Assembly (NCBI GenBank): GCA_025594325.1 | Contig: JANHCV010000002.1 | Location: 2,170,001 to 2,234,000 of the forward strand | Length of the DNA stretch: 64,000 nt | Source: Blastocladiella emersonii ATCC 22665 | Lineage: Eukaryota; Fungi; Blastocladiomycota | Reading direction: 5' to 3' | Shown: positions 1 through 64,000 of the stretch, in pieces | Layout of the letters: every line of letters starts with the position of its first letter | Numbering within the stretch: the stretch's first letter is position 1 | The notes under the pieces: model-generated | Told to the model about the DNA's origin: nothing | The model's database searches: none | The model's input: only the letters and a program-made list of their open reading frames with translations | Position numbers and translations under genes: made by a program

Positions 1-96
1 GCGCGCCGCCGTCAGCGCGAGGACGCGACGCTCGCGGGCGCCGCGCTGACCACAACGCCGAGCACCGCGGTTCTCGCGCAGTCGCGACGATCGTCC

Positions 97-3000
97 ATGG
101 TGCCAGCAGGTAGGATGCGGCCCGAGTCGCCGCCCGCTGTCGGCTCGAACGCGACGACGACCGCCGCCACGACGCCGAGTATCGGGCGCAGCCTCGCGAG
201 TCTCGGGTCGCGGCCCGGGTCTCCCGCGCGCGGCGGAGCAGCTCGATCGACGGGTGATCCCCCGTCGGCGCCGTCCTCGCGCCCCGGCACGGGCGAAACC
301 GGCCGCATCGTGGGTCCCGGCGACGCGCCGCCGAGCGCCGGCGGCGGCGTTGGCGGCCCGATCGGCGGGCTCGCGGCCATGAAGAACTGGGGCAAGGTGC
401 GCAAGGTGCTGCTGCCCGAGAAGACCATCAACGTGTTCGAGCTGTTCGGCGGCAAGAAGAAGGGCGTCAAGGCGCCCGCGCCCTACACCATGACCATCTA
501 CCAGGGGATCCAGTTCAAGTACCGCGTGCAGCCGCCGAAGCGGAAGCTCGTCGCGGGGCATATCCACGAGCGGCTCGTGGTCGGCGGCACGCTCAACAAT
601 GTCTCGCTCAAGGTCCACGGCCGCTCGGGCGGCAATGGGGCAGGTGGTGGTGGCCCGGGCGGGACGGGGCCGGGTCCCGGCGGCAGCGCCGCGGGTCGCG
701 GCGGGGGTGGCGGCGGCGGCAAGAAGCGCGCGGCGCCCATCAACCCGCTCGCGCTCATGGGCATGACGTTCGACGTGCAGCCCGCGGCCGACGACGCGGA
801 CCGGCACCGGCACCGGCACTCGGACGACGAGTCGGACGACGACGACCGGTCGGACGTGAGCGACAGCATCGAGGACCTGGTGCGGCAGGTCGCGGGCGAG
901 GGCAAGAAGGACGCGGCGGGCGGCGGCAAGCAGAGCGGCGGGGATGGGACGGGACTGGGCAATGCCGGCCGCGGGCGCGTCAGTCTCACGGCGTCGTTCC
1001 TCGACGACAAGAACATGATCACGCTCCAGGACGTGTCCAAGGGCGCTCCGCCGTTCCGGTCGCTGCTGCACGAGGAGCTGCTTGTCGAAATGTCCCAGTT
1101 TGTGCCCATCGCGCAGCTCGGGCTCTACGCTGGGTGCTCGCACGACGAGACTATCAAGCTGTTCAATTCCAAGTTCGAGCATATCCGGAACGTGCTCGCG
1201 TGGCAGCCCGTCATCAAGTGCGTATTGCACTTTCGGTGGTCGATCGAGGCCAGTGCTGACTCGAGCTCGTGCCTACGTGTAGGGTCCAGTGGTTCGACGA
1301 TGTGCAGCGGCTCGCCGCCGTGGGCATCGACAAGGTCTCGTTCTGGTCGCTGGCCAGCAACATTGATCGGTACGCGTCTCTCTGATCCCGTGTCCCCCAC
1401 CACCACTCACACTCCAAGGCGTGTAGCGGCGAGGTCAAGGTGACGGCCACCAACGTGGGCTCCATCGACCTCGGCGCCAAGGTCAAGGCCGACTGGCTCA
1501 TCGACCTCATCTACGAGCCGCGCAACAAGCGGTACTACCTCGTTGTCGGCGCCACGGTCCACGTCTACTCGAACCAGTACGACTTTTTGTTCAAGATCGA
1601 GTCGCCCTACTCGCGGCCCTACACGTGCCTCGTGTTCCACCCCGAGCTTCACTACCTGTTCATCGGGGTCAGCGATGGATCGAGTACGTATTGCGTGGCG
1701 GGGACCTGCTGCATTTGTCAACTGACGACGTCGAGCGCGTAGTCCAGGTCTGGAACCTCAACAACACGCTGGTCCACGAGTTCGAGGGCCACCTCAAGGC
1801 TGTCTCGACGCTCGTGCTGTACAACAGCTCGCTGCTCATCTCGGGGTCCAAGGACGGGTCCATCCGCCTGTGGAACATTTCGACGTTTCGCCAGTCGTTT
1901 CGGTACGCTTGAACGAGGTCACGACGCGCGGTCGGAACTGACGATGGCCGCGCGTAGGCTGCAGATCAAGGAGGACATCAACCTCGTCGGCCTCATTGAC
2001 ATGCACCACCTCTGGGTCCATTCGAGCAAGGGTCTCTCGATGTGGGGCATCAACATGCTCAACCAGACGTTCAGCCACGTCAAGTACAATCACGCCTCGC
2101 GACCACGGCCTGCATCGATCACTGACGACCGCCGCCATGTAGCTCGGACATCAACTTCATGCGCCTGTACAAGACGGCTCGGTCGCCCGCGCGCGTCCTC
2201 GTCGGGTCCGACGACGGCGTCTGGCGGCTGCTCTCGCCCATCAGCGGCAAAGTGCTCACGACGTGCATCCCGATCCAGCAAAACGTCAAGATCCGCGACG
2301 CGACGTACAGTCCGCGGACGAGTACGCTACCACCTTCGCCCACGTCGCGCGTCAAGCAACTCACGCGCGTTCCCCCGTCGTCTAGACCGCATCTTTTTCC
2401 TCATGGAGTCGGGCGACATATGGGTCGCGGCGACGGACGCGAACCCGAGCGTCATCATCGAGCACTGGAAGCTCGGGTCGTCGGCGCAGGAGGACTGCAG
2501 CTGCATCTGCGCCTTCGACGGCCGCCTAGAGAACGGCAAGGACTACACGTTCCTGTTCGGCGGCACGGGTAACGGCCAGGTCATCGTCTACACGCAGTAC
2601 GGCACCGTTGGCAAGCGGTACCAGGTCCACGGCGCGCAGATCACGCGTATCATCGCCGACCAGAAGGAGGGGCTCATTGTGAGCATCGCCAAGGGTACGC
2701 TAACCATCCGCGAGCGCGTTGGCCGTGTCCACTCACGAACGCGGATGTGTAGACAATACGATCCGCGTCACTCAGGTGTGTCCGGGCAAAAAAGACGTGC
2801 TGGTGCCCAAGACGGCCATCAGCTTCACGTCGCCGCCGACGTCGATCTGCACGAGCGACTTCCAGCTCGTGGTCGGCACCGAGGACGGCGTCGTGTCCAT
2901 GTTCAACTTCAACCTGCGCACGGGCGACTACCGGCAGGTGCCGTCGCACGCGCGCAACGACGACCACAGCGACAGCGTGATCGGGAGCAGCTTCCGGAAA

Positions 3001-5924
3001 CGCTGGGGCCTGTACATGACGCTGGGCGCCGAAGGCGCCATCAAGGTGTGGGACACGGGCAACGTGCTGGTGCGCGAGATCCAGTTCGACGCGCCGCCGA
3101 CCGGCGTGTGCGTCGCCAACTCGTGGATGGACCTGCTCGTCACCTGGGACAACCGCATCGACCTGATCCGGTACTACGACTACCTCCCGCCCGGCTACGC
3201 CCAGAGCATCTCGTCCGCGTTCCACAAGGCCAACCCGCCCGAGGAACCGCTCCCGCTCGAGCCCAACCAGGAGCTCGCGCGGCTCATCCCGAAACGCCCC
3301 GCGCCGTCGGCCGCGCGAGGCGCGAACTGGATGGAGATCCTGAACCTCGTCCCCGACAACTCGTGGCGCACGCCCGACATGATCGGCGGCGCGATGCACG
3401 CGGCGGCGGAAGCCGCGGCAGCCGAAGCCGCGGACCTCGCGGCCCTCGCGCGCGCGAATCGCGCGGGAGCGGGCGACCTCACCGTCGGCCGAGCCCTGCG
3501 CGGTGACGGCGGCGACCGCGGCGGTCGGTCTCCGTCGACCACGGCTCGCAACGCGGGCAGCGCGTACTCGTCCATTTCGGGCGGCAACCTGCTCGCGCCG
3601 CGGCGGCAGTCGCCCGGCCGGTCCGTGTCGCCGAACCGCCGCCGGCTCGTGTCAACCATGCTGGCCGGCGACGACGCGACGCCGCTCGTCTCGCACCTCA
3701 TGCTCCAGGAGAGCGAGATGCAGCTCACGTTCACGGGCGAGCCGCTCGACCGCGCCTCGTCCATTGCCAACATCGCCGAGGCCGACCTGACGATCCCGGG
3801 CAAGGTGCACCACACGCCGGTCGTGCCCGACGGCCGGCTGCCCAACTCGAAGCTGCTGTCGCTCGTCGACGCGTATCAGCGCGAGCACGGGATCGACCAG
3901 CCGCGGCGGTCTGGGATCAAGCGCAAGAAGAAGCCGCGGCCCGTGACCGTCGAGGACCGCCAGCGCCGGTCCGAGGAGTACAAGTCGCGCCTGCAGCGGC
4001 TGCTGGCCATGATGCCCAAGCCCGCGACGCCCGAGCCGACGCCGGTGGTCGCCGTCGAGAAGCCCGCGTCGCCCAAGAAACCGCCCTCGCCCAAGAAGCC
4101 CCCGCCGCGTCGTCCCCCGCCGCCTCCCACGAGCTTCGACATCGACATGCCGCCCCCGCCGCCCCCGCCGCCGCCGATCCCCGAGGAGCCCGAGGAGCCG
4201 GACGTCATGGAGGACCTGCCCAAGCTGATCGCCAAGGCGCTCGAGTTCCACTTTTTCCAGGAGCAGCAGCTGTTCAACGTCAAGCAGTCCAAGAACGGGC
4301 GCGTGCGGCGCGAGCTCGCCGTCGAGCCGACGCCCGATGGCCTGCTGCCGCTGCTGATCGCGACGTTCGAGAAGAGCGACCTGCTGGCCAAGCGCGAGAT
4401 CGCGGACTTCATCAACTGGATGAACTCCGAGTTCGAGTTTGCGCACTCGCGGCGGATCCTGGACCTGTACCTCAACTACCTGTTCGGCGTGTTCCTGGTC
4501 CCCGTCAACGACCTCGAGAAGGAGCTGATCCTGACGCTGCTCAGCGCGCTCAACCAGTTCGGCCCCGATGACCTCGAGGTCTGGGCATGTCTGCTCCTGT
4601 TCCTCGTGTACGGCGACGACAAGGTCGAGGAGCAGGCGAGGCACATCCTGACGGACCTCGGCCTCCGCGAACCCATGTTCGCGCTGCTCGCGAAACGCGT
4701 CCAGGACCTCTTCTTCATGGCCAAGCGCGACGCCGGCGAGGGCAATAACCCGATGCCGCTCGCCCGCAAGTACGTCATGGCGTGGGTCCGCCGCATCCCC
4801 ATGGCCTTCCGCGGCCCGCCCAACGCCAACGAGGAGGACCCGAACAGCAGCGCGGGCAAGAAGAAGAAGGGCAAGAAGAAGAAACCCAAGCGTACGTGTC
4901 TCTCGAGGATCGAGGCTGCCCACGCACAGGCTGACACGATCGTCACGCGCGTGTAGGCAAGAACTTTGACGTGAGCCACTCGATGACCGACCTCGCCAAG
5001 CTGCTGACGAGCGGCACGTTCACGACCGAGTCCAGCGCGGCGGTTGAGGAGAAAATGGACATGCCGATCGCGGACCTAGTCAACGAGTGGATCGAGTACC
5101 AGAAGGAGCGCGAGCGGTGGCTCGAGGCGCAGCGGCTCGAGGGCGAGCGGCTGCTGCGCGAGAAAGAGGAGAACGACAAGCGCACCGCCGAACGGCTCCG
5201 CCTGGAACGCGAGGCCCTCGAGGCGCGCGAAGCGGCGCGGCGCGAGCGCGAGGAACGCCGGCGGCAGGAGCTCGCGCGGCTCAAGGCCAAGCCCAAGACG
5301 GCGGTCCGCCGGTCCAAGTTCCCCGACCCGCACTTCTCGCAGTGCCACCCGAGCCGCGAGTCGGTCAACTACCGGTTCACGCTGCCGCCGCTCGACGACG
5401 CAGACAACCTGATCGGCGCGCACCTGCTCAAGATCGCCAAGTCGATGCCCATCGAGCTCGTCAACCCGCGCCCATTCGCCAAGTCGAACCGCATCGGGCT
5501 GCATGACCCGCAGTTCCGCACCTTCACGGCGCCCGCGTCGGCCGCGGCGGTCAGCCCGATCACGCTCCCGCCGCCGCAGGCGAGCAGCAGCTCGGCGGGC
5601 CCGAGTCACGGCGGTGGAGCGGCGACGGGTGGTGCCTCGTCCGTATCGTCGACGCGGCGCAGCTCGCTCGCTGGGCCTGTACGGCGGGCAGCCGCGTCGG
5701 CTGGGGCACCGGGCGAGCACGCGTCGGCCGCCCCGGACGATGTCGGGTTCGCGACGCGGAAGCGGTACCTGGTGCTCGATCGGCGCAGCATGGCGGGCCT
5801 GTACGCGTCGTCGCCTACGGGGTCGCAGTCGAGCATCCGGCTGAACACGGGGTCAAGTCCGCTGGCGGCCAAGGATAACAGCGGGTCGACAGCGACGCTG
5901 GCGTCGTCGGTCGGGTTGTCGTAG
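97..5924 (+). CDS. Large WD40-repeat protein with Pro-rich linker, helical/HEAT-like segment and coiled-coil C-terminus (WDR87/WDR97-like, tentative); 8 inferred introns; may start upstream of the window
   Basis: The frame is open from base 1. ORF pieces join through short introns (e.g. 1218-1282, 1686-1742, 4892-4956; mostly GTACGY..TAG). WD-type segments include HEFEGHLKAVSTLVLYNSSLLISGSKDGSIRLWNI and TLGAEGAIKVWD. The family assignment is from memory only. Confidence 0.75.
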
Positions 5925-5985
5925 TGTAGCGAGCGGAAGGTAAATCATGTATCACACACACGTAGCTGCAAAAATGAAGGACGGA

Positions 5986-6853
5986 TCAATCAAAGTTGAT
6001 GTCCTCGGGCCGCACCGGGTGCTTGAGCGGGATGATCGACTCTTTTTTGACGTCGCGCGGAAGTGCTTTGCGCATGTCTGCGACGGGGAGCGCGGTGAGT
6101 GTGACCGTGGGCTGCACGCTGAGCGGAGGGACGTACCGTAAGCGTCCTCGTTTTCACCGTTTGGTCCAGATCCGCTATAGTAGCTGAGCACGCGCCGATA
6201 CACCGTGTACCCGAGTTGCTCGTACATGCCGATGGCGACGGCATTGGACTCGCGGACGAAAAGGTCGACGAAGTAGCCATTGTAGCTACACGGGCGGACG
6301 TCAGCTGCCAGTTGACAGGGAATCGATGTCACTCGCAAACGCACATGTTCTCGGACACGGTCTCGAGGATCGCCATGAGCTGCTTGGCGAGTCCGAGCCG
6401 GCGGTAGTCGGGACCGACCGTGACTGCCGTGACGTGGCCGTGCCACTCCTTGCCGCGGCCCTCGGCCTTGCCCATGACTACGGAGCCGCACTATGTGATG
6501 AGCACTCGGTTTGTGTATGTGACAACGCTATTGTGACGCACCGTAGCCCATGGCCTCGCCCGAGGCGGACTCGGCCATGTAAAAGTAGTCGGGCCAGCGA
6601 GCGAGGTAGCCCAGGTAGAACGGGATGTTGTACTGCAGGTAGGGGCCGTGAGTGAATGTCGTAGTCGCGTCGTGCGGTCAAGATCATACGTTCTCGGTCA
6701 ACGGGTCAAGGTTGCTGGATCATAAAAAGCGAGGCGAAGAGTGCATGGTGAGCGATAGTGCTCTGCGACGCGGCGATCGCGATACATGGGGGACACAAAC
6801 ACATTGCTCAGAGTGAACAGGTCCTCTGCCGTGAAGCGGCGCAGCGTAGTCAT
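5986..6853 (-). CDS. NAA20: N-terminal acetyltransferase B catalytic subunit (GNAT), spliced
   Basis: Spliced translation MTTLRRFTAEDLFTLSNV-NLDPLTEN-YNIPFYLGYLARWPDYFYMAES..MGKAEG..WHGHVTAVTVGPDYRRLGLA..VDLFVRESNAVAIGMYEQLGY..DMRKALPRDVKKESIIPLKHPVRPEDINFD* matches Nat3/NAA20 end to end. Confidence 0.93.
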
Positions 6854-7645
6854 TGCAAGGTGGTCGCGTGCGGGAGCGAGAACAGCGCCCGAACGATCGG
6901 CGCGTCAAGTCGCTCACCGAGGGAACAGCACGTGAGATCACCCGCGCGAGACGCGAGACAAAACGCGTCGCGCGACGCGTCTCGCACCGGATGTCTCGCA
7001 CGTCCCGCACCACGCTCTGTCCGCGTCAGCAACGTCCGACCCGACTGCGAGGCGCCGCCGCGTTCGTTTCCCCCGTGTGAAAACAAATTCGGTGCAGCGG
7101 CCTCCTCCGCGACCGTGTGACTTGGTGCAGAGTACATGCCTCGGCGCTGTCGGCGCGTGTGAGACGCCTCTCGCCGGTTACCAAGCATGCGCACGCCGCG
7201 CCTCACTCATAAAATGGTACTGCCTTGTCAGCTCGCTACCTCCTGGACGTGTCGCGCCGGGCCAAACCGTGTCTGTCTCGCGCTCGGGTGCGTTGTCCCC
7301 GACGGCGTCGATGGCGGCCGGTATCGACCGTTGATGATGATTTCGACTACGCTCCCTCGATCCACTCGGGCCTCCAGCCGTGCCCTCCTGCCATCGCACC
7401 AGCGTCCTTTGTCCCGCGGCCCTGTACCGGTAATCTGGTGTCGTGTCCGTGGCTGCGAGACGCGTTTCCCCTCGCGCCGCCGTGCACGCGACCTCCTCCC
7501 CTCTCCCACACGCGTTCGCGCCAGCGTTCGCGCGCTCGCTCGCACCACCCACGCCAGATGTCGGGCCGCTGCTCCAATTATGCGCGACTGTGCACCCAAC
7601 TCATCCTCTCGCTGAACGTAGAGAATAACACCCGCCTCTATAGAC

Positions 7646-10600
7646 ATGAACTTGCTCGATCACGCGAGGCGGCCGCGGCCGCCACCACCCCGCCCATGCA
7701 CTGGCGTGCCGCGCCCTCGCCTCACCACCACTTTCGCGGGTGTCCCACTCCTTGCAACATGCATCATTCTTCTCGCACTACTATCCAGCAGCGGCACCGT
7801 CGACGCCGCGGTGCAGTCGCTCGACGGCACCGGCAACAACCCGGTCCCCGCCAAGGCCGCGTGGGGGAGCGTCGGCCAGACGCTGTCCCGCACCTTCGTC
7901 GCGGCCAACAGCTACACGGACGGTGTCGCGGCGCCGCGGTCGTCGCCGAACCCGCGCGAGATCACGCGCTTGCTCTTCGACAACCCGAGCGCGCTGTCCA
8001 ACCTCACGGGCGCCGGCTACGACCAGAAGTGGGCCGCGCTGCTTCCTGTTCTCCACCGGGTTCATTTCACTCCGCTGACCTGCGTCCTGGGAACTCGAAG
8101 ACTGACTCGCTCCCGTGTGTAGCTGCTCGCCATCGACCTCGTCCAGATCTCGGCGAACCCGGCTGAGCCGTACCCGCTCGCGGTCCCCGCGTGTGACACG
8201 GTCTTCGACCCACTGTGCACGGGAACGGCGGCCATCAACTATGCGCGCGCGGCCGGCTCGCTCACGGGGCCGAGCGGGTCCCGGCTCGCGACCAACCTCG
8301 CCACGGCCTACATGGACGCCGGCTTCCTCTACGGTACGCGACCCGCGCGGTTGCTCGCCGTGACCACGAACTGACCCCACTCGCACGCGTAGGCACCAGC
8401 GCGTCGACGCTCCAGTCCATGCGCACCATGACCGGCGGCAAGCTGGCGCTCGACCCCAAGGGGCTGCTGCTCACCAAGACCCTCTCGTCGGCCGTGACGC
8501 TCGGCGAGCTCATCGTCCCGGCGTACCAGCCCGTGTACCTCGCCGGCGACCTGCGCATCAACGCGCACCCGGGCACCATCGCCATCACCACGCTGCTCGC
8601 GCGCGAGCACAACCGCAAGGCCGGCCTGATCCTCGCGCAGAACCCGACCATGTCTGACGAAGAGTGCGCCCCCCGCTTTCGCTGATCACGCGACCCATGT
8701 CGCTAACCGCCTCGACTCGACCGTGTAGCGTGTTCCAGACGGCGCGCCGGTGGACCATCTCGGTGTGGCAGCGGCTCGTCATTGAGGAACTGACGACGAC
8801 CATGCTCGGGTCGACGCTGCCGGGCTTTCCGGGGTACTCGAACACGACGGCGCCCGAGGTCGACTCCTTCTCCGCGAGCTGCCTGCTCCCGATCGGCTAC
8901 CTCGGCAGCGGGTCCGTCGTGTACCGGTACAACGCGGACGGCACCGAGCACGCCGCGGGCCACCTGCACGCGCCGCCGGCGCTCGGCCGGATCCCGTCGT
9001 TTGTCAAGGCCGTCAACGCGAGCGGCATCGAACCGATCCTCATCGGGCTCATGACGTCGCGCGAGCTCCCGCTGCGCGGGGGCGCGCACGGCAACGCGGC
9101 CGATGTCCTTGCCATGCTGGTGCACCGCGCGCGCGACCTCGGCGTCCCAACGTACGCGGCGGCGCGGGCCGCGCTCGGGCTCACGACGCCCACGTCGTTT
9201 GCGTCCATCAGCAGCAACCCCGTGGTGCAGGCGACGCTGGCCAAGATCTACGCGAGCGCGGCCGACGTCGACGCGTGTCTCGGCTCGTGGCTCGAGGACC
9301 CGGTCCCGTACACGCGCGTGGGCACGACGCTCGCGGCGGCGTACTCCAAGACCGTGGCGCTCGCGCGTAACTCGGACTACTTCATCTACCTGTCGCCGAC
9401 GTCGGGCTATGCCACTGCGCAGTCGTACGAGGTGCGCAGGTACGGGTTCGACTACCTGGTCAAGAACAACACGAACCTGGCCCGGTTCCCGCAGTCGATT
9501 GCGAGTCCGGCCGATGCGGCCACGGCCTTCACCAACGTCACGGCGACGACGACCATCAGCCCCGCGGACACGGCGGCGCGCGAGTTCGCGTTCCGGTCGC
9601 GCACGCTCGTCGACGGGCTCAAGCTCAACTGGACGGTCTCCGCGCCGTACCTCAAGATGCAGATCACGACGACGCTCATGGGCTGGATCGCCATCGGGTT
9701 CGGTCTCGGCATGCCCGTCAACATGGACGCCAACATCGTCGTGTACGCGAACGGCGTGCCCGAGGTCGCCGACTACTACACGGTCGGGTACGGCCCGACG
9801 CGCGACACGGCGCGGGGCGGGACCTCGGACATTTCGGGCTTCTCGTGGTCCGACGACCCTGTCTCGGGCGCCCGCACGTTCAAGTGGTCGCGCCTGCTCA
9901 CGTCCACGGACCCGAACGACGCCAACATCACGACGGCGGGCACCCAGATCGTGTTCGCGTACGGCCCGCAGCCGGCGCCCGTGTACCACGCGTCGCGGCG
10001 CGGCTTCGCCTTTATCAACTTCTACGCGCTCGGGCTCGCGCCCGTGCCCACGTCAACGAGTACGCCGACGAGCACCGCCACGGCGACGCCGACGCCCACT
10101 TCCACGGTCACCCCGCCCAAGACGCCCGTTGGGCTCAAGGTGCTGCACGGGCTGCTCATGTACCTGGCCTTCTTTGTCGCGATCCCGTTCGGCATCTTCA
10201 GCGCGCGGCACCTGGCGGCCAAGAACTGGCTCGACATCCACTTCAAGGTCAACCAGTTCGTGTTCTCGAAGACGGCGCTGTCGCTGCTCACGGCGCTGCT
10301 GGGCGACAGCAATGGGTTCATGGACAGCGCGCACGGCGTGTGGGGCATGATCACGACCATCGGGCTCGCGCTGACCATGGCAGGCGGGATGCTGAGCGGG
10401 TTCAACCTCCGCGTCCCGCAGTGGGTCACGTCGATTGCGCGCAAGATGCACGTCCCGATCGCGCTCGCGACGTGGGGCGCGGGGATCTACGACTGCATCA
10501 ACGGCGCCGAGATGATGTCCAAGTACGGCAAGGAGTGGGGCTGGTTCACGTACCTCAACTGGGCCGGGCTCGCGGCGCTCGTCCCCGTGATGCTGTACCT

Positions 10601-12857
10601 CGAGGTCCGCCGCATCAAGTACGGCAAAGTGGCAATGCGGTCGCTCACGCGCATCTCCAAGCTCAAGAAGTCGCTCGCGTCGCGGTCCGGGCTCATCAAC
10701 GACGACGACGGCCACCGCGTCCTCCCCGAGTTCACGTGGACCGCGATCCGCGAGAAGGTCCAGGACGGGCTCATGTGGCTCGTCATTGACGGCGTCGTCT
10801 ACGACGTGTCCAAGTACGCCGAGTCGCACCCGGGCGGCAAGCAGGCGATCCTGCGGTACGTCGGCAGCGACGCCACGGCCGCCTTCAACGGCATGAAGGG
10901 CAGCGCCAGCCACTTCAGCCTGCGGTCCGACGACGGCGGCGAGTCGGACGGCGGCGGCGACCGGTCGCGCACCGCGTCCGTGTCCGGGACCGACACGTCG
11001 GCGGTGGGCCTGCTCCGCCGCCGCATCAGCGTCTTCACGGGCAACAACAACACGTCGAGCGGCAGCGGCAGCGCCAACGGGAGCTCGTCGGCCGGCATGA
11101 TGTCCCTGCGCGCCATGTCGGGCGTCGGCGGCCGGTCGTCCATCTTCTGGCAGAGCGGCACCGTCAAGCGCGTGTACGCGCACGCGCACTCGCGGCTCGC
11201 GCGCCTCAAGCTTAACACGCTGGCCATCGGGTACCTGGCCGACGGCAAGAGCGCCGCGAGCAAGAAAAGCGCGATCATGAGCAGCGCGGCGCTCGAGGGA
11301 CTCGACTTTGAGGAGGGCGACCTCGTCCCGGCGTGGTACCCGCCCGAGCGCAACCCCGGGCTCAGCGAGCTGCAGTTCCGGTCGCTCACCATCGTCAAGC
11401 GCACGCGGCTCACGGCGCCGCCCGCATCGCTGCTGGGTCTCGACGCCACGGCGCTCCAGTCCCCGACCACGGCCGCCAGCGGCGCGTCGGGTCCCGTGTA
11501 TCTGTTCCGTCTCGCGTTCCGGTCGCCGAGCGAGGAGGTGTGGTTCAAGCCGGGCGACAGCGTGGTCCTGCAGCTCCCCGCCGAGGACGGGCGGCAGCTG
11601 CACACGCGCGCGTACACGCCCATCGCGTGCCAGGCGCAGGGGTACCTCGACCTGATCATCCGCGTGTACCCGAACGGCGCCCTCACGCCGCTGCTCGAGC
11701 AGCTCGAGGTGGGTGACGAGGTCAGCGTGCGCGGACCCGACCGGTGCCCGAAGTCGCTGCTCCGGCTCACGCCCGCGCCGCCCGGCCGCCGCGAGGTGAT
11801 CGGCGGCGACGGCGACGGCGCGGCCGCGGCGGGCGCAATGACGCGCGCGCTCGTGGTGCGCGGGCTCGAGATCGACCCCGTCTCGCGCGGGTGCTACGAG
11901 CACGTCGGCCTGATCGCGGCGGGCACGGGCATCACGCCGATGCTCCTGCTCATCGACTACTACGTCAAGCACTGCCCGCGCGACCCGGCGTCGGGCGTCC
12001 CGCTGTCGCGCATCACGCTGCTGTACCAGGCCAAGAACCGCGGCGACCTCGTCTACTACAACGAGCTCGAGGCGCTCGTCGCCACGCACGCGCCGCTCCT
12101 GCGCGTCGTGTACCACCTCTCGCAGGACGACGCGGGCAAGACCGGCGGCGATGCGACCACGCCCCCGCTGACGCCGGCGAGCGGACCCGTGCAGTACCGG
12201 CGCATCGACGCGGACGCGATCCGCCGCGACATGCCGCCGGCGGCGCGCGCGTTCCGGACCACGACGTCCGCACTGGCTTCGGGCCCGCCGTCGCCGCTCC
12301 CCGTCCCGCACCTGTTGGCCGGCCCGATTGTTTCCTCGACACTCGGCCCCATGTCGCTGGCCATGGGCGGCAGCATGTCGTCGGACACGGGCGGGATCGG
12401 CGTGGTGCCGCCGTCGCCCGTGATGCCGCACGTCAACAACGGGTTCCCGACGATCCGCCGCCGCACCTCCGTCAGCTTCGTGGTCCCGACCATCAACCGG
12501 CCCGCGTCGACGGCCGGCGGGCTCGGGACCGACCCGAACGCCATCGGCATGGGCATCCTCAAGACGGCGAGTCTGTCGGGCACGGCCACACCGACGACGA
12601 CGGCCGCGGCAGCAGGCCCGACGACTGGGTCCGCCTCCGTGTCTGGCGCCCTGTCGCCGGCCGGCGGGTCTTCGTCGATCCTGCACCGCGCGCTCACCGA
12701 CACGGCGGGTGCGGGCGTCGCCGCCGCGGCCGCACAGGGCAGCGCCGTCGCTGACGCGATGATGCTGGTGTGCGGGCCGCCCGAGTTCAACTCGAGCGTG
12801 GTCAAGGCGTTGCAGACGCTCGGGTACTCGGGCGACAGCGTCGTGGTGTTGCAGTAG
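7646..12857 (+). CDS. Multidomain membrane redox protein (1674 aa): signal/anchor + degenerate animal-type haem-peroxidase domain + DOMON + cytochrome b561 + cytochrome b5 + FAD/NAD(P)H-binding reductase
   Basis: Introns 8060-8122, 8334-8392 and 8664-8728 give a 5025-nt CDS. Peroxidase-fold motifs: SLDGTGNN, PNPREIT, MDAGFLYG, GDLRIN, AREHNR, RARDLGVPTY. DOMON: GWIAIGFG-GM..MD..YH. Four b561 His: LHG, DIHF, AHG, KMH. b5: IDGVVYDVS..HPGG..HAHS. Reductase: RAYTP, RVYPNGALT, AAGTGITPM, CGPPEF. Confidence 0.88.
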
Positions 12858-13058
12858 TAGTTGGGGGTTGCTTTTTTTGCTCTTCACGTTCGCGAATCTA
12901 TACATTTCCCTAATCCACGCGATGTACAACATATCATATCGCTCATCAGCGGGAGATGAGTGCGTCGCCGAGTGGCCGCCTTGATCACGCCCAGCAGGAA
13001 GAGTTGAGGGTCACGCAACGAGTATGACTATATATGAGCAAATAACCAGCGACTCCGC

Positions 13059-15200
13059 TTACGACTTCCACACGACGCGCATGCGGGGACTGACCCACAC
13101 GAGCTCCTTCTTGCCCGTCGGGGCCGCCGCGACGCCGTTCGCGACCTCAGCCTTGCGCTTCTTGGGCGCGAACGCGGCTGCAGCGCTGGTGGCGAGCGGG
13201 TCCTCGACCTCGACGAGCCCGAGCACGTACAGGAAGACGAGCAGCGGGACACCGACCACAAAGAACGCGATCGAGACGGCCCACCGCTCGGCGAGCTCGA
13301 GGACGCGGACCTGCGCCGTGAGCCCCATGACAGCGGCGGCCGAGACCGCGGGGACGGGCACCGTCGAGAACTCGGGCGCCTTGATCCACGTGATGGGCTC
13401 GCGCGCACGCGTGCCGACGAGGCACGCGGGGAGGAGCCGCGCGACGGACGCGGGCAGGATCCGCGCGAGAGCGACGGGGACGAGGCCCGTGGCGACCTGG
13501 ACCGCCGACATCTCGACCGTGTGCACGGGCGCGCGGGTGGCGGCGGCGGACGCGGCCTTGGCGGCCGACGGCGACGCGGCGAGGTACGGCTCGGGCAGGT
13601 GCGCGGCGAGGTTGGCATGGTACACGTCGGGCGAGGGGAGGAGCGGGAGCTGCGCGAGCGGGACGCCGACCTTGCGGCGCGTCGGATACCCGCCGTTGAG
13701 GGTGAGCGGGAACGGCGGCGAGGCGCCGAGCGCGGCCGCGGCGACGAGGCCGGCGGTGCACCCGTCCTCGTGGAAGCCGTGGTTGCACCACGCGCCGGCG
13801 AAGCCGAGGCCGTTGAGGTTGGCGATGGTCGGGAGCAGGTCCTGCGCCTGCACGAGGTTGAAGCTGTAGATGGGGTGGTCGTAGCTGTACTCGTCGATGA
13901 CGAGCGCCGGGTCGGGCTCGTACAGCGGGTTGATGGTCAGGAACACGTCGCCGTGCGTGTCGCGCGGGATGAAGGGCTGCAGGCGGTTCATCCAGTACGT
14001 GACGCACACGCCGTCCTCGTCCATGGACTCGCCCGAGTCGGCGGGGCCGTTGGCGCCGGTGCGCGTCAGGTAGTTCCACGACGACCACGCGGACCGCGTC
14101 ACGGGCATGAGGGCCGGGTCACGGTGCAGGACCGCGCGGTTCGGCCCGTATGACACCTTGCCGAGCACCTCGGCCTCGGCCGGCGTCAGGTCCTTGATGA
14201 GCGAGCGCGAGATGTCGCCGTGCGTGGCGAGGATGACGTGGTCGAAGGTGGCCTTGTCGCCGCGGTCGTCGGTCACGGTGATCCAGTTGCGGCGGACGCC
14301 GTCCACGGGGCTCGGCGGCGCGGCAAAGTTGCGCGTGATGGACCGGATGCCGCGGTTGAGGTGGACGCGCGGCAGAGAGTCGGAAACCGCGCAGGCATAC
14401 TGGCGGGAGCCGAGGGGAACGGTCAGCCAGTTCGGGCGACCCACGAGCTGCAACATCCGGTGATTTTTGAAGAAGTTGACGAGGGAAATGATGGGGAACG
14501 AGGAAAGGCAGGTCCCTGCGGGCGTGGACCAGATGGCGGCGGTCTGCGGGGTCAGGAAGTTGTCCTTGAACGACTGCGAGTAGTTGCCCTCGGCCAGGAA
14601 CTCGCCGATCGACATCTTCTCGTACTTGGCGTAGAGCGCGGCGGCCGTGGGCGAGGCCGTGGCGGGGCCGGCCGTGATCTCGTCGGCCGCGTCGGCGATG
14701 GCGGCGGCGATCCAGTGGAACCGCATCACGTCGTACAGCATGACCCAGACGCCCTTGCGCGAGAAGTCGAAGACGTTCTTGCGCTGCGCGAACAGCGTGA
14801 AGAGCGTGTCGCCGGCCCACTCGAAGGCGCCGCGGTTGCGCGACACGGCAAACGACATGTCCGACTGCGTGAGCGGCACGCCGACCTTGTCGAGGAAGCG
14901 CATGAAGTTCGGGTACGTGACGGGGTTGCACACGATGAAGCCCGTGTCGACGGGGACCGCCGTCACGGCCGGGTTCGCCGCGTACTCGCGCAGCGGCGGC
15001 ACGTCGACCGTGTGCGTGTGCCCGCCCACGTAGTCCTCGCGCTCGTACACGGTCACGTCGAAGTGCGCCGGGTACTGGTTGAGCAGCCACGCCGCCGACA
15101 GGCCCGCGATCCCGGACCCGACCACGGCGACGCGCAGCGGGGCGCGCGTGTTGGTGCCGCCGGCGTTGCTGCTGCTGGAAGTGGTTGCTGCATTGACCAT
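13059..15200 (-). CDS. FAD-dependent oxidoreductase, amine-oxidase-like / COG2907-type (family associated with cyclopropane-fatty-acid synthases), with C-terminal hydrophobic anchor; intronless, 713 aa
   Basis: VAVVGSGIAGLSAA dinucleotide-binding motif plus PVDTGFIVCNPVTYPNF, SDMSFAV, NRAVLHRD, SAWSSWNY, YWMNRLQ and FAGAWCNHGFHEDG; hydrophobic WAVSIAFFVVGVPLLVFLYVLGL near the C-terminus. Confidence 0.85.
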   Translation of the reverse strand: MVNAATTSSSSNAGGTNTRAPLRVAVVGSGIAGLSAAWLLNQYPAHFDVTVYEREDYVGGHTHTVDVPPLREYAANPAVTAVPVDTGFIVCNPVTYPNFMRFLDKVGVPLTQSDMSFAVSRNRGAFEWAGDTLFTLFAQRKNVFDFSRKGVWVMLYDVMRFHWIAAAIADAADEITAGPATASPTAAALYAKYEKMSIGEFLAEGNYSQSFKDNFLTPQTAAIWSTPAGTCLSSFPIISLVNFFKNHRMLQLVGRPNWLTVPLGSRQYACAVSDSLPRVHLNRGIRSITRNFAAPPSPVDGVRRNWITVTDDRGDKATFDHVILATHGDISRSLIKDLTPAEAEVLGKVSYGPNRAVLHRDPALMPVTRSAWSSWNYLTRTGANGPADSGESMDEDGVCVTYWMNRLQPFIPRDTHGDVFLTINPLYEPDPALVIDEYSYDHPIYSFNLVQAQDLLPTIANLNGLGFAGAWCNHGFHEDGCTAGLVAAAALGASPPFPLTLNGGYPTRRKVGVPLAQLPLLPSPDVYHANLAAHLPEPYLAASPSAAKAASAAATRAPVHTVEMSAVQVATGLVPVALARILPASVARLLPACLVGTRAREPITWIKAPEFSTVPVPAVSAAAVMGLTAQVRVLELAERWAVSIAFFVVGVPLLVFLYVLGLVEVEDPLATSAAAAFAPKKRKAEVANGVAAAPTGKKELVWVSPRMRVVWKS

Positions 15201-16776
15201 GGTGTTGATGCGTATGTGTGTGCTACGTGTGGTGTGTGCGAGTGCAAGGGACCCGCGATCAGGCCGGCGGGGGAGAAGGGGGAGCGAGCGTGGAGCGCAA
15301 GGCCCGCCGAGCTTCTTATACGGCGGCGCGCCAAAGCTTACGTGACGCTGGTCGAACTGGCGCCGCCGCCCTTGTTGAAAACTCGGGACTCCGGCATGGG
15401 CGTCAGCGTCAGCGGCGGCGGGCGGCGAAGCGTGGGAACGCGGGGCCGATCGTCGCCGCTTCGATCTTCCCCGCTCGCTGTGGCGCCGGCGCCCGCGTCG
15501 CTCATCCGCCTCCGTGTGAGGCGCCGCTCGCGATCACGCTTCCCATCAACCACTCGCATGCGCTGTGATGGAAAGTACACGTATCAGAAGGGAGAGATGG
15601 AGGGACGCGGTCGGAAGCGCGCGCCATCCTGGCCAAGTCCCTGGTCGTGGACGGGGGTCGTACCTCGCGATACGCGGTGGTTCGACTTGCCGTGGGGCCG
15701 AGATCTCGGTCTCTTGCGGTCTGAAGTGACGACCGTCGCCGTGGTCGTACACTGCATGGGCTAGCACCCGCGGTACTTGTCGTTCCGCGAGCGGCTGGCG
15801 TTTGGCGAGGACGCGACGATCCGCAACATTGAGCCGTCGCTAGCAACCCAGCTCGAGCTGCGCCTCCTTGCCCGCTTGACCTCGTGTTCGTCACTATGCC
15901 GAGCGATCCAAGTGTTCGTGTACCGTGCCGCCGTCAAAGACTGCCTGCTCGACTTGCGCTTCTTCGTTCACCCTGCTTCGTACGCCCAGGCTGCCGCACC
16001 TCACGACTAACTCTGGACCGTGGTCGACTCTGGGGTCTTCGACAGATGCAGCCGGTGTTGTCCCCAGCGACGCACTCACGGTGCTCGACTTGACAAGTTC
16101 TGCTTGCCCTGACGCTCCCTGACGGCTGAGCGATACTGAGCCGCAAGGCCAGAGACGACGGCGGCCGCATCCCGCGTTGGCCGACCCGTTCAGAGCGACG
16201 TCAAGTGTGGCAGGCAGTCAGTCCATGCTCCACTTGGGCGCGCTCACGAAGGTGCTGGGCCGCCACGAGGACGCGTTGGCCCGTGCTGTAGCGTCGCCCA
16301 GATCATTCAGAGGGGCAGGTGTGTTGATCTCGAGTCGTCGCTTCCACGTAAGATTCTAATTTTTTTTTCCCTAATCGACGCGACGTTCATCACATCACTC
16401 ATCAGCCGCGAAGAGGCGGGTCGAAAGCCTCGGGAGGCAAGGGCAGCGGAGTGGCGCCGTTTCAGGACGCGGCCCCGAAATAGCACGCGGTCCGGGGAGC
16501 CGGGTCCAGCCAAACGCAAAATCAGCCTCCCGGGAGCCGGGAAGCAAACGGGACGGGACGCGTCCTGCCCCGCTTCTTCCCCGCTCGGCCCAACCGACCG
16601 CCGACTGCGACGGCCCCCCTCTCGCTCACAGCGACCCAAGACTTGCTGCACTTGCGCCCGTGCAGCCGCCGCTTTTGATTGAACCCGCTCCGGCTGCCCG
16701 TCGTCGCCGCGCCGACGCCCCGCCCCGCCCTCCGCGCGGCTGCTGCCCCTCCTCGACTTTTGACTCCCGCCGCCCC

Positions 16777-17595
16777 ATGTCCGCTGCCCCGCCCGGCGGC
16801 CCCGGCGGCGCATACCCCTGCGGCCCCTCCGCCCACCCGCAGCACCACCCGCAACAGCAGCAACCGCCGTCGCAGCAGCAGCAGGGCATGGTATCCGCGG
16901 CCCCGCTCGGCCCGCCGCCGTCGGCCGGTCCCGGCGGCCAGCAGCATCATCTGCACCCGCACCACCACGCGCACCACCACGCCCAGCAGCAGCAGCAGCA
17001 GGCCGCGCGCGGCGGCGCGCCACCCGCGCTTCGCGGTCCTGTAGCTGGTGGACCGCCCGGATCGGGCCCGCCGAGCGCCGGCCCGTCTTCGGCGACCCCC
17101 GGCGTCGTGCCCGCCCAGCAGCCGCCCCCGCCGCCCATGAACATGCAGCCGCCGCCGCCCGGCGCGCTCGGGATCCCGCCCCCGCCACTGGGCGCGCCGC
17201 CCGGCGGGCCCGCGCCGTTTGCGCCTGGATCGGCTGCCGCGCGGCTCGCCGAGTACCTCGACGCGGCGCGCCTCGAGCTCGACACGGTCGTCGCCGAGAC
17301 GTCGTCGGGCCACGCGTACAAGGCGCAGCGCGACGAGCTCGAGATGCGCGGTGCGTTTTGGACTTGGGTAACCCTCACGCGAGGTTGCTGACACGTTGCG
17401 ACGACTGTAGTCAACGTCCAGATGCAGGAAATGGACCTGATCCGCCGCCACATCCTCGAGCTCGAGGAGACGCACCGCCGCATCAAGGCCACCTACGAGG
17501 AGGAGATCCGCAACCTGCAGGCCGAGCTCTCGCGCACCCGCCAGCAGGTCCAGCAGGTGCAGGCTCAGGCCCAGGCGCAGGCGCAGGCGCACGCC

Positions 17596-17630
<35 letters not shown>

Positions 17631-19920
17631 ACAGGCGCAGTACCACCAACAGCAGCAACAGCAGCAGCAGCAGTACCACCAGCAGCAGCAGCACGCCGGC
17701 GTTCCGCCGCAGCTCGGCTCGCCCGCCCCGCCGCCGCCGCCCACCGGGCCCGACGCGAACAGCAGTGTCCCGCCCAACGGCGTGCGCAAGGGCTCGATTG
17801 ACGATCCCACTGCCCGCAACGGGACTACTTCAGCTGCCAACTCGGGCCAGTACATGACGCACGGCCAGGCCACGGGCCGCGCCCAGCTCCCGCTCCCCGT
17901 CAACCGCTCCGGCAACAACGGGTCGCAGCAGCAGTCGCAGCCGCAGCACGAGCCCATGGACGTGGTCCCGCACTACTCGGGCCCGCAGCAGCAGCAACCG
18001 CCGCCGCCGCCGCCCCAGCAGCAGCAGCAGCAGCCACCAGCCGACGCATCGTACGCGCACCTCAAGAGCTACGAGCCGGGCGTCGTCATGGACACGACGG
18101 CCGAGGTCGGCGGGCTCAAGGCGCAGCGCAAGGAGGGGTCCGGGTGGCTGACGAACCTGACGATCCCGGCCGGCGCGCCGGGCCCCGCCATGGACCTGAG
18201 TCTGCTGCACAGCCTGCGCCACCAGTCGGTCGTGTGCTGCGTGCGCTTCTCGATGCGCGGCGAGTACCTCGCGACCGGATGCAACCGGTCGACCATCGTG
18301 TGGAACGTGGCCACCGGGTACCGCGTCGCGACCCTGATCGACGACGAGGTGCTCGTCGACCAGCGCCAGCCGCAGGCCGCGGGCTTCCCGCCCAACACGG
18401 CGCCCGGCGACCTGTACATCCGCTCCGTGTGCTTCTCGCCCGACGCGCGCCGCGTGGCTTCGGGGGCCGAGGACCGCATCATCCGCCTGTGGCAGTTTGG
18501 CGCCGCGCCCGGCGTCGAGCAGCGGTTCGAGGGCCACGAGGCCGACATCTACGCGCTCGACTACGCGCCCAACGGCGCCTACATCGTGTCGGGGTCGGGC
18601 GACCGCACCGCGCGCATCTGGAACCCGGACAACGGCCAGTGCGTGCACATCCTGCACCACGACGACAGCCCGTCGCTCGCGGCGCTCGCGCAGACCGGGT
18701 TCGACGCGGCCGCGGCCACGGCGCTGCTCAAGATCGACGTGCACGTGCCCAAGGACGCGGGCGTGACGTCGGTCGCCTTCTCGCCGTGCTCGCGGTACGT
18801 GGCGACCGGGTCGCTCGACAAGGTGATCCGCATCTTCGACGTGCACACGGGCATGTGCCTCGACCGGCTGCACGGGCACCTCGACTCGGTCTACAGCGTC
18901 GCGTTCCGGCCCGACGGCATGCAGCTCGCGTCCGGGTCGCTCGACTCGCACGTCCAGATCTGGCACCTCCCCAACTACGAGCCCCTCGCCAAGCTCGCCC
19001 TCGACATCTCGCGCCGCAACGCGTACCCGGCGCCCGGCGCTCCGCTCCCGCCGCACTCCGCCGACGCGACGGCCGCCTTTGGCCGCACGCTCCAGGGCCA
19101 CAAGGACTTTGTCCTGTCGGTCGGGTACGCCGACGACGGCCGCCACGTCGTTTCGGGCTCAAAGGACCGCGCCGTCTACGTGTGGGACTCGGAGACGGGT
19201 GTCCCCATGGTCGTCCTCCAGGGCCACAAGAACTCGGTCATCTCGGTCGCCGTCGCCCCCGGGATCAACGGCCAGGGGATCGTTTTGGCGACCGGGTCCG
19301 GCGACCAGCGCGCCCGCGTCTGGGGTGTCCACGCCCACGGCGCCGTTGGCGCGTCGCTCATCCCCGAGTCGGGCGCTGCCGCTTGGTACGCCGTCACGTA
19401 CCAGCAGCACCAGCAGCATTACGACCACGCGCCCGGGTACCCGCCCGTCGCGCCCGACCAGCCGCACTCGCAGCAGCACCCGCAGCAGCAGCACCACGCC
19501 GGATCGCTCCCGCCGATGCACACGCACCCGCAGCACGCTGCCGCGGCTGCCGCGAACGCGCGGCCCTCGCCCGCGCCGTACAACCAGCAGCAGGTTACCG
19601 CGGGCTCGCGGTCGGGTACTCCCGTGACGCTGCCCAACGCCGGCCCCGCGCCGCAACCGCGCGGCCCATCGCCGAACCCGAACTCGGCCGTGTCCCCGCG
19701 GTCCCTCCCCGCGCCACCACCACCTGCTGGGAACCAGCAGCAGCAGCAGCAGCAGCCACCACCAGCGGCGGGCGGCGGCGGCGAGAGCGGGCGGCAGTCG
19801 GTCGCGTCGCGCCGCGGGTCCGTGGTCTCGCAGACGGCACCCGCGGGGCCGCCCAACGCGGGCAGCGGTGCTGCGCCGCCGGCGGCGGGGCCAGGCGGGT
19901 CGTCGTCCGCACTGGCATGA
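16777..19920 (+). CDS. TUP1: General transcriptional corepressor Tup1 (Tup_N coiled coil + Gln-rich linker + WD40 propeller)
   Basis: The 60-nt intron 17351-17410 joins RLAEYLDAARLE..YKAQRDELEMR to VNVQMQEMDLIRRHILELEETHRRIKATYEEEI. Tup1-type WD motifs: DLYIRSVCFSPD, SGSGDRTARIW, KDAGVTSVAFSP, GHKDFVLSV, GHKNSVISV, ATGSGDQRARVW. Confidence 0.93.
17596..17691 (+). repeat. CAG/CAA polyglutamine tracts in TUP1
   Basis: Runs of CAG interrupted by CAA and two TAC-CAC units; shorter tracts recur near 17990-18030 and 19738-19755. Confidence 0.9.
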
Positions 19921-20006
19921 TACGATGCTGAGTTCCCCCCCCCCCCTTTTGTCTTCTCTATTTTGTTCGCTCCTTCTCCCCAAAGATTCTCTATTCCTCC
20001 CTTACA

Positions 20007-22883
20007 CTAACCGGTCCGGAACACCCCAACCACGGCGCGCCTCGCCTCGCGCCACTCGTCGGCGCCCGCGCACACGAGCGTCACGCTCCCGCCGTCCAGC
20101 GCGGCTTCGCCTTCAGGTGCTGCGAGCGCGGATGCTGACGCGCCGCCTGCGGGGTCGGTATCGTTGGACGACGAGGTCGCGGCGCCGAACACGCGCGCCC
20201 GCGCGCGGTCGAGCAGCGCGCCGCGCACGGCTTTCACGGCGGCGTCGGTGCGCCGCGCGAGCGAAGCGCTGCCGCCAGTGGTGAGGAGAGGCGTCAGTGG
20301 GACCGCGACGTCGACGGGGTCCCCCGGGCGGACCGCCGTGATCGCCTGGCGCAGGAGGTGCAGGGTCGACGCGCTGGCGCTGGCGCTGGCGTCGTCAGAC
20401 TCGGCCGCGGGGAGGAGGTGCGCAACGAGGTTGCCCGCGGCGAGGTTCGAGTGCCGCGTGAGGACCACGGCGCCGTGGTGTGACGAGGCCGGCGCAGAGG
20501 AGGTATCGGCGACGGCGATCCACCCGCTCCCGTTCCCGCTGCTCTCGGCGTCCGGGCCAGCGAGCACGCGCGCGGCCGCCTCGACCTGGTCCTTGACAGG
20601 CGCGAACACGAGTTCGGGGACCAAGGCTTCGGCCGCCGCGACGGGCGAAATCCCCTCAACCTCCCCAACCACGGTGCCCGGCGGGTACGGGACCACGACG
20701 ACGCGCAGGGTGCGGTACAGGTCAATGGCCATGCGGGCGCGCATGGCGATGGCTTCGCCCCACGCGGTGCGATCCGCTGTTGCGACGTTGGGCGGCGGCG
20801 TGGGTGGGGCGAGCCACGCGGTCAAGGTCGCGGACGCGGGGAGCTGGACGAGCGTGATGAGGAAAGGCACCTTGAGCTGGGTGCCGAGGAGGACCGGGAA
20901 GGATTCGGTCGGCAGGTCCGCGTGCGACGCGATGAGCGGGAAGGTGGCGGGCGCGGTGGTGGTGGTCGGGGAGGGGGTCAGGTCGCGCGCGACGAGCTGC
21001 GGCGACGAAGACGAGCCAGGGTAACCCGGGGCAGTGGCGGCGGGCGAGTCGCGGATCCCCGAGAACCAGCCGGTCAGCTTGCCCTGGACCCCCTGGACCT
21101 CGGTCTGGATGAACTTAAGCGGGGACCACGTCGGCGCCCCGCCGCCGTTCGACGGCGACGTAGAGAGCAGCGACGACGCGGACCCGGTGCGTTTCCGCGC
21201 GGGCATCTCGCCGGCGGCGGGTTCCGCGGCGGCAACCGACGGCAGCTGGTGCGCGAGCCGCTGCGACAGCTTCTTCTGGACGGCCGACAGCCGCGCGGCG
21301 GACTTGGTCGACGACGCGGCGGCGGAGGCGGCGGCCGCGGCCTTGGCCTGGCGCTGGGCGCGGAGAAAGTCGGCGACCTGCGCGGGCGACTCGAGCAGCA
21401 GGGCCAGCGCGCGCTCGACGGACCCGTCGGCGATGAGCAGCGCGGCCTCGGCTTCTTCGGCGCTGAAGCCCATTTCCATGATGCGCTCGACGAGGGCGGG
21501 CGGCTACGCGGGGACGCAGACGTGAGCGGTGGTACGGGCGGAGATGAGTGAGATGGGACGGACCTGAGTGGCGAGCGGGCTGTCGGGTTCAGCAGCAGCG
21601 AGCGAGCCTGCGGACTGGTGCTGCTGCTTGGGCGAGTCGCGGGCGACCAGAACGCCGTCGGCTTCCTCCGAGTCCATGGTGCCCCTCCGCGGCCGCGCGG
21701 GTTCTGCCTCCGCCGCCTTCTTCTGCTTCGACTCGGAATCCGAATCGTCGTCGTCCGAGATCGGGTGCGACAGCCGCAGGAGCTCGGAGCTCGCCGACTT
21801 GCGCAGGGTGCGCTTCCCCGGCGCCGCGCCCGCGGCCGGGTGGTGCGCAGCGGGCCCCGACCCCCGCTTCCTTGACTTCTTCACCGAAGCCGGCGCGGGC
21901 GCCTCGTCGCGCTGCATATCGAACACGGCGCGAATCAGTGCGGCGTAATCGAGCGCCTGCCCCTCATGCCGGGCGAGGACGAGCGCGACGGCGCGGATAA
22001 AGAAGCGAAACTCGTCGCGCTGCGATGCGGCGAGGTCCGCAAGGTTCGCGGCCCAGATGGCTTCCGCGGACCGGACCTCGTCGGCATGCCCCGCGGCGAG
22101 ATCGGGCAGCTTCTTGCGGTCGCGGTCGTGCAGGGCGGCGAGATGGGCGAGGTCGTCGGCGCGGCGCGCGGCGAGGGCGTGCAGCGCGGACGCGTACCGG
22201 AGTTGGAGGGCCAGGATCGCGTCGAGCAGGCCGGACACGGGCGCGTGCACGACGCGGGTGTACGCGCGGGCAAAGGATTCCTGGTCGTCGTCCTCGTCGT
22301 CGGCGGGGAGGGTGGTTGTGGGCGATGTCGGCGAGGTGGGCGGCGTCGCGCGCGCGTGGTGGTGCAGGTTCACCGAAGCGCCGTACAGCGTGACGAGGTC
22401 GGCGACGCGGCGGTCGAGGTCGACGGTCGGCACGACGACGCGGTCTGTTGGCGGTTCGGCGCCGTCACCATCCTCGTCGGACGGCGCATCGAAGCAGGGC
22501 AAGGGGTAGCTCCCGAGCGCGTCCTGGGCATCGAGCGCGGCGCGCACGGCCTGGCGGTGCAGGACGGGCTCGAGGTGGTCGGGGACGGCGTGGCGCACCA
22601 TGAGGGCGGCGATGCGCGAGGCGAGGCGCGCGCCCTCGGAGAAGACGGCGTCCATGGCGTAGTCGCACCCGAAGGCGCGGAAGGCGAGCGACGCGGTCAA
22701 GCCGCCGGGCACGCCCGCGGGGCGCGGGTCGAGGTGCAGTGGGAGTGGGTCGCTGTCGCGGAGGGTAGCGGGTTGGCGAGCGGCGGCGAGGGTTGACGGT
22801 GAGGCGACGGGGCTGGGCGGCAGCGGCGGCAGGGTCAGGGAGTCCGTTGCGGGCGGTTGCGCGGCGGCGGCGGCAAGATCCAT
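20007..22883 (-). CDS. FERRY complex subunit 3 (C12orf4/DUF2362) homologue with an internal UBA domain
   Basis: The 60-nt intron 21504-21563 joins the two ORFs. ESFARAYTRVVHAP..LLDAILALQLRY..W..DLAASQRDEFR, ESFPVLLGTQLK and LTRHSNL..VAHLL resemble C12orf4 blocks. LVERIMEMGFSAEEAEAALLIADGSVERALALLL is a UBA signature. Confidence 0.72.
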
Positions 22884-23056
22884 GGCAGAGGGCGGGTATG
22901 CGCGGGAGGGCGGGCTGGGCGGATCGCCTCGGTCGTGTACAAGTTCGGCGCGTGCTCGCGTGACGCGACGCGGGCCGAGAGGGCTGGCAGCTTCCAGTCG
23001 GTTCTCCAGCCTCGTTTGCTCTCCCTCTCCCCCCTTATCGCAACCGCATACTTGCA
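22884..23056. promoter_or_regulatory. Probable compact bidirectional promoter between FERRY3-like (-) and TPS2 (+)
   Basis: Only 173 nt separate the two divergent ATGs; a pyrimidine-rich tract lies at about 23005-23040. Confidence 0.55.
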
Positions 23057-25720
23057 ATGAACACGGAGCCCACCAAGAAGCCGCGCATCCTGCACATCAT
23101 CCACACGCTGCCCGTCGAGGTCGTGCTGCTGCCGTCCGCCACGCCCGACCCGCTGCGCGCCCGCGCATCGTCCTCGGCGACGCTCAACCCGCCGCGCCGC
23201 CTCTCGCGCCTGTCGGCCTCGCCCACGCCGCCCGCCGGCTCGCCGGCCGCATCGCCCGCGACCGTGCGGGTTCCCGGCCCGCCGCTCTCAACGGCAGCTG
23301 CGGCACCGGGCGCCGACTCGACGGAGCCGCGCCGGTGGAAGCTCGTCCCGCGCCAGGGCCACCGCGCGCTGTACTCGGGCATCGAGTCGCTGTGCCTCCT
23401 GCCGTCGTCTCCCACCGAGCCAGCGGAGCCCGAGAGCGAGACCTTCGACTGCGCCTTCATCGGTTCCATCGGCACCATCGCCGACGCGGACGGCCGCCCC
23501 ATCGACGCGGCCGCGCTGACGCCCGCCGACCGCGCCTCGCTCGAGACGCTGCTGTGGACCGAGCGCGCGTGCATCCCGGTCTGGCTCGACGACGCGGCGA
23601 CCGCGGCCGGCCACTACGAGGGGTACTGCAAGCGCGTGCTGTGGCCGCTGTTCCACTACATCCCGTGGCCGGGCGGCGTGACCGACGGCCGCCGCGAGGC
23701 CAAGGACTGGGCCGCGTACCAGCGCGTGAACCGCGCCTACGCCGCCGTCGCCGCGGAGCGGTACGCGGACGGCGACCTCGTGTGGGTCCACGACTACCAC
23801 CTGCTGCTCGCGCCCGCCATGCTGCGCGAGATGCTGACGTCCGCCGACGAGACGGCGCGCGCCGACCCGAGTATCGCGCTCTACGTCCACACGCCGTTCC
23901 CGTCGTCGGAAATGTTCCGCAAGCTGCCCACCCGCTCCGAGGTGCTCACGGGGATTCTCGGGGCCACCATCGTCGGCATGCAAAAGTACGAGTACGCGCG
24001 CCACTTCATCTCGGCGTGCACGCGCATCCTCGGCGTCGAGTCCACCCCGACGGGGATCGAGCTCGACGGCCGCCAGATCTCGGTCGCCACCTTCCCGATC
24101 GGCATCGACGTCGCGGAAGCCGACCGGTGCCGCGCGCGCGCGACCGTGTGCGCCAAGGTCGCCGCCCTGCGCACCATGTACGCGGGCAAGCGGATTATCG
24201 TGGGCCGCGACAAGATGGACCAGCTGCCGTCGGTCGTCATGAAGCTGCAAGCGTTTGAGCGGTTCCTCGACCGGTACCCCGAGTGGCGCGACCACGTCGT
24301 GCTGATCCAGATCACGGCGCCCGCCGCGGGCCACCTGCCGCGCGACCCGGCCGCGGCCACGACCGAGGTCAACTCGCTCGAGCGCCGGATCGCCGACCAC
24401 GTCGCCCGCATCAACGGCCGGTTCGGGTCCATGAGCTACACCCCGGTCCTGCACCACTTCAACCGCGCCGTCGACCAGGACGACTTTTACGCGCTGCTCG
24501 GGTGCGCCGACGTCGGCCTCATCACGTCGGTCCGCGGGCTGTCGACCACGTGCCACGAGTTTGTCGTCGCGCAGCAACAGCTCGACGACAACGATCCAAC
24601 CTGGTCCCCGGCACCGCTCATCCTGTCCGAGTTCACCTCGACCGCGGGGTCCCTGTCGTCGGCGCTGCTCGTCAACCCGTTCTCGGCGTCCATGGTCGCC
24701 GAGACGCTCGCGGACGCGCTCGCGATGCCGCGCGACGAGCGCATCAACCGGCACCGCCAGCTGCTCGCGCTCGTGCGCCGGTACACGGCGCCGCGGTGGG
24801 CGCGGTCCGTCGTCGACGCCCTGCGCACCGTCCACGCGCCGCACGCGTTGGCGGCGGCGCGCACGACGCCCGCGCTTGACCGCGACGCGTGTCTTGCCGC
24901 GTTCTCCGGTGCCGCAGGCCGTGGCACGCGGCTGATCCTGCTCGACTACGACGGCACGCTGACGCCGATCGTGAAACTGCCCGAGCTCGCGCGCCCGACG
25001 CCCGTGCTGCTCGACGCTCTGACAAACCTGTGCGCGGACCCGGCGAACCGCGTGTTCGTGATCAGCGGGCGCGACCAGGCGACGCTCGAGGCGTGGCTCG
25101 GGCGCATTCCGCGGCTCGGGCTCAGCGCCGAGCACGGGTGTTTCTTCAAGCCCGCGTACGGCAGCGGTGCGGGCACCTGGCTTGACATGACCGAGGCGCT
25201 CGGCGACCCGTCGGCGTGGAAGGCCGAGGTCGTGGACGTGTTCAACTACTACACGGAGCGCACGCCCGGGTCCTTCATCGAGCACAAGCGGTCGAGTGTG
25301 ACGTGGCACTACCGGCTCGCGGACCCGGCGTTTGGGGCGTTCATGGCCAAGGAGTGCCAGGCCCACATGGAGAACTCGCTCCTCGCCAAGCGCCCGCTCG
25401 AGATCATGGTCGGTAAGAAGAACCTCGAGGTCCGGCCGTCCGTCGTGAACAAGGGCGAGGTCGTCAACCGGCTGCTCGCGGCCGCGACTGATGATGCGGC
25501 TACCGCGCCCGCGTTCGTCCTGTGCGCGGGTGATGATCGCACGGACGAGGACATGTTCCGCGCGCTCCGCCGCGCCCGCGAAGAGGATGGCGACGCGCTC
25601 GCGGCGTTCTCGGTGACGGTCGGGCCAGCGACGAAGCGCACCGTCGCCGACTGGCACCTCGCTGCGCCACAGCTCGTTGTCGACCTGCTTCGCGACCTCG
25701 CTGCCGCGTCTTCTCAGTAA
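23057..25720 (+). CDS. TPS2: Trehalose-6-phosphate phosphatase (GT20-like domain + HAD phosphatase), intronless, 887 aa
   Basis: GT20 motifs: HYEGYCKRVLWPLFHY, WVHDYHLLL, HTPFPSSE. HAD motifs: LILLDYDGTLTP, ISGRD, SAEHG, GKKNLEVRP, AGDDRTDEDMF. The synthase acceptor motif is degenerate (VRGLSTTCHE for RDGMNLV.E), as expected for Tps2. Confidence 0.9.
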   Translation: MNTEPTKKPRILHIIHTLPVEVVLLPSATPDPLRARASSSATLNPPRRLSRLSASPTPPAGSPAASPATVRVPGPPLSTAAAAPGADSTEPRRWKLVPRQGHRALYSGIESLCLLPSSPTEPAEPESETFDCAFIGSIGTIADADGRPIDAAALTPADRASLETLLWTERACIPVWLDDAATAAGHYEGYCKRVLWPLFHYIPWPGGVTDGRREAKDWAAYQRVNRAYAAVAAERYADGDLVWVHDYHLLLAPAMLREMLTSADETARADPSIALYVHTPFPSSEMFRKLPTRSEVLTGILGATIVGMQKYEYARHFISACTRILGVESTPTGIELDGRQISVATFPIGIDVAEADRCRARATVCAKVAALRTMYAGKRIIVGRDKMDQLPSVVMKLQAFERFLDRYPEWRDHVVLIQITAPAAGHLPRDPAAATTEVNSLERRIADHVARINGRFGSMSYTPVLHHFNRAVDQDDFYALLGCADVGLITSVRGLSTTCHEFVVAQQQLDDNDPTWSPAPLILSEFTSTAGSLSSALLVNPFSASMVAETLADALAMPRDERINRHRQLLALVRRYTAPRWARSVVDALRTVHAPHALAAARTTPALDRDACLAAFSGAAGRGTRLILLDYDGTLTPIVKLPELARPTPVLLDALTNLCADPANRVFVISGRDQATLEAWLGRIPRLGLSAEHGCFFKPAYGSGAGTWLDMTEALGDPSAWKAEVVDVFNYYTERTPGSFIEHKRSSVTWHYRLADPAFGAFMAKECQAHMENSLLAKRPLEIMVGKKNLEVRPSVVNKGEVVNRLLAAATDDAATAPAFVLCAGDDRTDEDMFRALRRAREEDGDALAAFSVTVGPATKRTVADWHLAAPQLVVDLLRDLAAASSQ

Positions 25721-25912
25721 TACACCCTAGCAGTTTTGGCACCCATTGACGTGGCCGCGTACACCGGAAGGCACAGGGACCCTCAACAGTCGTTGGTCAG
25801 CAGGCGCGATGCGAGGCGGGGCGCGTGGCGCCACACTTTCTTTCCTCGTGGGCCCTTCCATCGCCCCGTCGACTCGATTCCGCTTCTCTCTCTCTCCCTC
25901 ACCGCTCACTGA

Positions 25913-27453
25913 ATGAAGCCCATGTCAACATCATCTTCAACGGAACCCGCTGCAACGACGGCCGCCGACGTCGCCATGACCCGCGTCGCCTCGCCAACAC
26001 CTGCGTCGCCACCGCCGCAGGCTCCGGCGGAAGAACCCCCAACCGTCGTCCCTGCGCCGTCCGCCGCCGCGCTCGACCTGGACCCGCCATCTTCTTCGTT
26101 ACCGCGTACCGCCTCGCCCAAACCCACCACCGCCGATGACTTGACGTCCGCCACCGCTGCCGCGCTGGGTGTCGTCGCCGCCTCGGCCTCCTCGTCGCTC
26201 AACCGCGGCGGGTACGACAGCCGGCGGTCGTCGCTCGCGCGGCTCACGACCGAGTCGCGCCACGCGTCGCTGGTGCGCGGACTTTCGAGCGGCCCGCCGC
26301 CGCCGCCGCGTGGACCGCCCGCGCGCACGGACTCGGTCGCGACCACGCTGTCGATGCGGTCGACGCGCACGACGACGGGTGGCGGCGGCGGGTTGCGGGT
26401 GCGGCCGGCTGCCATGAGTACGGTTACTGCGCTATCCAGCGGTGGAAGAGTCTAACGCTCGCTCCGCGTAGTTTCGAACCCCAACGCGCGCCGCGCGCAC
26501 GAGAACATGGCGTCGATCATCGCGAGCTCGTGGACCGCGTCGAAGTGGACGACGAAGGCCGTGATCATCTTCAACTGGCTCGTGTGGGCGCTGTTCGTCG
26601 CTTTGCCGCTCGCCGGCGTGGTTGTCGGCGCGCAGCAGGCGCCCAACGTGCCCGACGTCGAGTGGAAGAAGGGTACCTGCCAGACGTATATGAACCTCAA
26701 CATCGTCATGACCATCAAGGGCGCGATTGTGCTCGGATTGTTCCCGCTGTTCGCGCGGTCCAAGCTGCGCGAGGACCGCGGGGAAGAGTACAAGTTGACC
26801 AAGTGGTACAAGGCGTGGGACAAGTACGGTTTCTTGCACTCAGTCGCTGGCCACGGAACTCTCACTGCGCGACGTGTAGCATTACGTCGTCCTGCTCGAC
26901 CGCCGAGTTCGTCACGGTGATCTTCGCCATCATCACGCTGGGCCGCACCGACACGTGCGCGGGCGCGCCCGCCCTGCGCCAAATGACGCTCGGCTGGGTC
27001 ATCTCGTACGGCATCGTGATCGCGCTGCCGCTCCTCGGCTTCCTCCTCGCCTTCCTGTGCATGCCGCTCATCATCTTCTTCGTCCTGCGCGCCGCGCGCG
27101 CCGCCGAGGCCCGCGCCGCGGAAGAAGCCAAGTTCCCGACCGACCTCTTCGACAAGCTCACCGTGTGCAAGTTCGTCCCGGGCACCGCCGACGACACGCA
27201 CCCGGCGCCGAATGCGGAGGGGGAGATCGCGATTGCCCCCGAGGATGCAACGTGCGCGATTTGTATCGACGAGTACCAGCCCGGGGATGATCTGGTCTAT
27301 CTGCCGTGCAAGCACGCGTTCCACGACGCGTGTCTCCGCGAGTGGCTCGAGATCTCCAAGCTGTGTCCGCTGTGTAAGGCCGATATCGCGACGGGGATCA
27401 CGGGCGAGGGACCGGCGGAGGCGGCGGCGGAGGTGGGGGAGGCGAACGCGTGA
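25913..27453 (+). CDS. Multi-pass membrane RING-H2 E3 ubiquitin ligase
   Basis: Introns 26418-26471 and 26824-26879 join three ORFs in frame. Several hydrophobic helices; C-terminal CAICIDEYQPGDDLVYLPCKHAFHDACLREWLEISKLCPLC. Confidence 0.85.
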
Positions 27454-30400
27454 GACTGAGACTGGTGGATGTGTATACCGATACAATCGTTTTTGGACTC
27501 GATACATTGTGCCACGTGAGTGGATACGGATGTGAGCGCCGTACGAAACTCGACGTCGGTGCGCGGCGAGGGCAGGAAGTCGGAACGGTCGCGTTGCGCC
27601 ACGCGGGTCTCAGCACTTCGCCGACCCCGCCGCCAACGCAGGCTCCCCGCGATGTAGCGATACGTCGACCCACCATGTATCTTATGAACTAGAACAACTT
27701 GCTGCAATCAGTTTATGCCGCTTGTCTGAACCTTGCGAGCATGTCCGCGACCTGGTGTCACTCCCTTCGCCGCGCTGCTATGGTGCGTCCCTCCAGCTTG
27801 CACCGCTGCACCCCGGCTTCTTGACTGTGCCTCTCGCCTACCAGATCCCGCGACCGACTGCTTTCATTACGCACGGATGTCTGACACCCACGGGATCGCT
27901 TTCGCTGAGTAGACCAGAGTTAGTGCGCGTGTGTGAGGCGTGTCCGGTTGCCTCGCTCGTCTTGAATCCGGAAACGGCGCTGTTGCAGACTCGTTTCCCG
28001 TCACTTTGGACCGGCAGCGTCGGCTTCATTGAGTTCCACGCTTTTTTACTCGACAGTAAGCGCACGACTTCGGCATCTACTCTGGGGTGTGATCCCAGTA
28101 GACTTTGGTTCCTTGCGAGACAGCAGGATTCGTGGCGACTTCGTCTGCTGGACTCACAAGATAATCAATGTCACCGTGCCAACGCCCTCACTCAACCAGG
28201 GCTTCGAGGACCAATCGAGTTCTCATCGCAAGTTTAACAAGGAACCCCCTTCACGCAGCCTACACGGCCTTTTCTGCACGTTATGCACTTTATGCGGTGC
28301 GGCCCGAACTTCTTCGTCCCCGTCACACGCCATATTTCTGCCTCAGCTCGGCATCGCGGCGCTCCGGATCCGGTCCATGATCCCGCGCACGCACTGACCT
28401 TCACACGCGCTTGAGAGCGGCTCGGCCGACTCGCGAATGCTTTGCTCTTCTCGTCCGTGATGCAGCCGGGGTAGGGCGACGCGTTGCCCTTCGCCCCGCG
28501 TCCCAGCCTTGGGATTGAGCGCGAGATTCGCGTTTCTCGTCGCTGCTGCATTGTGCCGAGGGCACTGGCGGTGCCGCGGTGTTGGCCTCCGCTCTCGGAT
28601 TCGTCACAGGCCATGAAGTGCGTGCGCGGAGTCGTGGACCCCATACAATGTGTCTGGATCCGAATCATAGCGTGGCATGGCGACGACTTGACCAAAGTGA
28701 GCGAGCCGCGAGGAAAGTCTCATTGAGCGAGAGTGCTGCCCCGATCTCCAAAACGGCGGGGAGCGTTAAGTCGGAAAACACGTCGTTCGAGCGTGAGACG
28801 CGTTGCGCCACTCAGCTGACGCGCCAGCGAGGCCCAACGTGAGTCAGAGCACAGCGCGCGGCGCCGACTTTCCCCGCGCCCACAACGCTCGCACAATGTA
28901 ACGCTGATGACACCTTAAACTTGGAACGACTTGCTGCATTACGTTGCCCAGGTCGACTTGGTTATGGGCTGCTAGCCAGAGGAGCTCGTCACAGTGCTCG
29001 CCTCGCCACGACTCTCAACATAGGTTGCTGTTTTCCGGTGTTGCAACACGCTTTTGCAAGGCAGGTTATGAGGAGAAGACTAGGGTGTAAACGAGAGCAG
29101 CATGTTGCAGTGCACGTCGGACATTTCGCCAAAATTCCCACGATCACGCTCATGCTCGCAAGTGTAACGAACGCCCGTGATCCAGCTGTTTTTGCTACCG
29201 CACAACCAGCCGCCGCTCAGACCCGATCACTTTGCACTCTTGTTCTGGGACTCTCGCGTCTGTCGATTACGGCCTCAACATTGACGCGCGTTTCACGGCA
29301 CGCTCGAGGCGCGTCCTATCGCTTACCAAGCTCGCTGAAGCGCGTCGACGCGACGCGAATCCTTCCCAACCAGCATTGCTTCGCTCTCGAAAGCCTATTC
29401 TGACATTCCCGATCGGCAAGGTCAAGGAGCCCCAATCACGCCAGTGTCAATACGGCGCGTATCCTTCCCAACCAGCGACGCTTCGCCCTCAAAAACACCC
29501 CTGCTATCCGCACTCGGTAAACTTAAGGAATCTAAATCACGCCGGATTCATTGACCGACGAGACATGTTCCGACTCGCTGGGCTGCACAGTTGGAGCAAG
29601 TTTATCAGGCATGGCCCGCGCGATCGCCATGAAAAGGCCGCGTCGCTCGTGCGAGCCGCGCCCCATCGACCCCTGCTCCTGCTGCTGCATTCGTTTGTGA
29701 CGGTCCCGGGGTGATCGAATCGAGTCGGCACGACGGCTGGGCCGCAGCAATATACGGAATGGTTTGAGGCTTGAAAATTGCGTTCCGCGCTGTCTCCGCG
29801 ATGCATCCAAGATCCCTGGCGGGAGAACCATCCCACGCTTGGGCGCACCAAGGAGCGCCGTTCGGGATTCCACGTCAAGAAAAACACTGGTTCGCGTCGG
29901 ACGAGCGAGTCTCCCCTGCCGCCCGAGCCCCGGGGATTAGCGTTTGCCGAGCGACGCGTGGCGGACCAAGCGGGGGATGGGCCATGGCCGCCGACGCGCG
30001 GCCTACGGCGGCGAGGAAAGCGAGGGTGAGCGCGGCAAGCACGGACAGCGCGGGCGCGCCGCGGTAGGGCTTGGTCGCGGCAGTGGGATGTGCGTAATGT
30101 GGCATCTCGGTCGCGGATAGATGCGGGTGAGGCAAGGCCGAGCGGAAGTGCGCCCAGCGTGGTCGCTACATGTACGCGCGGGGCCCTCGGAGACTGCGCC
30201 GTGGGCCTCGGATACGGCCGGCGGGCCGCGGATAAACACGGCCCCGGCGAGGGCGGCGTCCCCGACCCTGGCCTGAAGCCGCGGTGTCACCGGGGTAAAC
30301 GCAAACGGTAGCCCGTCGCGGCAGTCGCAGCGTCAGCGTGTTCTACGCCGGCGCGGTCCGGGTGTTCATGGCAAGCGGTGCAGCATCAGTTGCATGGAGT

Positions 30401-30550
30401 GCCTCGGTCTCGAACGCGCGAGCCCGCGTTGAGGCGTGAACCGAGTGTGAGCGGCGGCGAGCTGAGCGGCGAGCGAGGAAAGCTGGAACACTCGCGCCCC
30501 TCGACATATGATATCGCGACGCGTCGCATAGCGAAGCGAGCAGCGGCCAG

Positions 30551-30707
30551 CTACTTGCAGATCGAGACCCCAGCGTCCGCCTTCTTGTCGCACTGGCCCT
30601 CGCGCCCGTCGACGGTGGTCCGGTACAACCCGTATTGCGAGCAGCACAGGCCGTTGAGGCACAGCCGGGTCGCGGAGCAACGCCATACGGCCGCGGGCAG
30701 CGTGCAA
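30551..30707 (-). pseudogene. Relic exon of a hevein/CBM18 chitin-binding domain
   Basis: CSATRLCLNGLCCSQYGLYRTTVD versus the hevein core CPNGLCCSQYG(Y/W)CGTT; the Cys and Gly after YG are lost. Preceded by a CAG acceptor at 30708-30710. Confidence 0.55.
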
Positions 30708-31650
30708 CTGTGGGCCAGAACGAGCACGTCAACCGGAGTGATAGCGCATGCGTAACACTCTTGTTTGCAAGCTATCGCAAAGGGGAAGGTTGGTTTGCGT
30801 TCAACCGCTCGACACGGAGGCGCCGGGCGCGACCTGTGCTCGTGGCTGGTCCGCCCCACGCGTCCCGATATCACGCCATTCTCACCTGATCGACGGGGTG
30901 TGGCGCAGCGCGTCCGTTCGAGGCGCACGTAGCCCTGCTCAAAGTGGAAACCTAGAGGGTTTGAAGTAGGAGCTACGAGCAGCAATCGGATCCGCGCGCG
31001 CAAGTGGAAGCAACAGTCGCGAACGGGAGCGATGGCCAAGACGGGAAGGCATCGATCCCCTGGAGCGTGCTGGGTCCAGACTGCGTCGGATCCGCTGAAC
31101 CGCAAATCAAAATAGGCAGGTGGAGCCGGGAGCAGCACACGCGAACGGGCGACGCGGCGGCCACAACTGGGAGCGAACGTCAAGCTGGGAGCCATTGCTC
31201 GGTTCGTGAGCTGGGCAACTTCGGAGGCGGCCGCTCGCTCCGGACTCAAGCAAGTGACACTCCTCGCTCCGTTGCGTGATCCGCTGCGCTTCCCAACCGA
31301 GGATCTGGGAGCTCCACAACGCACAAGCCCCTACCTTCCGATCGCGTTCTCAACGAGTGCACGCAGGGAAAGAGGAGCCAGCTCGATCCAGAGCCAGGCC
31401 ATGGATCTAACCTCGCGTGGTGCCGATCGGCCAAGCACGCTCCTGCCTTCGCGTCGCGCAGGTTGCCGTGTTGCGAGCAGCGGTTCTTGGTTCCCGTGGC
31501 ATCCGCGCCGCGTCGTCTCGTCAGCGGCGACGGCCTCCGCTGATTAATAGTTGCCGCCGCCCCGCTCCCTCCTCTCGACTCGACAGCGGCGAGCAGCAAC
31601 TTCTCCTCCCTCCCCTTCCCCGACCCTTCCCCCAAGAACCCTCTTCCACC

Positions 31651-32424
31651 ATGACTGGCTACGGCTACGGCAACGAATCGTGCAACTCGGGCTATGGCGG
31701 CGACTCGTATAACTCGGGCTACGGCGGCGACAGCTACGGCTCGGGCTACGGCGGCGACAGCTACGGCTCGGGCTACGGCGGCGATTCCTACGGCTCGGGC
31801 TACTACGGCGACGACTCGTACGGCTCGGGCTATGGCGGCGACTCGTACAACTCGGGCTATGGCGGCGACTCGTACAACTCGGGCTATGGCGGCGACTCGT
31901 ATAACTCGGGCTACTACGGCGGCGACTCGTACAACTCGGGCTATGGCGGCGACTCATACAACTCGGGCTATGGCGGCGACTCGTACAACTCGGGCTATGG
32001 CGGCGACTCGTATAACTCGGGCTACGGCGGCGACAGCTACAGCTCGGGCTACGGCGGCGATTCCTACGGCTCGGGCTACGGCGGCGACAGCTACGGCTCG
32101 GGTTATGGCGGTGACTCGGGCTACGGCGGCGACTCGTACGGCTCGGGATACGGCGGCGATGGCAGCTACGACTCGGGCTACTACGGCGGTGACTCGGGTT
32201 ACGCCTACGACTCGAGCTACTACAGCAGCGGCGACGGCTACGGCTACGACTCGAGCTACTACAGCAGCAGTGACGGCTACGGCTACGACTCGGGCTACTA
32301 CAGCAGCGGCGACGGCTACGGCTACGATTCGGGCTACTACGGTGGCGGCGATTCGTACGATTCGGGCTACTACGGCGGTGACTCGTATGGTTCCGGCTCG
32401 TACGGCGACGGCTGCTGCAACTAG
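31651..32424 (+). CDS. Gly/Tyr/Ser/Asp-rich tandem-repeat protein (257 aa), (SGYGGDSY[N/G])n, ending GDGCCN
   Basis: ATG follows a pyrimidine-rich leader. The frame is uninterrupted and built from 27-nt units with occasional 30-nt YY variants; variation falls mostly at synonymous positions (tat/tac, ggt/ggc, tcg/agc/tcc). Confidence 0.75.
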
Positions 32425-33091
32425 TCGCTTCCTGGCCAAGGCGGCTGGTCCCGCGTGCTTCTCGATTGTCCTCGCCCTCTGTTCTCGCTCACCCGCCCTC
32501 CCTTCTTACTTTGTCCTTCATTCCTCGATTGAAATAAGTCGCACCTTTTGTTGACTTCAAACAATATGTCTGATCCGCGAGACAATCCAATCAATGACTG
32601 AGACGGTGGCCGACGAGCAGGTCGTGCGCGACTCTGCCGCCGCCAGCAAAACAGTTGAACAGCTCGCTGGTTAGCTAGTATCAGTGAAGAAGACATCGCT
32701 AGTATCCCGTTCAGTTACTCGAAGGAGTGCTACTCGCACAGTTTGCAGTCAGTGGCGACTGAGAGCCGTTTCAGAGCTTCAACGGCTGAGCGGGCACAAG
32801 GTCCCGCGCAAGGTGACCTCGCACGCGGCTGCTTCGAGATCTGCTCAGCGAGGGCTCTTTCAGGGTGTCTGCGTGAACTTCTACGACGCGTGCGTGCGAG
32901 CTCGAGGTCGCGGGATACGTGTCGCGAGAGACGCGTCGATCAAACACGTGAGGGGTGAGACATAATTCTTGACGTGGCGGCGTCGATTCGACAGGCAACC
33001 TCTCCCTTACAACGGCCCGCTGTGTACACTACGAAGCAAATGACTCCATGCATTACACTGACAGACGGTCGCACGTGGTCGGGATGAGTTT

Positions 33092-33770
33092 TCACGTCAG
33101 CGGCACCACGACGCTGAGCTCGAACCACCTGTCCACGCTGGGCTCGCCTGCCGTGGACTGCGGCATGACCTCGACGCGCCCGCTCGCGCGTTGCACCATC
33201 TTATTCAGCGCCGCGTACGTCAGGCTGACGTTCCCGAACCCAGACCCGCGCGAGCCGAGCGACAGGTTGAGGCCGGCGCCCGGATCGGCGACACAGTCGC
33301 AGTTGAGCTGTTGAAGCGCGACTGCCGACAGGACCGTACGACTGAGGCGAGCCGAAAGCGTGAGCTCGGGCTTGTGCTTCGCGGAGCGTTCCGGGTCCGC
33401 TATCGATGGGACGGGGCCCAACGTGGCCGCGATCTGGCATTGCGCCTGCGGCTAATAATGTGAAGCGACGTCAGGATGTGGATTAGTTAGGATCTTCCGC
33501 AACCGTAACGAGGCCAATCAGCAACACGAGGGACATCCCGACGGCAGGCAGCGTGCGCGGCGACTGTGTCGAGCGGCGGCCGATGCGGCCCAGCCACCCA
33601 ATGGTGCGGCCGCGGTACTGGCGCCAGTTGATCTTGCGGAAGGCCACGGCATCGTGGAGCGAGGGCGGGTCGTCGTCGCCGCCCGCATCCGGCTGCGCGA
33701 GGGTCCACAGCTCGAGGCCGGGCAGTGTTGTGCGAGTTTCTTCGCCAGCTGGGCGGTTTGCTGCTGACAT
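33092..33770 (-). pseudogene. Internally deleted copy (A) of the CHASE-PAS pseudo-histidine-kinase gene: only exon 1 and the C-terminal about 100 codons remain
   Basis: The N-terminus (LELWTLA..NWRQYRGR..SPRTLPAVGMSLVLLIGL) and C-terminus (LTLSARLSRT..LSLGSRGSGFGNVSLT..WFELSVVVPLT*) match copy C. The first splice donor reads TTACGG instead of GTAC. Confidence 0.85.
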
Positions 33771-33969
33771 GTTCAGGCAAATGCGGCAATCGACGAGGTG
33801 GGTAAGGACGTGAAATAAGCAGCAGGCGGCAGCGGCTGCAGGAAATCGGGTGCGCAGTCCGTGGACGCTGGCGAATCGACGCGTCGCTCAATCGGCGGAG
33901 GGCCACCTGACCGCCGCTTCCCTTGATGTCAAAGCAACTTCGTATCGTACCGAGTTGAGACCTGGTGCA

Positions 33970-34864
33970 AACTAGCAGCTAGTTGACGTCGAAGAGGTTG
34001 GTGATGTTGGGAGGGTGGTGTCAGTTCGCCACCAGGGCTCATTACCGCGAGCTTGAATATGGGTTGTTCTGCCGCTCTCTGGTTCTCGCCTGCTCAACCT
34101 CGACAGCTCGAACGGTTGCGCAAAAGGGGCCCAAGAAGATTCTTCGGGTGTGACCATTGCGGGGACCCAGCCGGTCAGCTCTCATTGTTACCGAGCAGCA
34201 TGATCTGCGCTGTCGCTCCTATCCGCGCCGCACTTCCTCGCGCGAAAGCGGACGCATTGCGCCACTCACGTGTGTTCCCTTTACGCGACGCGCCACACAG
34301 TTACCGCGGGAGTGAACGAATCCTCCATTAGACAGCGTAAATGAGCCCATGATTTCGTTTATCGTTGCGAGGGCACCTCAATCAGATGATCTATGACAGC
34401 TCCAAGTCGATAGGGAGAGTGTTTGCACGATGATTGCGGCGGTCCACAGCGAGAATCATGGCTGCCCCTTCCTGCGTTACAGCCGTGGAATGCAAGTCGA
34501 TCTCCTTCGTAATGACCTGTAGCTGTTCTGCGAGCAGCTTGGCACCGGCGTCGGCGATGCGGTTGCCCAAAAAGTCGATCTCGGCCAGTGACGCTGGCAG
34601 CAGGGGCGCAATCCAGAGAGCTTAGAGCGAGTCCGAAAGCGCGCGAACCAGAGCACAGCGGGCCTCGGTCAAACCTTCAAGAGAGACAAACGACTTCAGG
34701 GTCGGTGGCGGGGTGGACTCGAGGATCTCAAACGCCGTCGCGATGTGAAATTGAGAAAACGCGAGAGATATGTATCGGAAGCGATCGATGTCTCCGTATC
34801 CGACGAAACAGAGGAGTAATGCACGGTCGCTCGTTGATTGTTCGTTCAAATGGGCCGGTGACAT
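33970..34864 (-). pseudogene. Leucine-rich-repeat (RI-like) gene relic
   Basis: The frame reads ..ALSDSL*ALWIAPLLPASLAEIDFLGNRIADAGAKLLAEQL..KEIDLHSTAVTQEGAAMI.. (LxxLxLxxNxIxDxGAxxLA pattern) with in-frame stops. Boundaries are approximate. Confidence 0.5.
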
Positions 34865-37800
34865 GATCGCGCGAAAGTAGCGCGAAGAATCGACGCACTC
34901 GGAGCAGAAGCGCAGGTTTGGAGACTCAGCAGGAAGGGCCCGGGGGGCTTTGAACGCGTCCGGACTGCTGGAGATTCAGCACAGCGAGTCGACAAATGAA
35001 GCATCTGTACGGACAAGCCGGGAGACCCGCTTGACGCGAGTCGCGCAGGAATGGTACCGCTACTGCGTGCCCGGGGTCACGCATTCTCCAGATAGCGTAC
35101 TGGCAGGGATGATTGCAACGACAACGAGGCGATGTCGCCGCGTGTGACGCATAAACAAGAGGCACCCCGTGCGAGACGACTGCCCGGTGCGCGAGGAAAC
35201 GCCGGCTGTGGGACCTCGAGGCGATAGCCACGGAAGCTGGTTGTCCGTGCACAGAATGCACCAAGTTTCATCTGCTTATCATCATCGGCGGAGCGCCGGT
35301 CGAGGTGGGCGCGGAGGACACAGCATCGGCGGCCAAAACGGGGGCGCGACTCCGTCCAGCGACATCACCTGATGCGGGCCACGGATTTGGCGCGTGCTGC
35401 GATTCGCGCGGGCTCGCGCTCCCCTCCTGTACACGCAAACAGATGGAGTAGCCCCTGCGCCGCAGCGACTTGGCGCATTTTCAATCCCGCTGGATTCTTT
35501 GCCTTCGCAGCGCGTGCGCTGGGCTCGGGCGCGTGAAGTCGCGAGGGCTTCGTGCCCGCCCTGGTCATCCCGCAGAACTGCGCTTCCGCGCAGTCTCTAT
35601 CTTGGATGTAAACGACCATTCCATGTGCTCTGGGCTAGGGCCGCCCCGAACGTGTCTCCAACGCGGCCGTTGGCGGGATTCTTCGTGCTGCGCTGTCGAT
35701 TCCTCGTTCCGTTGAGCGCTTGACGCGGCCGAGCGCACCGGGCGTCGCCTTCGTGATGACAAAAACCACGCTACTTGCTTCTAACACTCGAAGTCTATCC
35801 AGCTCAACGTTAAAGAGGACTTGTGCTCTTCGATTGATCCAAGAGTGATGCGACTCTGACAGCGGCGTGTCGCTGTACGACGTCTAGTTCCCGGTCTGCT
35901 TCTGGCGACCCAGACGGTGCTTCTGAGACCTGCATCGCGTCGGCCGAGACTGACTGCCGCGAGCATGGAAAGCGACCAAAGAGCCGCTCTTTGAGGCTCA
36001 ACCTCGTTGCGAGCGCGTTACTTTTAAGCGGGAACCGTGCGTCCGCGACCATTAGTACGGCGGCTCTCCGTTTTGCTGACTTCCCCGCCTTCGCTTGGCT
36101 GCTTGATTGCCCACTCAGTTCGTGGGGGTCGACCGCACGCCCGAAGCGCCCGCTCGCTTTGATGATTCCTCAACGCGATCCTCTTTCTCAGCGCGCGCTC
36201 GCCGTGGTACCACGATGTCAGAACCGTGTCCACCGGCTTGAGGGACGGGACATTTCCTACCGGCTGTCATTGCGAGCCAGAGCACGTATTTACTGGCGGT
36301 TTGGGAGGGACTTTCACACCAAAAGCGCACCCAGCAGGATGGCCGGCGGAATCCGCCTTCCGGAGGGGTCACCGGACCGCCGCCGGGATCCGCTGAAACT
36401 CAGGCGGATCCGGGCTGAGCGCGCCTCAGCGGAATCCGCCGCCCGTCCGCTGGAAGGCGGAAACTGCCCTGCATCCGGCTTCTCACGTCAACGGACTCCG
36501 CCATAAATCCTCTGACTTAAACAGCGTGATAAAAGCGGGTTCGCTCCCTTCAGTCAGCGCGCTCCCTCAATATTAGGCGGATGAGATAGACATGAAGAGC
36601 CGCTGTGGGCGAGTTTATTAATGATATACGAGTCCGCCAGTTGCTACTGGCACAGGAGACCGACGGGATCGCGACGAGCGGCAGGCCGCGTCCAGTCGAC
36701 AGGTGGAGCAGTAAGTGAACGGGCCGTTAGAACGAGGCCTTGGCGACGAGTTGGGCGGGAGCATGCGCGGAGCGACCTGGAGCTTGTTGCGGCGGATACG
36801 ACACCTTGGTCGGGCGGGATGACGGCCTTGGTCGAGATCGAGCGAGGAGGAAACCGAGTGAGTCGCGCGGAGAGGTGGCCCAGGGACTTGTGCTGAGCGG
36901 CAAGACCGACGGAGCACACACGTACGCGGACATGATCACCGTTAGGTCGGAGCGCGGGTTCGTCGAACTTGGCGCTAGCTGTGCGAGAGAAAGCGAAGGA
37001 GTGAGGGCGTACGGCTAACGACGATGAGATGGGGCGAGGAGGCGTGAAGAGTTGGCAAGAGTCGAACAGTGAGCGGGGCGGCGAGCTGATTGAGGTCGGC
37101 GAACCGTGCTGTCGCAATGCTGTCGAGTCAGTCGGCGCGGAGCGAGGACGGTCGCGATCGAGTTGGAGCGGCACACATACCTGGCGGGATGTGGCCGTGT
37201 GGGTCTTGTGTACTGCGCGAGGGGATGTGGGCGAGCGTCACTACACGGCGGCGGTTCGAGTGAGCACGAGCAACGTGCACCGTGGGAGGATCCGAGCGCG
37301 CCATGGTCACACTGGCCGCCGTCAACGTGCGTCGACGCATGGCGCGGGCGAACAAGGTGACGGACGGCGAGATGGTCCTCGCGCGGCCGGCCAGCGAGCG
37401 CTGCGGTATCGAAGGACGTGGCGGGTTACGTGGTGCTGTCGTCGAGCAGAGGGTCGGGGGCGTGCTGGCGGCACCGCGGGTTGTGAGGGTGAGGGACAGC
37501 AGCAGAGCGCGGCGCGGAGGGAGCGAGAAGGCGGGCGGCGGTGCGCCGGCCTTTAGGGGCCGGGTCGCCCCAACCTTCGATCGCCATCGCTCACATGGCT
37601 GCACGCGGACTGCACGTCGCTTGCATCGCGCGAGGCAGAGGCCCTTGCGCGCCGAGCCGTCGCGAGCACAAGTCCCGGCGTCAACGTGCGGAGGAGGACG
37701 AGCGCGTGCGTCACGACAGGCGGCGACGGGCACGAGGGCCGAGGTGGGCGTGCGCGGGCGTGGGCGGACTGGGCGGCTGCGTGAAGCGCGTCGCGGCGTT

Positions 37801-38556
37801 GGACGAGCTCAAGGAGAGGTGGTTGGCTGCTGCCGTGACGCGCACAAGGGGATGTGATACGCGCGAGGGGACCGCTCCTAGCGCGGGGAACGAGGGGGGA
37901 GTGGGCAAGCACGGCCCTGCGTCGGGTGGGAGCGGGCAGCGACCCCGCGACGGCGGCAGGCTCACAAGGACTTTAAATCCACGTTGCGATAAGTTCAGAC
38001 AAGAGCTGTGTATTCATGGGGAGTCGCGAGGTGGCGGCAGGGGGTGCGCATGAGCGAAGGGAGGTGAGTTGGGCCAGCCGTGGCGGAGGGGAGGCGGATT
38101 CCTGCGAGCGGGGGATGGCGGGCGGCAGGAGGATCCGGCTGGGGTGGGCGGACAGCGGGATCCGGCTTGCCTCGCTGAGGGGTGGCGGGGTTCAGCGGAA
38201 TCCGGCCGTGGTCCGGCGGCGGTGGCTGGGTGCGTTTTTGGTGTGTTTGGGAGGGACCGCGTGAAAAAAATGCCGCACCGGCGGCGCGTGCGTGGTGGCG
38301 CAGCACGTCGCAGGCAGCGGACAAAACGAAAATCGCGCACTCTCGGCGCCACATCGCCGGCCTCCCCGATGCAGCGTTTGTCACATCGATCCGCACGACC
38401 ACTGAGCTACGGAGGGCCGGAGGGACAGGCCCTCGAATCCGAGGTGCACAGGCCTTGGTTGCGAGTCGTCCGTCAGAGCGCGGTCGGGAGACAAATTGGA
38501 GACAAAATTGCCGTGTATAGCTATCGGCCACGCTCACTGTGGGTATCACATGGCTC

Positions 38557-41380
38557 TTACTCGGACGAGGGCGCCGTCGTCGCCGCCTGCTCGTCCTCCG
38601 CGCCGCCGCCGACTGGATCGCCGCCAGCGCCGCCGTCGTGACATGGCGTCACGGGCCTCGTCGCTGCTACTGGACCTGCACGCCGAACGCTGCCGCTGCC
38701 GCTGCCGCTCCCGTGCTCGTACCCGTGGCCGCCGAAGCCGCGAACCGCGCCGTACCGCATCTCGTCCTCGCCCGCGGTGGCGGCGCGTGGCGGCCACGGC
38801 CGGTCGCGGTCACGATCCCGAGTGAACTCGCCCTCGCGGCCGTGGTAGACGTACTGCTGGTACTGCTGCTGCGAGTAGTAGTGGGGTCGCGGTGGCGGTA
38901 CGCTGGCGCCGTCGAGGCCCGCGAAATCGTGCGCGGACGCGGACGCGGGCGCGGGCGCGGACGCGGACGCGGACGGGTACCCTTGCGGCGGTGCGTGCGA
39001 CTGCGAGCGCGACCGGTCACCGCCGCCGCCGCCGCTCGCGCGGTAGTACCCCGCGGCCGGCTGCTGCTGATGCGGTTGCGGTGGCGCGTAGTAGTCGCGA
39101 TGCGGGTGCGAGTGCGGGTGGGGCGGGTACTCTCGATGCGGCAGCGGGGGAGGGACCGAGTAGCTGCTGCTTTCCCCGCTGCGGCGTACCGCGTCGGACT
39201 CGCCGCCGTGCCACGCGGTCGGCGCAGCGGGCGCCGGCGGGTACGTCGCGTAGCGGTGCGGGCGCTGCGTTGGTGGTGCGGACGGGTAACAGTGCTCGGC
39301 CGCCGCGGGACGTGGAATCGACAAGTGCGGCGGTAGCGGGTGCGGCAACGGGTGCGGATGCGGGTGCGTGCTGCTGAGCGCCCACAACGAGTCGCGCCAA
39401 TCGTCGTTGGCGGCGGGCGGCGAGAAGAGGCGGTCGGACGACGCGACGTCGTCGTGGTGGCGGTACGGCTTTCGAGCGGCGGAGCCCGCGGGATCGAAGG
39501 TCGATGGATGGAGGTCGAACCGGGTACCGTTGCTGGGCTGGCCGTGGATCCAGTCGGGGAGCGCGGGCGGCGGCGGCGGGGGTGGCGGGTACGCCGAGGA
39601 CGGGTGCCGCGCGTGGTCGGGGACCGCGTGGCGGCGTGCCGATGCCGGCGGCGGCGTTGCGTACGGGTACGGCGAGTGCCGCGCGTCAAACTGCGCCGCG
39701 GACCGGTCGAGCACGCTGCGGCGCGCGGGATGCGGCGGGTACGGATCGGCGCCGAATCCGCTCACGCCGTAGCCGCCGTCGGCGGCCGCGCGGTGGTGGT
39801 GCAGGAGGGGCGGCGGTGGCGGCGGGTCGGCGGCGGTCGCTGGGTCCGAATGCGGGGGAACCGCGGCGGCAAAGTCGGGCGGCGCACCCGCGTGCGGAAT
39901 CCGGGCCGACGCCTGGCGCGGGAGCCACCGGACGGGATCGGACGCGTAGTCGTCGCCGTGGGCCGCGTACGGGATCTAGCGGGAAGCAGAGCGGAGTCAG
40001 GCAAATCCGATGAACATGGCAGGGCAGAAACACGAACGTACGCTGTCCGACGCGCGAGACCGCCGTGATGCCGAAACCGCGTTGGTCGGGGTACCCGAAG
40101 CTCGGTGCGCGTCTGCGGGCGGCGCTCGAGTCCCGCCGCTGCCGCTTGAGCTGGCCGCGTTCGCGTTGGCGCCCGCAGCCTCGTCAGGATTCGGCGGCCC
40201 GCCAGCAGCGGCCGCGGCCGCGTTCGCGCCCTGGATCTGGCGCTGGTGGTTCTGCTGCGCCGTGGCGAGCCCTGCGGCGGTGGCCTGGTTGATGTGCGTG
40301 AGGAACACGCCGACGGGGACCTCAAGGTTGGCGAGGCGCGGGTCGGCGACGGGCGCGGTGAGCGTCGGGTCGCCGAGACTGTCGTCGGCGGCGGCCGAGT
40401 AGGAGATGAGGCGCAGCTTCTGGCCCTGGATGGTCGTGATGCTGAGCACCTTCTTGCGCATCAGCTGCGACGCGTCGGACGCGACGCGGCGCGGGTTGAA
40501 GCCGCCGGCGCCGCTGTCGTTGGCGAGCTACGGGCGGGACACGCGTGAGCGGGTGTGGGTGGCGCAGGCGGCAGCGGGAGCAAGTGTACCTCGACGTAGA
40601 GCAGGAAGCAGCCTAGACACAGGATCGATTCAAGACACGCGCGCGGGAATGTTAGTCGGCCGTGTCAATCGAGCGAATCAATCGAGCGATCGCCCGATTC
40701 CAACGAGCACGAGGCGGGGAGGGAAGGAGCAATGGCCAGCGAGCGAGTCCGGTAGGGGATCCGATCGGGATCAGCGGATTCGTGTGCGCGGCGCGCGTAC
40801 GACGCGTTGGATCGGCGACTCGCGACGCGTCGCGCCGCGTGTTTCGCGACGCATGCGGTCAGGGGATCCAGGCGTGACCGGGACCGCCGCGAGACATGTC
40901 GGCACGGGATCCGGGCGCCGTTTGCACGTCACGGCGCGGCGCATCGGGCAAATTGGAAGAGCGCGAGAAGGCGAGCAGAAGGAACAAGAAGGAAGGTCGA
41001 AAGTAAGAAAGAAGAAGCACGCACCGCGCATCCGGGAGCTTGACCAGAGTCGGCCGTCCGACCACCGCCGGATCCCGCTCACCTCCTCGTCGAACACGAA
41101 CACGTCGCCACACCGGATCTGGGCCCGCTCTACATGGCTGGATCAGCGTGAGCGGCGAGCTGGATCAGCAGTGAGTGCGGGAAAGTGAGCGTACCGGCGT
41201 CGGACAGGCGGCGGGTGACCATGGTCAGGAGGCCGCGGCGGCAGCCCTCGAGGACGAGCAGCGCGTCCTGGAACGTGGTCTGGCGCGGGAGGGTGGAGCG
41301 GTGTGTGCGAGTGAGTGGTGGGTGCGTGGAGCGATGCATAGGGCGCGAACGCGTACCACGCGGCCGTGGAAGGCGATCAT
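38557..41380 (-). CDS. Gti1/Pac2 (WOPR-domain) transcription factor with long Pro/His/Ala-rich tail
   Basis: Spliced MIAFHGRV-TTFQDALLVLEGCRRGLLTMVTRRLSDA-ERAQIRCGDVFVFDEEVSGIRRWSDGRLWSSSRMR-GCFLLYVE-..RKKVLSITTIQGQKLRLISY contains both WOPR boxes. An upstream in-frame ATG at 41428 is possible. Confidence 0.9.
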
Positions 41381-42846
41381 GGCCGGCGTCGGTGTTGGTG
41401 ATCGGGGTGTCGGTTGCGAGGTGTGCATGCAGGCGTGCGTTGCTGGCAGGATCGAGCACCCGAGGGGAGAGAGAGTGAGCGAGAGTCGCCGTGGCCGCGG
41501 TGGTCGGGGCGAGGGATGGAGGGTGGAGGGAGACTTGGCTCCAGACTACGGGGGCGGTCGGCAGGGCCGTCGACGCGAGTACGGGTTCGAGCGCGGGCGC
41601 GTGAGAGAGAGGACGCAAGAGCGAGAGCGTGGCCGCAGAGAGGATGGGAGGGAACGGAGAACAAGAACGGGGGGCAGGCAGTGGGCGGGCGGGCGGGCGA
41701 CAGGAACGGCCGCGGCTACGCGGACGTGGGGGACACGCGTGCGTGTGATGGACTCGCATACAGAACCGTAGTGTACACGCGTGGGGTCTGGGCGCGGCCG
41801 GCCCGGCATCTGGATCTGCTCGGGAGACGCTCGGGGGCCGCTCGAAGCGGTCACAGCGACGCAGAGGAAGGCGGGACAACGGAGGGCGGACGGATGGGCA
41901 GGCGGGGAGGCAGCGTCCAGGGCGCGCGGGCGAGCGAGCAGGCCGGCAGCCGCGGCGAGTGGACACCGCGACGAAGGCACGGAAGCACGAGTGCCGGAGG
42001 AAGCTCGGAGGAAGCTCGGAGGCACGAGTGCAGCGAGGAAGCCGACGGATCACGGCCCGGTCGGCGTGCCAGGGCGTGCGTGGCCCAGCTGTCGCTGAGC
42101 GCCTGCCGCTCCCTTGCCCTCGCTCTCTCGCTGCCCGAGCAAGCTGAAGGAGTCGCCTTTGAGTCCCGACGTCCATCAGCGATGCGCAGGGACTGCGAAA
42201 CGGGACGCGCGGGGCGTCGTTTCCGGCGACGCGAACCGGCCCGCCATCGAGGGCGAACATTCGAGGGCGAACATTCGAGGGCGCCGCGCAGGGCGCCGCG
42301 GCCCGGATCCCCGAGACCACCCTCACCCACACCACACACCCACCCGCACCCAATGCAACCTGATGCAATTGCACCCTCTTGCTTCTGTGTCCCACCCGCC
42401 GTCTCGGACGGGTCCTTACGCCGCGCGGCCTCGCGAACCGAACCTGATCGCGGCCCCCGCGAGCCACGTGCCTTTCTCCGCCTGCTCGTTGGGCCTGCCT
42501 GGCAGCACGCGCGCAGCGATCGCCGCCGATGCCCATGAATGTCCACGCGAGCGGGCAGCTGCAACGGGGAGCGAGCGCAAACGGATACCTGTCGCTTTGC
42601 TCCGCGCGCCACTCGGACCGCCTCCCTGCCGCCTCGGATCGGTATGGAGGGCATCTGCTGCGAGTCGGCTGCTCCGTGCGTCCACCGTTCGCACGCTGCG
42701 CGCCCGACACTGTGGCGCAGTTCGTCCAACTGCTCGCCGGCCGAATCGAACTCTCCGCTCGTGCCGGTCGCAGCATGCGCCTCTCACTTGTCGCACTGGC
42801 GTACTGCTTCTACGCTCATCGCTGCGCCAGGCTCGGTCGGCGTCGC

Positions 42847-42882
42847 GAGCGTGAGCGTGAGCGTGAGCGTGAGCGTGAGCGC
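42847..42882. repeat. (GAGCGT)5-6 hexanucleotide microsatellite
   Basis: Five perfect GAGCGT units plus GAGCGC. Confidence 0.9.
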
Positions 42883-44191
42883 GAGTATCGTCGCACTGCT
42901 CAACTTCACGATCTCGCGCCCGACTGTGCTCGTTGAACGCGCTCCTCGTGACTGCGCCACTTTGCTGCGCGTGCATCTGTCGGGCCACCCGACCAGTCGA
43001 GCGAGCGAGTCCGCCCCCGTCCCGAACCCGGCCAGTGCGACCTGCGGACCGCTTCGTTCTCAACCGTTGGTGATAACGACGATCGAGTCGGTCCTCTTGC
43101 TTGCCTGTCTCGGCTACCCTCGCTTCGGCTCCGCTGCGGCTGTCCGCAGCTCTGCCCGGCTTCCACGCGCTGATTTCATGCTGCGTGCAACAACCGTCCG
43201 ATGATCTCATCCTCGATTCGCCATTGCCGGCAATTGTACATGCAACGAGCGACCACCAGGCGCGCGAGCTTCTTCGCACGAGTCGGCCTTGTACACGCGT
43301 GCAAAGCGAGCAATGCCGCCGCGGTCCGCGCGTTGGGGTCGGGTCCGACTTGAAGCAACTGCGCTGCCCGCTTCGCTGCTCTCATCGCGCCACCCCGTTA
43401 TTCATGGTCCCTGTGCGAACGCTCGAGTCGTTCCCCGCCGAAGACACTCGCTGCCGACTCTTGCATGAGGCAACAGTGCTTCTCGTGGTGCGCGGAGTGC
43501 TCGCGGGCGCGGCCTCCTTTGCTGCTGCGCGGTTACTTGTCACTTCGCTCGCACCCACACCCGCTCTCGCGCGTGCGCCATGAACGCGTCAAACGAGGAC
43601 GCCGCCCGTCGTGGGTACCGCCTCGCGTCGCTCGCAACGTCACGGCGCCGCGCACGGGCGTGACCGTCTCGCCCGCGCTCGCGTCCTCGCCGTTTTGAGC
43701 GAGCTCTGATCGCAGCTTCCTGCGCCCGCGCGAGCGCGTGGTCGTTGCGGATGCCGCAAGCGAGCGCAGTGCCGGTTTGGGTGGCGGTCACGGCTGCGCG
43801 TCTGCTTCACTCGCGCGCCCTTACGAGGCCTGCTCGCCGCCGTGACGCTCAACGCATTCGTCCCGTAGCAGGACATGCGGCTCCGGGAGCGCGCTTTCCT
43901 TCGCACTCGGCGCGTGTCGTGGGTTAGCTTCCGATAAGAGACTACTTCGTTGCTCAGCGGTGGGCGGATCACTTGGATCCCGCGTCTCGGGCGTCCGCCC
44001 CAGAAGCGAGGTACACGACCTGGACTCGACTGTTGCGAGACACGCGCGCGCTGTCCGACATAAATGAGTCCACACTCTGCTACGCCACGCCAATGTGTGG
44101 ACGGACGCGGCCGACTTCGTGAGCGAGCCAAGTCGAATCCCCTCCGTGAACCGCAATGTATTCGCTCCCTCCGATCCGTCGCCACACCGCA

Positions 44192-44329
44192 CTATTCCCA
44201 CTCGATCTCGGCCTTGAACTCGTCGAGGATCTTGTAGCACTTGGATAGGAGCGAGTACAGGACGCGCTGTACGGCGGGGATCTCGCCAACGACGAAGACC
44301 TTGCTGTTGACGTGCAGGTCGTCGAAGCT
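44192..44329 (-). other. Orphan terminal-exon-like segment of unknown gene
   Basis: A CTGAC..TTTTAG acceptor is followed by 45 codons with strong GC3 bias (SFDDLHVNSKVFVVGEIPAVQRVLYSLLSKCYKILDEFKAEIEWE*). No secure upstream exon. Confidence 0.4.
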
Positions 44330-44552
44330 CTAAAACTTGAACTGACGTAATTGCTTTGCATTCAGTCAGAGGGTCCGTTGAAGGCCGAGTGTCGGCCGCG
44401 CGTAGAGCAACTCGGTGTGGCGCAACGCGCTTGCTCGCGTTGCACCACACAGCAAAACGACCGTTTGGCTGTGGCGGTGGCTCAGCCACAGCGACACGAT
44501 GTTCGTTTCGTTATCTTTGCGATGCGGTTCGATAGAGCACTATGGACGCATA

Positions 44553-47500
44553 TCAAAGGCGTCTGCGGACTCGTACTTGACGAAATGGCGTGAGCGCTGA
44601 CCAGTGCGGAAACTGTGCTTCAATCACTGTATATCTGTGCGTGCAGACAACAATGGGAATGCGGATCGTCAGCTTGAGCTCGGTGCCGCCGTTCGCGTTG
44701 ATCTGCGTCATACTCTGCTCAACCGTTCCGCCCATGCGCGCGACCATCTGCGCCAGCGCCGCGTACGTCAGCGCCACGTTACCAAACCGTGAGCCGCGCG
44801 AGCCGAGCGACTGATCGAGGTCGCGGTCATGTCCTACACGGGCGGCGGCGAGGGCGGCGAGGGCGGGGACGGCGGGGCCGCCGCCATGGGACGCGGAGCG
44901 AACGTCGATGCAGCCCAGCGCAACGCGGCTGATCGTGAGCGACATGCCGATCTCGAGACGGGCCGTGCTGGCTGGGCCCATGAGATCTCCGTTGGACGTT
45001 GCCGTCACGAGAATGAGCCCGCGCGCGAGCGGTAGCGAGGCGCCGATCCCGACGGCAACCGCTTTCGCGAGGACTGCGCGAAGACCGATGCCCGCGTCCG
45101 ACGTGACAAACAGCGCCGCGGCCATGGACAGCGACGGCGACATGTCACGCAGCTGCACGTCGACAAGGATCGCGAGCTCCTTGGCCGTGAGAATCTGCTG
45201 CCGCTCCTCGAGGGAGCCGTCAATGATGCGGCGCAGAGCGAGATCAAGTGGCGGATGCACGGCACTCGGTGCGGCAACAACAGATGGCGCGTCGGAAGCA
45301 GTCGGAATGGCGATGCCTGCGAGCCCGGCCACGTCGTCAAGCATGGCCTTCTATCTCGCGCCGCCTCGCCCGCGTCCGCCAGCTCGCCGGCGGCGTACCC
45401 TTGCGCAGAAAGAATTGCGTGCAAGTCGGCGAGATCCGTGACCGTTTCCAACGCGAGGTCGCCGACGCTGCTGAGAACAAACTCGAGCAGGCGGTCCCGT
45501 GCTCGCGCTGCGTCCGTGGCACGGCGCTCGAGGGCGGTGGCCACGCGGACGCGTTCAAGCTGATCCGAAATGTCGTGGAACAGCACGATCTGGGCAACCT
45601 CGTCCGTCATCGTGTGCTGCGACGCGGCGCCGCGAGCGGCGGAACCATCCGCCGTGAGCACGGGCGAGACCATCCATGGCCGCGCTGTATCCCGTTGCTG
45701 GTCGTCAAAGACCTCGGTCGCATCGACGATGCTGACTGAAAGTCGCACGGGAAGAGTCGAGCCGTCGCTGCATCGCACCGTACCCTCGTGCGTACCCGGT
45801 TCAAATGGAAGCGGTCGCGGAGGCGACGGCGTGCTGTGCGACGACGGCGAGGAAGAGGATGTCGCGGACGCAGTGTACGAGCGAGTCGGCGATGTCGACG
45901 TCGATGAAGAGAAGGAAGCAGTGGCGGGGGAAGGAGACGCTCGAGCCGGTCGAGATTGCGATTCATCAACGTTGACGGCAAGAAGCGCCGAGACGTGCAT
46001 CTGACCCAACTCGGCCATCGAGTAGCCCGTGATCTGCATCGTCGCGTCATTAACGCCCATGATGCAGCCGCCCGAGTCGAGCAGAACCATGGCGTCGGGA
46101 ATCGCCTGCGAATACTCCTGCAGCGTGCCGAGCAGCCGCTCCTGAGCGCGGAGCTGGTGCAGCGTCTGCTGCAAGGCGATGACGCGCTGCAGTCCGCGTC
46201 GAGCGAGCTCGGACATGAGGAGAAACGACGCGAGCACAACGCCGAAGAGGACCCACGGCCACATGGTGCGGAACCGCGCGCGGTACGACCAGGACGGCGT
46301 GCACTCGGTGGTCCACGGCGCCTCGCTCCCAGCATGGAAAGGAAGCACGTAGCGGTCGCGCGCGACGAGATCAGCGGGATCGGTCGGACCATAAACGAAG
46401 ATTTGCTGATTCGGCGGATAGACGACGCGAAGGGCGGCTTCCGTCCTGGTCGGCACGCCGCGCGTGTGGTCAAGTGTCTCGGTAAAGAGATCGTTGAGCA
46501 ACATCGAAATCGTGGCGAACCACTGCGTGAACGGCGTCAGCGCTGTCGCCGTGGGTCGCCGGCGGGTCGGCAGAAACGCGATCCGACCTGGTCCACGTCG
46601 ACGAGCTGCACGGGCGGCGAGATGGCCCACGCCCTCGTGCGGTTCGACTCGAGGATGGCCTTGCGGCGAGGCGGTGACGACATGAGGTTCATGCCAAGGA
46701 TGTGCAAAGCAAACCGCTGTTCCGGATATCTAGATTGAGAGGGTCGGCGAGGAATGGGTGAGTTTGGGACTCCGGAACTTGACGCGGTCGAGGCATACGA
46801 ACATGATGGGGACAGCAAGCGCGTAAGGGTCGCCGGCGACGATCGAAGAGTCGTTGTTCCAGAATCGCTTGCCGTAAAGCGACTCGAAGAGCGGCACCAG
46901 GCTCGGCGTGATGACGGGCGCGACTGCGATGCTGTACGCGATGCCAGGGCTGAACGAAGACCGTCGAACGAATCGAATGAACGTGTCTACTCAAGTGAGG
47001 CCCATGATTCGGTGAGATGCGAGGCGGTTATGGAAACGCATCGAATAAACGCACCGTTTGTGATCTCGGGACTCGAGTACGCGAAGGCGGCGACGTGCTC
47101 AACAAACTGCCGGAGCCGGACCTGCAGCACCGACTCAAGGGACCTGACGCTGAGCTGGCATTGCGTGTGGAAGTCCCGCTCGAAAGTCCGCTTCTCGACG
47201 CCGCTGAACCACAGCAACAGGCCAGGCGCAGCACCTACAAGCATTCAGCAAGGGTCACCACGCGACAGAGTACAGCGAACCTGCGCGAGCGTACCGACAC
47301 CAATCAAAGCGATTACGCAGAAGACGAAGGACGGCAACCACTTCGACGAACGAACATTGAGCCGACCGAGAAGCTTGGACGCCCAGGAACAGCCATCGCC
47401 ATGCGAATCGGCGCTCGCGGCGCGCATTCGGAACGGCGGCGACCGCTGCCACGACGCGCGCGTGTTCTCGTTCGCGCTGTGGAACATGAAAGGCTCGCTG

Positions 47501-47844
47501 GTGCTCCGTAGCAGCGACGTGTCGGAAGCAATCAACCACGGCTGCGCGCCGCTCTCGCCGCCGCCGTCCATGACTGGCACGCGCAGCTGCGAAGCTCGCG
47601 GCGCGGCGGCACTGGGGGCCGAGTGCGGCACGGATGCGGGTTCGCCACTCTGCTCTCGACCCAGACTGCGTATGAATCGCGAGAGCCGAGGCGCGTGCTG
47701 CGGGAACGGGTTGGCCGACGGCGGGGTCGGCGAAGCGAGGCCGTTGCCCAGCGGCGCGTCGCCCGCAGTCACCGCCGTCGGCGCATCGCCGCCAATCGGG
47801 TCATAGAGGCGCCGCCGCATGCCGCTGCCGTAAGTGTTATCCAT
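44553..47844 (-). pseudogene. Full-length but frameshifted copy (B) of the TM-CHASE-TM-PAS pseudo-histidine-kinase gene
   Basis: Intron positions match copy C (47235-47294 and two more). CHASE-like ITNDTFIRF..VAPVI..FE..PIMF(V)YP..LGMNLMS..RRKAI; TM WPWVLFGVVLASFLLMS; PAS AIPDAMVLLD..IMGVN. Frame breaks at about 46798, 46583 and 45350. Confidence 0.8.
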
Positions 47845-48075
47845 TCGTTTGCGTTGCTTCGTGCTGAATGCAAGGATGTGGCGGGCAAGGCGAAGCCGAG
47901 CGCATCGGCGGCCCACAGGGCGTCCCCACACGTCACATGGCACCAGATTGGGTGGCGCGACGCGTCCGCCGCTAGCGCGCGCGTCGCTCACCCCAGCCAG
48001 CACGCACGCCGGGATCTCATGCCAGCAGTCAATGAGATTTGAATGAGTATATGCATTCGGTCAACTACTACGCCC

Positions 48076-50942
48076 TCAGGTCAGCGGCACCGCGACCTCG
48101 ATCTCAAACCACTCGCGCTCAGCGCACTCCTCCTCGGCGCTCACCGAGGACTGCGGCGTCACCTCGACGTGCCCGCCTGCGCGATGCGTCATCTTGACCA
48201 GCGCCGCGAACGTGAGGCTCACGTTCCCGAACCCGGACCCGCGCGAGCCAAGCGAGAGGTCGAGTCCGATGCCTGGATCCGAAATGTCGCGATTGAGCTT
48301 TTGAAGCGCGGCTGCCGGTGAAGTTGTGCGACTGAGGCGAGCAGAGAGCGTCAGATCGGTACCGCTTGTCGCGGACGATGGGGAGGAAAACGCTGCCGAG
48401 ATACGGCACCGCGCCCGCGGCTCGGCGAGCTTGATCGCGACCTCGACGGTCTTGGCCACGATGGCGGCGAGCGCGGGAGCCACCGCCGCGGGCACAGGTG
48501 CAGCTGCGACTTGGGCGAGATCGACCGCGAGGTCCAGCGCCTTGCTGTTGATCTTGCACTGCCGAAACTCGAACGCGCCCTTGATGACGCGGCCCAGGAA
48601 CTCGGCTAGCGTCACGTTCTCGCGCCCGACCACCGTGCTCATCACCTCGCACAGCATCCCGATACCAGAGTACCCCGAAATGTCCTTGAGCATATCGACA
48701 ATGTGCCGCGCGGCCTCGCACGCGTCGTCGAGCTCGCCGTGTACCGCGTCCGTGGCGTTCGCTGACGCGAGATCCGCAATCATGTCCTGCGCGTCCTCGA
48801 ACACATTGCCGATGACGAACTGGAGCAGGTGGCGACGCGCTCGGGCCGCGTCCATGGCCTCGCGCTTGAGGCTCGCCGCCTTGCGCATGTGTTCGACGCG
48901 TTGCGAAATGTCATGGAACAGGATCACCTGGGCGAGGCGGCGCCGCAGCGGGAGCTCGGGCTGGGCCGCGCCGGGCGGCGGCGAGGTGGCCGTCGTCGTG
49001 GTCCACTGCGTACCGTCCTCGACGGCGCTGACCGAAAGCTGAATCGCGAGCGTGGACCCGTCGCGGCGCAGGACGAGACTGTCGTGCGTACCTGGTTCGA
49101 GAGCGGGCGGACGCCGCGACAGGGTTGTTGTAGACGAGCACGAGGATGACGGCGCCGTCGCAGTTGACGACTGATGCGAGTTCCGGCTGCGCAGGGCGGA
49201 GCTGGCGCTCGTCGAGGCCGCGCACCCAGCACCACCTTCGTCGGCTGCCGCCGATGCGGCTGCTGTTGGACCAGTTGGCGCAGCGGGATCAATGGACTGC
49301 ACGCTGAGCACCGTCGAGACGTGCGCGTGGTCGAGTTCGGACATGTCGTAGTCGGTCATCTCGAGGGCCGCGTCGTTGGCGCCCATGATGAGCTCGTCGC
49401 TGTCGAGCAGGAACATACCGTCAGGAATTGCCTGCGTGATGGCCTTCGAGTAGTTGCGCAGCGCGTCGAGCAGCTGTTCCTGGGCGCGCACGCGGCGGAG
49501 CGTCTGTTGCGACACGACCACGCGCTTGAGCCCGCGTCGTACGAGCTCGGCGGCGAGAAGGAAGACCGCGGTCACCGTAGAGAACAGGACCCATGGCCAC
49601 ACGGTGCCGTAGTGGCGGCGGTACTCCTTGGTCGGGATGCACTCGACGCGCCACGGATCGAGGCCCTTGACGACGAACGGCAGCACGTACGTCTCGTGCG
49701 TTGCGAGCGACTCGGGCGTGAGCGTCGCATTGCCGGCGCCAGCGCCAGTGCTGGCCGGGTCGTAGATGAAGACGGGCTCCGGGTAGCCCGGGTAGTGCAT
49801 ACGCAGGGCAAACGCGCTGCGATTGAGCTCGTCGTTGGCGCGGAAGGCGCTCAGCAGCGCGTTGCTGAACAGGTCGTGTAAGTTGAGGCCGACCGAGACA
49901 AACCATCGCGTGAACGGCGTCGCGGGCGTCGGGTCGCGCGGAGCCACGTTCATGAAGAGGATGACGCCGAGCTTGTTGTTGTCGAGGAGGATCACGGGCG
50001 TAGTCGCGGCCCACCGGTTGAGGCGCATTGTGCCGAGGACCGGCTTGCGGCGGAGCGCGTCGGTCAGGAAGCTCCAGCCGACGGCACGACTCTGGCCGCC
50101 GTCGCTTGGCCACCTACAACGATGTTCGCGTCAGCCCATGACCGCGCTGTCAGGTCGTGGTATTATCACGCACACAAACACCCCAATGCACTTGATCGGG
50201 TCATGTTCGGCGAGATTGCCCGGGTTCGACCATATCGTGAAGTTGTAGAAGCGCTCGAGGTCGCTGGCCTGGGACTTGTCGATGACGACGCCCAGCATCA
50301 TGCGAAAGAAGAGCTTACGGTCGAACGAGGAGCGAATTCCGTACTGGCCGAGACGCTCTACGTTGAGCGCGTGTGTCAGCAAATAGATGAAAACCTCGGA
50401 CAGCAATCGCGGATGCGTACCCTCCGACAGGTCGCTTGTGGCGTGTGCAAACGCAGCGAGATTCTGCACGTACTGTACCGAGCGCACGGCGAAAACGGTC
50501 TCGAGCGAGCGGACGCTGACCTGGCACGTGTGGGTGAAGTCGCGCAGGAAGGTTCGCCGCTCAATGGAGCGAAACCACAGACTGAGGCCAAGAGCAGCCG
50601 CTTCATACAGCGCGGGACACGAGGTCAGCGTGGAGTGCGCGCTGCGGACGAGCGTCCGGCAACTGTACCGAGGCCGATCAGCAGCACGAGGGACATCCCG
50701 ACAGCGGGTAGCGTGTGCGGCGACCTTGCGGTGCGGCGGGCGAGGCGACCGAGCACAGCGATCGCGCGGCCGCGGTACCGCCGCCAGTTGACGACGCTCA
50801 AGGAGACGGTGCCGTGGAGCGACGACCGATCGGCGTCCGTAGTCGCGTCGCCCTGTGCCTCCGACGGCGCGAGCGTCCACAGGTCGAGGCCGTGGAACTG
50901 TGTGCGGCCATCCTCAGCAGTTCTGCGACTTGTTTGCTCCAT
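48076..50942 (-). CDS. Intact copy (C): TM-CHASE-TM-PAS sensor with degenerate HisKA/HATPase module and no receiver domain (891 aa)
   Basis: Introns 50601-50668, 50358-50420 and 50114-50173 give a 2676-nt CDS. TM1 VGMSLVLLIGLAAALGLSLW; TM2 WPWVLFSTVTAVFLLAA; PAS AIPDGMFLLD..IMGAND and VLRRDGS..VILFHDIS; G1-like DPGIG and G2-like GSGFG. The CHASE call is by pattern only. Confidence 0.78.
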
Positions 50943-51183
50943 GTTATCGAACGGGGAGCGGGAGTAGGGACGTGCTAAAGCGGGCACGCCAGATAGGCAG
51001 TGGGCGCTGCAACCGATCCTCCGGCGCTGCCCCGCACGGGCGCGCGCGTGTTCGAAAACGGGTGCACGCGCGCCCGTCTTCGATGCCAAGGCCGCGACCG
51101 CGTTCCGGAACGTGTCGCGCCACCCTTTTTCTCCCCTCCGCCCGCCATACTCAACCCAGCAATGAAGCTGCACCTCCGCTACT

Positions 51184-53380
51184 CTATGCATCGGTCCACT
51201 CATCGTCAGTTCGAGTTCTGCTGACCGCTGGCCGCTCCTTGCGCTTGGACGCGCGCTTCTTCTTCTGCTGCTGAGGCTCGCCGTCGACCTGCATCAACTC
51301 TCCATCATGTGCTGCATCCACCTCGGGTTCGGGTGCGCGTTCGACCGGCTGCTCAGATGGAACCGTGAGCGAGCGGGCCATGACGGGCTCGAACTGGAAA
51401 AAGTCGCCAAACGCGAGGACGTGCAGGCCGCCAAACGGACGATGGTCGCGGCTCGGGTATAGCGCGTCGAAGCGCAAGTGCATTGCGGCGAACAGCTCGG
51501 CGCCGACCATGGAGATCTCGTCGATAAGGACAAACTTGACGGAGCGGAACGAGCCCTCGAGCTCGGCCTTGGCTTTGTCGCTCATCGGCTTGGTCGCCGA
51601 GACGACGGTGCCGATACCGCACATGGCGTGGATCGTAGAGCCGCCAATGAGCGCCACGGCTACGCCGGTCGGGGCGCAGATCTTGAGCCACGAGCTGCTG
51701 CCCTTGGCGACGAACATGTCGCGGATCGAGTTGATGACGCGACTCTTGCCCGTGCCCGCCTCGCCGTGGACGAGCATGAGGAGCTGCTCGACGTCAGCGT
51801 CGCCGCGCTTGATGGCATCGAGCGTCGACTCGACGTGCTCAACGAAGCGGCGCTGCTCGATGTTGAGCCCTTGAAGGTACGGAGCGAGCTGCTCCTGCTC
51901 CACGAGCTGCACCTGGAAGGCTGGCGGTGCGACACCGCCGTCTGCTTGAACGAGTCGAGCGCGAGGGGGCTCCGCCGAGCGTTCTGCGGCAAACTGACGG
52001 GCATCCTCGTCAGCCTTCCTGGCCAGGTCGGTGTAGTTGACGAGTTGCGCGAACCACGCCGGATCCGAGTCGACCTTGAGTAGCTGCTGGCGAAGCTCGA
52101 GTGGAGGAGCAGTGCGTTTGAGTTTGAGAGCAGTCCGTAGTGTACTACTGAGATGAGGCGCATGGCCGCGTGCTGGTCGTTCTGGGAGATGAGCGACGGG
52201 ATCTCCTGCAGGAACGCGTCGTTGCCGTGAGCTTCCTGCGCGATGCCGACGGGCATGATCTAACCGTCAGCCCCGTCGTCGTTGCCCATGCCAGTACCGC
52301 CGGCACGTGGAAGGCCGACCTGCTCAGGCGTCGCGCTGTTGTCAGCCTCAGAATCGGCGATCAGCTTGCCGGGCGACGTGTTCACTTAGTCGCGGAAGTT
52401 GTTGATCCACCGGAGCCGATCGCTGCCCTGCTCGAGCGTGTATTTGAAGAGATCGAGCGCCTGCGACTACGTCTCGCCGCGAGCTGCGACCACCTCGGTG
52501 ATGACGCGGAACGGCTTGAACAGGATCATGGAGATCATGGCGCGCGACTTGGTGCTGTCAAAGTCGGACGACTGGCCGACCTTCTTGTTGAACAGCGGCA
52601 CGGGAACGACCTTGGCCGCGCGCATCGCCCTAATGAGCTTGCCGACTGCAGCACGCGTGTCGCGGAACTTGTACCGCGGCTCGGCGTGGCGACCGCGCTT
52701 GGCGCGCGGCGCGTTGCCGTTGCCGGCATCGTTGTCAGGCACGGACTGCTTCAAGCGGTTCGTCGCGGACTTGATGGGCTCCATGCGACAGCACCGGACA
52801 AAGTCGTAGAGCGAGAGCGACTCGAGCTCGCTGGGTTGGTACATGTAGTGGTCGGCGATCGTGATCTTGTTGGTGACCGGGCGCTTTGAAAACGTGATGT
52901 GCTCGTCGTTGTTCTCGTCGTCCTCCTGCTCGAGCTCGCGCTCATCGTCGACTGCCGCGGCGCCGTTCTCGCCGACGCGCTGCGCGTCAGTCTTGTTGCT
53001 CGGTGCGTCCGAGCCCGCCGCGTTCGTAACCATACGCAGAGGAACTGATAGAGTGAGACGTGGGCGGAGCTGTACGTCGTGTAGACCCACGTCTCCTCGC
53101 CCTTGCGGATCAGGTCGAGCGCGATGTACTGGCCGCTGATCTCACGAGACGTTTTTGAGCAATGGACGAGGCCGGGCAGAATGGAGCCGACCAAGAGCGG
53201 GAGCGGCACCGCCGAGTTGAGCTCGCACTCACGCAGCTTCTTAGCGTGCTCGAGCAGGGCGTACGTGTTGTACGAGGATGGCGGCACCTTAAGAGGACGA
53301 CGGCACCTTGGCGACGTATTTGGTGATGTAGTAGGTCGGGTGGCGCGAGTTGATCAAGTGGTGCATCAGGCGCGCGGAGA
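51184..53380 (-). mobile_element. Decayed Helitron (Rep C-terminal part + truncated PIF1 helicase)
   Basis: Rep-type YYITKYVAK (about 53307-53334), HYMYQPSELESLSLYDF and MILFKPFR; PIF1 motifs HGEAGTGKS, APTGVA, LIDEISMV, PFGG..GDFFQFEPV. Multiple frame breaks; the later helicase motifs are missing. Confidence 0.82.
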
Positions 53381-53389
53381 ACGGGAACT

Positions 53390-53900
53390 CAGGATTCCTT
53401 CAGAACTCCATGAAACGCAGAGAGGATGGACACGGGAACGTCTCAAGAGAAGAAAGTATCAGTGTATAAACAGTCAAAAAATGAATTTGTGATCGTGATG
53501 AACACGGGCTTGAGGAAGATGGCGAAGGACAGAAGTGAACCAATTCGGTCGAAACTCCGCAGGATGATGCTTTCTATGGTGCCAAACTTTTTGCATGGAG
53601 TGACCGAGTAAATTTTATCGGAGTATTTCAAATCCATGATGGAGAAAATTGAGGAAAAGATTATTCGATTGCGAGGAAGTCGCGTGGCGCGACGCGTCGC
53701 GGTGCATCACGCAAGAAACAGCACGATCTTGAGCTCATCGATAGCCCAGCTTGACGCGGAATTCAGCTCAACAGAAACTCAGCCTACTGCTGAGAAATAG
53801 TATCACATTTTCGGTTGAGCAATCTTCGACAGTTGGGCGATGTGTTCGCCGTAAGCATTTACTTGCGCTAAAACAATCGAGGGCTAAAGCCCTCTTTTTA
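53390..53900. other. AT-rich compositional island between the Helitron relic and the LINE relic
   Basis: Visibly near 40% GC by eye against roughly two-thirds GC in the genes; carries a + strand frame broken by one TAA. Confidence 0.45.
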
Positions 53901-54399
53901 GACCGCGTCGCGGCCGGACAGGGTGCCGACGCTCACGTGAGCATGTCGCCCTCTCGTCATGTGAATGTCCTCGAAACGCGTGACAGACGCGTCGTTTGTC
54001 ATGTGATCGCTGTGGCGCAACGCGTCCTGGCCGTGCACGTGATCGGCCTCGGCCCAACCCCCGGAAGCGCGTCGCTTGACGCTGTTCCGCTCGGCCATCG
54101 CGGAACGTTTAACGCTTTGCACTGACCCTCGACCAGGCCCGCGAGACTCCGAGCACATGAAAGCGCGAGAGATGCAGAAGCGCGGTAAGCCGCTAACGGA
54201 GCCCGTGCTTGGAGTGCGTGTTGGGAAAATGGAGCCCGTGTTCGGTACACATCCTTAAACGACGCGGTTCACCTGGGAGCCGCTAGCGCAGGCTCGTTGA
54301 CGTGGGCGCGAGTTCAACGGTTGCACCGAGAACGACTTGCGAGGTCCCATGAACGTGAGTTCGAGTGAGGACTGCGAGGTCGAGAGATCAGCTCTTTGA

Positions 54400-55155
54400 G
54401 TTGCGGTCCGTTACACGGACGGGTCGCTCCGTGGCTTGGGTTTGCCAGACGTTGCAGCGGGCGCAGACGTCTTCGTGAGCGGATCGCTGGAGCTCGCTGT
54501 TCGCGTGGGTGCGGGTCCGCGCAACGTGCTCGCTCGAGTGGGCCGTGCTCCGCTGGATCATCGCGGCCCGCGAGCTCCAGGTCGAGTGGGTCCGTGGCCA
54601 CGCCGTGAACTTGGAGAATGAGGAGGCCGACGCGCTCGCCAACAAGGGCTGCCGCGCATCTCCCGCTGCGAATCGCCGCCGTCGTCCGCGCGGACCTCGA
54701 TGCGCCCTTCAAGGCGCGCAGGCACGGCTGCGACTTCAACTCAGTCCCGCGACGCGCTCTCAGCCGCCTGCGCGACGCGCGACACGACCCGCTGCTCGCT
54801 CTGACCGCGTCCGCTGGCATCACATCCTCCCCCATCGATGTCCTCCCAGCCCTTGTCACTGCGCTTCGGGGCAGCACGCGCCGCATCCACCCGAGCGAGT
54901 CCCTCACCGCGAACTCGCTCCCGTGCTTCCAGCTCCGCGCGCTCGCAGGCCAGCTGCCGACCCGCGGCTGTTTGCACTAGCTCTGGCCGCACCGCTACGA
55001 GTCCCCCAACTGCGCCGAATGCCCAAAAACTGGCGGCAAGGTCGCCGACACTCACTCGTACGCGTTTGAGTGCACACTCTTCGCGCGCAATCGTCTCCGC
55101 GGCACTGGACGACGTCCGCATCGTAAGCGCCCTCGCGGCGGTCGACAAGGGCTAG
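54400..55155 (+). mobile_element. 3' fragment of a second, decayed non-LTR retrotransposon (RNase H + Cys/His region)
   Basis: YTDGS (about 54411), EWVRGHAVNLENEEADALA (about 54583-54640), then GQLPTRGCLH*LWPHRYESPNCAEC..DTHSYAFEC across frameshifts and a stop. Confidence 0.75.
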
Positions 55156-55473
55156 ATCGGGGGCGGGCTCCGCACCAGCGTCACCGGATCGCTCGCCGAG
55201 CGCCTTCTCAACCCAAAACACATGAAGCACCGTGGCCGCCATCGTGGACGCACCACTCGTCGCGTGGTTCAAACAGCTTTACTGAGACAAACTCATCGAT
55301 CCACGCCTCGCGCTCCTGCCGCGAGGGCCATCGCCTCGAGCGCCATGCAGGAGCTTGCTTGGCGCCCTCGCTGCAGCGCGATTGCTGATGCCGCGCCGGT
55401 GACACATGACGGTGCCCTGCCTCCACTCAACGCGAGCGACCAACCGCACCATCCTTTGTTGAAGCGCGCGCAT

Positions 55474-55678
55474 CGCGCAAAGCTGCAACGCGCAAAGCTG
55501 CAACGCGCAAAGCTGCAACGCGCAAAGCTGCAACGCGCAAAGCTGCAACGCGCAAAGCTGCAACGCGCAAAGCTGCAACGCGCAAAGCTGCAACGCGCAA
55601 AGCTGCAACGCGCAAAGCTGCAACGCGCAAAGCTGCAACGCGCAAAGCTGCAACGCGCGAAGCTGCCACGCGCGAAAC
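55474..55678. repeat. 15-bp minisatellite (CGCGCAAAGCTGCAA)x12 plus one degenerate and one partial unit
   Basis: Twelve identical units start at 55474; divergent units (CGCGCGAAGCTGCCA) occur only at the 3' end. Confidence 0.95.
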
Positions 55679-55999
55679 GGCGCAAGCGCCCAACGTGGCG
55701 CGGGCTTTAGCCCTCGATTGAGAACCAGACGCGAAGCGTTTAGGTGCCGCAAGTATAATTAATGTGCGCCTGGAAACCAGTGTGTTTTCTGCATCCTCAA
55801 CCACAGCTCGTGCCCTTCAAGGCGCGCAACGGAAGCGTCACATCACGTGTGTGGCGCGACGCGTCCATCGCGGCCAAAACTGCGTCACTTGGCCGTGGGC
55901 GATCGCACCCCCTGCAACGTAATCGACCCAGAACTGCCTGCAACGGATCGTCCTCGATAGGACAATAAACCCCACCAAGTCTGCGACGCCGCCGCCAAA

Positions 56000-58900
56000 A
56001 TGTCGTCGTCGTCGCAGCACCCGCCGCCGTCTGACGCGTCCGCATCCATGGCGGCCCCACCCCCAGGCACTTTCCACCCGCCCGGAATGCTCCCCTTCCC
56101 GCAACCTTCTGCAGGCTTCACTATGAACCAAAATAACGCGTCCTCAAACAATATGGGCCGCGGCGACGCGCGTGGGAACGCGGTTCCCACGTCCCCCGCT
56201 CATGCGTCGCGCGAGTCCGCCGCCTCACACACCGCCATCCACAACGTCGGTCGTGCCCGCATGCACAACAGCTTCCTCCGCATCCGCTTTGATTACTTCC
56301 ACGGCATCCCCAACCCGAAGCTCGCGATCCGTCTCGCTGCAGGCGCCGTGGCGTTGCACGGCCTGGAGATTTCTTACCGCACCGACCTCGCTGGGGTCCA
56401 GTGGATCTTCTTCCACGCCGTCAACCCGGTCCAGCACCAGAACCTCGCCGCCGCCACTCTGAACATCCCGAATGTCGTTGCGTTTCAGTTTGAATCAGTC
56501 ACCCCTGATGACACGAACGGCCCCTGGACCAGCCTCAAGATTACTCGCATCACCCGTGATGTCCCCCGCGACGAGATCGTTGCTGTTCTCCGCGGAGCGG
56601 GCTTCGAGACGCACTTTATTGGATTCCGTGGCAAGAAGACCGCCGCTACGAAGTGGGCGATCGTACTTGGTCAGAATCGCGCGGCCGCCGCTAACCTTGT
56701 CACTGCTCGCGCTCATATCATTCACGGTACGCAGGTGCAGATCTGGAACGTTGCTGACAATGTAGCTGAAATCCTCGAGGAGGAGAAATCGCGTTCGCTT
56801 CTTCTGTGCGGGCTCCCGCGCAACACGTTCATCAAGGACTACCGTCTCTCTTTCCTCGCCAACCACGGCGCGGTCACTTGGTCCGTTTCCCGCCCCGCTT
56901 CTGGCCTGCCGCCGCGCACCGCGTGGGTCGTCTTCAAGTCGCAGGAGGCCCGCAACGAGGCTCGCAAGGTTGCGTTCCGGCTTGATGGCTGCGTGCTCAC
57001 CTGGGCCGCCCCGGGTGAGAAGAACTGTTTCACGTGCGGCGACGCCACACACCTGGCCGCGGCCTGCCCGCTCAAGCCCGCCGCCCCGGCTCGCCGCCCT
57101 GCTCCCTCCAAGAGCAACGCTGCTCCCACGCGCGGTCGCCAGGCCGCAGCCCCTGCTACTCCCCGCAATGGATCGCCCGCTTGCACCCCCTCTCAGAAGG
57201 GCAAGGGCCGCCGCACCGCGTCGCAGGTTCCTGGCGCCACTTTTGTGATCACCAAATCGGCGACCGCGTCGCCCTCCGAGGCCGCTTCCACGCGTGCTGC
57301 GTCCCGCGGCTCGAGCCCGCGGCGCCAGCACGTCTCGTACTCTCAGGCCGTCGTTTCTGGCCAGTCCTCCGCCGCCACACTTGCGCTTGGGGAGCGCGTC
57401 CGCATGCTTGAGCAGGAGAACCAGCTCCTGAAGGCCAAGGTTTCTGATCTCACCAAGGAGAATGCTCGCCTTCAGGCGGAGCGCCGTGCTGACATTGAGG
57501 CGGCGGTTGCGATGGTTGAGAAGCGCAACCAGTCCATCCTTGCCACGCTGGGCAAGCTTGCCTCGACCATGGACGAGTTCGCTCGCTCGCCCAGCAGCCC
57601 GCTCGCGCCGATCGCTGACAGTCTTGCTAACATTGCTTCCTCGCTTGAGGCTACCGAGGCGGCAACGTTGCTGCTGCCTGACTTTGCCCCATCTGACAAA
57701 TCGAATGCTGACGCTGTTATGAGCAAAGCCCCGCCGCCCTCATCAGAGGCCCCCTCTTCTTCCACAATTAGCGAGTCCTCGTCGTCTGGGGAGGAGGGCG
57801 AGGAAGACGATCTCATGCCGCCGCCCGCCGTCGCCGCTGCTGCTGCTGCGGCTCCCTCTGCAGCCGCGGTCATTCCGCCGCTCACCGTCCAGACGGCTGC
57901 CCAGCATCGGCCCAAGGCCCACGGTTTGACAAAGACCGCCGCGCGCACTGCTTCTGATTCGCCTGTCACGGCGGACCGCGCTCACCTGCCCAAGGCTCCC
58001 AAAGTTGCGTTCAGCAGTAACGCCAGTGAGAGTCCCGCTGCCGCCACCGCTTCCTCGCTGAACAATGGCAAGGCCCCAGTTCGCTCCTCCTCCAAGACTC
58101 GTGGGGGGGGGGGGGGGGGGGGGAGCGAGCGGTCAGTAATGGCCGCGCCCTGCGAGCATTCTCCCCGCCCGTTCAACGTGCTCTGCCAGAACGTGAGCAG
58201 TCGCATCAAGGCTGGCGCTTACCTCAGCCTTGTTGAGCACACTAACAGTTTTGATATTTCCGTTGACGCACTCTTCATTTCAGAAACGAGACTAACACCT
58301 ACTTCGTACGCATTGCTCAAGGCTGGCCTTGGGCGGCAGCTTGAGATAGATTGGACAACGCGGTGGTCCAGCCACAGCTCTGCTGTGGGTCACGGCGGCT
58401 GTGCACTGTTTATCCGCTGGGACTTTGAGCCGTTCAGCGGCGGCTGGTTTGCGATCCCAGGTCTCGCCATGGCGGCTGTTCTACAGCGGCCGCGGCTGGG
58501 ACCACTTGTTCTGATTTCTGTTTACTTCCCCCCGCACAACGGCGCGCACGAGGAGCTGAAGGAGCTCGCCGCATTCATTCGCCAACGCGTGCGCGCTGGC
58601 TGCGACTTCATCCTTGGGGGCGACCTCAATGTGGTGAGCAGCTGCCGCAGTCGCGACTTTGTTGACTTTCTGGTCAGCGAATTTGGCGCAGTGGAAGTGG
58701 GCGCGTATTTTGGTGTGAACGCGCCCACGCACTGTTGCGGGGGTCGGCTGGACCTCATGTTCGCTACAGAGGGCGCGCTTGGGTGCTCTCGGCGGTATTC
58801 ACTGGTCGACCTTGACCATGGGACAACGATTGCGGCTGGAGGCCACGGCCCTCCTGTCGCTTTTGTTGAGGCCAGTTCCCCATGGAAGCGTGGTGGTTTC

Positions 58901-61900
58901 AATCACCGTGGCGTGTTGCTTGAGACGGTCGGCGCTGCCTGCTTTGACCGCAAGATGGTGGCTTGGGTCCAGGTGGGTCTGGACAAGGCTGGCCGGGTCT
59001 TGCGGGCGGCGTGGCGCCCCTCTGAGGAAGCCATGGAAAAGTTTGCAAGGGGCGTTTCCGCCCGCCTAGCTGCGGCGGATCCCGCCGCTGCCCAAGTCTC
59101 CGTGGAGTCACAGTGGGACTGCATTTGTGACGCTCAGACCCACGTCGCCCTTAGCATCCATCTCCTACGCTACAGGGCGGATGGGAAACAAGCAAGGGCT
59201 AACAAAAACGATCGCTACGTACGTTCAGATCTACACGAGGCCAAGATGCAGCTCTTGTGGGAGTGGAAGCGCGCTGAGTTCGCTGAGCCAATGCCCGCCG
59301 TGGCCCACACGCTCGTTCAGGAGCTCAGACAGAACATGGAGGCGCTCCTCGCGCGGCCTCCCAAGTCGCAATTTCGGATGGCACGTACGCGCATCACCCA
59401 TGCTTGCGCCCGCAACGCCGCTGCCAAGGAGGAGGAGCGGATCCAGGCGGCGGTGCAGCAGCGCAAGCAGCTCTTCAGCAGCAATTTGCGCGTGGCGCTC
59501 AACTTGATCATGAGCCGCAAGCGTGTGAACGCGACCATTGACTTTTACCACGGCCCTGACGACAAGTCGACCATCCGCGATCCCATCAAGGTCAATCGGC
59601 GGGTCGCCCAGGAGGTGGGTGGCTGGTTTGACCGCGTGGACATTCCGCCGTTGTCTCCAGAGTGGGCCGCCGCTTTCGCCCCGCTCAAGCCCGTTGACCC
59701 GTCAATCTGGGACTCGCTGATGCTGCCCATCTTGGCAGACGAGCTGGACAACGCGCTCAAGGCGGTCCACCCCAATCGCGCGCCTGGCCCGTCCGGCATC
59801 ACATACCACTTCCTGCGTGACTCTGGTCCTCGCGCGTGGGCTGAGCTCTTGCACTTGTTCAACAATGTGCTCCGCACGGGCGTTGCGCCCCTGCAGTGGC
59901 ACAAAGGCTCCATCTACCTGATCCCCAAAACCAACGCAGGCTACACGGGCACCGCTGTGGCGATGCGGCCCATCACGCTCATGGAGACTGCGTCAAAGCT
60001 GTTCATGAAGATCCTTGTCTTGCACATTATGCCCGTGCTTGTCCAACATGACGTGCTGCGCGGCGCAAAGTACTCTGTTCTCCCTGGAACTGACACGGCT
60101 GTCCCAATCCAGCTCCTCTCGTCTGCCATTGACCACGCGCACGACATGGACCAGCCGCTGTACGTATACTTTGAGGATAAGAGCAAGGCGTTTGACACGG
60201 TGCCGCACCAGATCCTGCGGCTGGCGCTGCGCCGCATCCGCCTGCCTGAGCCGTTCGTTGAGTTGTACTGCACGCAGTTCCTTGAGGGTTGCACATTGCG
60301 CGTGATCACAGCGTATGGGCTCACTGAACCAATCCCGTGCCTGCGCGGCGTGCCCCAGGGCGCCGTTGAGTCTCCGCTAATGTGGTCCTGTCTCTACAAT
60401 CCCCTCCTTTGTCATGATTCACTTGTTTGCGCAACAGACGCATTCCCCCTCACTCCCTATGCAGGTCGTGGCAATTTCAAGACTGCGTTTGTTCCGTCAG
60501 GTTCCCTTCCGCGTAGGCGTCTTTTTCCAGGCAACGAGAACCGCTCGCTCATCAAGCTCAAGAACCTGTCGTTTGTGGACAACGCGGCCTTCTTTGCCTG
60601 CACACCGGAAGGTCTCCGCCGCACCGTCAGCGGCGTTGACTCTTTCAATTTGGCGTGCGGCATTCGCTCCAATGCCGCCAAGGGCGCGATCCTTGCAATT
60701 GGTGCAAAGCAGGCCCCCGTCATTGAGTCCAATGGCGTCGAGATACCAAGGATTTCGAGCGATGGAGCGTTTCGCTACCTGGGCGTCTTCCTCAATGGCT
60801 CGGGCAAGGGCGGACCGGCCATGTCGTCAATGAGGGAGACGTTTGGGCGCGCGATGCTCTCGCTGCAAAACAAGAAGACCACCGCCAAGATGGCCGTGTA
60901 CGTGCTCAACGCGGTCGTCTGGCCGGCCATGGTGTACCGCTTGCGCAATTTCGTTCCCAAGCTCCAGCACCTGCAAAAGTGGGACGCGTCCGCGCGTGCG
61001 CTGATCCGCAAGAAGCTGCACGTTGCGAGCGCGTTCCACGCCTCGGCGCTCCACCACCCTGACGTTCTTGCGCTCGCGTCCATCGAGGAGCAGGTGACGC
61101 GGTACCACATGAAGGCGGTGATTTCTTCTCTCAACCATCGCGACCTTACCATCCGAACGGCCGTCCGCTGCTCGCTCTCCGCTCTTCAGACTTATCTCAC
61201 GGTCCCTTACTCGCCGCTTGCCGTCCCTACCAGCAAGTGGACCGCGGAGGCGCCGTGCTACTTTGGTGGCCTGCTCAAACTCATGCGGGTCCGCCGCCTC
61301 GCAATTGCCGATCTTAGCGGCGAGTACACCATTGGCGACCCGACCACGGACTTGCCAATCCGCCAGCTTGTCCCGTGGGGCGCGATCCCGCTCACTGTCC
61401 GCCGAGCCATGCGCGGCTACTTCATATCGCGCATGTCACAGTTGATCGAGTCCCGCTCACTCTCAGATGGCATTGACTTTCGGTTTGCAGATCTCATGCT
61501 TTCTGGCCGCAACAATCCAGCAACCAAGGGTCGCAAGGACGTTCCAGATCGCACAAGCTTCATCAACCTTGCAGCTCAGCTCCTCCAAGTTTACCTCAAC
61601 GACACTCAAGCCCAACAACAGTGGGGCCCATGCGCAATGCAATGCGTGCGTGAGCCCTACCCAGGACCCCGCCACAACAATCAAGCAGTTCATCAAGCTC
61701 CAACCATCAACATCCGCAACGCCTTCACCTCTGGCCTCCGCGTGATGCAAGTCCTGGCTCAGGCGGGCCCGCTCGACCTCAATCCCGCGCTGGTGCCAGT
61801 CTTCACGGACGGCTCCATGGTGCCAGCCGCGGATGGGGCCAGGTCGTCCCGCCTTGGAGCGGGCGTGTGGTTCCCAACGCTTGGTGTCCGTCTGTCAGCG

Positions 61901-63400
61901 CGCGTCTCGCCTGGCGTAGCTTCTTCTACGCGAGCCAAGGCGTGGGCGATGGCGCTTGCGGTCGCCGCAGCACCACAGCGCTTGCGGATCCACATCTACT
62001 CTGACTCCCAGGCCACCATTGCAACGGCCATCCGCGTCACGTCGTTCCTTTCCTCCTCCTCGTCTGATTCTGGCTTTCCTTCTTCCCTCAGTTCTAGCGA
62101 TGCATGGTCGTTTGCAGTGGCGGCCGCGCGCGCCCGCCGTGTGACCTTTTTGCTCTCCTGGGTCCGCGGGCACGCGGGCGTTGAGGGGAATGAGATCGCC
62201 AACGAGCTCGCTGCTGATGGGGCCGGTCTGGCCCAAGAGCTCGTCCTCGCTCCCCCCTTCGCCAAACAGATCCGGTTAGATGTTCAGCATGTGTTGCACT
62301 TTGATGACGTTCCTGTTCCAATTCCCTCCACCGCGTTCCTCAAGTTCCTGTCCACTGCACGTTGCGAGGCCACCCTTCGCTCCAAGTCCTCTCTCCTCTC
62401 CTCCCTCCTCTCCTCCCCTGACCCCGAAGAGCACCCAGACATGACCGCGACCTCCATGGCCATTGGCTCCGGCTCCCGCCCGCTTGATAAGCGCACGTCC
62501 AGCGCAGCGAACCACAACATTGTCTACCGAGTGCGCCACCTGCTTGGGATCACACCCACTCGCTCACTACTGCACGCTCGCCACCCTACTCTAGTCACGT
62601 CACAGGTGTGTCCTAGGTGCCGAGCAGCCGACGACGACGGAAGTCACTGGATGATCTGCACAGGTAACGCCGCGGCTGTGTCCGCTGCGCTGGGCTCTGC
62701 CCAAAAGTCTGTTGAGCGCTTCGCTCGCCGCGCCGCCGCCTCTGTTGCCGCCGCAGCCGCCGCAAAACGACCACTTGAATCTTCTACTACACCACCAACA
62801 CCACCACCACCACCCGCTCCGTTTTCTCCTGTCCATGGCGAGGACCTCAGCACGCCCAGCTACACCATGGTCAGCAAGTCCGTTGCTGGCGCAACGCGGT
62901 CCCTTGCTTTGTTTGGCCGTCGCCTCCTCGCCTCCATCTGGCGCGACCCCGCCGCTCTGTCTCGCCTCGCCGGCTGCGTTGTACGCGCCTGCGACGTCGC
63001 CTTCGCCTCCCACTCGCTCCAACTCGACTGCGACCTTGCTTGACCCATCCTCGCAGCCATCACGTCCGTCGCCTCCCAATCCCTCTGGCGCGGCGCCTGG
63101 CTCTCTCACTCTGCTGGCTGCGCCAAGGCCAACCCACTCAATTTTTCTGAAGCTCCGCTGCGCAAGCCGCGTGAGCGGGCCCGCCGCCCATTTGGCCAGC
63201 CCATTGCCACACTCGAGTTCATCAACTGCCACCACTACTGCTCTCGCTGTCTGAGCTCGCTCCATTCCCACGTCCCCAACCCGTCTGGGCGTGAAGAAGA
63301 CCCGCCAGTGTGCCCACCGTCCACCGCGGCCCAGGCGGCTCTTGTTGCAGATCCCTCTGTCCAACTTTGGCTGCTCGGTTCCCCAAGGCACATCCAGTGA
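56000..63400 (+). mobile_element. Near full-length LINE: ORF1-like gag (RRM + CCHC + coiled coil), APE endonuclease, reverse transcriptase, RNase H, Cys/His tail; probably inactive
   Basis: CFTCGDATHLAAAC knuckle. APE: QNV, ISETR, SVYFPP, GGDLN, RLDLMF. RT: APGPSG, RPITLMET, DKSKAFD, GVPQG, FVDN. RNase H: FTDGS, SDSQA, WVRGHAG. The frame stays open for 119 codons past the TGA at 63041, to TGA 63398-63400. Confidence 0.93.
58103..58123 (+). repeat. G21 homopolymer at the LINE ORF1/ORF2 junction
   Basis: 21 consecutive G, 13 nt upstream of TAATG (58137-58141). Confidence 0.9.
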
Positions 63401-64000
63401 TGTGACTAGACCAAAGATCGGCGCAGTTGATGCAAGTCCAGCAGCACCAGGTGTTTGCGCGCAGTACTGACTCATCCACTTTCTCTCGTTCTGACAACAA
63501 TGAAACGCATGATCCGCCACTGAATGGCGCTGACGCACAGAAGAAAAAGAAGGAGAAAAACAAAAAGAAAAGAAACGCGAAAGAAGAACGTCCGCACAAA
63601 AAGATGGAAAAACATCTGACGAACCTCACAGGCTGTGCCCAATACCACAGCACTGCCACTGGTCCATTGGCATGTCCTCGCGCTTTAGCTGGTCACGCCA
63701 GCGTGTCTCTCTGCTCGGTCTCTCTTTACTGCTCTTCGTTCGCTCTCTTAGCTCGCTGCTCAAGCTCGCTCTCTCTTCGCCTCGTTTGCCAATCTCTCTT
63801 GTACTCCCCTCTCCTCCCACAATTCTTCCCCCTATGCTCCTCGACGTGCACGGTCCGGGCTTGTCGTACTGCGGCTTGCCCACAAAAAGGCTACTGCCCG
63901 TTGCACAGTGGATATTCTGCTTGCAGTTCACAACCGCTGTTAAGGAATAAATGCATTGGTCCCAAAAAAACCATCGCGGCCAAAACTGCCCTTCGCACAT

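Follow-up and report, generated by a model that had tools for sequence, protein, structure and literature searches.

Among the described proteins closest to the one considered here are the CYBDOMs, which include HYP1 (At5g35735) and CRR (At3g25290) of Arabidopsis and FRRS1/SDR2 of animals. In these proteins a DOMON domain with a Met/His b-haem lies just N-terminal to a cytochrome b561 with four haem-ligand His, and HYP1 and CRR have been shown experimentally to be trans-membrane ferric/cupric reductases that use this three-haem conduit and are fed by ascorbate (PMC10784544). In animal DUOX a single chain runs from an extracellular peroxidase-homology domain at the N-terminus through a membrane core with two haems to a flavin/NAD(P)H domain at the C-terminus; the haem ligands of the peroxidase domain are lost in some lineages and kept in others. 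In Ncb5or (CYB5R4) and the C-terminal half of eukaryotic nitrate reductase, a cytochrome b5 is N-terminal to an FAD/NADH b5 reductase in the same chain, and these soluble proteins donate electrons to cytosolic or molybdenum partners. Cellobiose dehydrogenase (CDH) uses a DOMON-like Met/His cytochrome as a built-in shuttle from flavin to an external acceptor.

The gene of interest, from Blastocladiella emersonii ATCC 22665, occupies positions 7646-12857 of the window (the whole stretch of 64,000 nucleotides that was analysed); it lies on the + strand, as do all of its parts given below, and has four exons and three introns. The predicted product of 1674 amino acids contains, from N- to C-terminus, a signal peptide, an animal-haem-peroxidase fold, a DOMON domain, a cytochrome b561 with five transmembrane (TM) helices, a cytochrome b5 and an FAD/NAD(P)H reductase of the b5-reductase type. 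On balance, the likeliest reading is that this one chain carries electrons across the plasma membrane and acts as an ecto-reductase of the CYBDOM type that is fuelled by NAD(P)H and does not depend on ascorbate. The DOMON-b561 order is that of the CYBDOMs, and the ligand spacing resembles that of HYP1 (M90, H174, H211, H245, H278 and H314). However, CYBDOMs draw on free cytosolic ascorbate (PMC10784544), whereas at the cytosolic end of the B. emersonii protein a b5 is fused together with a flavoreductase that uses NAD(P)H; CYBDOMs also lack the peroxidase-fold domain, and sequence similarity to them is low. In contrast to Ncb5or and nitrate reductase, the b5 and reductase pair is joined to a b561 that spans the membrane, large inserts interrupt the b5 loop as well as the NAD domain, and no CS domain was detected. 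CDH differs in that it is secreted as a whole, runs on sugar and neither crosses a membrane nor contains b5 or b561.

The sequence-only reading had described five redox-type modules in one spliced ORF with the logic of DUOX built from different parts, and both points hold. All six Pfam domains are matched, in agreement with PDB profile searches and Foldseek. The DUOX membrane core is a NOX ferric-reductase domain with a NOX-type flavin module, unrelated to b561 and to the b5-reductase type with b5; the B. emersonii protein also lacks EF-hands and the further TM helix that follows the peroxidase domain in DUOX, and has two added haem domains, DOMON and b5. The best reading is that the protein is an analogue of DUOX by build, not by descent, with acceptor reduction rather than O2 reduction as its expected chemistry.

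Splicing of exons 7646-8059, 8123-8333, 8393-8663 and 8729-12857 gives a single frame of 1674 codons, with the sole stop at the end. The introns (8060-8122, 8334-8392 and 8664-8728; 63, 59 and 65 nt) all lie within the peroxidase-fold region, begin with GT, end with TAG and contain CTGAC/CTAAC branch-like motifs. The Allomyces orthologues have introns at the same positions, and the two genera also share an exon 2 length of 211 nt. A merger of two or three adjacent genes by read-through (a secreted peroxidase-like protein, a CYBDOM and a b5-reductase flavocytochrome) deserves mention, given that a search for sequencing runs found four, all of genomic DNA, and no RNA run, that GC-rich DNA often holds long open frames (such as a 959-aa antisense ORF) and that the public model differs from that of the sequence-only reading at the 5' end. 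Such an artefact is nevertheless very improbable. Exon 4 carries half of the peroxidase fold and all downstream modules in 1375 stop-free codons (residues 300-1674); we estimate the chance of an open frame of this length in DNA of 68% GC at about 1e-13. GC3 in this exon is 0.90-1.00 in each 60-codon window, inserts and linkers included, and the linkers and inserts also show purifying selection by dN/dS. In Allomyces, too, the b561-to-b5 junction is within a single exon, and the module order recurs in dozens of species, with two Trinity/transcriptome ORFs (from Rigifila and Platysulcus) among them. Thus the gene structure confirms one gene, predicted to encode one polypeptide.

At the 5' end, the NCBI model starts at 7696 instead of the candidate start at 7646 and has no leader. 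The region 7646-7807 comprises this start codon and a putative signal peptide or signal anchor, with an n-region rich in Arg and Pro, a hydrophobic core at residues 28-46 (Kyte-Doolittle peak 2.24) and a likely cleavage site at VDA|A. Equivalent leaders directly precede the DG(T/S)GNN motif in Allomyces, in the paralogue P0004 and in most family members. The first ~45 codons have a GC3 of only 0.65, without the usual bias of the gene.

The same collinear architecture is found in at least 45 protein clusters (at 50% identity) from chytrids, blastoclads, Rigifila (CRuMs) and stramenopiles; named holders are Blastocladiomycota, Chytridiomycota, Rigifila, Platysulcus and a brown alga. The architecture reported earlier is therefore real but not a one-off. 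Our literature search found no paper on a family with the peroxidase-DOMON-b561-b5-reductase architecture and no characterised protein that has it, in line with what the sequence-only reading had stated.

The topology follows from several elements. Besides the predicted leader, the ectodomain contains seven N-x-S/T sequons and a conserved Cys pair, and with the five TM helices predicted in the AF2 model, b5 and the reductase come to lie on the cytosolic side. These features support an arrangement with the peroxidase fold and DOMON outside, five helices in the membrane, and b5 and reductase inside, an order that fits an electron chain, as had been proposed.

The DOMON domain (9594-10046; Pfam 46.5 bits) is a beta sandwich in the AF2 model (pLDDT >90), and Foldseek matches it to the DOMON of dopamine beta-hydroxylase and the CDH cytochrome domain with probability 1.0. 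Its candidate haem ligands are Met627, in GLGMP (9702-9716), and His719, in VYHAS (9981-9995), or M594 and H686 in P0001 numbering; both occur in at least 90% of the 39 members compared. A Thr/Ser/Pro-rich linker, PTSTSTPTSTATATPTPTSTVT (10047-10112; AF2 pLDDT <50), leads to the membrane.

The b561 core at 10113-10631 has five TM helices and four haem-ligand His, H772, H803, H834 and H873, with codons within 10137-10154, 10230-10247, 10323-10340 and 10440-10457. The Pfam Cytochrom_B561 score is 23.7 bits, with a cut-off of 23, and solved b561 structures are reached by the family profile, not by the single sequence. That profile pairs the four His with H50, H86, H120 and H159 of Dcytb (5zle, E 6e-7 to 7.5e-10). 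In the b561 alignment of 29 members all four are invariant; across 39 members, H739, H770 and H801 (P0001 numbering) never vary and H840 is present in at least 90%. The AF2 model gives five helices with pLDDT ~90, which Foldseek matches to 4o6y and 5zle with probability 1.0, and the DOMON and b561 parts together match the CYBDOMs HYP1, CRR and FRRS1 as one unit (E 1e-11 to 1e-14).

The cytosolic cytochrome b5 domain (10704-11261; Pfam Cyt-b5 62 bits, profile positions 1-55) has its first haem ligand in HPGG (10827-10838) and its second in HAHS (11184-11195). Both are conserved; with those of DOMON and b561, the haem ligands said to be intact have all been located. A Ser/Gly-rich insert of ~90 aa (10893-11171; GC3 1.00, dN/dS 0.07) separates the two motifs; downstream of it, HAHSRLARLKLNTLAIG is conserved in Allomyces and P0004. 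The remaining family members have no insert at this position. The FAD-binding domain of the cytochrome-b5-reductase type (11349-11741; Pfam FAD_binding_6 49.8 bits) includes RAYTP at 11607-11621 and has the NADH-cytochrome b5 reductases 2eix and 7rom as its top PDB matches; for the reductase, the top solved matches are b5 reductases, nitrate reductase and CYB5R4. The NAD(P)H-binding domain covers 11889-12857, stop codon included (Pfam NAD_binding_1 37.4 bits), with GTGITP at 11922-11939 and CGPP at 12771-12782. It aligns with 2eix in three stretches, the C-terminal CGPP block among them, and holds a low-complexity insert of ~200 aa (12123-12731; GC3 0.90-0.97, dN/dS 0.16).

Either insert could impair or gate cofactor binding. 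The NAD-domain insert contains RRRTSVSF at 12456-12479, a basic-Ser motif, RRR(T/P)SVSF, that is invariant between Blastocladiella and Allomyces, and the b5 insert has RRRIS. Together with the constraint on the inserts, these motifs fit a protein that senses redox state or acts as a signalling receptor instead of serving as a bulk reductase; in such a protein the dead peroxidase would bind an external ligand or peroxide and phosphorylatable cytosolic inserts would gate a small, redox-reporting electron flux. We regard this as improbable: by our estimate RRxS motifs in the family inserts are not clearly above chance frequency, Pfam detects no signalling domain, and every cofactor ligand outside the peroxidase fold is conserved, which suggests that catalytic electron flow matters.

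For the preferred ecto-reductase, the electron path would begin with hydride transfer from NAD(P)H to FAD in the cytosolic module; we think NADH a more likely fuel than NADPH. FAD would pass single electrons to the fused b5, which would take the place of the ascorbate used by ordinary b561 proteins and reduce the cytosolic b561 haem, putatively the His803/His873 pair by analogy with HYP1. We found no precedent for docking of b5 to b561. If the cofactors are loaded and the chain is continuous in this direction, electrons would cross to the outer b561 haem (His772/His834) and then to the DOMON Met/His haem at the outer face, where the wire would end in the B. emersonii protein, its paralogue and the Allomyces orthologues. 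Its likely substrates would be species that take up one electron, for instance organic radicals or chelates of Fe(III) or Cu(II). Such NAD(P)H-fuelled, ascorbate-independent reduction would therefore make the protein a self-sufficient CYBDOM.

The sequence-only reading had proposed a reductase or a source of reactive oxygen species (ROS), of which the second is the weaker half. A DUOX-like generator would reduce O2 at the outer end to superoxide/H2O2 for signalling, wall or cyst cross-linking, or defence, with the dead domain shaping or releasing the product as in vertebrate DUOX. The parallel build argues for this, as do the matches of the ectodomain to the DUOX1 peroxidase-homology domain, among its top solved matches (7d3e, 1.9e-28; 6wxr, 2.9e-27), and the DUOX-like retention of haem ligands in some members and loss in others. 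We still consider O2 reduction to ROS unlikely. The membrane core is b561, with no match to PF01794; Pfam finds no EF-hands; and NAD_binding_6, at 17.3 bits, falls short of its cut-off of 22.2. In general, the haems of b561 and of DOMON/CDH-type domains are six-coordinate and have mid-point potentials in the range of about +50 to +200 mV, whereas NOX haems owe their capacity to reduce O2 to potentials near -225 and -265 mV. The characterised CYBDOMs reduce metals, not O2 (PMC10784544).

The ectodomain peroxidase fold (7808-9566) matches Pfam An_peroxidase in three exon pieces (28, 52 and 90 bits), and the best phmmer matches in the PDB include 8s6c (deposited as 'Lactoperoxidase'; 1.4e-55) and Dictyostelium peroxinectin A (6erc; E 1.1e-35). 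Homology to these secreted peroxidases of the peroxidase-cyclooxygenase superfamily is at the fold level over ~460 residues, with a Cys pair, the Arg of GDxRxN and part of the Ca-site residues in common. Unlike them, the B. emersonii domain is fused to a membrane wire and lacks the distal His, proximal His and ester-forming Glu in HMMER and MAFFT alignments. The motifs quoted earlier for this loss are all present: LHRLLAIDL at the distal site (8051-8140, crossing intron 1), LLPIGY at the proximal site (8883-8900) and GDLRINAHP (8545-8571), in which Arg is kept and the haem-linking Glu is Ala.

The haem-ligand-less domain is under strong purifying selection: between Allomyces orthologues, dN/dS is 0.075 for the peroxidase fold, 0.049 for b561 and 0.043 for the FAD/NAD module. 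It therefore probably has a structural role as a cap or offers a platform that binds a substrate or partner, by analogy with the haem-poor peroxidase-homology domain of vertebrate DUOX. The same constraint implies a retained binding or structural role that would also suit a CDH-like dock, in which electrons would pass from the DOMON haem to another, secreted redox enzyme, such as an LPMO-type copper enzyme or a live haem peroxidase, with the dead fold as the docking or substrate-binding surface. The known job of the CDH cytochrome domain is inter-protein electron transfer, its fold matches DOMON, and live-peroxidase relatives suggest that the wire first served a peroxidase haem. Gene neighbours are not conserved between Blastocladiella and Allomyces, however, and we give the dock a small chance.

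The loss of ligands does not extend to the family as a whole. Sorochytrium, Cladochytrium, Spizellomyces and other members retain the distal His, Arg, Glu and proximal His, and the loss maps to one branch; judged from these alignments, the dead peroxidase is a derived, lineage-specific state with a single origin in the Blastocladiella and Allomyces clade. Since many members have a complete catalytic set, the ancestral logic of the family probably involved a live ecto-peroxidase. In such members the wire would most plausibly re-reduce peroxidase compound I/II, which would make them trans-membrane NAD(P)H peroxidases. In the B. emersonii domain itself, His104 and Tyr323 (P0001 numbering) are near the lost ligand positions and are not conserved in Allomyces or P0004; some residual haem binding may persist in this species.

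The gene at 7646-12857 on the forward strand encodes, in a single chain, a peroxidase fold, a DOMON domain, a b561 membrane domain, a cytochrome b5 and an FAD/NAD(P)H reductase. This order and the accompanying ligand sets were originally proposed from the sequence alone, and Pfam, a family profile, AlphaFold2 modeling and Foldseek now agree on them. Pfam matches to An_peroxidase are found in three exon pieces (28, 52 and 90 bits), followed by DOMON (46.5 bits), Cytochrom_B561 (23.7 bits, cut-off 23), Cyt-b5 (62 bits, profile positions 1-55), FAD_binding_6 (49.8 bits) and NAD_binding_1 (37.4 bits). The b561 call is weak in the single sequence, and the DOMON-b561 part used as a single-sequence query of the PDB gave no match; at the family level, the call is secured. 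Cytochrom_B561 is matched in 26 of 39 family members, and four His on four consecutive transmembrane (TM) helices are invariant in 29 aligned members. The family profile, which was needed to reach human Dcytb (5zle) in the PDB, places these four on its haem-ligand His (E 6e-7 to 7.5e-10). In an AlphaFold2 model covering DOMON-b561-b5, for which 39 family sequences were used, DOMON is a beta sandwich and five TM helices are predicted, with pLDDT ~90 or above. Submitted to Foldseek separately, the parts of this model match the DBH DOMON, the CDH cytochrome domain, b561 structures 4o6y and 5zle, and b5, all with probability 1.0; the whole DOMON+b561 unit matches Arabidopsis CYBDOMs, including HYP1 (At5g35735) and CRR (At3g25290), and animal FRRS1.

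By every testable feature, then, the DOMON+b561 unit is a member of the CYBDOM family: the DOMON Met and His lie N-terminal to b561 and are extracytosolic with a signal peptide upstream, and the four b561 His are present. DOMON Met594 and His686 (numbering of P0001, the family-set version of this protein; add 33 for the 1674-residue model) are retained in at least 90% of 39 members, and their spacing resembles that of the M90/H174 pair proposed for HYP1 (PMC10784544). In the cytochrome b5, which has the b5 fold, HPGG supplies the first ligand and HAHS the second, the latter within a conserved HAHSRLARLKLNTLAIG block located after an insert of ~90 residues rich in Ser and Gly. HAHS and the helix after it are conserved in Allomyces, in the B. 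emersonii paralogue P0004 and in family member P0013; at the equivalent loop, the insert is absent from other family members or replaced by a different one. The reductase, a two-domain match to the b5 reductase/FNR-like type, contains the FAD motif and both NAD(P)H motifs (RAYTP, GTGITP, VCGPP), with an insert of ~200 residues upstream of the CGPP block, and aligns with NADH-cytochrome b5 reductase 2eix in three collinear stretches. The C-terminal pair is thus a flavocytochrome of the same kind as the b5 plus b5 reductase of Ncb5or or of the C-terminal half of nitrate reductase. Ligands are intact for four b-haems (one in b5, two in b561 and one in DOMON), as are the FAD and NAD(P)H motifs.

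The gene model supports a genuine fusion. Four exons on the forward strand (7646-8059, 8123-8333, 8393-8663 and 8729-12857) join into a single reading frame of 1674 codons whose only stop is at its end, bearing out the extent of 7646-12857 originally proposed. Introns 1-3 (63, 59 and 65 nt, same strand) each start with GT, end with TAG and contain a CTGAC or CTAAC branch-like motif. They occur at matching places in the Allomyces arbusculus and A. javanicus orthologues, which were reconstructed from Allomyces DNA, and exon 2 is 211 nt long in both of these and in B. emersonii. Intron 1 could also use a donor at 8048, but this was rejected because the donor at 8060 leaves no gap in the alignment with Allomyces. 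The Allomyces orthologues also have an extra intron within the b5 insert (9224-9291 in locus L001 and 4224-4306 in locus L002) and a further small exon/intron pair in the peroxidase region.

Exon 4, whose translation is 100% identical to NCBI H9P43_002642 (annotated as a hypothetical protein), comprises 1375 codons and carries the second half of the peroxidase fold along with all later modules. GC3 is 0.90-1.00 in all of its 60-codon windows, including those over linkers and both low-complexity inserts, and only 0.5-0.7 in the introns and flanks. Since this one exon spans peroxidase half to reductase at uniformly high GC3, the fusion is not an artifact of the gene model. Hidden introns in the inserts can be dismissed as well: full GC3 periodicity and low dN/dS show that the inserts are coding. 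A search for RNA runs listed none; the four sequencing runs that contain the region consist of genomic DNA contigs from the source sample and have no splice joints. A single DNA joint from 10983 to 12238 was disregarded because it involves only 20 letters of low-complexity sequence. A 959-aa antisense ORF opposite exon 4 (10053-12932, minus strand) and several other long out-of-frame ORFs are a shadow of the extreme GC3 bias, not genes. Tail-to-tail with the fusion gene, ~200 nt downstream, is an intronless flavoprotein-like ORF of 713 aa (13059-15200, minus strand); it is not found at the equivalent position in Allomyces locus L001, and its linkage to the fusion gene is therefore not conserved.

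At the 5' end, the leader beginning at ATG 7646 has an n-region rich in Arg and Pro, then a hydrophobic core (Kyte-Doolittle 2.24) and a cleavage-type site, VDA|A, just upstream of DGTGNN, the first motif of the peroxidase fold. Signal peptides are equivalently placed in Allomyces, in the B. emersonii paralogue and in most family members. The public model H9P43_002642 instead starts at 7696 in a different frame, with an extra 49-nt intron and without the leader or signal peptide; we consider ATG 7646 probably the better start. The ~45 leader codons are anomalous in having a GC3 of only ~0.65, compared with 0.93-1.00 in the rest of the gene. An upstream exon for the leader was ruled out, as the region from about 6560 to 7780 shows no coding signal. 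Seven N-x-S/T sequons are present in the ectodomain, as is a conserved pair of Cys. As the N-terminus is outside, passage through five TM helices leaves the b5 and the reductase in the cytosol.

The ectodomain is clearly a member of the peroxidase-cyclooxygenase superfamily (PF03098) by homology. With phmmer, residues 24-486 (~460 residues) match the solved peroxidase 8s6c at E 1.4e-55, and HMMER further matches the ectodomain to Dictyostelium peroxinectin A and to the peroxidase-homology domain of DUOX1. The catalytic positions can be read from the HMMER alignment to 8s6c and from a MAFFT alignment of 109 peroxidase domains, and both show the losses that the sequence-only reading had called. 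Where active enzymes have the distal His in W-G-Q-F-(L/I)-x-H-D, this protein has LLAIDL, Allomyces LLYLDL and P0004 LVYYDL. The proximal F-R-(F/Y)-G-H is replaced by LPIGY here, LRLGT in Allomyces and SRFFL in P0004. G-D-x-R-x-N-E reads GDLRINAHP, in which the Arg is kept and the Glu has become Ala (Lys in Allomyces, Arg in P0004). Two residues were considered as substitute haem ligands, His104, a nearby residue two turns upstream that is Asn in relatives, and Tyr323; neither is conserved in the three closest relatives (Allomyces and the paralogue), so both are poor candidates.

Loss of the ligands has not been followed by decay. Between the A. arbusculus and A. javanicus orthologues (Nei-Gojobori, overall dS 0.45), dN/dS is 0.075 over the 515 codons of the peroxidase fold, 0.147 in DOMON, 0.049 in b561, 0.022 in the b5 core and 0.043 in the FAD/NAD module, with values of 0.07 for the b5 insert and 0.16 for the insert in the NAD domain. 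The haem-less domain is thus constrained as much as the redox modules, which argues for a functional pseudo-enzyme and not a decaying relic.

Full-text literature searches gave no description of the combined architecture, and the sequence-only reading likewise named no characterized protein with it. The architecture is nonetheless that of a widespread family: an exhaustive HMMER search of 1.84 billion cluster representatives gave 6076 matches, and among the best 150 of these are ~45 clusters at 50% identity with peroxidase, DOMON and/or b561, b5 and FAD/NAD in the same order. Named members in Blastocladiomycota include the second B. emersonii copy (H9P43_010108), Allomyces and two copies in Sorochytrium; those in Chytridiomycota come from Cladochytrium, Spizellomyces, Entophlyctis, Chytriomyces, Phlyctochytrium, Thoreauomyces, Borealophlyctis, Polychytrium, Nowakowskiella and Boothiomyces. 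Others are from Rigifila ramosa (CRuMs) and from the stramenopiles Platysulcus tardus and the brown alga Discosporangium. Because the sequences from Rigifila and Platysulcus are ORFs from transcriptomes, the fusion is seen on single transcripts in those two species. Databases name the members ‘hypothetical protein’, ‘heme peroxidase’ or ‘Peroxidase mlt-7’. Word-indexed protein searches, in which low-complexity words may have swamped candidates, returned only the query itself when given the b561-b5 junction and one unrelated short b5 protein when given the family alignment. Feature-based neighbors in ESM-Atlas include a candidate ciliate cluster (~995 aa) with DOMON, Cyt-b5 and FAD_binding_6 and without peroxidase, and a candidate Mucoromycota cluster (~328 aa) with b561 and Cyt-b5. 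If these clusters are real, b561-b5 coupling would be older and more modular than the peroxidase-capped family.

Many family members have the complete catalytic set, GQF(L/I)AHD, GD(I/V)RANEN and FRYGHS. The dead peroxidase of the sequence-only reading is therefore right as to the residues lost in this protein; as a property, however, it is a derived state within a family that is live in many members. In both a FastTree tree of 43 rows and an IQ-TREE tree (LG+G4) of a 24-row subset, the haem-less proteins (this one, its paralogue and the two from Allomyces) form one clade with 100% SH-type support, nested within a 99% clade containing live Sorochytrium and Cladochytrium members. By this nesting, the pseudo-peroxidase is a derived state of the Blastocladiella+Allomyces lineage. 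On these trees, one change explains the dead state, and the loss of the haem site predates the duplication that gave rise to the B. emersonii paralogue. An environmental protein, P0026 (1235 aa), is sister to the dead clade in the IQ-TREE analysis of 24 rows; it keeps the distal His, Arg and Glu but has Asn at the proximal His position, and may represent an intermediate step in the loss of haem binding. A well-supported subclade of 15 clusters, from chytrids and environmental samples (P0013, P0014, P0015, P0020, P0021, P0023, P0024 and P0028 among them), has the distal His one residue earlier (W-G-x-x-L-H-L-D), lacks the Arg and Glu, and keeps the proximal His. These proteins may have a haem domain with different chemistry.

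Known systems of trans-plasma-membrane electron transport fall into two classes: NOX/DUOX/FRE proteins have their own NADPH/FAD module, and b561/CYBDOM proteins depend on soluble ascorbate. The family described here is an uncharacterized variant of these known kinds. From the established properties of the component families, we infer a downhill flow in which electrons would pass from NAD(P)H to FAD, b5, the cytosolic b561 haem, the outer b561 haem and finally the DOMON haem. The presence of b5 and a reductase in the same chain suggests a donor other than ascorbate, with the flavocytochrome standing in for it. For CYBDOM proteins, PMC10784544 reports a demonstration of the conduit in which ascorbate donates the electrons and Fe(III) or Cu(II) accepts them. 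Because the haem site of the peroxidase is gone, the DOMON haem would be the exit in the B. emersonii protein; we therefore favor an ecto-reductase that is driven by NAD(P)H and acts on one-electron acceptors, its peroxidase fold serving as a cap or docking surface.

The alternative offered initially was a source of reactive oxygen species (ROS) resembling DUOX, which likewise has a peroxidase-homology domain. As a whole, though, the protein is only an analogue of DUOX: Pfam finds no PF01794 ferric-reductase domain, PF08022 NOX-type FAD domain or EF-hand, NAD_binding_6 is below threshold (17.3 bits vs a cut-off of 22.2), and the membrane core is b561 rather than the six-TM ferric-reductase-type domain of NOX/DUOX. 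NOX haems have very negative potentials, which lets NOX reduce O2, whereas b561 and DOMON/CDH-type haems are six-coordinate with positive potentials. We rate the ROS source lower for this reason, and consider reduction of metals or other acceptors more likely. The initial interpretation was largely right in structure but needs correcting on three points: the wide spread of the family, the derived state of the dead peroxidase and, on a thermodynamic argument from general knowledge, the lower rank of the ROS option.

In the live relatives, by the same haem-potential argument, re-reduction of peroxidase compound I/II by the wire would be more plausible than production of H2O2, and would make these proteins trans-membrane NAD(P)H peroxidases. 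More tentatively, and with the balance somewhat against it, the family might be regarded as DUOX's convergent and independently assembled counterpart, with FAD and four b-haems linking cytosolic NAD(P)H directly to a haem peroxidase outside the cell. On this view, trans-membrane NAD(P)H peroxidases, which would use reductant from inside to consume H2O2 outside, would be represented for the first time by the live members, and b561 proteins needing no ascorbate by the family as a whole. Blastocladiella and Allomyces would then amount to a natural experiment, their enzyme having lost its terminal haem and taken on a new use as an ecto-reductase capped by a pseudo-enzyme.

More generally, the family would represent a third design, in which a b561/DOMON conduit is fed by a built-in NAD(P)H-FAD-b5 module and carries a peroxidase cap that is live or dead depending on the lineage. 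If the chain works as its parts suggest, it would show how b561 can be driven without ascorbate, and that a DUOX-like ‘peroxidase on a membrane electron pump’ has had a second, independent origin. Matched live/dead pairs (Sorochytrium or Cladochytrium vs Blastocladiella or Allomyces) could be used to probe what a haem-less peroxidase domain, such as that of vertebrate DUOX, does. In the wall-less zoospores of chytrids, a group that includes amphibian and crop pathogens, the family may also be relevant to the uptake of iron or copper or to the handling of peroxide.

The inserts contain potential phosphorylation motifs of the RRxS type. RRRTSVSF (12456-12479), in the NAD-domain insert, has the Allomyces equivalent RRRPSVSF in otherwise poorly conserved surroundings, and RRRIS (11016-11033) lies inside the b5 insert. 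RRxS motifs are also present in the inserts of P0004 and five other family members (P0007, P0008, P0012, P0013 and P0019), at a total frequency not clearly greater than chance; their recurrence hints at regulation by a PKA/AGC-type kinase.

Follow-up and report, generated by a model that had tools for sequence, protein, structure and literature searches.

Gene structure and layout of the locus

Within the 64,000-nt stretch of Blastocladiella emersonii DNA that we analyzed (the window, in whose coordinates all positions are given), we located an intact gene for a CHASE-PAS receptor-like protein, copy C, on the minus strand at 48076..50942. Its four exons (50942-50669, 50600-50421, 50357-50174 and 50113-48079, followed by a stop codon at 48078-48076) are separated by introns of 68, 63 and 60 nt with the pattern GTACAG / GTACGC / GTGCGT ... 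CTGAC ... AG. The first-pass annotation had described an uninterrupted frame of 891 codons, and the frame is exactly that long, with all GT..AG introns intact; splicing and expression of the gene are predicted from conservation.

Copy C encodes, in order, a transmembrane segment, a CHASE-like sensor, a second transmembrane segment, a PAS domain and a C-terminal module of 288 residues, with no receiver (all features on the minus strand). The first transmembrane segment (TM1, 50574..50714; Kyte-Doolittle 2.11) is split by intron 1, its hydrophobic run beginning in the last part of exon 1 and continuing into exon 2, while the second (TM2, 49534..49602) is a hydrophobic segment whose WPWVL motif is invariant in the alignment. 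These two segments, one where exon 1 meets exon 2 and the other at residues ~171-193 of exon 4, bracket ~290 residues, and both hydrophobicity and alignment place the sensor (49603..50573; exons 2 and 3 plus ~170 codons from the beginning of exon 4) outside the cell, between two membrane helices. The PAS domain (48904..49446) carries a low-complexity insertion rich in Ser, Thr and Ala and ends at a conserved LFHDIS junction, after which come a DHp-like helical hairpin (48667..48903) and a CA-like domain of the Bergerat fold (48079..48609).

Profile scores were compared with the Pfam cut-offs. The CHASE profile (PF03924; gathering score 25 bits) scored 17.8-19.9 bits in copy C, covering profile positions 73-165 only, at 49846-50106, a value below the cut-off because the domain was searched exon by exon; the same kind of search gave 22.9 bits in copy B, the neighboring copy described below. 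Scores above the cut-off were found in paralogues (34.8, 33.4 and 25.4 bits) and in proteins of Catenaria, Allomyces and Blastocladiella, the family proteins P0003, P0010 and P0009 reaching 38.3, 30.3 and 29.3 bits. The PAS domain of copy C exceeds the cut-offs of both PAS_8 (PF13188; 27.3 vs. 21.8 bits) and PAS (PF00989; 25.0 vs. 22.6 bits), with a PAS match in 7/7 paralogues. The TM-sensor-TM-PAS-DHp/CA layout proposed earlier is thus upheld by the hydrophobic segments on either side of the sensor, by PAS scores above cut-off, and by the recognition of DHp and CA through profiles and fold. Copy C was likewise said to stop directly after the CA fold, and it does: a receiver domain (PF00072) had no match anywhere in the 64,000-nt window at E<=0.01, the nearest lying ~240 kb off.

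Copy B (44553..47844, minus strand) lies head to tail with copy C, its start 231 nt from the copy C stop codon, and the two proteins are about 40-50% identical. The three introns of copy B (47294-47235, 47054-46987 and 46802-46730, minus strand) share both position and phase with those of copy C, which extends the earlier observation of common positions, and five other paralogues have the same arrangement. Copy B is a pseudogene because two frameshifts interrupt it: 4 nt are missing at 46583/46582 and 1 nt at about 45351-45356, after which the shifted frame runs into a TAG. The deposited genome annotates no more of it than the 3' piece (P0006). Copy A (33095..33770, minus strand; deposited as the 200-aa protein P0008) is a relic with an internal deletion, in which a stretch homologous to exon 1 (56% identity) is joined to the last ~115 CA-like residues (59% identity). 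The tandem family of the first-pass annotation therefore stands insofar as the diverged paralogues B and C sit side by side, but with B frameshifted and A a stump it amounts to one gene and two wrecks, B and A being duplicates of the copy C gene that have died. The stretch is rich in transposons, and the array is flanked by a PIF1-like fragment and a LINE ORF.

A transmitter homologue with replaced catalytic residues

Neither HisKA (PF00512) nor HATPase_c (PF02518) gave a Pfam match at E<=1 in copy C, copy B or the 7 paralogues, and none of the 15 HATPase_c matches in the genome falls at a locus of the receiver-less family. A profile built from seven paralogues matches the HisKA-containing transmitter of the Sorochytrium protein P0015 (E 3.4e-6 in a search of 1.84e9 proteins; hhalign 96.8%), and a family profile built without P0015 aligns with 16 canonical HisKA+HATPase_c transmitters at 96.6% (E 5.7e-10, 254 columns). 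An AlphaFold2 model of the C-terminal module (pLDDT 79.5, pTM 0.76) retrieved 185 PDB matches at E<=0.001 with Foldseek. The best matches listed were nearly all histidine-kinase or phytochrome transmitters, led by GacS, plant phytochrome A/B, DivL, CpxA and RetS, with HK853 and ZraS also among the top matches. These profile comparisons and the predicted fold identify the C-terminal module as homologous to an entire DHp+CA transmitter.

The residues on which phosphotransfer depends in real kinases are replaced. The first-pass annotation had quoted strings for the H-box and N-box of copies B and C, and both align to the corresponding boxes of real kinases as claimed: the phospho-His position is Gly in copy C (codon 48810-48808) and Ser in copy B, and the catalytic N-box Asn is Val (48441-48439). 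Scoring of both boxes across the paralogues, which had been suggested there, gave Gly at the H-box in 7/7 intact B. emersonii paralogues and Val at the N-box, the latter being Leu in Catenaria. Outside B. emersonii the H-box position holds Gln, Arg or Asn; the exceptions are Catenaria P0010 and Sorochytrium P0015, both with His. In place of the G1 Asp stands Ser (48333-48331), followed by Arg, and no member, not even the Sorochytrium protein with its normal H-box, has anything but a hydrophobic residue or Ser at the Asn and Asp sites. The string DPGIG, earlier read as a G1 remnant, was rejected as such: it is a chance string in the lid loop and is missing from the nearest paralogue, L003. The G2-like remnant fared better in that its GSxFG motif is conserved. 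The G2 box GxGxG itself is replaced by GSRGSxFGN, whose glycines align with G2 only in part and which belongs to a new lid motif, LGSRGSxFGN, conserved in the receiver-less family (LGSRGSxFG at 48252-48226 in copy C).

Three features of the module, namely the GSRGSxFGN lid, a GG pair and a His in DHp helix 2 (codon 48705-48703 in copy C), are invariant in 14/14 aligned proteins. With a glycine-rich lid motif so strongly conserved, the module of copy C may still bind ATP; some degenerate kinases retain nucleotide binding or acquire Ser/Thr kinase activity, which plant phytochromes and ethylene receptor subfamily II have been claimed to possess. An unconventional enzyme could accordingly be imagined, whether a Ser/Thr kinase, a phosphatase of an HPt or response regulator, or a protein whose helix-2 His accepts phosphate after trans-phosphorylation by a real kinase, and the invariance of lid, GG pair and His would suit it, as would the plant phytochrome modules among the top fold matches. 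We nevertheless regard an enzyme of this kind as quite unlikely, with the Mg-ATP Asn and the adenine Asp replaced throughout, no HATPase_c signal at E<=1, and a helix-2 His that is ancestral rather than compensatory because relatives with the canonical His have it as well.

Selection, distribution and receiver-bearing relatives

Pairwise dN/dS (Nei-Gojobori; dS 0.7-0.9 in pairs with copy C) came to 0.27, 0.31 and 0.32 in the transmitter and 0.22 in the CHASE-C/TM2/PAS part, so that by this sequence measure the transmitter of copy C is under purifying selection. The first-pass view that the family was selected rather than decayed holds for copy C and for the family (dN/dS 0.27-0.32, three genera) and fails for the frameshifted copy B. 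These values also bear on the possibility that nothing in the array functions, not even copy C, and that it is all debris of a gene family decaying among transposons. Two frameshifts in B, the stump A, the flanking PIF1-like fragment and LINE ORF, and a broken paralogue (L009) could all be read this way, but copy C has 891 open codons, intact GT..AG introns and a dN/dS of about 0.3 against its nearest paralogues, and the module is kept in six other intact paralogues and in orthologues of two more genera, making decay of copy C highly improbable. With its fold kept, its catalytic residues lost and selection present, the module is in this sense a pseudo-histidine kinase.

The receiver-less family, of which B. 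emersonii has about ten copies, forms one clade found only in Blastocladiomycota (Blastocladiella, Catenaria and Allomyces). Sorochytrium P0015, a CHASE-PAS-HisKA-REC protein that retains HisKA and receiver while its ATP site is dead, bridges this family to normal kinases. B. emersonii also has receiver-bearing CHASE receptors (L013-L016), which resemble copy C in their CHASE-PAS-transmitter layout and have homologous transmitters (hhalign 95-97%), and which differ in keeping the receiver and in lying outside the receiver-less clade; three of them (L013, L014 and L016) retain the H-box motif HE[LM]RNP with its His, L015 has Arg, and Pfam HATPase_c has no match at their loci. Sequence comparison suggests an order of events in which a dead ATP site first coexisted with His and receiver, as in P0015 and some B. 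emersonii paralogues, before all three were lost.

Paralogues of this kind raise the question of whether copy C merely damps their signaling. As a decoy or dominant-negative protein, it would titrate a ligand common to the receiver-bearing CHASE paralogues, or form dead heterodimers with them, and have no output of its own. The common CHASE-PAS-DHp architecture, the homology of the transmitters, the H-box His retained in receiver-bearing paralogues and the frequent birth and death of a many-copy family fit such a role. Against it, the CA-like domain and lid are as constrained as the sensor and kept across genera, which would be superfluous in a pure ligand sink or DHp poison, and the receiver-less clade is old and separated from the receiver-bearing paralogues by long branches, which disfavors close pairing. 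We therefore consider a purely damping role unlikely.

Proposed output and comparison with known systems

The explanation we favor, and hold to be reasonably probable, is that copy C is a dimeric, single-sensor CHASE-PAS membrane receptor, laid out like the cytokinin sensors of plants but with a complete yet dead transmitter and no receiver, which signals through protein contacts rather than phosphotransfer. Argued by analogy, the most reasonable inference is a phosphorelay-independent or decoy output through heterodimerization or protein contact, as the first reading had it. A ligand would bind the extracellular CHASE domain, the signal would travel by way of TM2 and PAS to the DHp bundle, as it does in real kinases, and the output would consist of altered protein contacts of the pseudo-transmitter. 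Likely partners would be CHASE paralogues of the same genome with receiver and H-box His, the few canonical hybrid kinases, or an HPt or response regulator, and the best candidates for a contact surface would be the lid LGSRGSxFGN and the invariant helix-2 His. Two points weigh against this explanation: Catenaria P0010 has the H-box His, and the strongly conserved lid may mean that ATP is still bound.

Systems that may resemble the proposed one include RetS-GacS, DivL-CckA/DivK, and ethylene receptor subfamily II with CTR1, through contact with which ethylene receptors deliver their output. DivL (4q20) and RetS (6dk8, 7n0e), both top fold matches, likewise have a transmitter fold without kinase function, DivL binding a response regulator and RetS forming a heterodimer with the real kinase GacS. 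They are, however, bacterial and have other sensors, whereas copy C lacks His, ATP site and receiver together; DivL retains an ATP-binding CA domain and RetS retains receivers. The histidine-kinase-related domain of plant phytochromes (PDB 8isj, 7rzw and 8f5z) ranks with the best structural matches (E 8e-8 to 3e-7). This eukaryotic DHp+CA module lacks the phospho-His and has a role in dimerization and signaling, but it belongs to a soluble photoreceptor with neither CHASE nor membrane anchor, at 12-16% sequence identity. Plant ethylene receptors of subfamily II and the ERS type have a degenerate kinase, and in some the receiver is missing (PMC5285503). Like copy C they are membrane receptors of hormone type whose histidine-kinase motifs are lost, with some members also receiver-less; unlike it, they are plant proteins of independent origin that sense through an ethylene-binding membrane domain and GAF instead of CHASE and PAS. 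A fungal CHASE lineage would thus have independently taken the route of ethylene receptors and phytochromes, in which a dead kinase keeps its fold as a signaling scaffold, and the loss goes further than in the plant cases, with His, ATP site and receiver all gone.

A further comparison is with fungal group XIX CHASE hybrid histidine kinases, the "cytokinin receptor homologues" of early-diverging fungi, which are described with canonical hybrid-kinase domains and whose listing includes members from Catenaria and Allomyces (PMC5285503, PMC6324907). They share the phylum and the TM-CHASE-TM sensor followed by a transmitter, whereas the B. emersonii family has no phospho-His, ATP-binding residues, receiver, or Pfam HisKA/HATPase_c signal. 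Fungal two-component surveys find receptors by their kinase domains, and because it gives no such signal the receiver-less family is missed, leaving a whole Blastocladiomycota CHASE clade invisible to them. More speculatively, these fungi could have a CHASE pathway that dispenses with phosphotransfer, in which the family is the ligand-binding arm and lid and helix-2 His form a new effector-binding or catalytic site. Since these water fungi are motile and chemotactic and the family has grown in them, the attractants of zoospores or gametes, Allomyces pheromones for instance, might be sensed by some of its members, which would then be the receptors long sought for them; we rate this broader picture as decidedly improbable. 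The series from P0015 and some B. emersonii paralogues to the receiver-less family would suit the study of how phosphorelay receptors are rewired. The number of "cytokinin-receptor-like" sensors counted in Blastocladiomycota also changes once the family is included; its members are deposited under the labels "hypothetical" or "PAS domain" proteins.

Gene models and the CHASE-PAS sensor

Within the GC-rich genome of Blastocladiella emersonii (32.65 Mb in 21 contigs), of which the window covers C11:2170001-2234000, the main exon of copy C used as a whole-genome query returned about 10 paralogues on contigs C1, C11, C15 and C18. Copies C (50942-48076) and B (47844-44553) are two collinear, diverged versions of one gene on the minus strand, with approximately 40-50% protein identity by tblastx and with the ATG of copy B 231 nt after the copy C stop codon. 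We derived gene models from a frame-by-frame comparison of copy C, copy B and five intact paralogues. For copy C, the comparison yields four minus-strand exons (50942-50669, 50600-50421, 50357-50174 and 50113-48079, with the stop codon at 48078-48076), whose 2673 coding bases exactly match the 891-codon frame described in the first-pass annotation. Its introns of 68, 63 and 60 nt begin with the donors GTACAG, GTACGC and GTGCGT, contain branch-like CTGAC motifs and end in AG acceptors; a third-intron donor at 50179, giving 889 codons, was replaced by the GTGCGT at 50173 (891 codons) after comparison with paralogue L002.

The three intron positions proposed as common to copies B and C are indeed shared, phases included, both by copy B (47294-47235, 47054-46987 and 46802-46730, minus strand, from comparison with paralogues) and by five other paralogues (L002, L004, L005, L007 and L008). 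Since stops or frame changes fall in the intron stretches of several paralogues, we regard these introns as real. We also considered the second intron of copy C, which is in frame and stop-free, as coding sequence, and rejected this reading because copy C and L002 are not conserved there while the flanks are, and because in L004, L007 and L008 the stretch is broken by stops or changes of frame.

The sensor of copy C is bounded by two hydrophobic segments and followed by a PAS domain that scores above the Pfam cut-off, as had been expected, with PAS matches in 7/7 aligned paralogues. The assignment of the sensor as CHASE stands for paralogues on C15 and C1 and for the full-length family proteins P0003, P0009 and P0010, all of which score above cut-off, but copy C itself falls short exon-wise: the profile gives 19.9 bits at its locus and 22.9 at copy B, against a cut-off of 25, because six-frame and exon-wise searches can match only the exon 4 part. 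The upstream exons of copy C gave no CHASE match in the exon-wise Pfam scan of ORFs.

The C-terminal module and its catalytic residues

The 288-residue C-terminal module of copy C has no match to HisKA, HATPase_c or any other Pfam family in exon-wise ORFs, and none of the HATPase_c matches of the genome lies at a family locus. Searching with a profile of seven paralogues, we found no match among all PDB sequences at E<=10 and only 15 among 1.84 billion representative proteins. With the exception of one metagenome protein, the named sources of these 15 are all Blastocladiomycota (B. emersonii, Catenaria anguillulae, Allomyces macrogynus, A. javanicus and Sorochytrium milnesiophthora), and database entries for family members read as hypothetical or PAS proteins.

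The weakest of these matches (E 3.4e-6) is the Sorochytrium protein P0015, which has a CHASE-PAS-HisKA-receiver layout with no HATPase_c match between HisKA and receiver. With hhalign, residues 477-802 of P0015 align to the whole family profile (96.8%), and this region in turn matches canonical HisKA+HATPase_c+receiver kinases, some across 87-91% of its length; P0015 is the bridge from the receiver-less family to normal kinases. In local profile-profile comparison against 16 canonical transmitters, the family without P0015 scores 96.6% (E 5.7e-10) over 254 columns across DHp and CA, and the family with P0015 scores 98.3% (E 1.5e-14). An AlphaFold prediction from the seven paralogues alone reached a pLDDT of 48.7, and the fold search instead used a prediction from a 14-row alignment (pLDDT 79.5, pTM 0.76), which combines a long helical hairpin with an alpha/beta domain. 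Foldseek returned 185 PDB matches at E<=0.001, and almost all of the best matches listed are transmitter modules of histidine kinases or phytochromes, with GacS, plant phytochrome A/B, DivL, CpxA, ZraS, RetS and HK853 at the head. Profile-profile homology and the matches of the predicted structure both point to a transmitter that is complete by descent and predicted fold.

The residues expected for catalysis are largely replaced. The claimed loss of the phospho-accepting His from copies B and C holds, with alignment to kinases putting Ser (B) and Gly (C) at that position; Gly is found in 7/7 intact B. emersonii paralogues, most members from Catenaria and Allomyces carry Gln, Arg or Asn, and His occurs only in P0010 of Catenaria and P0015 of Sorochytrium. 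In the N-box, Val (in Catenaria, Leu) takes the place of the Mg-ATP Asn, Ser-Arg stands where the Asp of G1 would align, and the G2 region is swapped for a strongly conserved LGSRGSxFGN. A DPGIG motif previously taken for a G1 remnant proved to be a chance resemblance, as it sits in the lid loop, has no counterpart in L003 and fails to align with G1. Beside these replacements, of which those at the N-box and G1 count against the rival reading of the module as an unconventional enzyme, stand several residues invariant in 14/14 aligned Blastocladiomycota proteins: the DHp helix 2 His (copy C codon 48705-48703, minus strand), an Asp seven residues after it, the Gly and Phe of the lid, and a GG pair. 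This His is ancestral, since it is also found in relatives whose H-box still has the canonical His. As for the receiver, its reported absence from copy C is matched by the profile search, in which 0 of 22 genome-wide matches fall within the 64-kb window.

Selection, likely order of loss and possible signalling

Non-functional debris is a rival explanation that does describe the neighbouring copy. Copy B lacks 4 nt relative to the paralogues at 46583/46582, within the CHASE domain, and 1 nt at approximately 45351-45356, in the codon of an otherwise invariant His, with a TAG next in the new frame. Because neither of these frame-breaking deletions lies in a homopolymer, the same assembly shows the other paralogues as open, and the deposited annotation covers only the 3' piece (P0006), copy B is a pseudogene; rescue as a working gene by small introns was rejected, as the changes are deletions inside conserved codons. 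For copy C, pairwise Nei-Gojobori dN/dS of the transmitter is 0.27 against L002 and 0.31 against L003, not near 1, with 0.32 between L002 and L003 (dS 0.16) and 0.22 for the CHASE-C/TM2/PAS part.

We placed 17 sequences in a tree with an assumed root (MAFFT and FastTree, 607 trimmed columns), leaving out copy B, L006 (identical to L005), the broken L009, P0001-P0006, P0008 and P0014. Every receiver-less protein falls in one clade (support 0.96), with a separate expansion in each genus: Allomyces, Catenaria and, with seven copies (0.998), B. emersonii. Outside it lie P0015 and receiver-bearing B. emersonii paralogues, whose transmitters are homologous to the family at 95-97% in profile comparison. 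These CHASE paralogues—L013 and L014 (C15:2.573-2.597 Mb) and L016 (C15:252-256 kb), with the H-box His in HE[LM]RNP, and L015 (C4:1.353-1.357 Mb), with Arg in its place—have no Pfam HATPase_c match. The ATP site was likely lost first, because it is already dead in P0015, followed by His and receiver in the ancestor of the receiver-less clade.

Collectively, sequence and predicted structure show that copy C encodes a membrane receptor in which a CHASE sensor and a PAS domain precede a folded but dead transmitter; it has no receiver and is under selection. We infer that, as in real kinases, a ligand signal would most likely reach the DHp bundle and there alter binding by the pseudo-transmitter; a further rival is a pure decoy receptor. 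Bacteria and plants both have well-known pseudo-histidine kinases. The nearest working models for such an output are RetS, which heterodimerises with GacS (7n0e is among the fold matches of the copy C module), the plant ethylene receptor subfamily II and the phytochrome kinase-related domain, along with DivL, which reads a response regulator and controls CckA (PMC4211667). CHASE hybrid kinases have been described in early-diverging fungi, Catenaria and Allomyces included (PMC5285503), as group XIX (PMC6324907), and our literature search turned up no publication on fungal CHASE receptors that are kinase-dead or lack a receiver.

Duplications, relics and neighbouring elements

Our analysis also revealed traces of duplication elsewhere in the genome. 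The inverted paralogues L002 (C18:1068346-1070307, plus strand) and L003 (C18:1153594-1155531, minus strand), 85 kb apart, are identical in DNA over the CHASE-C/TM2/PAS part (dS 0) and only 90% identical over the transmitter part (dS 0.16), a pattern that marks either a mosaic produced by gene conversion or a partial duplication of recent date. Equal scores and identity in another inverted pair 130 kb apart, L005 (C15:1078481-1080142, minus strand) and L006 (C15:1210951-1212612, plus strand), point to a recent segmental duplication.

Within the window, the P0006 model joins the 3' end of copy B (up to 44649) to an extra 45-codon exon (44329-44195, minus strand); the CA-like domain thereby loses its conserved last strands, and the join is probably an artefact of annotation. 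Copy A (33770-33095, minus strand) is an internally deleted relic in which a homologue of exon 1 is followed by the final ~115 residues of the CA-like domain; its database entry is the 200-aa protein P0008, with a TAG within the annotated intron. The array adjoins both a minus-strand PIF1-like helicase fragment directly upstream of copy C (51184-51912, possibly to ~53100; PF05970, E 3.8e-22), which may be Helitron-type debris, and a plus-strand ORF of 2347 aa (56000-63043) with endonuclease (PF03372) and reverse transcriptase (PF00078) domains, apparently an intact LINE-type retrotransposon.
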